This document shows, piece by piece, positions 1-64,000 of a stretch of DNA of 64,000 nt (its first letter is position 1; each line of letters starts with the position of its first letter). Origin of the DNA: Scenedesmus sp. PABB004 (lineage: Eukaryota); contig JABVCE010000014.1 in NCBI GenBank assembly GCA_014905635.1, positions 434,001 to 498,000 of the forward strand, given 5' to 3'. Under the pieces are notes generated by a model that was given only the letters and a program-made list of their open reading frames with translations, did no database searches and had not been told where the DNA came from. The position numbers were made by a program, and so were the translations under genes.

Positions 1-2402
1 ACGCACCCCTGGCAGACCTCCTCCAGGGATGTGGGGTTCGCGCACCACGCAGGTGGGCCCCGCCGCCCGGCAGCAGCGCCGGCAGCAGCGCAGGCGGCGG
101 CCGGCGGCGGCGGCGCGCGCCGGCGCCGGCCCGCGGCAGCGAGCGCTGGCCGCGGCGCCCCCGGCACGGCGCGCGCGCGCGGCAGCGGCCGCAGCGGCAG
201 CGACGGCCGCCGCAGCGACGGCGGCGGCGGCGGCGCGCCGAGCCCCGGCGGCGCCGCGCCGAGCCCCGGCGGCGCCGCGCGGCCGCAGGCCTCGAGCCCT
301 ACCCCACGGGCACGTGGGTGCCGGAGAGCCTGAAGTGCGACTTCCTGCCGCCGTGAGCGCCGCGCGCGCGGCGAGCGCGGGGCGCAGCCAGCAGCGGCGG
401 CGCCGCCCGGCGCGCGGGCGCGCGCTGACGGCCTCGCCGCCGCCCTCGCCGCCGCGCAGCGGCGTGACGCGCGTGCTCGCGGTCACAGAGCGCTGCCCAT
501 ACAGCATGCGCCTGCGCTCCGAGTGGTGCGCGCGCGCCCGCTCCCCTCGCGGTCGCGCGCCTGCGCGGTCCCGGGGCCCCCGGCGGCGCAGCGGCAGCGG
601 CCGCCGCGCCGACCCGCCCGCCCCCGCCCGCACGTCGCGCCGCCGCCGCAGGGTGGTGCGTGACTTTGTGCTGGTGAAGGAGATCGGCACGGGCAACGCG
701 AGCACTGTGTGGTATGCGTTTTGCAAGAAGACGAGCGCGCCGCTGGCGATCAAGACCTACAAGAAGCGCAAGCTCTCGCCGCTCAACCGCTGCCAGGTCG
801 CGCGCGAGATCGCGATCCACGCGTCGCTGGACCACCCAAACGTCATCGGCCTGGTGCGCCGCCGCCGCCGCCGCCGCAGCACCAGCACCAGCAGCCGCAC
901 CAGCAGCGCCAGCAGCGCCAGCAGCACCAGCAGCGCCAGCAGCGCCAGCAGCGCCAGCAGCGCCAGCACCAAGCAGCTGACGCGCGCCGCCGCCTGCCCG
1001 CAGTACGCCGCGTTTGAGGACAACGACAAGGTCTACCTGCTGCAGGAGTTTGCCGAGGGGGTGCGTGCACGCGGCCGCGGCGCCGCCGTCCTGCGAGCCC
1101 CGCGCGCGCCGCCGCCGTCCTGCGAGCCCCGCGCGCGCCGTCCTGCGAGCGCGCGCCCACCGACGCGCGCGTGCCCCGCGCCGTGCGCTCCGCGCGCGCG
1201 CAGGGCGACCTGTTTGACGAGATGAAGCGCACCATGGGCCGCATGCCCGAGGGCCAGCTCGTGACGAGCGTGCTGCTGCCGATGATGAGCGCGCTGCTCG
1301 CGATGCACGCGGCGGGGTTCATCCACCGCGACATCAAGCCGGAGAACACGCTCTTCGCCGCGGGCCGCGTGCTCAAGCTCGCAGGTGCGCCCGCGCGCGC
1401 GCGCGCCCTGGGGCCCGGCACTGCGGCGGGCCCGCCGCACGCGCGCGCGCGCGCGCGTCGCGCGCACGGCGCGTGGCCGCCGACGCCGCGCCGCCGCCGA
1501 CGCCGCGCCCGCGCCCGCGGCCGGCCAGATTTTGGGCTGGCGGTGAACCACACGCTCGAGCGCCCCGTCACGCGGCTGGGCACGCTGGACTACATGGCGC
1601 CCGAGGTGAGCACACGCCGCCGCACCCGCCGCTGCCCCAGCGCGGCCGCGCGCGCGCCGCGCGCGCGACCCGACGCCCGCGCCGCCCCCGGCCCCGCGCG
1701 CAGGTGCTGGTGTGCCCCGACAAGCACCTCCCGAGCGACAACAAGGAGCGGTCGGACCTGTGGTACACGCCCGCGGTCGACGCGTGGGCGCTCGGCGTGC
1801 TCGCGTACGAGCTCGCGGTCGGGCGGCCGCCGTTTGGCATGGTGCGGCGCCGCCGCCGCGCCGCCGCCCCCTCCCGCCCCGGCCCCTCTGCACCCCCTCA
1901 CCCGCGCGCCCTCGCCCGCGCCCTCACCCGCCCCTCACCCGCCCCTCACCCGCCCGGCGCGGCCGCCAGTCGACGCGCGACGAGACGATCCGCGCGATCC
2001 GGGCCAGTCCGCCGAGCTTCCCCGAATTCATGTCGCCGGGGCTCGTCTCCTACATCTCCGCCGCGCTCGTCAAGCCGCCGGACCAGCGCAGCAGCCTCGC
2101 GGAGCTCATGCAGCACCCCTGGATCCTGGGGCACGCGCGGTGCGGCGGCGCGGCGCGGCGCGGCGCGGCGCGGCGCGGCGCGGCGCCGCGCCGCGCGAGC
2201 AGCGACGCGGCGCCGCGGCGCGCGCCGGACGCGCACGCGCTCACTCACTTGCGGCGGCCGCCGCGCGGCGCTGCGGCCGCAGGCGTGCGGGCATGGACGC
2301 GCAGGTGATGGCGTACCTGCAGGTTCACCAGCCGGAGCGCCAGCTCATGCTCTCGTCGGGGCCGGCCCCGGCGGCGGCGCACGAGGCGCAGGCGCAGGCG
2401 CA

Positions 2403-2447
<45 letters not shown>

Positions 2448-5400
2448 CGCGGCGGAGGCGCGCGCGGCGGCCGAGGCGAACAACGCGCTGCGCGTGCAGG
2501 CCGACGCGGCGGCCGCGGCGGCGCACGGCCTGCTGTCGCCGGCCATGTCGGCGCCGCCCGGCGTGGCGGGGCTGTCGCCCGTCGTCGCGGCGGCCGCGGC
2601 GGCGGCGGCGGCCAACGGCGCGGCGGCGGCCGCCGCGGCGGCGGGCGTGGTGCCGTCTGCCGCGGCCGCGGCGATGGCGCAGTACCTCGCCGGCATGGTG
2701 CCGCCGGAGCACCTGCCGAGCGGCGACGGCGGCCCCGCGGCCAGCGGCGGCGGCCCGCCGCGCGTCAAGAAGACGGCGAAGCGCACGGGCATGCCGCGCT
2801 GCTTCTCCTCGCGCAACGTCGCGGGTGCGGCGCTCGCGCCACGCGCGCGCTCGCGCCACGCGCGCGCCGCGGCCCACCCGCGCGCCGCGCCTGCCCCGCG
2901 CGTGCCGCGCAGGCCTGTCGTCGCTGGCGGCGCACGGGCAGCACACGGGCAACGGGCACATCAACATCCACTGGCACGCCAACGGCGAGGCGCTGGCGCT
3001 GCACGTGCCGGGCCTCATGCTCGACCTGGGCGGCTCGGACAGCCCGCGCAGCAGCAGCCCCAACACCAGCTCGCCGGGCGCCGCGCCGCCGGCGCCCGCG
3101 CTCGGCGATGGCAGCCACCTGCTCGTGTCGCCGCTGTGCTACACCCAGCAGCAGAAGGCGGCGCTGCTGCAGGCGCAGCAGGCCGCGGCGGGGGGCCTCA
3201 ACCCGCTCGCCGGCGCGGCGGGGCTGGGTGCGCTGATGGCCGGCCTGCCCGGCGGCCTCGCGCCGGCGCAGGGCCAGCCCGGCTCGCCGACGCGGCGCGC
3301 GGCGGCGGCGCGCCTCAACAGCGCCGGCAGCGGCAGCAGCGGCGGCAGGGCCGGCAGCGGCAGCAGCAAGCGCTGCACGCCGGAGCCCGACAGCGACCTC
3401 GCGGCCACGCTGCTCGCGCTGGGCGCCGCCGCCGGCGGGCACACGAGCCCGAGCAGCTCCGGCGGCACCGACGGCGGCGGCGGGGGGCCGTGCGCCTCGC
3501 AGCAGCAGCAGCTGATGGCGGCGTACCTCCGGCAGCAGCAGCAGATGCAGCTCGCCGTCGGCGGCGGGCACGGCCTGCCGCCGGCGGGCGCCGGCGCCGG
3601 CGGCGCCGCCGCGGCGGCGGCGTGCGCGGTGCACGGCGGCTTCGCCTCGCCCAACGCCAGCCCGCGCCCGCTCTCGCGCCTCGGCGCGTCGGCGGCGAGC
3701 AGCAGCGCCGGCGGCTACGGCCCGCCCTGCAGCTGCTCGTGCAGCAGCAGCAGCAGCGGCGCGCCGGCGCCGGGCGGCGGCAGCAGCCGCAGCTCCAGCG
3801 CCAAGCTCAGCCCCTGCTCGCCGGTGGTCAAGGTCATCGCGCAGCACCAGTTTGAATCGCCCATGAAGCGCGTCAACAGCCAGGGCACGCTCGCCGGCGG
3901 CGGCGGCGGCGGCACTGGCGCCGGCGCGGCGCAGCTCGCGCAGGCGCTGTCGGCGCCGCAGGCGCTGCCGGCGGGCGCCGGCGGGCAGCAGGGCCAGCAG
4001 GTGCTCATGGCGGCGGACGTGGACCGCATGCAGCACGTGGCGGCGGCCGCTGCCGCGCGGCGCAGCAGCGCCGCCACGGCCCCGCCCGGCGCGGGGCTGC
4101 AGGTGGAGCTGCCGTCGCCGGGGCTCGGGGCGGGCGGTCGTACGAGGGCGGCGCCTCGGCGGCCAGCCCGGCGGGGCTGACCATGCAGGAGCTGGCCGAG
4201 GTGCTCGCGAGCCCCTCGGGCGCGGTGTCGGGCCTTCTCAACGGGCAGCAGGTGCTGCAGCTGCAGGCGGCGCAGGCGGCCGCGCAGCAGCAGCTCGCGC
4301 TGCAGGCGGCACAGGCGCATGCGGCGGCGGCGGCGGCGGCGCAGCAGCAGCAGCAGCAGCTGCAGCAGCTGCAGCAGCTGCAGCAGCTGCAGCAGCTGCA
4401 GCAGCGGCAGCAGCAGCAGCAGCTGCAGCAGGTCCAAGACTACCTGGCGACGCAGCAGGCGCACGCCCACGCGGCGGCGGCCGCGGCGCACCAGGCCCAG
4501 CAGCCGCCCCCCGTCTGCAGCCCCCATGTGAGCGCGATGCGCCGCCCCGTGATGCGCGCGTGCAGCGCGCCGTCGCTGCTGCACCCGGCGCTGCAGCTGC
4601 AGCTGATGCAGGCGCAGGCGCGCGCGGGCTGGGGAGACGCGGCGGGCAGCTCGCCGCCGGGCGGCAGCCCGACCGCCTCGCTCTCCTCCGGCGGGCCGCC
4701 CGACCTGGCCATGTATGAGCAGGCGGCGGCCGTGGCGGCGCTGCAGGAGCAGGCGCTGCAGGCGCAGTTCGCCCACCAGGCGGCAGCGCACGCGGCGTCG
4801 CCCTTCGCGGGCGCCATGGGCGGCGACGCGGGCGGCGCCGGCCCCGGCAGCCCCGCGGCGGGCGGCGCCGGCGCCGGCGTGCTGCTGCGCGGCGGCAGCG
4901 GCAGCGCGCTCGCGGATCAGCTGCTCGCGCTCGGCGGCGGCGGCGCCAGCGGCGCCGCGACGCCCTACCGCGCGGCCAGCCCCGGCCTGGCGGCGATGCT
5001 CCAGTCGCAGGGCAGCGCGGGGCAGCAGCAGCTGCTCGCGGCCGCGGCGGGCGCCGGCTGGGACGGCGCGCCGCTGCAGCGCGCCGGCTCGGCGGCGGCC
5101 GCCGCGGCGGCGGCGTACGCGGCGGCCGCGGCTGCGGGCGTGCTGGCGGCCAGCGACGGGGGCATGCAGCTCTCCATCAGTGAGGGCGGCATCGTGCGGA
5201 GCGCGAGCCTGATGTCTGAGCTGGGCCCGCTGCAGCCGGTGCCGGAGTCGTCCGCGGCGACGTACGAGCAGCCGCCCGCCGTCATGGGCGGCTGGCCGGC
5301 GGCCACCGCGGCCGCGGCGGCTGCGCAGCAGCAGCAGCAGCAGCAGCAGGAGTACGGCGCGCTGCTGCAGCAGCAGGCGGCGCAGGCGGCGCAGCTGCAG

Positions 5401-5665
5401 CAGCAGCTCACCGGCGCCGCGCCTGGGGGTTGCGCCTCGCCCCTGAACCCGAGGCAAGCGCCCAAGGGCTGCCGCGCCGGCCCAGCGTCCTTGCGCGCGG
5501 TGGCTGCGTGTGCTGTCGCGCGCGCGCATCGCTGACTGCTCGCCTGCGCGCGCGCGCGCCCGCCCTGCACGCAGGTTGATGCTGCGGCAGCCCAGCCGCC
5601 TGGCGCACGTCAGCTCGCCGCTGACGCAGCAGCAGGCGGCGCAGGAGGAGCAGCAGCAGGGCTGA
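1..5665 (+). CDS. Aurora-like Ser/Thr kinase (algal ALK/CALK-like) with a very long Ala/Gln/Gly-rich C-terminal tail; multi-exon, 5' end upstream of the window
   Basis: Spliced exons give EIGTGNASTVW, LAIKTYKK, REIAIHASLDHPNVI, HRDIKPEN, DFGLA, RLGTLDYMAPE, VDAWALGVLAYEL..GRPPF and MQHPWI. The last exon reads LMLRQPSRLAHVSSPLTQQQAAQEEQQQG with TGA at 5663-5665. There is a frame discontinuity near 4130. Confidence 0.88.
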
Positions 5666-7131
5666 GGGCGCGCTGGGCGGAGCAACCTGGCAACGGCTGG
5701 GTTTAGGCGGGACGGCGCCGGCGCCGGCGGCGCGCGGAGCAGCTGCGCCTCGCGCCGCCGGGCGGCCGGGCGACCGGGCGTGGGGTGGGCGTGGGCGGGT
5801 CGTGGGAGCGGGGGCGTCAACAGCACCAATGCACGTCCCCTGCATGCCGCAGGGGCGTGCCGCAGGGGCGCATGGCTGCGGCAGCACTTGCATGCCCGTG
5901 AGGTTGGAGTTGGCGTTTCGGTGCCCCGGGCGCCGCCGGGGCGGTTGCCAGTTGCAGGGCAGCGGCGGCGCGGCGCCGCGCGCGCGCGGCGGCGGCGGCC
6001 CCGAGCAGCGGGGCGGCGCGGCGCGCGCGGCGCCGGCCGCGCCCAGCAGGATGCCTGCACGCACGCAGGCCGCCGACGGGGGCTCGGGGACACAGCGGCG
6101 GCACTGGGTCGTGGTGGTGGTGTGGAGTGGGCTTCACTGGCGGCGCCGCCGGCGCGCGTTGCATGCTGCGCGCCCGCGTGCGCCCCTCTCCCGGGCGGTG
6201 CTGGCCGGCACGCCGAGCGCGCGCCGGGCGCCCGCATCTGTTGTCTGCTTCTCTCGGGCGCCCGCGCGCTGCCTGCATTCATGGCACGCGTGGCGGGCTG
6301 GAACTTGCTTCTCTGCGGCGTCCCGGCAGCGGCGGATGATGATGGCCGCGCTGCGCGTGCTGTGCTGCCGCCACGCGGAGGCGCCGCTGCACGCTCTGCG
6401 TGTGTGCGATGTGGCACCAAAATTTTTGACAAGGCGTCGGCGCGCGCGCGCGCGCGCGCGTCGGGCGCGGGGCCTCCTCGCGGTGCGGCTGCGAATTCGC
6501 TTCTTTTGCTGGCTACCTAGCGCGGCGGCGGCGCCCCGACCCGCGCCGGCCAGCTGCGTGTCGCCCGCCCCGGGCGCCGCTGCCAACGACGCAGCGCGCG
6601 CCCGGCGGCCAGACGGGCGGCGGACCCTTTCCGCGCGCCGCGCCGCCCGCGGCTGCAGCCGCACCCGCGGACGGCGGCGGCGCCGCGACGACGAGCGAGC
6701 ACACTGCCCGTGCCGGCGGCGCCCTATTTGCGGCGCGCGTCTCGCCCGTACAACGGACCAACGACGAGCGAAGAAGAAGCGGCCACGCATTCGCCAAACG
6801 TTTGATGGAGTGGCGCGCGCGGCGCCCGCCTGCGGGCGCGGCGCTGCGGCCTGGACGCGGGGCTGGTGGCGGCGGCGCTGCCGCCGGCCAGCCCCCGCCG
6901 CACTCGGCACTTCATCCGTCTATCGTCGGGGCCGGAGCCGTCGGGGCGCTGGCACATCGCCGAGCGGCAACGGCAACGTTACCCCCCCCCCCCCCCCGCC
7001 CCCCGCACGCCGCGTCCTCGACGGCGCGGCCGGAGCAGCAGCGGCAGCGCCTCTCTCAGCGCGCGCCCGCCATCCCAGCTCAGTGCCCAGATCACCGGCC
7101 AGACCAGCCACACCTCCCAGCTCAGACCAGG

Positions 7132-9245
7132 TCACATATACACGTCATCAGCATCGCCATACTCGCCGGCGTCGCCGCCGCCGTCGCCGCCGCATGCGCC
7201 CGCCGCGCCCGCCGCCAGCGTGGCGGCGTCGCCGCCGTCGTCGTCGGGGTCGGCGTACTCGTCGTCATCGTACAATGATGCGTCGCCGCCGCCGCCGGCC
7301 GCGGCGCCGCTGCCCGCGGCGTCGGCCTCGGCGAGCGTCGCGTCAAACGCGGCGGCCGCGTCGGCGAGCGCGGCGCGCGCCGCCGCCGGCAGCCGCGCCG
7401 CGGCGATGACGGGGATGGGCAGCCGCCCCGCGGCGGCCTCGAGGTCGCACTCCAGCAGCGTCGCCGGCGGCGCGCGGCCGCCGCCGCCGCCGCCGCCGCG
7501 CCGGCGGCCGCGCCCCGGGCCGCAGTGCTCCGCCTGCCAGGCCGCGTCGACCGCGGAGGCGCGGAGCTCGATGCCGGTCACGTCCTCCACGCTCGCGCGC
7601 AGCTGCGCCTGGTCGACGGGCGACGTGACGCCCCACACCGCGCAGCGCTGGCCGCGGCGCGCCGCGCAGTGCGGCCAGAGCTTGCCCGCCGCGGTGCGGT
7701 GCATGAAGAGAAGCTCCCCCGCGCCGGGGCCGCGCTGGACCATGCCCGCGTGCACGAGCCGCCCGCCGCCGGCGTCGGCCAGCGCGAGCAGCGGGCCGTG
7801 GCGCACGGCGTTGACCGACGCGGACTTGCCCGCGAGCGCAAACGCGAGCGCGTACGTGTCCTTGTCGCCCCAGAGGCAGCGCCCCACGAGCCCGCCGTCG
7901 CGGTCCTGCGGCACCGCGCCGCTGCCCGAGTGGCCGTTGAGCAGGACGAGCCACTCGAGCACGTCGGCGTGCGCCGCGCGGTCGAGCGCGAGCTGCCCCG
8001 CCTCGGCCGCGCGCCAGCCCGGGTCGGACGCCCACGGCACGTCGAGGCCGAGCACGCGGAACACCGCCGGCGCCATCCACTGGTCGCGCCTGCGGGGGTG
8101 CAGGGTCCAGCCGGCGGGCGGCGCGTGGGCGAGCGCGGCGGCAGCCGAGCGCGCAGCGACCGCGGGCCGTGGGCCGCGGCGCTGGCCCACCACCACGGCC
8201 GGCGACGACGCGCCCGCGGCCGGCGGCGGCGCGGCGCCGCGGCGGCGCCCGGCCCCGCGCGCGCACCAGAAGTCCGGCCAGAGCCAGTTGCCGGTCTCGG
8301 CGAAGCGCGGCGCGTCGAGCAGGAAGGTGGGGTCGGCGAGCGGCGCGTTGTCGCTGTCCAGCAGCAGCACCTGGCCCATGCGCGGCGCGGCGCGGGCGCG
8401 GGCGTCAGGCACGTGCGGGCGCCGCGCGCGGCGGGGTGCGGGGCCCCGCGGCGTTGCTGCCGCCGCCGCTGCCGCCGCGCCTGGTCAAAGGACGTCACGT
8501 AGGCCAGGGCGTGGACCTTGGCCCGGAACCCGGTCACGCCGCCCGGCGGCGCCCGGTGCGGCGGCGGCACGAGCGCGCCGCCGCCGCCGCCGCCGCCGGC
8601 CGCCGCGCCGTCGAGGATGCGCAGCGCCGTGCCCGTGGCGGCCGCGTGCGCGCGCATCGCGGCCGCGGCGCGGGGGTCGAGCTCGCGCGCGCCATAGTGC
8701 ACGACCTCGGCCGGCAGGCGGCAGCGCACGCGCGGGCCGCGCAGCACGCGCAGCAGGATGAGCGCGTTGGCAAACTGGTCGCGACCGCCCGCGACGATGA
8801 GGACGCCCCGCGACGGCCCGCCGCGCCGCGCCGCCGCGGCGGCGCGCCGCGCCGCGACGCGCGCCGCCGCCGCGCCGCCGGGCGCGAGTGACGCGCGCAG
8901 CGCCGCCGCGTCGCGCAGGAGCGCGAGCGCCGACGCCGCGCTGATCGCGCCGGTGGAGACGTTGGCCAGCACGTCCAGCAGCACGCCCTGCGCGTGCGCC
9001 TGGCCGGCGAGCGCCGCGGCGTCGGGGTGCGCATCGCCCTGGCGCGGTGGCTCCGCCGACGCCGGCGCCGGACGCTGCCGCTCCGCTGCAGCCCGGCCGC
9101 TGCTGCTGCCGGCGCTGCTGCTGCCGCCCGCGGCCGAGCAGGCGCGTGCGTCGGCGGCGCCGGCGCCGGCGGCCACGCCCGGCGCTGGCGCCGGCAGCAG
9201 CAGCAGCACCACCACCACCAGGGCCGCCGCCGCGAGCGGAGCCAT
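7132..9245 (-). CDS. Putative alpha-mannosyltransferase (GT71/MNN2-like), type II membrane protein; about 3 exons
   Basis: ATG at 9245 followed by hydrophobic [15 protein letters not shown]. Motifs: [36 protein letters not shown] (DxD), [34 protein letters not shown]. Confidence 0.85.
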
Positions 9246-9412
9246 CACGAAGGGCGCGAGAGTCGCGCGTCCGCGAAGGGCGCTGCGCGAGCGCGCTCTC
9301 GAGCTCAAGCCATCGCGGTTCAGGGGAGCCTGCCGCGCTGCTGCTCAAGGCCGCCGCGCCGCCCGCGCTCGTCCTCTCCAGCGCTGGCGGGTCGAGCGAC
9401 CACGCAGCCAAG

Positions 9413-11156
9413 ATGGCGGCGGCACCCCTGCAGGTGCGGCCCGCGCGCCGACGGCGGGCGGCATGCCGCCGCCCGCCGGCGCCTCACCCGCCCCCGCGCC
9501 GCCCGCCCGCAGTCGGTGCAGTGCTTCGGCCGCAAGGTGCGGCGCCGGGGCGCCCGCCGCGGCAGCAGGGGCGCGGCAGCAGGGGCATCGCTCACCACCT
9601 GCCTGCGCGCCCGCGCGCCCGCAGAAGACGGCCGTTGCCGTCGCCTACGCCAAGCCCGGCAAGGGCCTGGTCAAGCTCAATGGTGAGCCGCGCCCCCGCA
9701 CGGCGCCGGGGGGCTCGATCCTGGCGGCCCAGGCCGCGCTCGCAGCGGGCGGGCGCGGCCAGGCTGGCGGACGGGTGCCTGAAGGGCCGAGGCGGGCGCA
9801 CGGCGGCGGCCGCCGCCGGCATGCGCCTGCGTCGCGCGGCGCACCGCGCAAGCGCACGCCGGCGGCGGCCGCCGCTGCTGCTGCCGGGCGGCGCGGGCGG
9901 CAGTCGCGGCGGCGGGCGCGGGGGCCACGGCGGCAGTTGCAGCTACGCGCGGGGCGCCATCGGCGTCGGTCGTGGCGTAGATGCGGCCAGCCGGGCGCCC
10001 CGCCTGCAGCAGCATCCCGGGGCGCCCCGCGCCGCGCTCGCGGCGGCGTCACGCACGCCGCCGCGCTGGCATCGCCGGCGAGCACCAGGCGGCCGCGGCG
10101 GCGGCGGCCGGGGCAGCAGCGGCGGCAGCGGACGGCAGTGGCGGGGACAGACGCCGGCGGCAGCTGCGGAGGCGGGCGGCAGCAGCAGCAGCAGCGAGCA
10201 GCGGCGCGCAGCGATGGCGACGGACGGCAGCCGCGGGACACACCCCCCCCCCCTTGATCCCCTCGCCCTTTGCCCGCGCCCCGCCGGCGCGCTCACCGCC
10301 CGCCCGCCCCGGCCGCCGCCGCCCTCCCCCACCGCTGCTCCGCCAGGCATCCCCCTCGAGCTGATCAAGCCCGAGATCCTGGGCCACAAGGTGTTTGAGC
10401 CGCTCCTGCTGCTGGGCAAGCAGCGCTGGGGCTTCCTCGACATCCGCCTGCGCGTGAAGGGCGGCGGCCACGTCAGCCAGATCTACGGTGCGCGCTGCAG
10501 CACAGCAGGCGGCGGCAGCGTCGCCGCGGGCGGCAGCAGCCGCGGGCCGCGGCGGCAGCAGCTGCGCGCGGCGCGTCGGCAGCAGCAACCGCGGGCCGCG
10601 GCGGCAGTATAGCTGCGCGGGGCGCGGCGGCAGCAGCTGCACGGGCCGCGGCGGCAGCACGCAGCTGCGGGGGCCGCGGCGGCGGCAGCCGCTGCGGGAG
10701 GCACGGCAGCAGCTGCCGGCCGACCGTCCACCCCTCCCGCCCCTCCCGCGCCCACCCGCCCCTTGCCCGCCCCGCCCCGCCCCCGGTCCCCCGCCCCGCC
10801 GCGCCGCGCCGCGCGCGTCGCAGCGCTGCGCCAGGCGATCAGCAAGGCGATCATCGCGTACTACCAGAAGTTTGTCGACGAGCAGAGCAAGTGCCAGATC
10901 AAGGAGACGCTGCTGCAGTACGACCGCACGCTGCTCGTCGCCGACCCGCGCCGCTGCGAGCCCAAGAAGTGCGCGCGCGCGCGCGCGAACGCCGCCGCCG
11001 CAGAGCGAACGCGCGGGCGCGTGCCGCCGGCGGTGCGCGCCTGCCCGCCGGCCGACCCCCCGCCCCGCCGCGCCCGCCCTGCGCCCGCGCCCGCGCCCCC
11101 CGCGCAGGTTTGGTGGCCGCGGCGCGCGCGCGCGCTTCCAGAAGTCCTACCGCTGA
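9413..11156 (+). CDS. RPS16: 40S ribosomal protein S16 (uS9); 6 exons
   Basis: Exons read [44 protein letters not shown]...[33 protein letters not shown]...[31 protein letters not shown]. Confidence 0.97.
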
Positions 11157-11243
11157 GCGCCGGCCGCGGCGCTGCTGGCGGCGGCCGCGGCGGCGGTGGG
11201 GTTGCGGCTGCCCCGCGCGCGCCGGTGGGGCGCCGGGGGAAGC

Positions 11244-11248
11244 ATGTA
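11244..11248 (+). promoter_or_regulatory. TGTAA polyadenylation signal of RPS16
   Basis: TGTAA lies about 90 nt after the RPS16 stop. UGUAA is the established chlorophyte poly(A) signal. Confidence 0.7.
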
Positions 11249-11456
11249 ACGAGCAAACGGCGGTTGTCCCTGCTCAGCGCCGCTGCTGTTGCTGCTTGCG
11301 GCGCGCGCCGGCGGCAGCTGAACCCGCGCGGCCGGGCCCTAAAGCTCGAGCCCAGCTCGCTGCCGTGCAGCCGGCACCGGCACCACTTCCTCCTCCGCTC
11401 CGCTCGCACCGCTCGCTCGCTGGGCGGCCCTGACGCCGCGCGCCGGCGGCAGCGAG

Positions 11457-14400
11457 ATGGCGGCGGACGTGCACGCGCTCCAGGCGGCGCTGGCGGCGCT
11501 GCAGGCCGAGAACGCGGCACTCCTCGGTGCGGTGAGTGCGTCGAGCCCGAGCTGGGGCCGCCGCGTGCCCTTGCGCTGCTGCTTCGCTTGACGCCGCTGC
11601 CCGCCGCTGCCCGCCGCAGCTGCGCGCGGCGCAGCGCGGCGCCGCCGACAAGCGGGGCCATCTCTCCAAGTGGAACCCAGATGCGCTCGAGCAAGGCATT
11701 TTCGCGCAAGACTGGGAGCTGCGATTTTTCATTCTCACGGGTGCGGCGCGCGGGCGTTTGGCGTGCGGCGCGCCCGCCGGCGGCGGCGGCCGGGGTGGCG
11801 CCGCCGAGACGCCGCCGCCGCCGCCGTCCGCGCGCCCCTGCGCGCGCAGGCACGCTGCTGCGCTACTTCACGTCGGAGCGCGACGTCGGGCTCGCGCCGC
11901 GCGGCGTGCTCGAGCTCGCCGTGCGCGCCGCGCTGGGCGCCAAGCAGCGGCCGGGCCGCGGCAGCGCGCGGCCCGGCGCGACCGCCGCCGGCGCCGCCCA
12001 ACGCAGGACTGCAGCGTCGACGTGGAGCTGCCGCTCCATGCCACTGGGCCGTTCATCTTCCAGGTGCGCTGCTGTGCTGTGCTGTGAGGGAGGCCCCACA
12101 CCGCCAGCCTCCCCTCCGACGCGCGGCCGGCGTGCGTGCGCCGCCGCGCAAGCCCTCGAGCCCGCCGCCGCCGCTCCGCGCGCGCGCGGCGCCGCGCAGA
12201 TCGCCGACCCCGACGGCGAGTTGCTGCTGCGGCTCTCGGCCGACCGCGCGGCCGACGCGGCGGCGTGGGTGTCGGCGCTGCAGTCCGCGGGCCTGGCGGT
12301 GACCGGCGCGGAGCGGCTCGACCTGGCGGGCGGCGCGCACGGGCCCGCGGCGACCGACCGCCACCTCAGCGCGCCCCACCTGCTGGGCGGCGCGGCCGGC
12401 GCGGGCGGGCCCGCCGGCACGGGCGGGCCGCGCGCGGTGTCGGCCGTGGGCGGCGGCGCCGGCGGCGCGTGGGGCGTGCGCGCGCGCCTCGCCGCCCTGA
12501 GCCACCGCCTGCTCAGCGGGGGCTGCCGCGCCACCAGCACCACCAGCGCGCCGCGAGCAGCGTCGACAGCGGGATGTCGGTGGTGCGGCTCGCGCCGGCA
12601 GCGGCCGACGCCGCCGGCGCCGACACGGCCGACAGCGCCGACAGCGGCGGCGCCGCGCCCGCGCCCGCGCCGGCGCCGCTGCGGCTGCGCTCGGGCCCGC
12701 CGGCGCTGGGCGACGGCGGCGCGTCGGCGCGCTCGCCCTCCGCGCGCGACCTGCAGCGCCTGCTCACGGCGGGGCGGCTGAGCTCGTCGGGCGTGCTGCG
12801 CCGCGCCGCGTCGTCGCGGCGGTGGGGCACCAAGGTGGACGTCGGCGACGAGCTGCCGAGCGAGGAGGAAGAGGAGGAGGAGGGCGCGGTGGGCGACGAC
12901 GCCGGCGCGCTCGGCGAGGCGCCCGCGCCGCGCGAGGCCAGCCTGGCGCCGCAGGGCGCGCCCGCGCTGCGCTCGGCGTCGCTGTCCTTCCGCACGCCCT
13001 CGCTCGCGCCGCGCCAGCCGTCGCTCGCCTTCCGGCAGGGCTCGCTGCTGCTGCGGCAGCCGTCGGCCGCGCCGACGCCGGCGTCGGCGCCGCCGTCGGC
13101 GGCGCCGTCGGCGGCGGCGTCGCCGCGCGCGAGCCTCGCGGGCGGCGCCGCGCCGCGGCCGCGGCGGCCGCCCATGGACGGCGCGTCGGCGGTGCACGTC
13201 GGCGTGCGCGACTCGATCCTCACCGACGGCGCGTCGGGCCTGGTGCGCGCGGAGGGCCTGCTCACGCTCGGCGTCGTCGTCCTGGCCGCGACCAACATCA
13301 GGCGAGCCGGCCACCACCTCGCCTTCTGGGCCGCGCCGCGGGGGGCGGAAGGGAGGGGGCACGCGGCGCGCGCGGCGGCGCGCGCGCGCGCGGGGCGCCC
13401 GTGCCCGCTCGCTGCTGAGCCGTGCCTCGCCAACGCCGCCCCCCTGTGCCACCACCACGCCACTCCAGGATGGTCATCAGCAACCTGCTGCAGTACGGTC
13501 TGCGCCTGCGGCTGCCCAACCCCGCGAGCCTGTCGGCGGCGCTGCACGGCCCGACCGCGCCCGACGACGCGGTCACGCTCGCCGCGCTGCCGGCGACCGT
13601 GCTGGCCGCCGCCGCGGTCGCGCTCGCCATCGAGCAGCTGGGCGCCTGGCTGCTGCGCCGCGAGCAGCAGGTGGGCGCGGCGGCGGCGCGGCGGGCGCGC
13701 GCCCGCCGACGCGCGCCCTGCCTGCCCACGCGCGCCCCGCCGCCTGCCTGCCCACGCGCGCCCCGCCCGCCCGCGCGCGCACGCCCCGCCCCGCCCGCCT
13801 GCGCGCGCGTTTGCGCAGCTCTGGGCGGCGCAGGCCAAGAAGGAGGCCCCGCCCGGCGACGCGCTCGCGGCGGCCGAGGCCGCGGCCGCGGCCACCGAGC
13901 GCGGCATGCTCGCGGCAAACCTGGCCAACGTGTCTGCGGCGCTCCTCGCGCCGTGCGCCCTCGTGCTCAGCAACCAGGCGCGCCCGGGGCACCGCGCGCC
14001 CGCGGCCGGCGGCGCCCGCACCCGCGCAGGCGTCGCTGCTGCCTGCGTCCGCGCTGCCCCCGTGGCCGGCGCACCCACCGCGGCGGCTGGCGCGCCCGCG
14101 CAGGCGTCGCTGCTGCCCGCGTTTGCGCTGACGGCGACGGCGATCGTGCTCGCGATGAAGCTGGCGGCGTACGCGCACTGCAACACCACGCTGCGCCGTG
14201 CCGCGCGCGCGGCGGCGCGCGAGGCGCTCGACGGCGCCGACGCCGACGCCGCCGCCGGCGCCGGCGCCGCCGCGACGCCGTTTGCGGCCGCGGCCGCGCT
14301 GCCGGCGGCGTGCGCCGCGCCCGCGGGCGCCGCCGCGGCCGGGCCGCCGCCGCCGCCGCCGGCGCCCGGCGGCGTGGCGTGGCCGGGCAACCTCACCGCC

Positions 14401-16078
14401 GCTGACCTCGCCTACTTCCTCGCGGCCCCGACGCTGACGTACCAGCTCAACTTCCCCCGCCGCGCGCGCCGCCCGGGCATGCTCGCGCGCTGGGCCGCGT
14501 CAGCCGTGGCCTGCGCGCTGCTGCTCAGCTTCATGCAGGCGCGGCGCCGCCACGGCCGCCCGCACTGCGCGCTGCGCGCGCTGTGCGCTGCCGCACACCA
14601 CCACGCGCCCCCGCGCTGTTCACAACACACCGCCGCGCCGCCGGCGGCGGCCCACAGGTGCAGTTCCTGCTCCCCTGCATGGAGAGCGCGCTGGAGCCGC
14701 TGACCGGCGCGCCCGGCGCGCTGACCGGCGCGGCGCGGCCGGCGCAGTTTGTGGCGAGCCTGCTGCGCCTCGCCGTGCCCAACATCGCGACGTGGCTGTG
14801 CATGTTCGTGCTTGTGTTTCACATTTTCCTCAACCTCACTGGCGAGGCGCTCGCGTTCGGCGACCGCACCTTTTACAAGGCGCGGGGCGGGTGCACGCAC
14901 GCGGGAAAGGTTTTTGGGGCACGGGACGCGGGCTGTGGGGGCGCGGCGAGGGCGCGCCGCGGGCGCCCCCACGGGCGGCGGCGCCGCGCGCCGACGCACC
15001 GTCGTTTCCGCCGCGCAGGCGTGGTGGAACGCGGCCACGGTGGCCGAGTACTGGAAGTTGTGGAACCTGCCTGTCCACAAGGCAAGCGGGAGGGCGCGGG
15101 AGGGGTTCCTAGCGCGGCGGGCACTGCCCCCTCCCTCCCTCGTCAGCGGCCAACGAACACTTCCGCCGCGCCGCAGTGGATGCTGCGGACGATCTACTAC
15201 CCCATCGTCCGCCGGGGGGCCACCAAGACGCACGCGCTGCTCGTGGTCTTCCTCGTCTCGGCGGTGCGGCGCGCGCGTTCGCGGCGGGCGGCCGTGCGGC
15301 GCGCGCGCGCGCGGCGGGCGGCCGCCGGGGCGGCAGGCGGGGGCACGGGCGCCGGCGCGCACGCCGGCGGCGGCGAGCGCAGTGCCGGGGCCCGAGCGAG
15401 CTGACGGGGCGCGCGCGCGCCGCGCGGCGGCGCCGGCGCAGGTGATGCACGAGCTCGCGGTCGCAGTGCCAATGCGCATGCTGCGTGGGTACGCGTTCGC
15501 CGGCATGGCCCTGCAGGTGGGGCTGGGCCGGCGCGCGCGGCGCGGCGGGCGCGCGCGGCAGTCGCCCCTCCCCCGCAGCGCGCGCGCCGCGGCCGCGGAG
15601 GGCGCTGCCCGCCGCACGCCCCGCCAGCCCGCGCCCCGTCGGCCTCCGCCGCCGCGCGCGTCGCCGCCAGGTGCCGCTGATCTTCCTCACCGAGGCGCTG
15701 CGGGCGCGGCTCAAGAACGACAGGCGCGGGGCGGGGCGGGGCATGCGGGGCGCGGGGCGTGCGGGGCGCGTGGCGCGGGGCGCGCGGGGCGCGTTTGCAC
15801 CGCCACGCGCGTCGCGGCGGCGGCGGCCTCACACGTTGGGATGCCGAAAAACACGCGGTATTCCTGCATCCCGACGTTTGAGTCTGCCGCCGCCGCCGCG
15901 ACGCGCGTGTTGGGGTGGTGCGCGGCGGGCGGGGCGCCGCGCGCGCGCGCGCTCACTCGGTCGGCCGCACGCGCGCGCACGCAGCCTCGGGAACGCCATC
16001 TTTTGGGCCTCGTTCTGCGTGGTCGGCCAGCCGACCTGCCTCGTCCTGTACTACCGCGATTACTTGCGGTCTTCTTGA
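11457..16078 (+). CDS. DGAT1: Diacylglycerol acyltransferase type 1 (MBOAT) with N-terminal PH domain; about 14 exons
   Basis: PH domain: KRGHLSKW...[17 protein letters not shown]...PRGVLEL...[12 protein letters not shown]1 motifs: VH...[76 protein letters not shown] (catalytic His), GNAIFW...[11 protein letters not shown]. Confidence 0.93.
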
Positions 16079-16439
16079 GCAGTCTGCAGTCTGCAGCGGC
16101 GAGGGGCGCGCAGCACGCCGCCGCGAAGTGCCGGCGAACCCGGTGGTGCGGCAGGTCGCACGGCCGGCGCTCGGCTGAGGGTTCAGCAGCGGGAATTCAT
16201 CGCTTGCATTGCAGTCAATTGATTAGTGAGTTGACGTTGCGGCTTGCGAGCAGAGTCGACTGTGCCGCCCGTCGTCGGTTGCGCCGCTGACCGCCACGGC
16301 GGTGCAAGCGCCGCCGCCATGGGTAACTCGCCCTCCGCGCGCCACGGTGAGTCCCATCCGCAGCTCGCCGACAGCTCGCAGGCATGGCTGGCGCGTGCGC
16401 TGGCCCGTGAGCGCCAGGGGCCAGGCGACTGCGCGCAGG

Positions 16440-17525
16440 ATGGCTAGTCCCGTGCGCCGGGGTGCGGCCCTGGCGCCGGACGGCGGCGACCCGTTTGGCG
16501 AGCTGGAGCCCGCCCTCTCGCTCCCCGCGCTGCTGGCGCCAGCGAGCGGGCGCGGCGAGGCGGGGAGGCCTGCGAGCCGGCCGCTGGCGCGCGTCGCGGT
16601 GGCTGCCGGCCTCGACGACTGGAGCGGCGATGCCAGCAGCAGCGGCGGGGGCTACGCGGACAGCATCGACTGCGCCGTTGAGGTGGCGGTCGCCGGCCGG
16701 CCCGGCGTCGGGCTCGTCAAGGTGGGCTGCTGTTGCCGGCCGCCCCGGCTCGCACGGCCGCCGGCACGCAGCTCCGCGCAGCGTTTAGAGTGGCTCCCGG
16801 CGCGATCCACGCCCTGCCGCAGCGCCAGGCCCGGCAGCGCCGCCGTGGGGCGGGTAGCGGCGGTCAAGCGCGCGCGGCGCCGCTGTTGTTGGGCGCGCCC
16901 GCCTCACGCGCCGCGCCGCCGCGCCGCCCCGCCCCGCCCCCCGCACGCGCAGCCCGCCACCGCGCCGCCGCCGCGCCCGCCGCGGCGCTGGGTCCGCCGC
17001 ACGGTCGCGGCCGCCGTGCTGCTAGGCTGCGCGGTCGCGGCGGTCGTCGCGCCGATGCGCTGGGCGATCGGCCTGCAGGTCCGCCCCGCGCCGGAGCTGC
17101 AGCTGCTGCCGCCGCCGGCGCACGAGCACGTGCTGGTGTTTGCCCTCGCCGACGCCGCCGACGCGCCGGCAGCGCCGGGCGACGCGCTGCCGCCGCGCCT
17201 CGCGGCGTTGGTCACGGGCTGGCGCGCGCTGCCGAGCAGCGGCATCACGGTCGCGCGCTTCGCCGACCGCGGCGCGATGCGCGCCGCGCTCGCGCACCTC
17301 GCGGCCAACGCGACGGCGCTGAAGTACGCCGTGGCCGACTTTCGGCTCGACCGCGACCGCCGCGTGAGCAGCGTGGTCGACCCGATGGCGCTCTTCGAGC
17401 TCGCGCGCGGCGCGCCGCAGCGCCAGCTGCTGCACAGCGAACGGCCCCGCACCGACGCTGCCGGCGCCGGCGGCGGTGGCGGCGCGGACGGGCAGGATCA
17501 GGAGCTGGAGCAGCACGAGGCGCCC

Positions 17526-17559
<34 letters not shown>

Positions 17560-20500
17560 AGCGCGCGTGGCTGGCGGAGCGCCAGATGCTGTCCGCAGAG
17601 TGGGCGGAGCACGCGGCGGCGGAGGGCCTGCAGCAGGCTGCGCAGGAGGAGCGCCGCGAGCGCGCGGCGCACGCCGAGGCGCCGCTCGCGAGCCGCCTTG
17701 CGGCGACGCACCGGCTGCGCCTCGCGCAGCGCAAGGCGCGGCGGCGGCAGCTGCTCGCGCGGCGGCCGCCGCTCGAGGCCGTCGCGCACCTGCCGGGCAC
17801 GGCCGCGGACTTTGGCGGCGGCGGGCAGCGCGGCGCCACGCAGCAGCAGGCATCCAAGCTGCCCGGCGCGGCGCCCGCGGCGGCCGTCTCCACCGGCGGC
17901 GGCAGCAGCAGCGGCCGCGGGCTGCGCCAGTACCAGCCGCCGCCGCCGCCGGCGGTGCCGCAGCCGCACCAGCGGCCCTCCCTGTACGCCGTGCAGCGCG
18001 GCGGCAGCGGCGTGGCGTGGCACCTCGCGCACCCCGCGCTGCGAGCGCGCGACGCCTGGGCGGTCACCTTTGGTGCGCGCGCCGCGCAGCGCGGCGCGGC
18101 GCGCCTGACGGCGCGCGCGGCCCCTGCAGCCTTGTCGCCGCTGCACACGCTGCCCCCTCCCTCCCGCGCAGGCTCTGACGACCTGGTCGTCGCGGTGCTG
18201 GACACCGGCCTGGAGCTGAGCCACGGCGGCGCGGGCGCAGCCGCGTGGGCCAACCCGCGCGAGGTCGCTGGCGACGGGCTCGACAACGACGGCAACGGTG
18301 AGGGGCGCTGCACCGCCCACACGCGCGCGCGCGCGCCCGCGCGCGCCTGCTGCGGCGGGCTGCGGCACGCGCGCGAGCCCCGACGCCTCCCTCGCGTGCG
18401 CCGTCGCCGCCATCCTCGTGCCGCATGTGCGCAGGGTTTGTGGACGACGTGATGGGCTGGGACTTTGGCGGCGGCTGCGCCGACGCGGCGTGCACGCGCT
18501 GCGCGCCCGGGCCCGACCCGACCGACACGACGGGGTGGGGCACGCACGCGGGCAGCCTCGTCGCGGCGCAGCCCGAGGTCGCGGCCGGCAGCGCGGGCGT
18601 CGCGCCGGGCGTGCGGCTGATGGTGCTGAAGGTGGCCGACTGCCGCGGCGGCGCGCCGCTCGGCGACGCGCTCGCGGCGCGCCTCGCGGCCGCGGGGCCG
18701 GGCGGCGCCGCGCTGCGCGACGGCGCCGACGGCGCGGGGCCGCTGCTGCTCGGCAGCGCGGCGGTGGCGGCGCTCGACTATGCGGTGCTGAACGGCGCGC
18801 ACGTCGTGCTCGCCGGCTGGACGGCCGGCGGCGTGGTCGAGCCCGACGGCGACGCCGCCGGCGCCGACGAGGCGCAGCAGTGCGCGCTCGGCGCCGCGGG
18901 CGTGGCGGCGCTCGGCGGCGGCGCGCCGCCCGGCGGCTGCGTCGCGGCGGCGCAGCGGCTGCTCTTCCTGGACGCGCTCGCGTCGCTGGAGGCGGCGGGC
19001 ATGCTGCTCGTGACCTCAGCGCCCGGCAGTGCCGGCGGCGCCCCCGCTGCCGCCACCAGCGACGCGCCCGCCGGCGGCGGCGGCCCCTCGCCCGCGCCCG
19101 CGCCCGCGCCCGCGCCGGCCGCGGCGCCGCCGCTGCCGTGCGCGCTCGGGCGCGAGCTGGCGTCGGTGCTGTGCGTGGCCGCGTCAGCGCGCGTGGTGAG
19201 CGCCGAGCCGGTCGTCGCGGCGCTGCCGGCGCTGGCCTACTTCGAGCCGCTCATCTATGGCATGTCAGTCAACGCGTCGCTGCCGGTCAACGTGACCAAC
19301 GAGGACGGCGTCGCGCTGCCGGCGCGGCTCAGCAACGACCCCGGGGCGGCCCCGGGCGAGCCGCGCTCGGGCGGCGGCGCCGGCGGGGACGCCACGGGCG
19401 GCGCGCCGGGCGCGCAGCTGCTCGCGCCCGGGGTCAACCTCATGGGCGGCTGGGCGTGGGGCAGCCACGCGGTCGTGTCGGGCGGCTCGGCCGCCGCCGC
19501 GGTCGCGGCCGGCGCCGCCGCGCTCGCGTGGTCGGCGCTGGGCGAGGCGCTCGGCGGGGAGGCGAGCGCGCGCGCGCACGAGGGCCTCGGGCCCCTGGTG
19601 CGGGCGGCGCTGCTCAACGGCGCGGCGACGCCGCCGGGCGGCGGCCCCGGCGAGCTCAACCTGCTCGCCGCGATGGCGCTGGCGGGCAACCACACGGGTG
19701 CTCGGCGCGGCGCTGTGGGGCTGCCGCGTGTTGTCGCCAGGGCGCCCCCTGGCCTTGTTGCCCCCGCGCAAGCCGCCCAACGCCGCCGCCGCACACGCGC
19801 CCGCGCCCGCAGGCCCGCTCACGCTGCGCCCCGCGTCGCTCACGCCCGCGCTGACCGTCGCGGCGCCGGGGCTCACGCTGAGCTGGCACATCTCGAGCGA
19901 GGCGTCGGGGCCGTTTGACACGCCCGCGATGGCCTTCGTCTCGCGCCGCGCGCTGCCGCCGCCGGCCTTCCCCCTGTCTGACTGGGACTTCAGCGGCTCC
20001 ACATCCCTCGTGGAGGTGGCCGGCTACGTCGGCGTGGACGCGCCGGGCAACTACTCGTTTGCGGCGATTGGAGAGGACAAGTTCGTGCTCTGGCTGCAGG
20101 ACAAGTGGCTCGGCATGCGCCGCGCGGGCGGCGCCGCGGCCGGCGCGGGGCTGCCGCCCGACGCGTGGGCCGCGCCCGTCGCGTTCTCCGCGCCGGGTGA
20201 GCTGCGGCGGGCGCGGCCCGCGCGCGGCGCGCGCGCGCGCGCGCGCGCGCCTGCACGGCCCCCCACACGAGCCCGCTCGACCGCGCCCACCGCCGCGCCG
20301 CAGGCTGGTACAAGCTGCGCCTGATCGTGTATGCCCCCGAGGGCCCCAGCTTCGACCTGCTCTGGCTGCCCCCCGGCGCCGCGCGCTACGCCCGGCCGGC
20401 GCCGCTGTACAGCTTTGGCGCCGCGCAGCCCGTCCCGCTGCAGCTCGCGGAGCTGGCGAGCAGCCGCATGCTGTCCCACGGCGAGCTCGAGACGATCACG

Positions 20501-23008
20501 CCAAAGAGGAGCCGCGGCGGCGCGTGCGCGGCGGCGAGCCGCGTGAGCGAGGAGCTCGGCGGCGGCGGCGGCAGCGCGGCCTGCGACGGCGCCGCGCTGC
20601 TCCCCGGCACGCGCGCCGTGCCGGCGGCCGCCATGTTCGGCGGCGCCGGCGAGCAGGTGGCGGAGCCGCGCGGCGGCGACGGCGTGGCCGCCGACCCCGC
20701 GGCGCTGCCGGCGCCGGGCGGCGCGTCGCCGCTGCCGGAGGGCCCGGGCACCAGCCCTGCCGCCGGCAGCGGCGGCGCCGCCGCCGCCGCCGCTCCCGCC
20801 GCCGCCCCGGACGCGCTGCAGAGCGGCGGCGACCTGACCAGCCCGCCGGACGAGGGCCGCGGCGCCGGCGCGGGCGGGGGCGTGGACCCAGGCTTTGGCG
20901 CGTCGCCGTACGCAGGCGCCGGGCTCGCGCCCGCTGGCGGCGTCGACGCGGTGCAGCCGGCGGCGGCACAGGCCGGCGCCGCCGACGCGGCGGCGGCCGC
21001 CGCGCCGCAGCAGGCGGGCGCTGGCGGCGACGCGGCGGTCGGCGCGGGCGGCGCCTATGGCGGCGGCTGGGGCGACGCCTGGGGGGGCCTGGGCAGCCTG
21101 GGCAGCAGCCTGGGCAGCTGGTTCAGCGGCCTCGGTGGCATGTTTGATTTTTTCAGTCGCGGCCTCGAGCGCGGCGGCGGCGCCGCGGCGCCAGCTGCCG
21201 GAGCCGCCGCGCGAGCTGCCGGCGGCGCGGCGGGCGGCGTCCCGGCGGCGACGCGCCGCCGGCGGCTCGCCGCGGCGGCGGGCGCGCGCTGGGGCGCGGC
21301 GGGCGCGCAGCGCGCCGCGCCGCTCCCCGGCGTCTTCAGCGTCGCGCTGGCCTGGGCGGCGCCGTGGGCGTATCGCACGATCGTGCCCAGCCTGGAGCAG
21401 CTGCGCTTTGACGCGGCCGGCATCCTCCCCGGGCCTGGGCTCGGCGTGGGCAGCGGGTGGGAGCTGCAGGCGCAGCTGCTGGGCTACACCGACGGCAGCG
21501 ACGACCGCGGCGGCTACGGCCTCGCGCAGGGCTGGCTCGACTGGGGCGAGCTCAGCCCGGCCGCGCTCGAGTGGGCGCGGAGCGGCGCGGGCGAGCCCGC
21601 GCCGCCCGGGGGCGCCGGCGAGGCGCCCGGCAGCGGCCTCAGCGGCGTGCGCGTCGGCGGCGCGGGCGTGCAGTTTGAGCTCGCCTGCGCCGGCGCCGAC
21701 GGCACGCAGCAGCAGTGCGCGCTTCACGTCGACGGCGTCGCCGTGGTCGGCAGCGTCGGCGCGCCCGCGACCTCGGGCTGCGTGCTGCCTGCGCGGCGCG
21801 CGCTGCCGGGCGGCGCCGACCCCGGGTCCGCGCAGCCCGACCACCTCGCGCACGTGGAGCTGATGTTTGCGACGCGCGACGTGCGCGCGGCCGCGCTGGC
21901 CGTGCGCGCGCGCGCGTGCGTGGTCACGCCCGACGGCGGCGCCGCGCTGCCGCCGGGCGGCGCCGCCGGCTTTGCGCCGCTCGCCGCCGCGGGCGGCGCG
22001 TCGGGGCTGGGCCTCTCGGCGGCCGCGGTCGCGGCGGCGGGCGACGCGGACGTGCCGGGCGGCTTTGTGCGCGGCATGCTGTGCACCGTGCGCGCGACGC
22101 TGCCGCCGCCGGCCGCGCCGGCACCGGGCGCGCGCGGCAACGCGAGCGACAGCGACGCGGGCGGGGGCGCCGGCGGCGGCGGCGGCACGGCCACCGCGGC
22201 GGCGCCGGCCACGCTGACGCGGTCGGTGCTGCTCTCGCCCGAGGCGCTGCGCGCGGCGGCGGCCCCCACCGACACCACGCCGCCGCTGCCCGGCGGCGGG
22301 CAGCTCTGGAGCGGCGGCAACTTCTCGGCGGCGGTCGAGGCGACCGTGCGCGCGGTCGCGAGCACGCCCGGCATCGCGGTCGCGGCGCTCGCGCCCGACT
22401 GGGCGGCGGAGCTGCCGCGCGGCACGGGCTTTGGCCTCACCTGCGCCGCCTTCTGGAACGGCAGCTGGGGCGGCGGCCTCGCGGTCGGCGTCGGCGCGGG
22501 CAGCGCTGGCGCGGCGGGCGTGTTCCTGGCGGGCTGGCCGCTCGCGGCCGCGCCGCTGCTGCCGAGCATGGGCCCGAGCGACGTCGAGGTCACCGACTAC
22601 TCCACCTGGGCGCAGCGCCAGGCGCTCATCAGCGGCAGCGCCTCGGCCGACGCGGCGCGCTGGCGCGCGGGCGTGGAGGCGGGGCTCGGCGGCGGCGCGC
22701 CCGACGCGGCGGCCGCGGCCGCGGCCGCGGCCGGCGGCCGCGTCGGCGCGGCCGCGCTCGGCTTCCGGCCGCTGCTGCTCGACGGCCCCGCCCCCTTCCC
22801 GCTCGGCCGGCTCGACGGCGCGCCCGGGCGCGGCGTGCCGAGCCACGCGGGCTGGGCGCAGCTGCTGGTCGTGCGGGGCGAGGGCATGGGCGCCGGCGGG
22901 CGCGTCGTCGTCGTCGCCGACGCGGAGGGCGCGAGCGAGGCGCGGCCCGGCGCGCCCACCGCCAAGGGCTGGATGCCGGGCGAGTTTGACGCCTGGGTGC
23001 CGCGCTAG
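16440..23008 (+). CDS. Large membrane-anchored subtilisin-like (S8) protein with a PA14-like domain; catalytic triad degenerate
   Basis: TM/signal anchor VAAAVLLGCAVAAVVA. S8 motifs: VVAVLDTG, WANPREVAGDGLDNDGNGFVDDVMGWDF, GWGTHAGSLVAA, GVAPGVRLMVLKV, LLAPGVNL, VSGGSAAAAVAAGAAAL. PA14-like segment: AGYVGVDAPGNYSF...LWLQDKW...GWYKLRL. A long terminal exon runs 20327-23008. The start codon is uncertain. Confidence 0.8.
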
Positions 23009-23332
23009 CCGCTGATGATACGGGCGCTCCGGGGGGCTCTCGCGCGCACGCGCAAACTCGCACACACACACAAACACTGGGCACCGGCGATTCGCTGGCG
23101 ATTCGCCGCGGAGCGGGTGCACTGGGCAGCGGGACTTGGTGTCAGGGGAGACAACGTGCAGGGGCCCTGTGCCTCGAGGGAGCACTCACACCGCGGGCGC
23201 TGGAGGGGCATTGCGCTGCGTCAGGGGAGACATTGTGCAGGGGCCCTGCCGCACGGGAGCGCGTGCGGGTGGGCCGGCCTCGTGGCCTGCCTGAGGGCTT
23301 TTGTCATGCTGGTCAAACAAACGTTGACCGAT

Positions 23333-24003
23333 GTGACGACCTTGCTGGGCGACGCCAGCGCGGGCAGGGGGCTGTCCTCGGCTGCAACTAGGCTAGCCTG
23401 CTCCCCGCCGACGGCCGGCGCGGCCTCAGCCATGGTCATGCGGCGGGCGGCGGGGCTGCGCGGCGCGCCGCTGCCTCTCTGCGAGCCCGCGGGTGTGGAG
23501 GGTGTGCCCGCGCGCGCCGGCCGGCGAGGCGCTTGGTCAGGGGCGGTGACGCTCGTAACACGCGCGTACCAGGGCGCCGCTGCGGCGCGCGCGCTGCCCC
23601 TGCCCGGCCACGCGGCGCCCCCGGCCGCCGGCAGGCGCAGCGGGCTCGCCCGCGGCCACCCCGGGCGCAGCACGGCGGGGCAGCGGGCGTCATCGGCGAT
23701 CGCCGGGTGCGCCTCTCGCGTGAGCTGCCGCGCGTGCGCCTGGGACTGGCGGCGACCGCGTTGCACGGCCCGCGGCCGTGTGCTCGACGCCGCCAGCCGG
23801 CGGGCCGTCGCCACGCAGGCGCCGCCGGCGCGCAGCCGCGAGGCGCGGGCCGCGCAGAGCGCACAGCGCTGCGCCGCCGCGGGCGCCGAGGTCCGGCGAC
23901 GATGCGCGGACGCTCGTTATGCAGGCGGCAACCATCGCCGGCCACCAGCCCGAGGCGCGCCTGCCGGCGTGCGCATGAGGGGCCGCCGCGCCGCGCCCGC
24001 GCC
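23333..24003 (-). repeat. Inverted duplicate (copy A) of 29080-29754: upstream region plus first ~36 codons of the RRM gene
   Basis: The reverse complement aligns to 29080-29754 with scattered substitutions and small indels. It encodes MTMAEAAPAVGGEQASLVAAEDSPLPALASPSKVVT, the same as the RRM gene start. Confidence 0.93.
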
Positions 24004-24079
24004 CACGCTCCGCCAACACCCCCCCCCCCCCCCCAGCCGTGCGACAGCTGCGCCGCGCGCGCCCCGCTCCGCGCCGCCG

Positions 24080-24664
24080 TCAGCGCCCGCCGCCAATCTG
24101 CTCCATGAAGCAGTCGATGCTGTCGCAGTCCTCCATGCCCAGCTGCGCACGCCGGCGCCGGCGGCGGGCGGGCGGTGAGCACGCCGCCGCGCCGCCGTCG
24201 CTGCGGCGGCGGCGCGCCGCGGCGCGCGCGGGCGCGCGCGCGGCGCTGGCAAGCGCACCGTCGACGGCGTGGCGGTCGGGTTGATGCGCGTGCCGTCAAA
24301 CACGAACCGCACTGCGCTGGGCTCGATGCTCTTCTTGTCGCAGTAGGCCTTGAACACCTGTTGCGCGAGCAGCAGCGCGAGCAGCAGCGCGCGCGGCGCG
24401 GAGGGGGGCGCGGAGGGGGGCGCGGAGGGGGCGCGTGGGCGCTGGCGGCGCGGCGCGGCGTGCGCGCACCGGGCGCAGCTGCCGCCGCCGGGCGCAGCGC
24501 GGCGGCGCCGCCGCTGCCGGGGGCTGGCGCGCCTTTTCGAGCTTGGTGTGCGTCTTGACCTTGAAGTGCACCTCGCTGCCCTGCTGGTCCTTGACGATGA
24601 GGTTGATAATGGTCCCCTCCACCTTGGGGGCGGGCTTGTTCTCGCCGGACGCCTCCTCCGCCAT
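24080..24664 (-). CDS. SUMO: Small ubiquitin-like modifier (SUMO); 3 exons
   Basis: Exons read MAEEASGENKPAPKVEGTIINLIVKDQQGSEVHFKVKTHTKLEK|VFKAYCDKKSIEPSAVRFVFDGTRINPTATPST|LGMEDCDSIDCFMEQIGGGR*, with the di-Gly present. Confidence 0.96.
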
Positions 24665-25323
24665 CGCGGTGGCTGCGGCGGTGCTGCGGCGGCGCGGCGC
24701 GCAGCAGCGGCGGCGCGTGATGGACCCCACCCGCGCCGCCCGCTGCGCGCGGAGCCGGGCTGCGCCCCGCAGCGCATGCTCCGGGGCCCCATGGTGCTGG
24801 GGGCCCGCCGTCCCGGCCGTCAGCGCGCCGCTAGCGCGAGCCAGGACCGCAGCACGGCCGCGCGCAGGCGCCCCCGGGCCGCGGGCGCGGCGTCTCGCGC
24901 CGCTGCCGCTTCCGGCGGTGTGACCTGGGCGCGCGGCGCTGCTCCCACGCCGCCGCACCTGGCGATCGGCGACGCCTCGGTCTGCCGGGGCGGGCGGGCG
25001 CTGGCGGGCGGGCCTGGGCGGCGTCGGGCGGTCGCGAGGCGGCGGGAGTCGCGCGTGCTGCTCGACCGTGGCGCCCGCGGCCCGCGCCGGCGCGTCTTGG
25101 CGCGGGCAGCTGCAGAGGCGCCTCTCGAGTGGCGCGCGGACACAGCACGCAGAGAGCCGCAGCGCTCGCTCAGCAGCCCCACACGCGGCGGCACACTCGG
25201 CCTGCTCGCCCCAACCGCCGCCGACGCCGCTCGCGGCAGCGCAGTCGCTGCTGCCGCAGCCGCTGCTGCGCCGCCGCCCGCCGCCGGCCTGCCGGCGCGG
25301 CCGGCGCGCGGCGCGGGGGCGCC

Positions 25324-28300
25324 ATGGCGCACCTGCAGCGCGTGTCCCTGGCGTGCAAGGCCGTGGCGGAGCACTTCGGGCCGCAGGCGGAGGTGCGGCA
25401 GCGGCGCCGGCGCTGCTGCAGCTCGCGGCCCGCCCCCGCCGTCTCACAACGCGCGCCGCCCCTTCTCCTCCCCGCGCGCGTGCAGCTGGTGGCCGGCACG
25501 CTGCTGAAGAAGGGGCGGCAGTCGTTTGCGGAGCTGCTGGGCGCCTGCAACGCGGCGCTCGCGGCGGCGAGCCCCGGCGGCGCGCGGCCGCCGGCGCTGC
25601 CGCGCGCCGCGCTGCAGGCGGCGCTGCTGGTGCTGATCCAGCAGAACTGCGTGTGCACGTGGCTGCAGCCGGCCGAGGTGCGCGTCAACGGCGTGCGGCC
25701 GGCTGTGTACCTCTACGAAGCCGACCTCCCGGCGATGCTCCACATCCTCAGGCGCGGGCGGCGGCGGCGGCAGCGGCGGCAGCGACGCGCGCGGCGTCGG
25801 CGCGCGGCGGCGGGCTCGCGGCCGGCGCGGCGGCGGCGCGCCCCTGACGCTGCGGCGCGCCGCGCGGGCCGGGCGGGCGCGCGCAGGCGGCCACAGTTCC
25901 TCCAACTCATCAGGGACGACGAGGCGGCGGGGCCGGGCGGCGGCGCGGACATGGGCGCCGAGATCGTGGAGGTGCTGCTGGAGCACGGCCGGCTGCGGTG
26001 CGTGCGGCGCTGCACGCCCGCGCGCGCGCGCGCGCGCCGCCGGCGGCTGCGGCCGCCCGCCCGCCCGCCCGCCGACCCGCCCGCCCGTCTGCCGACCCGC
26101 CCGGCCGGCAGCTTTGACCAAATCACAAACGCGGTGGTGCAGCGCAAGCTGAAGGACGACGGCGACGGCGACCCGGACGCGCGCGGCGCCGCCGAGTCGG
26201 TGCGCAGCTCGTTCGTGGCGCTGCTGCAGGAGCACCTCATCGAGCGCGCGCCGCCCTGCAACCTGCCGCCGCCGCTGCCGGCCAGCCGCGCGCCGAGCAA
26301 GGCGCGCAAGGCGGCGCCCAAGCCGGGTGCGGCGGCTGCGCGCGCGCGCGCGCGCCGCGGCCCGCCGCGCGCCCCGCCGCGCGGGGGCCCGCAACGCGGC
26401 CGCCGCGCCGCGCCGCGCCGCGCCGCAGGGTCGGCCGAGTACGCTGAGCAGCAGAGCCGGCAGCTGCAGGCGCTCGCGCACCAGGCGGCGGCAGAGTGCC
26501 GCTTCAAGGCGCCGCGCGAGCTCGTCGCTGGCATGAGCGACGAGCTGCTGGGTGAGCCGCCGCGCCGCGCCGGGGCGGCGGGGCCCTCCGGGCCGCGGCT
26601 GCGCTCGCGCCGGGCGGCGGGCGGGTGGGGTCGCTGACGGCGCCGGCGCCGCGCCCGCCGCAGGCCTGGTGGCGCCGGCGGACGACGCCGGCGCGGCGGC
26701 GGCGGCGGCTGCTGCGGGCGACACTAAGCCGAGCCGCAAGCGGCGGAAGCTGGCTGGCGGCGTGAGCGAGGACGCGGCGGCGGCGGCGGCCGCGGCCGCG
26801 GCCGCGCAGAGCGCCGCCGAGGCGGCGGCGCTGGAGCGCCAGGCGGCGATGGCCGCCAAGCGGCGCAAGACCAGCGGCAAGGCGACCAAGCCCGGCAAGG
26901 GCGGCGCCGGCGCGGCGGCTGCAGAGGCAGGCGGGGCGCCGCTCGTGGCGGTCAAGCTGGAGGAGGACGGCGGCGCCGGCGCGGTCGAGCCGGCGACGGG
27001 CAGCAGCCGAGCGGCGGCGGCGGCGGCGGCGGCGGCGGCAAACGGCAGCGACGACGTCGGTGCGCGCCGCGGCCGCGCCCGCGCGCCGCGTGCCGCGCGC
27101 CGCGCCCGCCCACGCCCCGCCGCGCCGCCGGCCGACCGCCGGCGGGCAGAGCCGCCGGGCGCGGCGGAGATGCTGTGGCGCGTCAACCCGGCGGAATTCA
27201 ACCGGCGCTTCAGGAACAAGGTGCGAGGGTTTGGGGTTAAGGACGGGCGCCGCCGGCCGCGCGAGCGAGCGCCGCCCGGGTCCGCGGCGGCGCCGTCGCT
27301 GACACGCCGCCGCCGCCGCGGCGCCGCCGCCGCGCTCGGCGTGTGCGCAGGTGATGGTCGACCTGGTGACGGACAAGGCCGGCGCCGACTGCGGGACCGT
27401 GGTCGCGGCGATGCTTGCGCACTGCAGGCGCTTCGAGACCACCGTCAAGGTCTGCCGCCTGCGCCGCTCGCGCCCGCGCCGCCGCGCCCGCGCCGCCGCC
27501 CCGTGCCCGCGTGCCGCACCGCGCGCGCGCCCACGCCGCGCGTGCCCACGCCGCGCCGCGCGTGCGCCCGTGTGCGTGCGGGCAGAGCGAGAGCAGCGTC
27601 GCGATGAGCCTCGCCGACATCGACGCGGCGCTGGCCGCGGGGCAGGCCGCGGGCCGGCTGCCCCCGCTCGCGCCGGGCGCGGAGCCCAAACGCCTGCTCC
27701 ACGCGCTCAGCATCGACGGCGCCAGCGTGAGGCGCCCGCGCGCCTGCTGCGCGCGGCGCGCCGCCGCCTTGCACCTGCGCGCCCGCGCGCCCACACACCT
27801 CGCCCCGCGGCCCGCGACCCGCCGCAGTTTGTCGACAGCAGCAGCCTCGGCCCCGGCGGCGTGACGTACAGCGTCAACATGCTCGCGATCCTCGACCGCG
27901 CGCGCCTGCTGCAGCTGCACGCCGTGCTGCGCGACAAGTGCGGCGCCGCGCCGCGGCGCCGCCCGGCCCTGGCCGCCACCGCCGCGCGCCCGCTGCCGCC
28001 ACGCGCGCTCGAGCGCGCGCGCCCCGCCCGCCGATGCCCCGCGCCCAGGTTTGGCGTGCACGGGCTGCGCATCTTCCAGACCCTCTTCATGCGCGGCCAG
28101 CTGGAGCAGAAGCAGGCGCGCGCCGGGCCGCCCGCTCGCCTCTGCCCGCACCGCTGGCGCGCCGCTGCGTGCGCCGCTGCCCACACGCCGCTGACGCGCC
28201 GCTGCGTGCGCCGCTGCCCGCGCTGCCTGCGCTGCGCCGCTGGCATACACACACAGATCGCGGACTATGTGATGCAGCCGCACAAGGAGACGCGGGAGCT

Positions 28301-28886
28301 GCTGTACCGCATGTTCCGCGCCGGTTACATGCAGCTGCAGGCGCGCCGCGCCGCTGTCACGCCGCCGCCGCCGCGTGCGGCGGCGCCGCAGAGCCGCCGC
28401 CGCGGCCCCGCGCCGCTGCGCCGCCGCGCCGCAGGACATTCCGCGCACCTCGGACCGCGCCCCGACGCGGTGCTTCTACACGTGGCACGTCGACATCCAG
28501 GCCATCTTCCGTCGCCTCGTCTGTGCGCGCCGCACGGCCGCCGCGCGCGCGCCGCACGGCTGCCGCAGCCGGCCGCGCGGGGCGCCCGCGCCGCGCCGCG
28601 CCGCGCTGCCCACGCACGCGGCGCCGCCGCCGCCCCCGCCCGCCGCCGCCGCGCAGCCGACCTCTTCCACGCGGCCGCCAACCTGCACGCGCGGCGCACG
28701 CACGAGCTGGACGCGCAGGCGGAGCTCGTCGCGCTCGTCGACGCGGCGCACGCGGCGGGGACGCTCAACTTCAACATGACCGACGCGCAGCGCCGCGCGC
28801 TCCAGCGCCTCTCGAGCGTGCAGGGCGCGCTGGACACCAGCCTCATGCGCCTGGACGGCATGATCGCGCTGTTCGAGGAGTTTTGA
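25324..28886 (+). CDS. POLR3C: RNA polymerase III subunit RPC3 (C62/C82); multi-exon
   Basis: Motifs: VAEHFG..AELVAGTLLKKGR, LLVLIQQN, EIVEVLLEHGRL, WRVN.AEF.RRFRN, DKFGVHGLRIF..L...GQLEQKQIAD, RELLYRM...GYMQLQDIPRTSDRAPTRCFYTWHVD. Confidence 0.9.
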
Positions 28887-29079
28887 GCGCCGCCGCCCAC
28901 GTGTCGCGCCGCGCGCGTGCCGCCGGCCGCCCGCGCCGCGCGCCGCAACCCCCGGCCCGCGCGCGCGCCCGGTAACCGGGCAGGTCCCGGGTGCGGGCTG
29001 CGCGTGGGGCCTCCCAGCCGCCCAGCAGCCTCGGTCGCGGCCGGCGCGCGTGCCGCGGCGGTGGTTGCGCAGCGCGCCA

Positions 29080-29754
29080 GGCGCGGGCGCGGCGCGGCGG
29101 CCCCTCCTGCGCACGCCGGCAGGCGCGCCTCGGGCTGGTGGCCGGCGATGGCTGCCGCCTGCATAACGAGCGAGCGTCCGCGCATCGTCGCCGGACTTCG
29201 GCGCCCGCGGCGCGCAGCGCGGCGCGCTCTGCGCGGCCCCCGCCTCGCGTGCGCGCCGGCGGCGCCTGCATGGCGACGGCCCGCCGGCCGGCGGCGTCGA
29301 GCACACTGCCGCGGGCCGTGAATAGCGGTCGCCGCCATTTCCCAGGCGCACGCGCGGCAGCCCACGCGAGAGGCGCACCCGGCGATCGCCGATGACGCCC
29401 GCTGCCCCGCCGTGCTGCGGCCGGGGGTGGCCGCGGGCGAGCCCGCTGCGCCTGCCGGCGGCCGGGGGGCGCCGCGTGGCCGGGCAGGGGCAGCGCGCGC
29501 GCCGCAGCGGCGCCCTGGTACGCGCGTGTTACGAGCGTCACCGCCCCTAACCAAGCGCCTCGCCGGCCGGCACGCGCGGGCACACCCTCCACACCCGCGG
29601 GCTCGCAGAGAGGCAGCGGCGCGCCGCGCAGCCCCGCCGCCCGCCGCATGACCATGGCTGAGGCCGCGCCGGCCGTCGGCGGGGAGCAGGCGAGCCTAGT
29701 TGCAGCCGAGGACAGCCCCCTGCCCGCGCTGGCGTCGCCCAGCAAGGTCGTCAC
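29080..29754 (+). repeat. Copy B (likely source) of the ~670 bp inverted duplication
   Basis: Matches the reverse complement of 23333-24003. Here the sequence continues into the intact RRM gene. Confidence 0.93.
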
Positions 29755-31488
29755 GGCGCAGCGGCGCCACGAGGCCAGCGACTCGCGTGTGCTCAAGCTC
29801 AAGGGCCTGTGAGCGCCCGCGCCGCCCCGCCCCGGCCGCCCCGGACCACGCGCAAGCCCCCCGCGCCGCGGCCGACGCCCCCGCGCCGCGCCCGCGCCGC
29901 CGCAGGCCCTACACCACCAGCGAGCAGCAGGTCCTCGATTTCTTTGCGGGCTACAACGTCGCCGAGGTGGCGTTCGTCTACGAGCCCGACGGCCGGCCCA
30001 GCGGCCTGGTGCGCGATCCGCGCTGCGCGCGCAGAGGGCCGGGAGGCGCAGCAGCTGGCGCGATGGGGCCGTTAGCGGCGCGGGGCGCGCCCGATCGCGG
30101 GCGGCGAGCGCCCCACCGGCACTGGCCCCGCACCTCGCCATTTTTGGCGCGCCACGCGCGCGGGGGCGGCCCCCGACAGCTGACCGCGTCTCCCCTCCGC
30201 CAACCGATCGCAGGCCTTTGCCGAGTTTGCCACGCACGAGGAGGCGCTGCAGGTGCGCCAGCCGCGGCCCCGGCCCCGCCGGGCCTGCGGAGGCGGCGGG
30301 CCCGGCGCGCGCCTGCGAGCGGCGGCTGCGCGCGGCGCGGCGGCTGTCGCTGCTGCTGCTGCGCCGCCGCGGCCGCCGCCGCCCACCCCGCCGCGCCCGC
30401 GCGCCGCGCCGCGCCAGGCGCTGAGCAAAAATGGCGAGTACCTCGGCGACCGCTACGTGCGGCTGCTGCACGTGCCGAAGCAGGAGATGGAGGAGCAGGT
30501 CCGGCTGGGCACGCTCGCCATCCCCGGCGCGCAGGCCAAGATGCGCGCCAAGATGATGCGCGGCGGCGTGGACGGCATGTACGGCGCGGACGCGCTGCAG
30601 CAGGTGCACGCGGGCATGCTGCAGGGCGGGCAGCAGGGCCTGCCCGAGCTCGGCGGCGCCGGGTACGGGGGGCACATGGGCCTCGGCATGCCGCACAGCA
30701 TGCCGCAGCCGGGCATGCCGCACCAGCTGCAGCCGGGCATGGGCCTCGGCATGGGCCCCGGCGGCATGGGGAGCATGGTGCCCGGGCCCCACATGGGCAT
30801 GGGCGGCGAGCACAACCTGCAGGTCGGCGGCCAGGCGGGGTGAGTGCCGCCGCGGCGCGGCACGCGCACCCGCAGCGGCGGCGGCCGCCCGCCTGCCCGC
30901 GCCGGCGCCGGCGCCGGCGCCCACGCGCGCCCGCACCGCGCCGCCGCAGCATGCCGCCGCACATGGCGCTCGCGTACCAGCTGAGCGGCATGGGCCTGGG
31001 CGGGCAGGGCCGCCCCGGCGGCGGCATGGGCATGCCCATGGGCGGCCCGATGATGCCGCACGGCTACGCGCCCGCGGCCACCCCCGCCGCGCCCATGGCC
31101 GTCATCGGCACCGACAGCAAAACCATCAAGATCCGCGGCCTGCCCTTCAGGTGACTTGCCGCGCCGCGCGCCGCCGGCGCCGCGCAGCGGCGGGCCGCGC
31201 GCACGGCCGCGGCTCGCCGCGCGCCCTCGCGCCGCGCTGCGCGCGCCGCGTCACCCGCCCGCGTCGCCCGCCGCGGCCGCGCGCAGGGCGACGCCGCTGG
31301 ACATCTTCAACTTTTTCGAGAGCTACGCGGTCATCGCGGAGAGCCTGCAGCTCGGCGTCGACGCGCTCGGCCGGCCGAGCGGCGAGGCGTGGCTCACGTT
31401 CACCAGCAGCGACGAGGCGCTGCGCGCGGTGCGCGAGCGCAACCGCCACTACCTCGGCAACCGCTACCTCGAGCTCTCGCTCACCTAG
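29648..31488 (+). CDS. Two-RRM RNA-binding protein of the hnRNP F/H / ESRP (quasi-RRM) type with a Met/Gly/Pro-rich linker
   Basis: RRM1: VLKLKGLPYTTSEQQVLDFF...DGRPSGLAFAEF...A..ALSKNGEYLGDRYVRL. RRM2: IKIRGLPFRATPLDIFNFF...GRPSGEAWLTF...NRHYLGNRYLELS. Confidence 0.9.
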
Positions 31489-33751
31489 GACGCGCGGTGG
31501 CACGCGGCGGACGCGACGCGCGGCGGCGACACGCGGCGGCGGCGGCGGCCCGCCGCCACCTCGGCGCGGGGCGCGGCGCGGCCGCCACTCGGGGCCGCGC
31601 GGCTGTGGAGGCCGCGGCGCCGGCCGCGCGGCGCGGCGGCGCTGGCGGCGGCTACGGATGCTTGGAAACGCGGGGCCTGTCTGCTGGGCGGCGTGGGCCG
31701 GAGGGCAGGGGCCCGCGCGCGACCCCTGAGCGGCGCGCTGCGGGGCGGGGCTGAAGAGTCCTGGGGGCCCGGCGCGGAGGGCGGGCGGGCGGCGCGGAGG
31801 GCGGGCGGCGCGGGGCGCGGAGCCCCGCGCCCAGCAGCTGGCCGCGTGGCGCGCGCCGCTGTGCTGCAGCTGGGGCGCTGTCAGGCAGGCGCTGGCGGGA
31901 CTCACCTGATCCTTGAATGACGCGCGCCACGTGCCGCACCTGCGCGCGGGCCTCACGCTCTCCCCCTGCGCGCCGCGGCGCAGCAGGAGCGGCGGCGCGC
32001 GCGGCACTGGGCGGTGGGAGGGGTGCGGGGGAGGCGGTCGGGGCCGCCTCGTTATTGTCGGGTGTTGGGATTCGGGGGTGGGCACTGCGGAGGAGGCAGG
32101 GGCTTGGGGCGGCGCCTGTGCTCGCGCGCGTACGCGGGCGGCGGGCCGCGCACCGCCGTGCATGGGGCTGCGGCGCGCGCTGGGGCGGGGCGGGACCACA
32201 CCTTCTTGCAGCTGGGCGCGCTGGCGGGCGGGCGCGGGCAGCGGTGCGCGCAGCGCCCTGCCCCGCCCCGTGCGCCGCCCGCGGCGCGCAGCCCCCTAGC
32301 GGCACGCAGGACTGTGTGTTGGGCGCCGCGCCGCTGCCGGCTCGCTGGCGGCGCGCGCGCGCGCCGCGCACCGCATCACTCCACCCTGGTTCCCCCACCC
32401 CTGGCCTCTCGGCGGCGGGGATCGCTTGGGCGTTAGGGGCGTGAATAGCTTTGGCGGCGCGCGTCGCGCCGCCGCAGCTCAGGGCGCCGCGAGTGAGCGA
32501 GGACACTGTCTGGCTGGCCGCAGCAAGCACACACACACACCGGAGCACACTGCGTGAACTCGCCCAGCGCCGCGGGATGGTGCGGCCGGCGGGGCACGCC
32601 CGCGCTTGCGTAGCGTGCGCCCGCGGCTGTGGCTGGCTGCTGGAGACTGCCGCCGGGGCAGGGCGGGCGGGCCGCGGGCTGCGAGGGGCGGTCGGTCGGG
32701 GCGGGGTCGGTTCGTCTGCGCCGCCGCCGCCGCGGGGCCGCGGGGCTGCGCTGCTGTGGCCGCTCGACCGCGCCGCCGCCCCGCGCGCCGGCGCGGCCGC
32801 ACACTCTATGACATCAGACCACGCTTTGTCCTGCCTGCTTTGTCCTGCCTGCCTCGCCTGTGTGAGAACCAGACCAGATGGAAGGATCAGTCCGGCGCGC
32901 CGCCGCAGCAGCTCGCGCGCTGCTGCGGCGGCGCGCCGGTGTGTGTGCCCCGCCGCCGCGCCCACCATCTCTTGCGTGTGCATGGGCGGCCACAACCCTC
33001 CTCTCGGCGGCGTGACCCCAGCAGCGACTGCGCGCGCCGCGCCTGGGCGCGCGGGGGGCGCGCACAGCAGGCAGGCAGGGCGCAGAGAGAGCACCGACAC
33101 ACCGGCCGGACGCTTCCCCAACCCATCGCACTGGATATCCAGTGCGGCGCACGTGCGTGCTGCCGTGGCTTTGGTGGGGCGCTTGGCGAGGCGCTGCTGG
33201 CTTGGCCACACCTGCCCCGCGATTTGTTGCCGCAGCGGCGGCACGGCACGCCGCGGAGGTCTCTAGGGCAGAGGGCGAGCACTGCCGAGGCGGCGCGGGC
33301 GTGGATCCTTCTCCCCCAAACCCTGACCACGGCTTGAGCCCAATCAAAGGCGGCGAGCAGGCGCGCAAGCCCTCCGCTGCCTGGCAACCGACGGACCCCC
33401 AAGCCGCGCACGCTGCCGCAGCGGCAGAGGCACGATTACCTCGCAGCCCTGCTCGCAGCTGCGCAGCTGCGCTCAGGAGCCGCGGCCAACGTCAGCTCAA
33501 TCGCAGCACGCAGCGCGCCGCACGTTGCCAGCGGCGCGCACGAAAACCAGAGGTCCAGAGTTCAGGGGCCGCGCAGCCCATGGCAAGCGCCTTGCAAGGC
33601 GCCGGCTCACGACAAGGCGCGGCACCACGGCCGGTGCAGCGCCCCGCGTGCGCCGCAGCGCAGAAGAGAAGAGGGAGTGCAGGGGTGAGGTTCACAAGCG
33701 TCACGCCCCATGCGGGGTCGCCGCCGCGGGGCGGGTCATGCACGGGCGGTC

Positions 33752-36626
33752 TCACGCGTCCTTATCGCCGGCGCGCGCCGCGGCCGCCGCCGTGTCCACC
33801 GCCGGCGGCGTCGTGACGGGCGGCGTCGTGACGGGCGCGAGGCAGCCGCCGCCGTCCAGCCCGACCGCCACCGGCACCGCGTCGCCCTCGCCGCCGCTGG
33901 CGCTGGCGCTGCCGCTGCTGGCGCTGCCGCTGCTGCTGCCGCCGCTGCTGCTGCTGCCGCTGCTGCCGGCCCCGCTCGCGGCGGCTCCGCCGCCGCCGTC
34001 GCAGGCGTCGTCGCTGCCGGCGGCGCCGTCGCCGGCGCTGGCGCTGATGCCGCGCGCGCCGTCGCGGCGCGGGCGGTCGCGGAACGCGCTGCGCGCCGAG
34101 CCAAAGTGCACCCACGCGCCGCCGGCGAGCCGCGCGACCGTGAGCACCTTGAGCACCGCCCACACGCCGAGCACGCCGCCGGCGCCGCGCGACACGAGCG
34201 CGGCAAGCGCGGCGTACTGCACGAGCGACCCGGCGACCTGTATGACCGACAGCGCGTTGGTCTGCCCCGCGGCGATGAGCCCGCCGTCCATGATGCTCGC
34301 CGCGGCGTCGAGGGGCATGCAGACAGCAATGACCGGGACGATCGCGCCGGCGAGCCCCGCGACCGCGGCGTCGCGCGTGAAGAGCGCGACGAGCGGCCCC
34401 GCGCGAGCAGCAGCGCGCCGCCGACGGCGACGCCCGCGCCCGCCGCGAGCGCGGCCGCGCGGACGAGCACCGCGCGCGCCGCGGCGCGGTCGCCGCGGCC
34501 GAGGAAGCCGGCGGCCATGGCCTGCGTCGCGACGTTGAGCGACTCGAAGAGCTGAATGCTGATGATCCACACCTGCGTGAGCCGCCGGGCGGGGCGGGCA
34601 GGCGGCACACTCGCGGTGAGCCGCGGCGGGCGCGCGCGTGCGCGCGGCGGCGGCGGGCGGCGGCGGCGGCGCGCCTGGCGGATGATCTCAAACGCCGCCT
34701 GCGACGCCGCGCCGGCGCGGACGCAGATGGCCGAGGCAAACATGATCATGCCTGCGCGGTGGCGGCGGCGGCGGAGGCGGAGGCGGGCGGGCGGGCGGGC
34801 CGCGGGTCAGCGGGGGCGGTGCCAGGGCGGGGCGGCGGCGGGGGCGGGGCGCGTGGCGGCGCCGGCGGGCGGCGGCGGCGCGCGGGCGGCGGGCGGCGCA
34901 CCAAAGGTGACGACCATGCGGAAGGCGAGCACCGCACCCTTCCTGCAAGAGGGATGGGGGAGTTGGGGCACGGGCAGCGTCAGCGCGCGCGCGCCGCAGC
35001 GCGGCGGCCCCAAACCCGCGCAGCGGCCCCGCGGCGCGGCGCGGCGCGGCGCGGCGAGCGCGGCGCCGGCGGGGGCCTCACCAGAGGTACGGCGCGACCT
35101 CGCCCCAGCGCGGCGGCTGCGCGAGGTCGCCGGGGTGCAGCAGGCCGCGGCGCAGCATCAGCCCCAGCAGCATGGCGCAGCTGACCCACTGGCTGATCGT
35201 CGCGGCGAGCCCCGCGCCCCACACGCCGAGGTCGAGGCCTGCCGCGGCGGCGCCGGCGGGGTGGGGCGCGGCGGGGTGGGGCGCGGCGGGTCGGCGGCCG
35301 GCGGGCGCGCGCGCGCGCAACGCCGCCAGCATCTGCGCGGCGGTGCCCGGCCCCGCCCCCGGCGCCCACCCAGGATGAAGAGCGGGGTGAGCGTGAGGTG
35401 CGTCAGCGCGGCGGCCACCGCCGCGCGCAGCGGCGTGCGCGTGTCCTGCGCGGGCGGCGGCGAGGCGGGTGAGCGCGGCTCGCCGCCGCCGGCGAGCGCC
35501 TGCCGCCCACGCCGCGCGCCGCGCCGCGTCGCCGCGCGGCGCACCTTGACGCCGCGCCACGTGCCGCTCGCGACAAAGCCCAGCATCGCGGCGAGGATGC
35601 CCCACGACCTCACCGCCATGTACTGCGTCGCGAACAGCGCAACCTCCGGCTCCGGCGGGTTGAGCGCTGCAGCGGCGGCGGCGGCGGCGGCGCGGCGGCG
35701 GAGGCACGGTGGGGCCCGGCGGTGCGGGCCGGCGGTGCGGGCCGGTGCCAGCGGGCCGGCGGCGGGCCGGCGGGCAGCGCGGCGCTGCGCCCCGGCCCCG
35801 CCCACCCGCGACGATGGCGCCCGCGCCGGCGTTCATGCCGACCGCGACGCACAGCCCCGTGCCCGCGGCGAGCCACAGCCCGACGGCCGCGAGGCGCGAG
35901 ACCGTGCGCGCGTCGCCGTTTGCGTGCGCCGCCGCGATGCGCGGCGTGGTGAGGAAGACAAGAAAGCTGAACACGTACGTCGCGAGGCTCGTCGCGAGGC
36001 TCGCGAGGCTCACCGCGCCGAGCTGCTGCGTGCCGAGGTGGCCCAGGAACGCTGCAGGCGGCGGCGGCGGCAGGCCGCGGGCGGAAACAGCTCGGCGCGG
36101 CGCGGCGCGGCGCGCGCTGGGCTGGGCGGGCGCCCGCGCGCGCGCGCTGCCAGGGGGGCGTCAGGGGAAGGGGGCATCCACCCCGGGGCCGCTCACCCGC
36201 GCTGAGGACGCTCATGAGGGGCTCGAGCATCATCGCCGCGAGCGCCGGCGCGGCGAGGTGCAGCAGCTCGGCGTCGTACTGCGACGGCGCCAGCAGCCCC
36301 CGCAGCGCCGCGCCCGCGCCGGCGCCGACGCCGCGCAGCCGGCCCTGCTGCGGCCAGCCGCCCATGTCCGCCGCGGCGGCCGCCGCCGCGCGCGGCGCGA
36401 CTCGCCGCCGGCCGCGCTGCTGCTGCTGCTCGTGCTCCCGCCGCCGCGGCGCCGCCGCCGGCGTCGCGTCACCGGCGCTGGCATGGCTGCGCTGCTGCAC
36501 CAGGGCTAGCCGGCGCAACCCGGCCGGCGGAGGCGCGACGGCCGCCGCCAGCGCCAGGCTGTGGCGCTGCTGGCCCTGCTGGCCCAGCCTCGCGCCGGGG
36601 CCCTGCGCCATCCGCGGCGCCAGCAT
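33752..36626 (-). CDS. MATE efflux family protein (DinF/FRD3-like DTX clade), probable organellar transit peptide; apparent frameshift at ~34400
   Basis: Motifs: ELLHLAAPALAAMMLEPLMS, AFLGHLGTQQLGAVSLA, FSFLVFLTTPRIA, GTWRGVKDTRTPL, GVWGAGLAATISQW, QAAFEIIRQVW, ATQAM, LFTRDAAV, DGGLIAAG. Confidence 0.9.
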
Positions 36627-36946
36627 TCTGGTCGCTACGAGTCCCAGCTACTGAGGTCGTGCGCTGCGCACAGCGTTCGCGCGCGCGGCTGCACGCGCGG
36701 GGCGCCCACCGCCGGGCGTGGCCGCCCGCCGACCGACGCCGGCGTCGGGCACGCCGGTGCGAGCGCTGTCCAGGCAGGGAAGCGGCCGTCCACCGCCGCC
36801 GCGGAGCGCGCGTCGACGCTGCTGGCCACAGTCGGCGTGCGGCGCGGCCGGCGCAATCCCAAGGAAGAGCAGTTCACAGGAGAGGGGGCAGGTCCCAGCA
36901 AGCTTGTGGCTGCGCCGCCGGGGGGCGCGGCCCGCATGGCGCGGCG

Positions 36947-38237
36947 TCACGACGCCGGCGGCGTCGCCGGCTGCGCCACAAACCGCGCGCCGCCCCCGGC
37001 CCCGCCCCCGCCCCCGAGCAGCGCGTGCGGCGGCGCCTTGAGCCCCGCCGCGGTCCAGCGCCGCACGCACGCGTCCTCGAGCGCGCGCGCCGCGGCGACC
37101 GAGGGCGGCTCGCCCGCGGCCGTGAGCGGCGCGACGCGTATGGTCAGCATGCCGTGCCGGTTGCCAAACACCACGTCCGTGAGGTAGCGGTCACCCACAA
37201 ACACCATCTCGTGCGGCGCGCACCTGCCGGGGGGCGGCGTGGGCGTGGGCGCGGGCGGGCGGGCGTGGGCGGGCGCGAGGGGCGGGTGCGGTGATCATAG
37301 GCGGCGGCGGCGCACCCGAACTGCGCCTGCAGCTCGGCGCAGCCGCCGGCGGGCTTCTTGTCGGCGTGGCGCGCGACCGCGACGCCAAACGCGCCCTCCA
37401 GCGCCGCCGCCTCCTCACCGCGGGGGTCGTACTGCGCCAGGCCTGCGCCGCGCGGCGGGCGGCGGCGGACGCGGCGGCGGACGCGGCGGCGGCGGTCAGC
37501 GGCCGCTGACCGTCGCGCCGCGCGGCGCGCGTGCCGCGCCGGGGCCGGCGGCGCCGCGCGCTGCGAGCACACACCCGCGCTGTTGCTGTAGAGGCAGACC
37601 GCGCCGCCAAAGGCGTCGCGGCACGCGGCAAACGCGGGCGCGAGGCGGCCCGGCACCGCGAGCTCAAACGGCGCGCACAGCGTGTTGTCCTTGTCAAACA
37701 CGCAGAGCTTGAACCCCGCCGCCCGCAGCGCCGCCCAGTCGACCCACGTGATGTCGGGCACGCTCACGTGCGGCAGCGCCAGGCTCTGGTTGCCCTGCGC
37801 GCGGCGGCGCGCGCGGCGCGGGCGCGCTCAGCGCAGGCGTGTTCGGCGCTTGCAGCCGGCGGCGGCGGCCTCGCTGCAGTCCGCGGCGTTGCCCTGCCGC
37901 CGCCGCACCGCGAGGATCTGGAAGAACAGGCCGGTGCCGGCGAGGTTGACGTTCTGCAGCAGCTTGTTCATCGCGCCGGGGCCCTGCGGGGCCGGCGGCG
38001 GGGCCGCTGCGTCACCAGGCCGCGCCAGGTGCAGAGGAGGAGGAGGCGCGGAGGCGCCCGCCACACCTTGGCGGCACCGGCGGCGCCCGGCGGCGCGGCG
38101 CCCGCTGCTGCTGCCGCCGCCGGCCGCTCCGGGCCGCCCCGCGGGGCGCTCGCGGCCGCTGCGGCTCGCCGACGCGACGCTGGAGCTCTGGGTCGCGCGG
38201 GCGCGGGGCTGCGGCCGGACAGGGCGCGCTGGCGCAT
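36947..38237 (-). CDS. PGPP1: Phosphatidylglycerophosphate phosphatase (HAD, GEP4/YqeG-like), probable plastid targeting
   Basis: Motifs: LPHVSVPDITWVDWAALRAAGFK..VFDKDNTL (HAD motif I), YSNSAG, KKPAG, MVFVGDRYLTDVVFGNRHG. Arg/Ala-rich first exon from ATG 38237 (start inferred). Confidence 0.88.
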
Positions 38238-39267
38238 GCCACGCAGGCGGCGCCGCACGCTGCTGCCGCGGCGGGGTGGCTGCTGCTGCTGCCTCCTCCT
38301 CTACTCTCGAGGAACGCGGTCGGCGCTGGCTGCGGCGCTGGGGGCGCTGTCTCGAGGCTCCAGGCACCGTCGTTACCAGGCCCTGAACCGCGTGTCGCCG
38401 GCAGCACGTCAACAGCGAGCAGTTTCATCGGTCGAGTCGTCGAGCCCAGCCGCATTCTAACTCTCTAGAAAACATAAAAGCGGCCCGCGGCGCACAGCAC
38501 GCTGTCGCCGCTGCGCACGAGAACGAAAAGCGCACGTGTGGGGAGCGGCAGCGCCGCAGAACCTGCTGTCGTGGACGAGGCAAGGCATGGACACACGGGG
38601 TCTCTCGGGGCGGGGCGGCGCGCGGGCCCGCCGCCGCTCTTCTAAGCCCCCGGCCGGCGGCGCAGCGCCGGCCCGGCCGGGAGGGTTGAATCAATCGTGG
38701 TCGCCCGCCCCGCGCACGTCCAACGCGGGCGCATGATGCAGCCGGCCGCCCACGGCCGGCAGTGCATGCGCGCGCGCTGTGCGCGGGGGCGCGGGCGTAT
38801 GGCTGTGGGTGGTGGGTGGGGTGCCTGGCCCCCTGGCATCGCTGCGGAGGCCACCTGGACAACCGCGGCACACAAACGCAAACAACGCAGCGGCCCCGCA
38901 CACGGACACACCACCAACGCTCGCTTCGACTGCCGGCGCGCGGCGCAAGGCCGGCGGGCGGGGGCGGGCGCTGCGGGCGGCACAGCCTGCCGAGCGCCAG
39001 CCCAGCCGCGCCCCCGCGTCGCGCCCCCGGGCCGACGCGTGATGTACACACCCGACACGCGGCACGGCGCCGCCTCTGCATCCTCTCGCCTGGCTCACCG
39101 CCGCCGGCTGTCCGGCGCCCGCCCGGCTGGGCCGCCGGCGCCAACCTGCCGTCGCGCTGCCGCGCGGGCCGCTGCTGCTGCAGCGGCGCGGCGCGCTCGC
39201 CCGCGCGGGCGCGCCCCCCGCCGCCGCTGCTGCAGCGGCGGGCCGAGCCCGCCGCGCGCCGCCGCGC

Positions 39268-40261
39268 TCACGCGTCGTCGCGCGAGTCTGTGGGCGTCGC
39301 GGGCAGCAGCGCCTCGAGCTGCGCCTTGAGCGTGGCCAGCTGCGCCGCGCCGAGCTCGCTCTGGCGCAGCAGCAGCTGCGCCGCGGCGCCCGCCGCCTCG
39401 CCGGCGGCGCGCTCGGGCTCCTCCGGCAGCACGTGGAACTTGCCCTCCCTGCGCGCGCGCGCGCGGCGGCCGCGGCGGCGGCGGCGGCGCGTGAGCGCCG
39501 CGGGCCGCGCGGGCCGGCCGGCCGGCCGTGCAAGCAAACACGGCACAACCGCGCTGCCTCGCGCGCGCACCTGAGGCGCAGGCTGCGCTCCCAGTCGGTG
39601 ACGTGCACGTTGTAGTCCGGCGGCATGAGCAGGCTGCCCGCGAGCTCCAGGCGGCAGCGGTAGCCGCTGTCGCCACAGAAGGCCATGAGCTCGGTCGGCG
39701 GGATGCTGCACACGTGCGGGCAGTGCTCCATCGTCGCCTCAAGCAGCGCCGCGTAGCTGCGCGGCCGCGCGCGAGGGGCGGGGCGGCGCGCGGTCAGGCG
39801 GGTCGGGCGCGGCGCGGCGCGGCCGAGGGCGCGGCGGCGCGGCGCGGCGGGGGGCCGGCGGTGCGCAGCGGCGGCGCGGCGGGCGGGCGGCGCACCGCAC
39901 GGCGTCCTCCATGCTCTCGAACGCGATGATCGTCTCGGTCGGCAGGCCCTCGTCCGACACGGCGCGCAGCGAGTATATGCCCTCCGTGTCCTTTTGGCCG
40001 ACGCCGAAGAGCAGCACGTACACCTCGCGCAGGCTGTGCCACAGCGTGCGCCCGGTCAGCAGGTCCGATGGCGACGCCGCGTCGAGCCGCGCGCCCGCGG
40101 GCAGCAGGCCGCCGCCGGCGCCCGGCCACGCGAGCGCCTCGGGCGCCGCGAGGCCGCCGCCGCGCGCGCTGGCCGCCTCGCCCGCGGGCAGGTTGCAGGG
40201 CACGGGCACGGCCTCGGGCTCGTGCTCCCAGTCGTCAAACGACTGTATGCTGCTGCTGTAG

Positions 40262-40294
<33 letters not shown>

Positions 40295-41273
40295 GGCTGG
40301 TCGCCGCGCGTGCTGGCCTCGGGCCCGCGGTTGCCGCTGCGCGGCGCGCCGGCGCCGTTGCGCGCGCCGTCGCGGCCGCCCGGCTGCTGCCGGCCCGCGC
40401 CGCCGGCGCCGCCGTCGGCGTTCCACAGCAGCGGCTGCGGCTGCTGGTTGCGGCCGCTGCCCGCGATGAACGCCTGCACGGGGGGTGGCGGCGGGGGGGG
40501 GGGGGGCGTGAGCGGCGGGCGGGCGCGGCGCTGCTGGTGCCGGCAGCAGCAGCGGCGAGCGCCCCGCGCACCTGCCACTCCGCGTCGAGCTCGCTCAGCG
40601 GGCCGGGCGCGTCCTCGTCGCAGCGCGCGTCCAGCCAGTCACGCCGGGCCTCGCCCCATCCGGGCTCGGCGCCGCCAGCGGCGGCGGCGGCAGGGCCGGC
40701 GCAGCGCACGGGCGCCGCCGGGCGCGGGGCAGCCCCGCCTGCAGCAGTGGGCGCGGCGCGAGCGGGCGCGGGGCGGGCGTCAGGCGGGGGCGGGGCATTA
40801 ATGAGCCCACGGCGCGCCGCCGGGCGGCCCCCGGCGCGCCCGGGCGGCCGCGGAGGGGCCCGCAACGCGACGGCGATGCCGCGCCCCCCGCCGGCGCGCC
40901 CCCTGGCGCTCCGTGGCACTCCGGGAGGCGCGCCCCGGCACCGCGAGGCGGGGGCGGGGGAGATCGGGGCGCGCCGGGGCGTGGGCGGCCCAGCGCCCCC
41001 AGGGGCTGCCTCCGGGATGCTGTCGAGGCCGCCGCCTGGCACCGCCTGCCGCGCCGCGCCCGCCTGCGCTGACGCGCGCCGCGCCGGCACGCGCCCGCCG
41101 CCCGCCGGGGCCCGCCGAGCCGCACCTGCGAAGGGTCGCCCACGCGCCCCCCTCGTGCTCCGCGCTGCCGCGCCTGCGGGGCGCGCCGGCGCGTGAGCCG
41201 CCGCGTCGCGCCGAGCGCGAGCGTCCGGCGCCGCGGGCGCACCTGGCGCCTGCGCGCCCGCCCGCAGCGCCAT
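39268..41273 (-). CDS. DUF3110 family protein (cyanobacterial/plastid type) with transit-peptide-like N-terminus
   Basis: Motifs: VYVLLFGVGQKDTEGIYSL...IIAFESMEDAVRYAALLEA...ELMAFC.DSGY...PPDYNV..TDW, and C-terminal LKAQLEALLP. Confidence 0.82.
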
Positions 41274-41607
41274 CTCTTGCTGCTGCTGCGCGTCCCGCTG
41301 AGCGCCGTCGACAACGCGGTCGCCTCCTCTCCCCCCAGCTGGGCGCAGTGTGGCGGGCGCGGGCACTGGGGCTCGGACTTGGCGGCGCGCGGGACCCCGA
41401 CGTAACAGGGCGCGATATCTTGGCGCGCGCCGCTCGCCGCGGCACGCCTCCGATCCCCAGTACCCCCGCCAGCAGGCCGAGATCGCCGGCGTGCACAGCC
41501 GCCCGCCGCGCACCCCCGCCGCGCCCGCCGCCCCCGCCGCGCGCCGCCCGGAGCGAGAGGAGCAGCGGCACCATCCGCGGCGCCACGCCCCGCCGGCGCC
41601 CGCCGCC

Positions 41608-42849
41608 ATGAGCGGCGGCAGCACGCCCCCGCCGGCGCCGGGGAGCATGAGCGCGTGGAGCCTGGTGTTTGCCGACGCGGCGCTCGAGCGCCGCTTCCGC
41701 GCGCACCAGGGGCGCGCGTGGGCGGCGAGCGAGCTGCGCAACCTGTACCTCAACCTGGCCTGCGGCGCGATCAACACCGCGATTACGACGCTGCAGCTCG
41801 GGGTGCGGCGGCGGCGCGCGGCCGCCCGCCGCCGCGGCGACCGCGACCATGCACACGCAACGCACGCAGGGCAGCATCCTGTCGGCCACGGGCGCGCGCG
41901 TGATGCTGCCGTACATGACCGTCGCGCTGCTGCACTGGGCTGCCGCGGAGCACTGGCGCGCCTGGCCGCGCTGGCGCCGTGCGGGCACCCTCGCCGCCGA
42001 GGTCCGGCGGCGCCGCCGGGGCGCGCCCCGTGGGAGGGAGGGAGGGAGGGCCCGCCGCGCCGGCGCGGCGCGGCCGAGCAGCGCGTCCGGGCCCGCGTCC
42101 GCGTCCGCGCGCCAGGTGTGCTACGCGGCGATCTGCACCCTCTCCATGCCCGGCTGGGTGCTGCACGGCGCCGCGACCGCGGGGGACGCGAAGACCTTTG
42201 TGCGGCTCTTTGTGCTCGGCAGCGGCATTCTCATCGCCTACTGGGTCAGGCGCGCAAGCCGCGGCGGCCGGCGGCGCGCGGGCGCGCCGCCGCCGTCATC
42301 CATCCATCCGCGCAGCGCGCGCGCCGCGTGCAGCCCCGCGCCGCGCGGCGCCGCGCGCCGCCGAGCGCCGCCGCCGCGCGCGCCGCCGCCGCGCCACGCA
42401 GGTTCCTCACGCCCACGCTCTTCCACGCGGCGCGCTGGCTCACGACCGCGCAGTTTGCGTTCCAGGCGTGGGCGCTGACCGCGCCGACGTGCGCCGCGGT
42501 CTCGCGCAGCGCGTACGGCGGCGACGCGGTCGCGTCGCTCTCGGCCGGCCTCGACGCGCTCGCGGGCAGCGTGCTCGCGCCCTGCGCCGCGGCGAGCTGC
42601 GCCAACCTCATGTACCTGCTGCAGCTCGCCGCGGGCGGCACGCTGCTGTACGCGCTCTACCGCATGGAGGCCGCCAACCGCCGCGCGTTCCTGCTCGAGG
42701 ACGGCGGGGCCGGCGGCCGCGCCGCCGCGGCGCCGCCGCCGCCGTGGCCGTCGCCGCCCGGGCCGGTGCAGGCGGTGCTGCACGGCCTGGTCTACCTGCA
42801 GCTCTTCTCAGTCGTGTGGGTGCTGCTGCAGTGCCGCCCCGGCGCGTGA
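41608..42849 (+). CDS. Uncharacterised multi-pass membrane protein; about 4 exons
   Basis: Starts WSLVFADAALERRF, has several hydrophobic helices, then LYALYRMEAANRRAFL and a final TM AVLHGLVYLQLFSVVWVLL. Splice sites are consistent. Confidence 0.7.
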   Translation: MSGGSTPPPAPGSMSAWSLVFADAALERRFRAHQGRAWAASELRNLYLNLACGAINTAITTLQLGVRRRRAAARRRGDRDHAHATHAGQHPVGHGRARDAAVHDRRAAALGCRGALARLAALAPCGHPRRRGPAAPPGRAPWEGGREGPPRRRGAAEQRVRARVRVRAPGVLRGDLHPLHARLGAARRRDRGGREDLCAALCARQRHSHRLLGQARKPRRPAARGRAAAVIHPSAQRARRVQPRAARRRAPPSAAAARAAAAPRRFLTPTLFHAARWLTTAQFAFQAWALTAPTCAAVSRSAYGGDAVASLSAGLDALAGSVLAPCAAASCANLMYLLQLAAGGTLLYALYRMEAANRRAFLLEDGGAGGRAAAAPPPPWPSPPGPVQAVLHGLVYLQLFSVVWVLLQCRPGA

Positions 42850-43205
42850 CCAGCTTGCGGCGGGCGCCGCGCGCGCGGCTGCCGCGGTGGCGGCGGCGCC
42901 CAGTGCGGTTGAATTGTCAACAGCCGATGATGACGCCCCGTCAGGACAGCTTCGTCAGGGCAGCTTCCCCGCGCTTTTATGCCAAAAACCAGGCGCGCGC
43001 CTCCGCCGCGTTCGGTTGCGTTTTGACGGCAGCCGACAGCTGCGACCTGCGGGGCCCGGCGCGTGCACCCCGCACCCGCCCGCGTCGAGATCGGGCGAGG
43101 GGCGCAGCCGCCGGCGTCTGGCGCGCCCAGCTTGTTGAGGCTGGTGGCCAGCGACCGCTGCCCGCGCCGCTGCCCGACGCGTGCGTCGCCAGGGGGCCGC
43201 CCGCA

Positions 43206-44261
43206 ATGTCGTCCAAGTCGCGGTTGGACGCCGCCCTGGCGGGCTTTGGCGGCGAGCTGCTGTCGTTCGTCGCGCGCGCGGGCGACAGCATCGCCTCGCT
43301 CCGCCGCACGCTGGAGCAGCGCCCCACGGCCGGAGGTGGGCCGCGCAGCGGCGCCGGCCGCGCGCCAGGCGCAGCCAGCGGCGGGGCCCGCCCCACCGCC
43401 CGGGCGCGCGCCCGGGGGCCGCCGCCGAGCGCGTCGCTGCCGCCGGTCGCGCGCCGCCGCAGTCGCCGACTTCCGCGAGTGCCTGGCCGACCTGGAGCAG
43501 CAGGTGGCCGACGTCACCGACGACCTGCAGCAGCTCGCGGGCTGCACCGCCGACGCGATGTCTTTCGAGGTGCGGCCGCCGCGAGACCACGCCCGGCGGT
43601 CGCAGCGGCGGCGCGCCGGCGCTGCGCGCCCACGCGCCGCCGCGCCCGCAGGAGCTCATCGGGCACTGCAGCGCCGTGTACGCCGCCAACCACGCCGCCA
43701 CGCTGGCGCTGGAGGCCCACCTGGCCCAGTACGGCTACGCGCGGCTGCCGGGCGCGGCGCCGGGGCCGGAGCACCCCTCGGAGCTGCTGGGCGCCGACGA
43801 CGGTGCGCAGCGGGCTGCGGCGGGGGGCTGGTGCCGCGGGCGACAGATGGTGGGGGCGCCGGGCCGCCGCACCCACGCCCGCCGCCGCGCCGCCCGACGC
43901 TGCGCAGGGCTGCTGTGCGAGCTGGAGGCGCCGCTGACGCTCGGCCGCGGCGCGCTCGTGCCGCTCACCGTGCAGCGCCCTGGGCGCCCCAACTCGACGC
44001 CCAGCTCGCCGGTGGGTACGGGGCGTGCGTCGGCAGAGGCGAGCGCGGCGGCGGGCCGCGTCGCGCGCGCACGCGCGCCCCGCTCAGCATGCGCGCCGCC
44101 GCGCGCAGCTCGGGAAGAGCGCATATAAGGGCGGCCACCCACCCAGCCGGCTGGGGCAGAGCCAGCCGGGCAGCCCGCTGGCGGGCGTGGGCCCGAGCTG
44201 GGAGGCGGGGCTTGCCACGGGCTTCAACGGTGAGCGAGCACGGCAGTCTGCGCCGACATGC

Positions 44262-44312
<51 letters not shown>

Positions 44313-47140
44313 GTGGCCGCGGCGGCCGACCCGGCCCGGCCCCCGCCCTGCCCCTGCGCTGCGCAGGCGGCGGCCCGATGACGCAGCGCCGGCCCGCGCA
44401 CGCCGAGCGTGCGAGCCTGGGCAGCAGCTCTTCCACGCCCGCCGCGCTCATCAGCCCGGGCGTGGCGGCGCTGGCCAGCAAGTATGCCACCTCCTCGGTC
44501 GGCGGCAGCTCCGTGGGCGCGCTGAGCACGCTGCCCGAGGCGCCTGCCGCAGGTGCGCGCCGGGGGGCGCGGGGCGCGCCCGCGCCGCGCCGCCGGCAGC
44601 CGCCGCCGCCGCCACCGGCTGGCCGACCTCGCCGCCGCCGCGCCGCCCCGCAGGCTCGCTCATGATGTCCGGCGGCCGCACCGCCTGCCGCGACCTGAGC
44701 CTCGCGTACGGCGCCGCCGGCGACGGCGCGGCGAGCCCCGACCTGCCCATCTTTGGCCGCGAGCCGCCGCCCGCGCGCGCCGCGCCGCCGCGGCCGGCGG
44801 CCGCCGGCGGCGCGGCGGGCTGCGAGGACGGCGAGCTGCGCGGCAGCGCCGGCGTCCAGTGCGAGGACAGCACCGGCGAGCTGTACAACAGCATCATCCA
44901 CAGCAACATGGCCGCGCTGCAGGGCCGCGACGGCGCCGGCGCCGGCCAGCAGGCGGGCAGGGGCGGCGCCGACGCGGAGGGCACGCCCGGTGCGGCGCGG
45001 CGCAGCGCGCGCCCGCTGCACAACGTGGAAGCGGCGGCGCCGCGCCGCCGTCGGGCGGCGAGCTGACCCGCGCCGTGCGCCCCGCCGCGCCGCGCCGCCC
45101 GCCGCCGCGCAGCGACGCCGCCGTGCGGCGGCGACGCCGCGCCCGCCAGCCCGCGCGCGCCCGCGACCGCGGGGCGGCTGCCGCCCGAGTGGCACAGCCG
45201 CAAGCTGCAGGAGCTGGACAGCCTGCAGGCCGACCTCACCTTCACTCTCAGCCAGATGAAGCGCACGCCCTCGCGCAGCCGCCTCGCCTCCGCGGCGCCG
45301 ACGCCGGACGAGTCGGAGGACGAGGGCGACGCGGCGGCGCCGGCGCCCACCCAGCAGCCGGCGCCGCCGCAGCAGCCGGCGCCGGTGCAGCCGGCGCCGC
45401 AGCCGGCGCAGCAGCCGGCGCGGCAGCAGCCGGCCCCGCCGCCCGCCGCGCCGGGCGCCGGGGGCGCGCGCGGCGCGGCGGCCGTGGCGGCCGCGGCCGT
45501 GAGCGCCGCGTCGGCGCTCGGCGCGCACGCGGCGTCCGACCTGGAGGCGCTCATGGCCAGCCTGAGCTGCAAGTACGCGCCGGCGGAGCCCTCCCCGGAG
45601 GCCGCCGCGGGCGCGGCGCCGCCGCGCGGCGCCGCCGCGGCCTCGCCGGCGTCGCCGCCCGACGCGGCGGCCGACCTCACGGCCAAGTACGGCGGCGCGG
45701 CGGCCGACCCCGCGGGGCAGGGCGCGCCGCGGCCCGCCTGCGACGCGGGCAGCGCGTCGCCGGGGGCGGCCGGCCCGCGCCGCGGCGGCGGCGGCGGCGG
45801 GGAGCTGAGCGAGAGCCTCGGCAGCGAGTCGGCGACGCCGGGGCGGCCGGCGCTGGCGGCGGTCGTGCGCGCGGGCATCGCTGCGTGGCACGACGCCGTG
45901 CGCATGGACTGCCCCTCCCCGCTCAGCCCCGCGAGCACGCCCGACCTCGCGAGCCCCGCGAGCGCGCACGGCTGCGCTGACGCCGGCGGCGCGGCGAGCC
46001 CGGCCAGCCCCGCGGCGGCGGGCGCGGGCGCGGAGCGGCACGGCCTGCTCACGCCCGCCACGCAGCGCGCCATCCGGCACGCGGTCGCGGCGGTCGGCCT
46101 GGACAGCGCGCGGCCGCAGTCGAGCATCCGCCGGCCGCAGCCGATGACGGACGTGGCGCACCTGGAGCAGGTCCGGGGCCGCTACCACCAGCACGCATGG
46201 CAGGCGGAGTCGGCCGGCGGCGTCAACCTGGAGCGCGCGCTGGCCGAGGCCGGCGCGGCGGAGCGCGCGGCGGGCGGCGCCGGTCCCGGCGCGGCCGCCC
46301 CTGCCGCCCCGGCGGCGGCCGCTGCGCAGCAGGCGGAGGACCACGCCTCGCTCGTGCTGCGGCCGCGCGCACAGGGCCAGGGCCGCGCAGCGCCGCGCCC
46401 CGTGCCGGCGGCGGCCGCGCCCGCGGCGGAGGAGGCGCGGGAGCTGACGCCGCGCGCGGCGCGGTTGCAGCGCCGCCAGGCTGCGCAGGAGCAGGAGCAG
46501 GCGGGCCGCGCGCAGCCGCCGCCGCAGCGCAAGGCGGGCGGCGGCGGCGTGCTGCGCGCGGTCGAGAACGTGACGCCGGGCGGCGACGGCGCGGCCGGCA
46601 GCGCGCGCAAGGGCCGCGGCTCGCCCGCGGCCGCCAAGCCGTCGCCCGCGCCCGCCAAGGCGCCGCCCGCGGCCGCGGCAGGCGGCTCGCCTGCGGCCGC
46701 GCCGCCCGCCGGCCCGCCGCTGCGCGTCGCGCCGGTCGGGGCCGCCGAGTTTGGCGGCCTGCCGGGGTGGTGCAGGGGCCTGCTGACCGCAGAGCTCCTC
46801 AACGGCGCGCTGGAGGAGCTGGTGGAGCTGGTCGCCGGCAGGTGCGCCCGGGGCGGGCGGCGCGGCTGCCGCGGCGGCCGCGCGCGCGCGCCGCCTGCGC
46901 CGCGCGCCGCGCGCGCTGCCGATCGCAACGGCCGACGTTGCCGCCACGCGCAGGGCCGGCAAGCGCGGCGCGGCGGGCGCGGAGGGCTTCACGGCGGCCG
47001 ACCTGGAGCTGCTCGGGCACAGCAGCAGCCGCGCCAAGACGATCGTGAGCTGCCTGCACAAGCTCGGCCGCGCGACGCTGCAGCGCAGCGCCGCGTGCGG
47101 CGGCAACGTCTACAAGCTCGTGCCCGGCGACGCCGCGTGA
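43206..47140 (+). CDS. SKA3: Spindle and kinetochore-associated protein 3 (plant-type SKA3) with a long low-complexity middle
   Basis: N-terminal MSFEELIGHCSAVYAAN...LEAHLAQYGY matches the plant SKA3 SFEELLGHC..Y..N motif. The C-terminal domain reads VGAAEFGGLPGW...LLNGALEEL...FTAADLELLG...LHKLGR...VYKL. Confidence 0.75.
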
Positions 47141-47163
47141 CCGCCCCCAGGGCGGCCGTTGCG

Positions 47164-47168
47164 TGTAA
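47164..47168 (+). promoter_or_regulatory. TGTAA polyadenylation signal (SKA3)
   Basis: TGTAA lies 24 nt after the SKA3 stop. Confidence 0.6.
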
Positions 47169-47308
47169 AGGGCTCACAGCGCGTTGAGCCGCCGCCGCGC
47201 CCGCTCGCTCGCCGGCGCCTGCCCCTCCTGCCGCCGCCGCTGGCACAGCCGTGGCCCGGGCAGTCCCTGCGCCCTTTTGGCCGTCTCCGCACACCGTTGC
47301 GCGCCGCG

Positions 47309-47560
47309 ATGCGGGTCGACGTGCTGCTCTTTGCCGCCGCGCGCGAGGCGGCGGGCGCGTCCAGCCGCCAGGTGGAGCTGCCCGAGGGCGCCACCACGGC
47401 GGAGCTGCTGGACGCGCTGCTGGCGGAGCACCCGGGCCTGGGGGCGGTGATGGAGGCCTGCGTCTTCGCCGTCAACCAGGAGTACGTCCCCCGCGACGAG
47501 CCGCGCCCGCTGCGCAGCGGCGACGAGGTGGCCATCATACCGCCGCTCTCGGGAGGCTGA
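47309..47560 (+). CDS. MOCS2A: Molybdopterin synthase sulfur-carrier subunit (MoaD/CNX7), intronless
   Basis: MRVDVLLFAAAREAAG...FAVNQEYV...LRSGDEVAIIPPLSGG*, with C-terminal GG. Confidence 0.95.
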   Translation: MRVDVLLFAAAREAAGASSRQVELPEGATTAELLDALLAEHPGLGAVMEACVFAVNQEYVPRDEPRPLRSGDEVAIIPPLSGG

Positions 47561-48037
47561 GCGGCGCCGAGATTGCGCGGCGGCGGCGCAGCGCAGCGGC
47601 GGCCGCCGCTGCCGCTGCTGCTGCCGCGCGGCCGGCGCGGCGTCGCCAGCGACCCAACACCCATCCCCCACCACTTCTACCACGGCCTGGGCGGGGCCGG
47701 CGCTCCGCCGGCACGGCCGCCGGCGACGCCGGAGCAGCCGCTCGCGACGGACCAGGGCCACGTGCACGCAGGCCAGGGGCCGGCGGCACGCGGCCCGCGG
47801 CGACGGCCGGCCAGCGAGTGCGCGCGCGCTGCTGGCGCGGCGGCTTGCCCGTGCGCCGCGCTCGGTCCCGGCCCCGGCCGGGAGACCGGCGGCACGGCCG
47901 CGCAGCGCGCCGGGCCCGCCGTCTGGCCGCGCGTCGGTCGTCGAGTGCACTCGCCACCGTGCGCAGACGCGCCGTCGGCGCGCGGTGGCGAGCGCGCTTG
48001 TCGGTCGGCGCGCGCCGAGCGGGGCTGGCGGCGGCGC

Positions 48038-48042
48038 TGTAA
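48038..48042 (+). promoter_or_regulatory. TGTAA polyadenylation signal (MOCS2A)
   Basis: First TGTAA noticed downstream of the MOCS2A stop and upstream of the next ATG. Confidence 0.55.
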
Positions 48043-48267
48043 AACACGTGGCCGCACGTTCACGCAGCGCACTCCGCTGAACCCCGAGCTCTCCGTGCGC
48101 ACGACCATCCGCCCGACGCCTCAGCATCGCCGGAATCCCCTGCCTGGTCTGGCCACCCTCTTCCACAGCGCCTCCACGCCCACAGCGCCCCCCGCACGCC
48201 TCGCGCGCCGCACCGCAGCAGCAGCGCGCGCCGCCGCGGCCCCCATTTTTCCTGCGCTCCTTGCGCC

Positions 48268-49627
48268 ATGGACCACCCCATGGATGGCGGCTCGGAGGAC
48301 GAAGACTACGAGCTGCAGTTGGCGCTGGCGCTGAGCATGCAGGTCGGGCTGGGCGCGGACGAGCTGGCCCATCTGCTGCTCCCGCGCTCCCCGCCCGCCA
48401 CGCGGCAGAGCACGCGCCTGGGCGGTCGCGGGCCGGCCGATCGCGGGCCCTGGCGCCTGCTGGCGGCCCGCTGCGCAGCGGCGGCGGCCGCCGGCGCTCA
48501 CGATCGGCGCGCCGCGCCGCCGCAGGGCGAGGACGCGTTCGCGCCAGGCGCCGGGGCCCCGCCGCCGCCCGCCCCTGGCGCCGCGCCGGCGGGCAACCAA
48601 CCGAACCAGCAGGACCTCGCCGCCGCGCTCGCGGCGGCGCTCGGCGCGATCGCTGGCGGCGGCGGCGGCGGCAGCGGCGGTGAGCCGGCGCTGCGGGCAG
48701 CGCGCAGCGCGCAGCGGTCGCCGGCGGCGCGCCGGCCCACGCGCCGTGCAGCGCGGCCGCCGGCCGCCGGGCTGCGCAGCGCGCTCGCCGCCGCGCCGCG
48801 CTGCGGCGCGGCTGGCGCCGCACGCGCGCCGCGCGGCGCCCGCGCCAACCGCTGCAACCAACCCGCGCCAACCGCCCCCGCAGACGGCGAGGCGGCGCCG
48901 CCGCCGGAGTTTGAGTTTGACTGGGAGCCCGAGCCGCCGCGCGAGGCGGCGGCGCCGGTCGTGCGCGCTGCGCCGCGCCGGCTGCCGCCCTGGGCGGAGC
49001 AGCTCGCGCTGTGGTGGCAGCCGGGCGCGAGCCCGGAGCTGGGCGGCCTCTCCGCGGCAGGTGGGCGGGCCGCGTGCGCCGGCGGGCGGCGTCCGGCGCG
49101 GCGTGCCTGGCGCACCCCGCAGCGGCTGACCCGGCGCCGGCGCCGCCGCGCAGGCGCGCTTGCGGGCGCGGACGCGCAGCAGCTGCTCGCCAAGCCCGAG
49201 GTCGTCGTGCCGCTGGCGGAGCTGCCCGCGGCGCTGGGCGCGCTGGGGGCGATGCTCAAGGCCACCGTCATCTGCCCCTCCGCCGGCGAGGCCGCGGGCG
49301 GCGCCGCCGCGCCGGGCGTGCTGCGGCTCAGCGCGCTGGTGCCGAGGTGCGCGCTGCTGCGCGGCGCGGCTCGGCGCGGCTCGGCGCGGCGCGCGGCGCG
49401 GCCGCCTCGCCGGGCCCCGCTGGGCGGCCGGCCCCGCCCCATGCACCGTGCTGCGCCTGCGCCCGCAGCGGCTCGGCCAGCGCGACGGTCAAGGCGTCTG
49501 ACTGCGACCTGCTGCTGGGCACCTGGCTCGCGCGCGCCGCGACGACCGCGGGCGCCGGCGGCCAGCTGCAGCTGCTGCACCTCGCGTTCAGTCGCATGCC
49601 CGCGCCGACCGCCGCTGACGGTGCGAC

Positions 49628-49676
<49 letters not shown>

Positions 49677-51805
49677 GCGACCCGCCGTGAGGGCGCCGCG
49701 CGCCCACGCCTGTCCCCTCCCCCTTCCACACCCGGGCCGCTGCGCGCAGGCGACACGGCGCGGCGCGTCGCGCTGCTGCTCGGGCTGCGCCTCGCGGCGC
49801 GGGGCGTCAAGGCGCTGGAGGATGACGACGATGACCTCTTCTATGACACCGGGCGCACCACCACCGAGCTGCTCGCCGGCCTGGTGCGCAGCACGGCGGC
49901 GCCCGCCCGCCGCTCGCGCGCCGGCCCGCGCTGGCCCGCGCCGGCCGCGGCCGACGCGCCGCCGCGCCGCGCCGCCGCCGCCCGCCGCCGCGTCCCAGGC
50001 CTCGTCGAGCGCGCCGCTGTCGGCGCAGTTTGTGTCGGCGATGCTCTGCAGCTGCGCCACGCCCGGCGCCGCGGGCGCGTGGGCCAAGGCGCTGGCGGGC
50101 GTGCTGCGGGGCTTTGGGACCTACAAGCTCACCGGCGGCGTGACTGAGCTGGAGCCGCTCATGCTGTCGCTCGACCGCGTCACCGCAGACCCCATCCTGC
50201 TGCGCCAGCTGGTGCGCGCGGCGCGGCCGCGGCGCGGCGGCGCGCGGCCCGCCGCCGGCGCCGCCGCTGCGGGGGCTGATGCCGCCGTGCCGCGCCGGCC
50301 GCCGCTCCGCCGCGGCGACGCAGGCCGCGCAGCTGGCGGGCGAGCTGCTCGCGCTGGCGCCGGCGCGCGGCGGCGCTGCCGCGGTGAGCGCCGCCGCGCA
50401 GGCGCAGGCCAAGGGCGGCGCGCTCGCGCCGCTGCTGTGCGTGTGCAGCGCGGTCGACGCGCTGTCCGTGCTGCGCGCGGCGGGCGCGGGGCGGTTCTTC
50501 GCGGACGGCGGCGACGGCGGCGCCGGCGGCGGCGGCGGCGCGCGCGTGTCGGCCGCGGCGGCGGGCATGTCGCCCGCGGCGGGCCTCTTCACCTGCCTGC
50601 GCGGGTATCCGAGCAACCAGGGCGAGGTGGAGGGCGCGCGGCGGCTGCTGGAGGCGGTGCTCGGGCGCATTGCCGACGCGGCGCACCAGGTGTTCAAGCG
50701 CCTCGCCGGCCTCAAGGTGCGGCGCCCGCGCGGCCGCGCGCGGGCGCGCGCGGCAGGGCAGCGAGGGAGGGAGGGCGCGTGCGGGGCCGATGGCTCCCGG
50801 CGCGGGGGGTGTGGGCTGACGCCGGCGGCGCCCGCGCGCGCGCGCGCCGCAGTGCCCGGGGCTCCCGGCGAGCGCGGGGCGCGAGGTGCTGCTCGCGTGG
50901 CTGGCGGGCGTGGCGGAGGCCAACGAAGTGCGCTGCGTCGGCGGGGATTACGGCGCGTTGCGGCACCTCATGGGTGCGCCGCGCCGGCGGCGGCGGCGCT
51001 GCGGCGCCCGGCCGCGCGCCGCGCGCAGCCCTGCGCGCCTCGCCTGCTGCGGCACACCGCGCCGCCCGCGCCCGCGCCCCGCCGCCCGCCGCCGCCGCGG
51101 GCAGGCGCGCCCGACGGCCCGATGGTCAACCTCACCGCGTCGGTGCTGCGCCTCACGCGGCCCTTTGTCGCGGGCTACCTCAGCCAGTCGCCCAAGTTTG
51201 CCGACCTCTTTGCGCGCCACCTCTCACCCACGTACTACGCCACCCACGCGCGCCGCCTCGGCGCGGCCGCGACGTCGGAGCCGACGCTCGCGGGGCAGCG
51301 CGGCGCGGCGAGCGCGGCGGCGCCGGCGGCGGCGGCCGGCGCGGCCGCCGACGCGGGGCTGGCGCTCGCGGCCGACCCGGCCGCTGCTGCCGCGTCGGCG
51401 AGCTTCGTGGCAGAGGCCTTCTTCATTGCCCAGCGCTACCTGCACGTCGGCCTGCTGCCCGCGGTGCACCGGTGCGTGCACGCGCGCGCGCGCGCGCCGC
51501 GGCTCGCCGTGCCCACCTCCTTGGCAGCACGCAGTGCGCTTGATCTGGTCATCCGCATTGCCACAATCCAACAACGCTTTGCCCTGTCTGTCTGCCTGCC
51601 CGGTCCGCCCCAGGTTCAACAAGCTCTACCAGCGCCTCTGGGAGGCCGCCGCCGACGCGGAGGGCGGCGGCGGGGGCCGCTTCGCGCCGCCGACGGAGCT
51701 CGTGCTCGTCGCCGACTGCAGCACCGCGCAGCTGCTGCAGCCCGACCTCTGCGCCGACGCGGTGCAGGTGCGGTGCTGGCACACGGCGGCGGCGGCGGCG
51801 GCGGC

Positions 51806-51836
<31 letters not shown>

Positions 51837-54800
51837 GCGGCGGCATGCGTGCGCAATGCGGGCCCTCGCCCCGCTGCTGCCGCCGCCGCCGCCGCACCCA
51901 CGCCCCGCCGCTGCCGCCGCCGGCGCCTCCGCCGCCGCGCAGTTTGCAGTGCTTGAGATCATGTGGCTGGCCGACCTGCTCACCACGCACCAGGCGCAGC
52001 AGCAGGGGCAGCAGCAGGGGCAGCAGCAGGCGGCGCAGGCGGCGCAGGCGGCGCAGGCGGCGCAGGCGCCCGCGGGCGTGCTCGCCGCGGTGCCCGAGTC
52101 GGTGCTCGCCGACGCGGCGAGCTGGCTGACCTTTGTCATTCAGCAGCGCCAGAGCGAGCAGCTCGCCGCGGTGCCCATCGGTGCGCACACAGCGCCGCGC
52201 CCACTGCCGCGCCGCGCCGGCCGCCGCGCCGCCGCGCCGCGCCGTGCTGCGCCCGCCGCCGCTGGCCGCTGGCCCGGCCCGACGACACCGACACCGCCGG
52301 CCTGGCCCACGGCGCCGCCCTGCGCCGCCCGCCGCGCCCGCGGCAGGCATGCTCATGTGCTCGCTGGTGACGCTGCTGGAGCATCCCAGCGAGGTGGGCG
52401 CGCAGGGCGGCAGCGAGGCCGGCCGCCGCGCTGCCGCAGGGCATGCAGCGCCGCGCCGCGCCGCGCCGCGCAGCGCCGCGCCGCGCCGCGCTGCACCGCG
52501 CCGCGCCGCGCTGCGCCGACGCCCCGCCGCCGCGGCGGGGGCGCGTGCAGGTGCGCAGCCTGCTGGTGGTGGCCAAGCTGGTGCAGCTGCTGCTGGTGAT
52601 GCTGTCGCCGCAGGTGGGTCGTGAGGGGCGTGCCAGACGGACCGGGCCAAGGGAGGGGTGGCAAGAGCCGGGTCCGTCCCGGTCACTTTGCACTGTCGGC
52701 GCGGCCCGCTCGCCGCCGCACGCCCGGGCGCCGGCCTCGCGCAAGAGCCCGGCCGCGGTCGCGGCGCGCGCTGGTTGTTGGGTGGTGCCTCCTGCGCCGC
52801 CCCAATCACCGAGCGCGCAACGCGACCGCCGCCCACCGCGCCGCCGCGCGCCCCGGCGCTGGCCTCGCGCGGGAGCACGGCCGCGGCCGCGGCGCGCGCT
52901 GGTTCATCGGCGCTGCGTCCTGCGCCGCGCCAATCACCCAGCGCGCGCCGCGGCGCCGCGGCCCACTGCGCCGCCGCGCGCTGGCCTCGCGCAAGAGCAC
53001 GGCCGCGGCCGTGGTGCGCGCTCGTTGACTGGCGCCGCGTCCTGCGCCGCGCCAATCACTGAGCGCGCACCGCGGCCCACCGCGCCGCGCGCCCCGGTGC
53101 CAGCCTCGCGCAAGAGCCCGGCCGCGGTCGCGGCGCGCGCTCGTTGTTTGGCGCGGGCTCCTGCGCCGCCCCACTCACCGAGCGCGCAACGCGACCGCGG
53201 CCCACCGCGCCGCCGCGCGCCTCGCCGCCGGCCTCGCGCGGGAGCACGGCCGCGGCCGCGGCGCGCGCTGGTTCATCGGCGCTGCGTCCTGCGCCGCGCC
53301 AATCACCCAGCGCGCGCCGCGGCTGCGGCCCGGTGTGGCGCTCTCGCCGCCCCTTGCGCACAGCGGACGCAGCGCGGCGTGCTGCGTGCCCCCCCCCCCC
53401 ACCGCCGCCGCTGCTGCCGTCGCGGCCTTGCGCCGCCCCACCGCAGGTCAACCTGGAGCGCCGCACGCGCGGCGCGCTCGGGCGCAGCAACCTCAGCCCT
53501 GGTGCGCGCCCCCTCGCGCGCCGCCGCCGCCGCCGCGCGCCGCCGCCGATGCCTCCCTCACCCCGCCGCGCCCCGCCGCCCCGCTCGCGCGCCGCCGCGC
53601 CCCCCAGGCGAGTCGGCGCTCGTCGCGAGCGTGCTGGGCACGTCGGCGGCGCAGCAGCAGCTCGTGCCGGCGCTGATGCGCGTGTACGGCGCGGCAGATT
53701 TTGTGGTCGGCCTCGACGTCGACCGCGACGACTACGATAAGTTCACGGTGCGCTGGCCTGTTCCTTTGTTGCTGGTTGTTGTGTGAGCTTGCTGTGTGTT
53801 GTGTTTGTGTGTTGCTTGTGTGTTCAGCACATAAACACACAAGCGCTGGCGTCCAACGCTTGTGTGTCGTTGCGCTCTGTGTCTCGTGACTGAACGGTCT
53901 GGCCGGGGGTCGCGCCCCCCGCCGCCGCCGGCGCCGCCGCCGCGCGGCCGGCCCCCGGACCCGACCCGCGCCCGGCGCGCCCGCGCCCGCGCCCGCGCGC
54001 CGTGCGCAGATGCGGCACCAGATCGACCAGCTGCTCGAGGAGCTCTGGCGCGACGAGCGCTGCCGCGCGTGCATCCGCGCGCAGGCCGCCGCGGCGGCGG
54101 CCGCGCCCGGGGGCGACGCGTCGGGCAGCGTGTTTGGCGGCTTTGTGTCCGCCGTGCTCAACGACTTGATGTACCTGTTCAAGGACTCCCTCGAGCGCCT
54201 GGCAGACATCCGCACGATCGAAGAGTCCAAGGCCGACGCGGCGGTGCGGCGGCGGCGGCGGCGGCGCGCGCGCGGCTTTGTGCGGGTCCGTTGCCTTGTT
54301 CCTTGTTTTTATTCTTGTGAAGGAACACAGCGCCAATCATCGCACACACGCAACGTTGTATGTGTGGGATGGTTTGTGATGGGCACGATCATAACACAAA
54401 CGCAATTGTCTGCGTTATGATTATGCCCATCACAAGCCATCCCACCACACACGCAACGTTGTGTGTGTGTGATGACTGGCGCAGGCGGTCTGCGCGCGGC
54501 GGGCGGGCTCGGGCGCGCGGCGCGGCCCGACACGAGCGCGCGCCGCGCGCCGCCTCGCGCCGCCGCCGCCGCGGTTTGCAGGCGTGGGCGCGCCTGAGCG
54601 AGGAGGCGCGGGCGGACAAGGAGACGTTTTACCGCAGCCAGCAGCGCACCGCGGGCGGCTTCATGTCGCTCGCGCGCACCACGCTCGACCTGCTCATCAC
54701 GCTCACGGCCGACGCTGAAATCGTGAGGGCGCGCAGGGCGCTCGCAGGGCTCAGCGGCGGCGGCGCGGCGCAGCACACAGCGCAAGGACGCGGGGCGCGC

Positions 54801-56109
54801 GCCGCGCGCGGGGCGCCGCCGCGGCTGCCGTGCGTCGACCAAGCGCGCTGCCGCCGCCGCCGCCGCTGCGGCGCACGCTCCTGGTGCAGGCGCGCACGTT
54901 CCTGGTGCAGCCGCTGCTCGGGCGCACCGCGTTTGCGGTGCTGCACTTCCTGGAGCTGCTGGTCGGGCCGCGCTGCCAGGTGCCCGGGGCCGCCGCGCGC
55001 CGCCGCGCTGCCGCGCCAGCATGGCCCCTGACCCGGAATCCCTAAACCGCGGCGGCGCAGTCGCTGGCGGTGGCCAACCCGGGGCGGTACCACTTTGACA
55101 AGGGCGCGCTGCTGCTGGGCATGGTCTCGCTCGCGGGCCAGCTCGGCCGGCACCCAGAGTTCACGCAGGCGCGCGCCGCCGCCGCCGCCGCGTGCGCCTG
55201 GGAGCTCCCGCGCCGCGCGCGCCGCGCCCGCGCAGCCCCCTCCTCGACCCCGGCGCCGCCGCCGCCGCCGCGCCCGCGCCCCTCCTAAACCCCAAACCCC
55301 AAACCCAGGCGCTGGCCGAGGAGCCCGACTACGAGGACGGCGTGCTCTCCGCCGCGTCGGCGCTGCTCAACGCTGCCCACAACTACGGCGCCGCCGACGG
55401 CGTCGACGCGCTGCGCGCCGCGATCGCGGCGACGCCGCTGCACACCGCCAAGCGCCAGCGCCGCGCCGGCGGCGCGCCGGGCGCCGACGGCGGCGCGGCC
55501 GGCGGCGCCGCCGGCGGCGACGGCGCGCCCGGCGGCGCGGCGCCGGCCGGCGACGCGCTCGAGGCGGAGGTGTCGTCTGCGGTGGCGCGCTGGGCGGCCG
55601 CGGTCGGCCCGGGGCCGGCGAGCTACGACGACGCGGAGGCGGGCTACGCCGCGGCGCTGGGGCCGCTCGCGCTGGGCGTGTTTGACGCGACCGCGCCGGG
55701 CGCGTACAACAGTCAGTTCACCGCGCTCGCCGCGCAGCCCGAGGGTGGGTTGGGTTGGTCGCCCCGTGCGGTCCGCGCGCGCGGCCGGCGCGGCGGGGCT
55801 GGGCCAGGCGGCCCTGCGCGCGCGCTGTGCGGCCTGCGCACGCGGGGGCGAGGCGCGCCCAACGCACCCCCCGCAAAACGCTCACCCCGCAGGCGACGCG
55901 AGCCAGAAGCTGCGCCGGCTGGGCCGCGAGCTGCGCGACCTGCGCGGCAAGACGCGCCTGCCCATCGCCGCCGCGGCGGCGTGCTTCGTGCGGCAGGACG
56001 CGGAGCGCCCCGACAAGGCGCGGCGCCGCGGCGCCCGCGCTCGCTGCGCCCACGCCCTCCCTCGCGCCCTCGCCTCGCCTCGCCTCGCCTCGCCTCGCCT
56101 TGTCTCGCC

Positions 56110-56141
<32 letters not shown>

Positions 56142-57845
56142 ACCACTCACACCACCCACACACACCCACACCCACACACACCCACCCCCACACCCACCCA
56201 CACCCACGCGCGCAGGTGCGCTGCGTGATCAGCGGCCCCGCCGGCACGCCGTACGAGGGCGGCCTGTTTGTCTTCGACGCCCTCTTCCCGCCCGGCTACC
56301 CCAACGTGCCGCCGCTGCTCGCGCTCGACACGACCGGCGGCGGGCGCGCGCGGTTCAACCCCAACCTCTACGCCGGTGGGTGGTTCAGGGTTGGGGGGGG
56401 GGCGTGTGTGTATGGGGTGTGGGTGTGGGTGTGTGTCTGGTGTGGGCTTGGGTGTGGGTGTGTCTGGGCGTGGGCGTGGGCGTGCGGGCGAGGGTGCGGA
56501 GCAGTCGGTTTGAGGGGCTTGCAAGGGTGTCGAAACGGGGCTGGCAGGGGCGGCTCGTTGAGGAGGACGGGGGCGGTGAGGCGAGCCGTCCGCCGCGACG
56601 ACGCTCACGCCGCGCCGCCGCCGCCGCCGCGCCGCAGACGGCAAGGTCTGCCTCTCGCTGCTCGGCACGTGGCACGGCGGCGACGAGGCGTCCAAGGTGC
56701 GCGCGGGGGCCGAGGCGCCGCCGCGCCGTCACGCCGGCCGGCTGGGCCGTCCGTCCCCGCACCGCGCGGCCTCCCGCTCTCGCCTGCGCTGTCCCTGTCC
56801 AACCCCTGGACCGCCCCTGGCCCGCCGCCGCCTCCCGCCCGCGTGGTGCACGCGTGCGCGCAGTGGAACCCGAGCAGCAGCAGCCTCTTCCAGATCCTGC
56901 TGAGCATCCAGGGCATGATCTTTGTCGAGGTGCGCGCGCGCGCGTGGGGCTGGGTGGGCGTGTGTGTGGATGGGGAGGAGGCAGGAGGAGCAGTGCGGCC
57001 AGCAGGGCCCCTGTACCCTCACCCCAACCCTGAGCCCCGTGTCGTCAACCCTTTGAACCGCCTACAACCCTTAACCCTAAACCCCAACCGCCTGACCCCC
57101 GCTTCCAAAACCCCAGGACCCCTACTTCAACGAGCCCAACGTCGAGCTCATGCGCGGCACGACCGAGGGCAACCTCACGAGCATGAAGTGAGCCCGGGCG
57201 CTGCCAGCTGCTGCCGCGACGGCCGCACGCCAGACGCGCGCGCACCAGACGCGCGCAGTCGCGCGGCCGCGCGCGCGCGCGCGCGCGCGCGGCGCGACGG
57301 CACGGCCGCGGGTGGCGGGGCGTGCCAGCGCGCCGCGCCCGCGCGCCGCCACGCCGCTGCGTCCCGCCGCCGCCGCCGCCGCCGCCGCCGCGTCATGCCG
57401 CCGCCGCTGCGCCGCCAGGTACAACGCGGAGCTGCGGCTGTCGACGCTGCGCTGGGCGGTGCTCGCGCTGCTGCGCAAGCCGCCGCCGGGGCTGGAGGAC
57501 CTGGTCGCCGCGCACTTCAAGTGAGGGCGGCGGCGCGGGGTTGCGAATCGGGCTCGCGACTCTGGCCGGCGCGCGCCGGCGGCCGCCGCCGCGCCGCACG
57601 CTCGCCGTCGGGGCCGGTCGCCGCGCCGCGCGCTCACGCTCCACGCGCACGCCCCGCGCGCGGCGCGCAGGGCGCTGCGCGGCACGCTCGCGGCGCGCGC
57701 GGGGCGCTGGCTGTGCGAGGCGGCGCGGTCCGACCCGAGCGGCACCACGTACCGCCGCCTGGTGGAGGTCATGGACGAGCTGGCCCCCGCCTCGCCGCGC
57801 TGTGAGGCCACGGGCGAGCTGGCCCCCCGCCTCGCCGCGCTGTGA
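48268..57845 (+). CDS. UIM + Ufd2/UBE4 core + BIRC6-type UBC (E2) fusion protein with no U-box; more than 20 exons
   Basis: UIM: EDEDYELQLALALSMQ. Ufd2 core: [178 protein letters not shown]. Confidence 0.88.
52733..53322. repeat. Intronic minisatellite, about 5 copies of a ~120-128 bp unit
   Basis: The unit GCCTCGCGC(AA/GG)GAGC.CGGCCGCGG.CG...CCTGCGCCGC.CCAATCAC..AGCGCGC starts at about 52733, 52861, 52983, 53102 and 53230. Confidence 0.85.
54330..54482. repeat. Intronic foldback inverted repeat (~75 bp arms, almost no loop); pre-miRNA- or MITE-like
   Basis: The left arm GCGCCAATCATCGCACACACGCAACGTTG...GGGATGGTTTGTGATGGGCACGATCATAAC pairs with the right arm GTTATGATTATGCCCATCACAAGCCATCCC...CAACGTTGTGTGTGTGTGATGACTGGCGC. 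Confidence 0.85.
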
Positions 57846-57854
57846 GGCCACGGG
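57776..57854 (+). repeat. 39/40 bp tandem duplication spanning the stop codon of the Ufd2-UBC gene
   Basis: CGAGCTGG-C5/C6-GCCTCGCCGCGCTGTGAGGCCACGGG occurs twice. Confidence 0.9.
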
Positions 57855-58444
57855 CGACGGCGCCGCTCCCGCGCCGCGCCGCGGCGTGCCGAGGCGGGGC
57901 CCGGGCAGCGAGCGGCGGGCGCAGTGCTTACAGGAGGTTCGGAGCGGCGGCGCGCGCTGCGGCATGCGCGCACGCGCGCGGTCGCCGTCTGCGTTTGGTG
58001 CGACGGTGCGTTCGTGATGAGAGAGGAGTGCAGGGCACGGGGCAGTGCCGCCGCTGCGGCGCGGGCGGTGCCGACCGTGCAAGTTGACGAGAAGCCCCAA
58101 TGACAGTACTAGTGCCCAACGGCCGCCGCGCTGTGGAGTTTGTCGGGCGCCGCAAATGCAGGCTGCAGCACCATTCAGTGGCAGGCGCGCCGGCGGCGGC
58201 GGCCCGACGCCCGGCCGTCGGGCGCGCGCGCCCCGCGGCGCGCGCTAGAGCAGTTCCTGTGCCCCCCCACGCACGCGAGCCTCCCCCACGCAGCGCACAG
58301 CGCACAGCACCAGCACCAGAGATGTCGGCCTCGCATACAGCGCGTGTTTGAGCAGCGCGCGACGTCCCGTCCCCGTCCCCCGCCCGCGCGCGGTCGCCAT
58401 CGCATTTGCGCCCCCCCCCCCTCCCGTCCGGCCGCCGCCCCGCA

Positions 58445-61400
58445 TCAGCGCGCCGCGGCGAGCATCGCCTCCACCGTCGCGACGAGCGTGGCCGCGTCGG
58501 GGCGGCCGCCCGGCGCGGTCGCCCAGCAGGACGCGAGGAGGGCTTGGAAGCTTGCCGGCATGCTCGGCGGGACCGGGGGCCGCCGGTCATGCAGCACCAC
58601 CTCCGAGTAGAACGAGGCGTAGTGCAGGTCCCTGGGGCGGCGGCAGGCGCAGGCGGGCGGCGCGGGCGCAGCAGCGGGCGGGTCGGGTCGGCGCGGCGGG
58701 CGGGCGGGGCGGGCGCGGGCGGGCGGCGCGGCGGGCGCGCGCCCTCTCACCGCCACGCGACCTCGCCCGTGAACAGCTCCCACGCCATGATGCCTGCGGG
58801 CGCCGGGGCGGCGGCGAGGCGGCGAGGCGGCGGGGCGCCGTGAGCTCGTGCGCGGGCGCGCGGGCGCGCGGGCGCGCGCCGCGGCGCTGCCCCCGCCCCT
58901 CTCGTCCCCACCGCCACCCCGCGCGCGTGGACTGACCGAACGCAAAGATGTCGCCCTTGCTGCTGATGCGGCCCTCCGTGAGCAGCTCGGGCGGCGTGTG
59001 GCTCAGCGTGCCTGGCGGCGCGACGCGCGGCGCGGTGCGGCCGCGCGGCGGTCAGCCGCGAGGCGCCCGCGGCGGCGCGTCGCGGCGCGGAGCCGCGGCG
59101 CCGCGGAGCGGCACCTTTGGTCTGTGTCGTGCGGTGCGTCTTGTGCTCTTGCAGGACGCGGGCGAGGCCAAAGTCAGTGATTTTTGCCACGCGGCCGTGC
59201 GGCGCGCGCGCGTCGGAGCAGACCATCACGTTGCGCGAGTCTGCGGCGGGAGGCGGCGGCGGCAGCGGCGCGCGTGAGCGCCCGCCCTGGGGGCCGCCGC
59301 CGCAAGACGACGGCACGCGGCGGCGCGGCGCGGAGCGCGCGCGCGCACGCGGCCTCTCTCGCGCCGCCGCGGCTCACTCAGGTCGGCGTGCACCACGCTG
59401 TGCGCGTGGAGCGCCTGCAGCCCGCGCGCGACGTCGCGCAGCAGCGCGAGCAGCTGCGGCATCAGCGCGGCCGCGGTGGCCGCCCCCGACGGCCCGTCAT
59501 GCGCGGCGCCGAGCTGCGCCCGCAGCGACGGGACGACGCGGCCGAGCGGGCCGCAGTCGCCCAGCTCCATCACCAGGTGGCTCTCGGAGCGCTGGCTGGG
59601 GCCCTCGGTCAGCGCCCAGCTGCTGCCCGGGGTGTCGCACGAGTCGCCCGCGCCGCCGCCGCCGCCGCCGCTGCCCGGCACGGCGCCCGCCTTGGCGGCC
59701 TGTGCCGCGGCGACCGACGACGCGGACGACGGCTGGCGCGGCGATGCGCCCAACGGCTGGCGCGGCGATGCGCCCGACGGCTGCTCGCCGCCCGCGCCGC
59801 CGCTGCTGCCCGCGCCGGCCGTGCCCGGCGCGCCCGCCGGGCCGTGGCGGACCATCGCCGAGTCGGAGCCGCCGCCGGCGGCGCCGCCGCCGGCCGCGGC
59901 GGCCGCCGCGCTGCGCAGCTCGAGGCTGCGCCGCACGCGCGCGCGCCGCGCCGCCCCGGGCGTGCCGGCGAGGGCGCCGCCGGCGCCGGCGCCGGCGTCG
60001 CCCGCGCGCAGCGGCGGCGGCTCGTGGAAGGTGTGGGTGCTACAGACATAGTGGTAGGCCCGGATCAGGTTGGCGTGGCGCAGGGCCATCATGATCTTGA
60101 CCTCCGACTCCACCGCGGGCGTGGCGCTCGCGTCGTGCTCAATCACCTGCACACGGCGCGCCGGGCGGAGGAGGAAGAGCATGCGCCTGGCTCGGCACGC
60201 GCGACCGGCTCGGCGCCACGCACGCCGGGCGGGTTTGCGGCGCGCGCGCGCGCGCGCGCGCACCTTGACCGCGCAGGGCCGGCCGCCCCAGGTCGCCGAC
60301 CAGACGCGCCCGAACGAGCCCTGCCCCAGCAGCTCGCCTGCGGACCGCGGCGGCAGCGGCGGCGGCGGTCGCAGCACGCTGGGCGCGTGCGTCTTGCAGC
60401 GTGCACACTGCCCCTGGCCCGTGAGCCGCGGCGCACCAAACTCAATCTCGGCGTTTGCCGCGTCGGCAAACTCGGGCGCCGTGATCGTCGCCGTCACGGT
60501 CGTCTCGCCGCCACACGGCAGCAGGAGCCCCGGCGCGCCGCCTGGCGCGCCGCCGGCCGGCCGGCCCCCGCTCTCGACGTCGACCAGCTTGCCGCTCGCG
60601 CCGCCCGTGCTGGGCAGGGGCGCCTTGCCATCCTCAGGGTGCTCGTCTCCCGCAGCGGAGCGGCGCCTCCGCCGCCGGCGCACCCACAGCGCGGCGACGG
60701 CGGCCGTCGCGAGCACTGCGGCGGCGGACGCGGCCGCGCGGCGGTGAGCGACGGCGGCGGCGGCGCCCCCGCGCCCGGCGGGGCCCCGCGCGCCGCGCCG
60801 CGCCGCGCCGCGCCGCGCCGCGCCGGCGCGCACCCCCGACCACCACGATCGGCGCAACGATGGCGGCGACCGGCGCGCCGCTGCGCGCGGCGCCGGCGCT
60901 GGGCGGCTGGCTGCGGCCGCCCATCACGCGCTCTATGTGCTCGATGATGCACACCTGCGCCGGCGCGGCGCGGCGCGGCGAGGGCAGCAAGTGAGCCGTG
61001 GCTCGCGGCCGTCTGGCAACCGGCTCGGGCGCGCAAGCGGGGGCGCCGCCGGGCGCCGCCGCGCCTCGGCGCTCTTGATGGCGAGGCAGTCGGGGCTGAG
61101 CGTGTCCTTGCACAGGCGGTGCATGTCGCGCGCCGACTGCGGCGGCGCGACGCGACGCGCGGCGACGCGCGGCTCGCGCGGGGCGCCGCCGCAGCGACGG
61201 AGCGGCGCGCGGCAAGCGCGACGCAGCAAGCGGCGGCGCGGCGCGGCGGGCCGCACCAGCGCGTAGCCGCCCTCGGGGTTGCGGTCCTCCTGCACACTGG
61301 GCGGGATGTCGGTCGTGTAGTCAATTGTTGTCAGCGTGCGGGGAAACACGCGGCCCTGCGGCGCGCGCGCACGCCGCGGCGGCGGCGGTGGGTGGGCCGC

Positions 61401-62530
61401 CGCGCCACGGCGCGCCGCGCCGGCGCCGCCGCGGCCGTGGCGGCGGTGGCGGCAGTGGCGCACCTCGAAAGTGATGTCGCTTATGGTGTACTCCTGGCGT
61501 GCGAGCGGCCGCGGCAGCAGGGGGCTGCGCGGCGTGTTGTCGACGACGAGCCCGCTCTGGGGCGCCTCTGCGCGGCCGCGCGGTGGGGCGCGGCGCCGGG
61601 CGGGGTCAGCCGCGCGCCGCCGCCGCGGGCGCGCGCCGCTGCCGCGCCGCCGCGCCGCCGCCGCCGCACCCGCGCAGACGATGCGCAGGCGGTTGACGTC
61701 CTGCAGCAGCAGGCGGCTGCCGGGCTCGCCGCTGAACGCGTCGACGTTTGCATTGTTGCCCTGGCGCTCGTTGGCGATCGTGATGTTCTTGAATTCAAAC
61801 ACGCACCTGCGCGGGCGGCGGCGGGGCGGCTCAGAGCGGCTGGCGCGGGCGCGGCGGGCGCGGGCGCGGCGGGCGCGGGCGCGGCGGGCGCGGGCGCGGC
61901 GGGCGCGGGCGCGGCGGGCGCGGGCGCGGCGGGCGCGGGCGCGGCGGGCGCGGCGGGCACGCTGCTGAGCTCTCCGCGCGCTGCTGCTGGGCTCGCACGT
62001 CGCGCAGAGCCGGATGACGCCGTGCACAAACTCCAGGTCGAGCACGCTGTCCCGCCCGCGCGCCCCCGTGACCGTCACGTTGCTGCGCGGGCGGCGGCGA
62101 CGGCGGTGGCGGCGGCCCGCGCGTGAGCGCACGGCCGGCACCGCGGGAGCAGCAGCGGCAGCAGCGGCGCCCGCGCGCGCCGCCGGTGCCGACCGCCGGC
62201 CGCGACGCGCTGCGGCGCCCGTTGGAGCTGGCGCGCTGCCCGCCGAGCCGGGTGCCAGCACGGGCGGCCCAGGGCTCGCGCTGCAGCTCGGGGGGCGGGC
62301 TGCTGCCCCGCCTGCTCCACCGCGCACCGCGTGAGGTTGAAGGGCCCTCCGTGAAGGCCCCCGTGCCGGTAGGCGTCAAAATCCGCGCCGACGGCCTGGC
62401 TGTCCACCGTGAGCAGCGCGGCGTCGCTCCGGAGCAGCCCGTCCGCGAACGAGCCCGCCGCCTCGCAGCGCGCCAGGCAGCTCAGCAGCAACAGCAGCAG
62501 CACCGCCGCTGCGGCGGGCGGGGGCTTCAT
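58445..62530 (-). CDS. Receptor-like TKL (Raf/MLK-like) protein kinase: signal peptide, Cys-containing ectodomain, TM helix and kinase domain
   Basis: Signal peptide MKPPPAAAAVLLLLLLSCLARCEA. TM VAAIVAPIVVVG..AVLATAAVAALWV followed by R8. Kinase motifs: LGQGSFGRVW, CAVK, LVME, VVHADLNSRNVMV, KITDFGLAR, GTLSHTPPE, DIFAFGIMAWELFTG, CWATAPGGRP. Confidence 0.88.
61842..61957. repeat. Intronic 15-mer tandem repeat (GGCGCGGGCGCGGCG)n
   Basis: About 7 consecutive copies inside an intron of the receptor-like kinase. Confidence 0.85.
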
Positions 62531-62922
62531 CGGTGCCGCATGTGCGCCGCCGCTGCAGCCGCTGCCGGGCTGGTGCCGCCGCCGCCACCGGGGACGCGTG
62601 GCAGGCGCAGCGCGGCCGGGGTGGGCACGGTGTGAGTGGGCACGGCGTGGGCACGGGCGGGGGTGCGAGACCAAACCCACAGGGTTGTTGGGAGGGTCAC
62701 AAAAGCGACGCTGCGTTGTGCCGCTCGCCCGCGCGCTCGGCCTGCTCGGCCCCTGATGCACACGCCTGATGCACAAAGCACTCCCCTCAGCGCTAGAGGA
62801 CTAGAGGTACAACTCGGCGCTCCGCTCGCTCGCTCGCTCCCTAGTCACAGCGGCCGGCGCGCAGCGCGCGCGGCGCCGGCCGACGCGGCGGCCCGCGCGC
62901 GCCCCCGGCGGCGGCGCCGCCC

Positions 62923-63823
62923 TCACTGCTGCTGCTGCCCCGGGCGCGCCTGCTCGGCCCAGTCGTGCTCGGGCGGGTACCAGCAGCGCGGCTCGACGCC
63001 CGTCGCCGCGTGCACGGCGCGCTCGAGGCCGCGGTAAAAGCCCAGCCCGTCGAGGGGCGCATTCCACCAGCCGCTCACGATCGCATAGTTGCCGTCAAAG
63101 TTGGGCTTGTGGTGCGCGCCGTGCGCGCGGCGGCCGATGAGCACGCCCGCGTCCTGCAGCGCGACGACGCCGGGGTGGAGCTCGCTCTTTTTCATGTGTG
63201 ACCACGCGTGAAACTGCTGGCTCATGCACACGAGGAAGAGGAAGCTCGGCAGGAACGCGTGCAGCCCGAGCGGCAGCCACGGAGAGACGGCGAGTATCGC
63301 GGCCGCGGGCGCGGCGGCGGGCTGGAAGACCTGCGCGGGCCGGCGCGGGGCGCGCTCGGCCGCGGGCGCTCGGCCGCGGGCGCGTGCGCGGCGGGCGCGT
63401 GCGCGGCGGGGCAAGCCAGGCGCCGGCGCGGCGCGGGCGCGGCGCGGCGGCGGCGCGCGCCTGGTGGACGTTGTTGCAGAACTCGCGCTGCGTGATGGTC
63501 CAGGGGCGCTGGTGGTGCCCCTGGAACGCCGCGATCTGGCGACCAAACACGGGCGTCGCGCCGTCGCCGTAGTTGTCAACCGCCCAGTGGTAGATCCCGG
63601 TGCCCTGCGGGGATTGGGCGCGCGCGCGCGGGGGCGTCGGCGCTGCGCGCGCCACGGCCGGCAGGGAGGGGCGTGGCGCGCGGGGGCTCACCAGGTCGGA
63701 GAGCACGTATGCCGCGAGCGCGGCGCCGAGCACCGTGCCCGCGTCGGCGGCGCTGTGCACGCCCGCCGCGGCGCCGCTGAGCGACGCGGCCATGAGCGCC
63801 ATCGTGCCAAACGTCCACGCCCT
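62923..63823 (-). CDS. FAD4: Fatty acid desaturase 4 (PG delta3-trans desaturase, TMEM189/Kua family); 5' exon(s) probably beyond the window end
   Basis: Motifs: YVLSDL|GTGIYHWAVDNYGDGATPVFGRQIAAFQGHHQRPWTITQREFCNN, SQQFHAWSH, LQDAGVLI.R..HGAHH, NYAIVSGWWN, GVEPRCW. Confidence 0.93.
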
Positions 63824-64000
63824 GCGCCGCGGCGGCGGGCGCACGCCCGGGCGGCGCGGCGTCGTCGAGGGGCGCGCACCGCTGCGGCGGCCGCTGCGCC
63901 GCGCTGCAATGCCGCCGCCGCCCGCGCCGCGCTGCGCCGCGCGCGCCCGCCGCGCTGCCCGCGTGCGCCCGCCGCGCTGCGCCGCGCGCGCGCCTGTGCT

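Follow-up and report, generated by a model that had tools for sequence, protein, structure and literature searches.

Does the region from 48268 to 57845 encode a single ubiquitin enzyme in which an E2 domain stands where the U-box of an Ufd2-type protein would be expected, and if so, what might such an enzyme do? The window, that is, the whole stretch of DNA analysed, comprises 64,000 nucleotides of contig JABVCE010000014.1 of Scenedesmus sp. PABB004, and all features described below lie on its plus strand. Our provisional model of the coding span has 24 exons, starting with the ATG at 48268 and ending with the stop codon at 57843-57845, with a CDS of 4893 nt and a predicted product of 1630 amino acids (aa). 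The predicted CDS is free of internal stops, and its GC3 is 0.91-1.00 per exon (0.95 overall). When compared with 14 homologues, the model can be aligned end to end, including a common ...LAAL C-terminus. In tblastn searches, residues 364 to 1257 of the Myrmecia protein P0015 are collinear with 50546 to 57521 (residues 364-427 corresponding to 50546-50737), and residues 1-132 of Volvox P0067 correspond to 48268-48657. These collinear matches indicate that the reading frame is not open by chance.

Exon 1 (48268-49346, provisional) encodes a UIM-like motif followed by a low-complexity, poorly conserved N-terminal region. It shows GC periodicity in frame 1, has its donor (gag/GTGCGC) at 49347 and may conceal introns. 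Exons 2-5 (49469-49620, 49750-49883, 49999-50211 and 50324-50716), also provisional, were placed using GC-periodicity frames and GT-AG pairs; they encode N-terminal sequence and the first part of the core, with an ambiguous acceptor for exon 5. The core occupies exons 6-11 (50853-50973, 51105-51483, 51614-51767, 51943-52180, 52347-52393 and 52551-52620) and exons 12-16 (53608-53747, 54010-54243, 54582-54728, 54890-54979 and 55061-55168), all supported by splice sites, a continuous frame and homology. A link exon follows at 55309-55744 (CAG acceptor, GTGGGT donor), directly upstream of which the model requires an intron of the GC-AG type. The UBC module is encoded by exons 18-24 (55893-56017, 56216-56375, 56638-56696, 56864-56929, 57117-57187, 57419-57520 and 57671-57845), placed by homology and splice sites with six GT-AG junctions and one GC-AG junction. 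The longest intron (52621-53607; 987 nt, GTGAGG donor, CAG acceptor) contains four to five copies of a tandem repeat with a unit of approximately 122-128 nt (52700-53331, Tandem Repeats Finder). At the other end of the gene, the stop codon is covered by a 40-nt tandem repeat, and there is a 13-aa insertion close to the end of the protein.

The UIM-like motif (48298-48342; residues 11-25 of exon 1) consists of an acidic run and then an L..A..S core. The Pfam UIM profile (PF02809) matches exon 1 with an E value of 0.029 and 14.6 bits, against a Pfam cut-off of 21 bits. An acidic stretch with the A..S motif stands at the start of 12 of 15 green-algal homologues, and the Pfam UIM is matched N-terminally in P0103, P0106, P0110 and P0125; it is missing from the Chlamydomonas gene model and from one Sanguina gene model. 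Within the family, this N-terminal motif is common among green-algal members only: in some protist members the UIM is C-terminal, and certain animal members (cnidarians and one mollusc) instead show weak matches to EF-hand.

Pfam scanning of the window identifies collinear pieces of Ufd2P_core (PF10408) at 51107-51481, 54001-54249, 54573-54716 and 55055-55171. Homologues span profile positions 1-627, and yeast Ufd2 matches residues 631-971 of P0015 with an E value of 4e-29. The earlier note had reported that the U-box is missing, and our scans agree: no U-box match is present at E<=10 or E<=0.1 in any plus strand frame from 54321 to 58248, nor is PF04564 found in the 49 homologues scanned (0/16 long phmmer homologues and 0/33 further members) or among the 240 family-search matches listed. 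Between the end of the core and the first Tyr that is conserved in the UBC extension lie 35-110 aa (median 44); in 43 of the 48 members compared, this spacer is shorter than 70 aa, which leaves no room for a U-box.

The two modules meet within the link exon. It encodes the last Ufd2-core helices (approximately 55309-55430), a Gly/Ala-rich spacer (approximately 55429-55608) in which 34 of 60 residues are Gly or Ala, and a BIRC6-type N-terminal extension (approximately 55600-55744). GC contents at the three codon positions of this exon are 0.84/0.65/0.97, and the third-position value is 0.98 even within the Gly/Ala part. Volvox P0067 residues 1052-1202 cover the entire exon (55306-55746) in tblastn, as P0015 residues 1000-1063 do for 55522-55746, and the corresponding segment of P0015 can be aligned with BIRC6 from residue 4524. 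Because the end of the core and the start of the UBC extension share one exon, the two halves are, judging from the sequence, one gene and not two neighbours. The earlier note drew this same conclusion, which is reinforced by the same order in many gene models and in single transcripts elsewhere. An AlphaFold2 prediction for 569 aa of P0012, comprising the final third of the core together with the UBC, connects the modules by nothing other than helices and one brief segment of low confidence (270-274); the pLDDT is 91 and the pTM is 0.91, these being values for a single model of one homologue built from a 48-sequence alignment. This model suggests that core and E2 may be held in a fixed arrangement.

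In the UBC module, UQ_con (PF00179) is matched at 56216-56374 (E 1e-9, Pfam), with 52 residues over 47 profile positions. The same exon aligns with the human BIRC6 UBC over 52 residues without gaps (E 9e-16). The insertion loop, GGGRA at 56336-56350, corresponds to BIRC6 4649-4653 and is followed by R-F and then NPN at 56357-56365, so that loop and motif occupy 56336-56365. The catalytic Cys codon (TGC, 56649-56651) falls in the aligned column of BIRC6 Cys4666, and the Cys is retained in 47 of 48 family members. P0015 residues 1026-1275 score 247 bits against BIRC6 (250 aa, approximately 40% identity) and 125 bits against UBE2O; a Foldseek search with the P0012 model gives a TM score of 0.87 to 3CEG and ranks UBE2O under BIRC6. 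On these alignments the module is of the BIRC6 type, with NPN, predicted catalytic Cys, N- and C-terminal extensions and the five-residue loop, and UBE2O appears as the more distant relative. A role for this loop in BIRC6 is described in the available part of PMC13623948. The BIRC6 assignment thus stands as the earlier note had made it, and the UIM-like motif, the Ufd2 core and the UBC with its NPN and Cys all lie where that note had placed them (Pfam scans, codon coordinates).

The locus had been presented as what amounted to a one-off chimera, and this part of the earlier account does not hold. PF10408 and PF00179 occur together in 98 of the 120 matches listed in one search and in 103 of the 120 listed in another. 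Carriers include green algae, amphioxus, molluscs, cnidarians, a sponge, chytrid fungi, haptophytes and stramenopiles, and the same domain order recurs in roughly 100 clusters spread over many phyla. The earlier suggestion to look in other chlorophytes proved fruitful: Volvox and Chlamydomonas (Cre12.g510300, 'UBC21') both carry the fusion. Named members include Volvox VOLCADRAFT_116740, Myrmecia KAK9823993.1, Nematostella LOC5513359 and Branchiostoma LOC109473492. A phmmer search with one core exon as query gave 82 matches, of which the 16 long ones were scanned with Pfam, and 11 of these contain both domains; so do 33 of 33 further members (P0193 only by a weak, cut-off UQ_con match). In the Trinity/MMETSP transcripts P0168, P0185, P0186, P0188 and P0191, both domains are found in a single ORF. 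The highest identity of the window protein to a family member is 48% over 888 columns (Elliptochloris). In a tree of 45 rows made with the quick method FastTree, without a canonical Ufd2 outgroup, the green algae group into a single clade (support 100), as do the animals, and the window gene branches as the sister of Sanguina and Volvocales together (support 99), beside Chlamydomonadales. It is nearly certain that the window gene belongs to a conserved eukaryotic family combining a Ufd2 core with a BIRC6-type UBC and lacking a U-box. This family is old and widespread, and is not private to the Scenedesmus sp. PABB004 genome.

Database labels for these proteins are 'hypothetical' or 'UBC core domain-containing'. 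The literature searched yielded no description of a Ufd2-core + UBC fusion, in keeping with the earlier note, to which no characterised protein of this architecture was known. Mentions of Chlamydomonas UBC21 in that literature are confined to compilations of E2s, one co-expression module and a proteome of gamete cilia; the accessible portion of PMC8226298 gives it as the sole E2 within 'protein degradation' co-expression modules. Sequences of this design are already public, their family is apparently unstudied, and the window gene is a genuine member of it.

In canonical Ufd2, the U-box serves only to recruit an E2, a role that a covalently linked E2 would take over. We somewhat favour a reading in which the window gene, as a member of this family, encodes a single-chain E2-E4 that needs no U-box to lengthen or branch ubiquitin chains. 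Ubiquitin would be loaded by E1 onto the Cys encoded at 56649-56651. The Ufd2 core, assumed here to bind chains, would grip a ubiquitin chain or a substrate carrying ubiquitin, probably aided in green algae by the N-terminal UIM, and the tethered E2 would hand its ubiquitin directly to the held chain, resulting in extension or branching. Neither U-box nor RING would be required, as in the E3-independent BIRC6 and UBE2O. BIRC6 and UBE2O chiefly modify substrates directly instead of extending chains, and by analogy the fused enzyme could likewise modify substrates directly.

That analogy leads to a different activity, which we regard as unlikely but worth weighing: an E3-independent substrate ligase, in which the Ufd2 core docks clients, Cdc48 or shuttle factors and the UBC mono- or multi-mono-ubiquitylates the clients, in the manner of UBE2O and its orphan-protein substrates. 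BIRC6 and UBE2O, the nearest relatives of the UBC module with solved structures, act in this way and, according to the abstract of PMC12818219, without an E3, and the variation of N-terminal regions by lineage (UIM in algae, weak EF-hand in cnidarians and one mollusc) would fit lineage-specific recognition of clients or signals. However, the E2 is fused to the scaffold of a chain-extending E4, and ubiquitin-binding UIMs recur at either end of family proteins. It is rather improbable that the protein is a conventional E2 on an adaptor, still needing a RING or U-box E3 in trans, with the Ufd2 core merely localising the UBC. A partner E3 is compatible with all data here, and Chlamydomonas retains a separate PF10408 gene, Cre09.g398350 (PMC7838096, available part), but the text available from PMC12818219 and PMC13623948 presents UBC modules of the BIRC6 type as working without an E3, and the close packing predicted for UBC and core in P0012 suggests an integrated enzyme.

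Two further explanations concern the gene itself. We find it very hard to credit that a U-box-less Ufd2-like gene and an adjoining BIRC6-like E2 gene have been read as one: open frames are cheap in DNA of 80% GC and the model needs its GC-AG intron just upstream of the link exon, but that exon reads through from the core end into the UBC extension without a change of frame and shows the GC periodicity of coding sequence, the order recurs across the clusters and assembled transcripts cited above, and TGTAA is absent from the plus strand from 48043 to the window end. A decayed or non-catalytic copy is only slightly easier to entertain, and improbable all the same. The repeat over the stop codon, the insertion near the protein end and the long, low-complexity spacer would be in keeping with decay, but not the 24 stop-free exons with their uniformly high GC3, nor the agreement of Cys, NPN and flanking motif with the family.

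The chain-building E2-E4 reading can be taken further, in a proposal to which we give a little less than even weight: the family may form a third, ancient E3-independent class beside BIRC6 and UBE2O, in which the Ufd2 scaffold positions the acceptor chain for the attached BIRC6-type E2, so that chains are built or branched without U-box or RING. Its occurrence in green algae, animals, chytrid fungi, haptophytes and stramenopiles would date it to early eukaryotes, with loss in vertebrates, arthropods, yeasts and land plants; such losses would explain why the family was never studied.

Compared with known systems, the window protein shares with Ufd2, UBE4A and UBE4B a full Ufd2P_core with helices in the same order, and the core part of the P0012 model matches 3M63, 2QIZ and 9KHS in Foldseek; these, like 3M62, are yeast Ufd2 structures. 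The window-type core has diverged from that of Ufd2/UBE4, and where the latter have an E2-recruiting U-box, the window protein has a UBC module and thus its E2 in the same chain. UBE4A and UBE4B are present in most animals, as stated in the accessible part of PMC3087547, and Chlamydomonas has its separate PF10408 gene (PMC7838096, in part), so the fusion looks like an additional paralogue.

BIRC6/BRUCE, with the UBC structures 3CEG, 8ATM and 9QGW, is the best match of the fusion UBC in both sequence and fold. Both have an N-terminal extension, C-terminal helices, NPN replacing HPN, the five-residue loop and the catalytic Cys, but BIRC6 is a giant scaffold of approximately 4860 aa with a BIR domain, whereas the window protein, at 1630 aa, has neither; Pfam scans found no BIR match in the window frames or in the 49 homologues. 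BIRC6 Tyr4711, which contacts E1, corresponds to Val in the window and Myrmecia proteins, to Ser in those of Volvocales and to Tyr in the animal fusions. UBE2O, like the window protein, is a large single chain whose C-terminal UBC falls in the same subfamily, but the regions near its N-terminus that bind substrates bear no relation to the Ufd2 core. The family relatives themselves (UBC21, VOLCADRAFT_116740, KAK9823993.1, LOC5513359 and LOC109473492) have the same domain order, junction and C-terminal end; the window protein differs from them in its longer low-complexity N-terminus and spacer and in its 13-aa insertion.

The gene at 48268-57845 is, securely, a single gene and the local member of a conserved family of proteins in which a Ufd2 core is followed by a BIRC6-type UBC domain (the fusion family). 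Pfam scans of the window, covering stop-free forward-strand frames and then single exons and the frames omitted from the first scan, located four Ufd2P_core (PF10408) pieces that are collinear along the forward strand: profile positions 94-186 at 51107-51481, 403-476 at 54001-54249, 472-519 at 54573-54716 and, weakly, 548-586 at 55055-55171. UQ_con (PF00179) lies at 56216-56374 (E 1e-9 in the second scan; approximately 56210-56380 in the first), with the NPN motif at 56357-56365 and the catalytic Cys codon TGC at 56649-56651, both on the forward strand. The two modules meet in the forward-strand exon at 55309-55744 (the link exon), which has a CAG acceptor and a GTGGGT donor. This exon contains both the core-ending (P/A)DY motif and the window's counterpart of the BIRC6-like stretch of P0015, the Myrmecia bisecta homologue; therefore, one exon codes for parts of both modules. 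In P0015 itself, that stretch begins at residue 1026 (human BIRC6 4524), 31 residues past the Pfam core end (995). An earlier note had claimed collinear Ufd2-core motifs following an N-terminal UIM, an NPN and catalytic Cys, and one exon joining both halves of a single gene: the ordered Pfam pieces (51107-55171), the two E2 motifs and the content of the link exon agree with it on each count. GC content in the link exon is 0.84/0.65/0.97 by codon position, and 0.98 at third positions even in the Gly/Ala-rich part. The junction 5' of this exon uses a GC donor or, alternatively, a 44-nt GT-AG intron, and the core frame is kept either way. A homologue search among longer proteins with the link exon as query returned nothing, a result that is little informative as the exon is largely low complexity.

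G+C is approximately 80% across the entire window, so stop-free frames are common and are no proof of coding alone. The gene call is instead based on splice signals, codon-position composition and cross-organism comparison. Frame-preserving donor/acceptor pairs were enumerated, giving a single clear solution at most junctions: the stretch between 50546 and the stop at 57845 comprises 20 exons separated by 19 introns (15 GT-AG and 4 GC-AG), with CAG at every acceptor. Together with five provisional upstream exons, the full provisional coding sequence is 4893 nt in length (1630 aa) and has no internal stops. Third-position GC is 0.91-1.00 in each exon, versus 0.26-0.71 at second positions. The GC-AG donors (51484, 54729, 55169 and 56018) share the motif GCGCG(C/G) after (A/C)G. 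Such introns usually make up approximately 1% of the eukaryotic total, far below the 4 of 19 better-supported introns here; the GC donors may be a trait of an 80% GC genome, or these four junctions may be in doubt pending RNA.

The gene is bounded by a small ThiS/MoaD-family ORF upstream (47141-47560, forward strand; Pfam ThiS 5e-20) and by kinase-like ORFs downstream (58445-59373, reverse strand; PK_Tyr_Ser-Thr match weak, E 0.0035), the latter convergent with it. TGTAA, the green-algal poly(A) signal, occurs on the forward strand at 48038-48042 (478 nt past the end of the ThiS/MoaD ORF and 226 nt ahead of the fusion-gene ATG) and on the reverse strand at 57928-57932, 83 nt past the fusion-gene stop codon; no forward-strand TGTAA is present in the window downstream of that stop. 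The longest intron (52621-53607) contains a tandem repeat at 52700-53331 (unit of approximately 122-128 nt, 4-5 copies, 79% matches). CA-rich and GT/GGGTGT microsatellites at 56100-56210 and 56404-56484, in introns of the UBC part, have the lowest GC of the locus. A 40-nt tandem repeat (57765-57857, 2.3 copies, 92% matches) overlaps the stop codon, and immediately ahead of the conserved ...LAAL end the protein carries 13 inserted residues that none of the 14 aligned homologues has. The 3' end of the coding sequence looks like the product of a recent duplication.

When the exon at 54010-54246 was run with phmmer against 1.84 billion representatives, 82 matches were obtained, mostly short fragments. 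Among the 16 long matches, which include M. bisecta KAK9823993.1, Volvox carteri XP_002948310.1 and Sanguina aurantia, Ufd2P_core and UQ_con occur together in 11 and a U-box in none. By tblastn, residues 364-1257 of P0015 are collinear with 50546-57521, while the Volvox homologue P0067 matches 48268-48657 with residues 1-132 and the entire link exon (55306-55746) with residues 1052-1202. When the spliced model is aligned with 14 homologues, the alignment is unbroken from core to spacer to UBC to the common C-terminal ...LAAL. PF10408 and PF00179 are paired in 98 of the best 120 of 487 matches to P0015 residues 700-1301, and in 103 of the best 120 of 854 matches to residues 850-1436 of the amphioxus homologue P0133; the U-box (PF04564) is absent from both sets of 120. 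In a Pfam rescan of 33 members, every one had both the core and UQ_con, although the UQ_con match of the truncated P0193 is weak. Five of these (P0168, P0185, P0186, P0188 and P0191) are de novo transcriptome ORFs, so in other species a single mRNA carries both modules. In the ESM Atlas, the P0015 core with PF00179 clusters excluded returned generic Ufd2P_core clusters alone.

The earlier note had raised the question of the same architecture in other chlorophytes, and the domain listings place it in Trebouxia, Bryopsis, Botryococcus, Elliptochloris, Nannochloris, Scenedesmus, Haematococcus, Ulva, Pleodorina, Volvox and Chlamydomonas (CHLRE_12g510300v5). Two-domain proteins are also found in animals (Branchiostoma, Haliotis, Littorina, Patella, Lingula, Owenia, Nematostella, Actinia, Porites, Oculina and the sponge Dysidea), chytrid fungi (Rhizophlyctis and Gaertneriomyces), the haptophyte Calcidiscus and the stramenopiles Aureococcus and Chrysophaeum. 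Among the best 120 of 487 or of 854 matches, the named rows that pair the two domains include no protein from vertebrates, arthropods, land plants or Dikarya. In a FastTree phylogeny of 45 rows (a quick method, with the canonical Ufd2 outgroup left out), 13 named green algae form one clade and 11 named animals another, each with support of 100, a pattern that, as judged from these sequences, is consistent with an old gene inherited vertically. Sanguina plus Volvocales form the sister group of the window gene (support 99), whose top identity is 48% over 888 columns, with Elliptochloris. The snow alga S. aurantia has two close copies in this tree, P0034 and P0116 (end branches 0.025 and 0.043).

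The UBC module is of the BIRC6 type, as the earlier note had proposed. P0015 residues 1026-1275 match the BIRC6 UBC with E 3e-72 (247 bits), versus 125 bits for UBE2O, approximately 103 for UBE2Z and approximately 50 for ordinary E2s, and an alignment of 52 residues between the window's UBC exon and human BIRC6 is free of gaps; these 52 residues cover just 47 positions of the Pfam UQ_con profile. The catalytic Cys, corresponding to the BIRC6 active site Cys4666 (PMC13623948), is present in 47 of 48 aligned family members. Numbering of chain 8ATU_A, counted along the P0015 alignment, agrees with BIRC6 numbering. A five-residue loop (BIRC6 4649-4653) that is absent from ordinary E2s is preserved in length in the window gene; in human BIRC6 it is reported to clash with UBA1 and to contribute to UBA6 specificity (PMC13623948). 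We did not adopt UBA6 dependence on this basis: solved entry 9QGG pairs, by its title, Drosophila UBA1 with Drosophila BIRC6, so the loop is insufficient to fix the E1 choice of the algal enzyme. BIRC6 Tyr4711 is described as an E1 contact whose mutation greatly lowered charging (PMC13623948); its equivalent is Tyr in animal members, but Val in the window gene and Myrmecia and Ser in Volvocales.

The U-box is missing, also as claimed: the second Pfam scan gave no match at E<=10 in single exons and remaining frames of the window, the first scan likewise gave none, and it is absent at E<=0.1 from all 33 rescanned members. The spacer was rejected as the site of a hidden or degenerate U-box: it is Gly/Ala-rich, has no Pfam match and, in most members, is too short, measuring 35-110 aa (median 44) between the core end and the first conserved Tyr in the UBC extension for 48 aligned members, and less than 70 aa in 43 of them. 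"PDYED" at the start of the link exon was also rejected as a U-box remnant, being the conserved core-ending (P/A)DY motif, aligned in 14 of 14 homologues. An AlphaFold2 model of P0012 (a 569-aa fragment with the last third of the core plus the UBC, 48-row alignment; pLDDT 91.0, pTM 0.91) has only helices and one five-residue low-confidence stretch between the modules, which also spoke against a hidden U-box there. Because a pTM of 0.91 is high for a two-module chain, the model suggests that the E2 may be packed at a fixed position on the scaffold end. In Foldseek, the C-terminal half retrieves the BIRC6 UBC first (TM 0.87 on target, 39-40% identity) and UBE2O next, and the N-terminal half yeast Ufd2, including the Ufd2/Ubc4-Ub/K29-diUb complex.

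As for the N-terminal UIM of the earlier note, first-exon residues 11-25 (48298-48342) match Pfam UIM at a score (E 0.029, 14.6 bits) below the cut-off of 21. The same UIM-like motif stands at the N-terminus in 12 of 15 green-algal homologues. Two UIM-like copies occur in Myrmecia, Trebouxia and Bryopsis, and three protist members among the 33 scanned with Pfam have C-terminal UIMs. Judging by these motif matches, ubiquitin-binding motifs are apparently recurrent in the family yet no fixed component of it. Where green-algal members have the UIM, animal members instead have weak EF-hand matches at the N-terminus (P0155, P0160, P0165 and P0167: three cnidarian proteins and one mollusc, a chiton), which hints at calcium-linked control.

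The earlier note knew of no characterized protein with this architecture, and no paper describing a Ufd2-core/UBC fusion was found in the literature searched (main texts, mostly outside subscription journals). For years the family has been in databases, apparently undescribed. Its Chlamydomonas member UBC21 (Cre12.g510300) is listed among ubiquitin E2s (PMC7522501) and appears in an expression table as "Ubc21, PF00179", with a separate entry Cre09.g398350 "Ufd2, PF10408" (PMC7838096). UBC21 is reported in plus-gamete cilia (PMC9561859) and, though weakly expressed, as the sole E2 in "protein degradation" co-expression modules (PMC8226298). In the passages concerned with Ufd2, an animal U-box ligase survey handles all relatives as core plus U-box and places UBE4A and UBE4B in most animals, sponges included (PMC3087547); a snail survey attributes a core-only ufd-2 to annotation (PMC6548493). 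Among the named rows for vertebrates, insects, yeasts and land plants, taken from the best 120 of 487 matches and the best 120 of 854, the family is missing, which may explain why it has gone unstudied.

Ufd2 is the founding E4 enzyme, and structural work is actively addressing how its scaffold places the acceptor ubiquitin with respect to the E2; in solved entries from 2025 among the Foldseek matches, Ufd2 is captured together with Ubc4-Ub and K29-linked chains. The simplest reading of the fusion protein, inferred from its parts, is a single-chain E2-E4: the core would hold the substrate for ubiquitin transfer by the attached E2, which would extend or branch the chain on it, and in green-algal members the UIMs may assist. 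The main rival is that the protein modifies substrates directly, as UBE2O does, with the Ufd2 core as a docking platform. BIRC6 and UBE2O are described as the only two E2s that work without an E3 (PMC12818219). Under the E2-E4 reading, a natural enzyme with its E2 welded to the Ufd2 scaffold would extend this very short list and, consisting of one chain, would offer a simple system in which to study how chains are extended and branched; the idea is directly testable, as the family is present in the tractable Chlamydomonas and Nematostella. In canonical Ufd2 the E2 is recruited by the U-box, whereas in the fusion protein it is attached, and it belongs to a subfamily in which ubiquitin transfer by the known members requires no E3.
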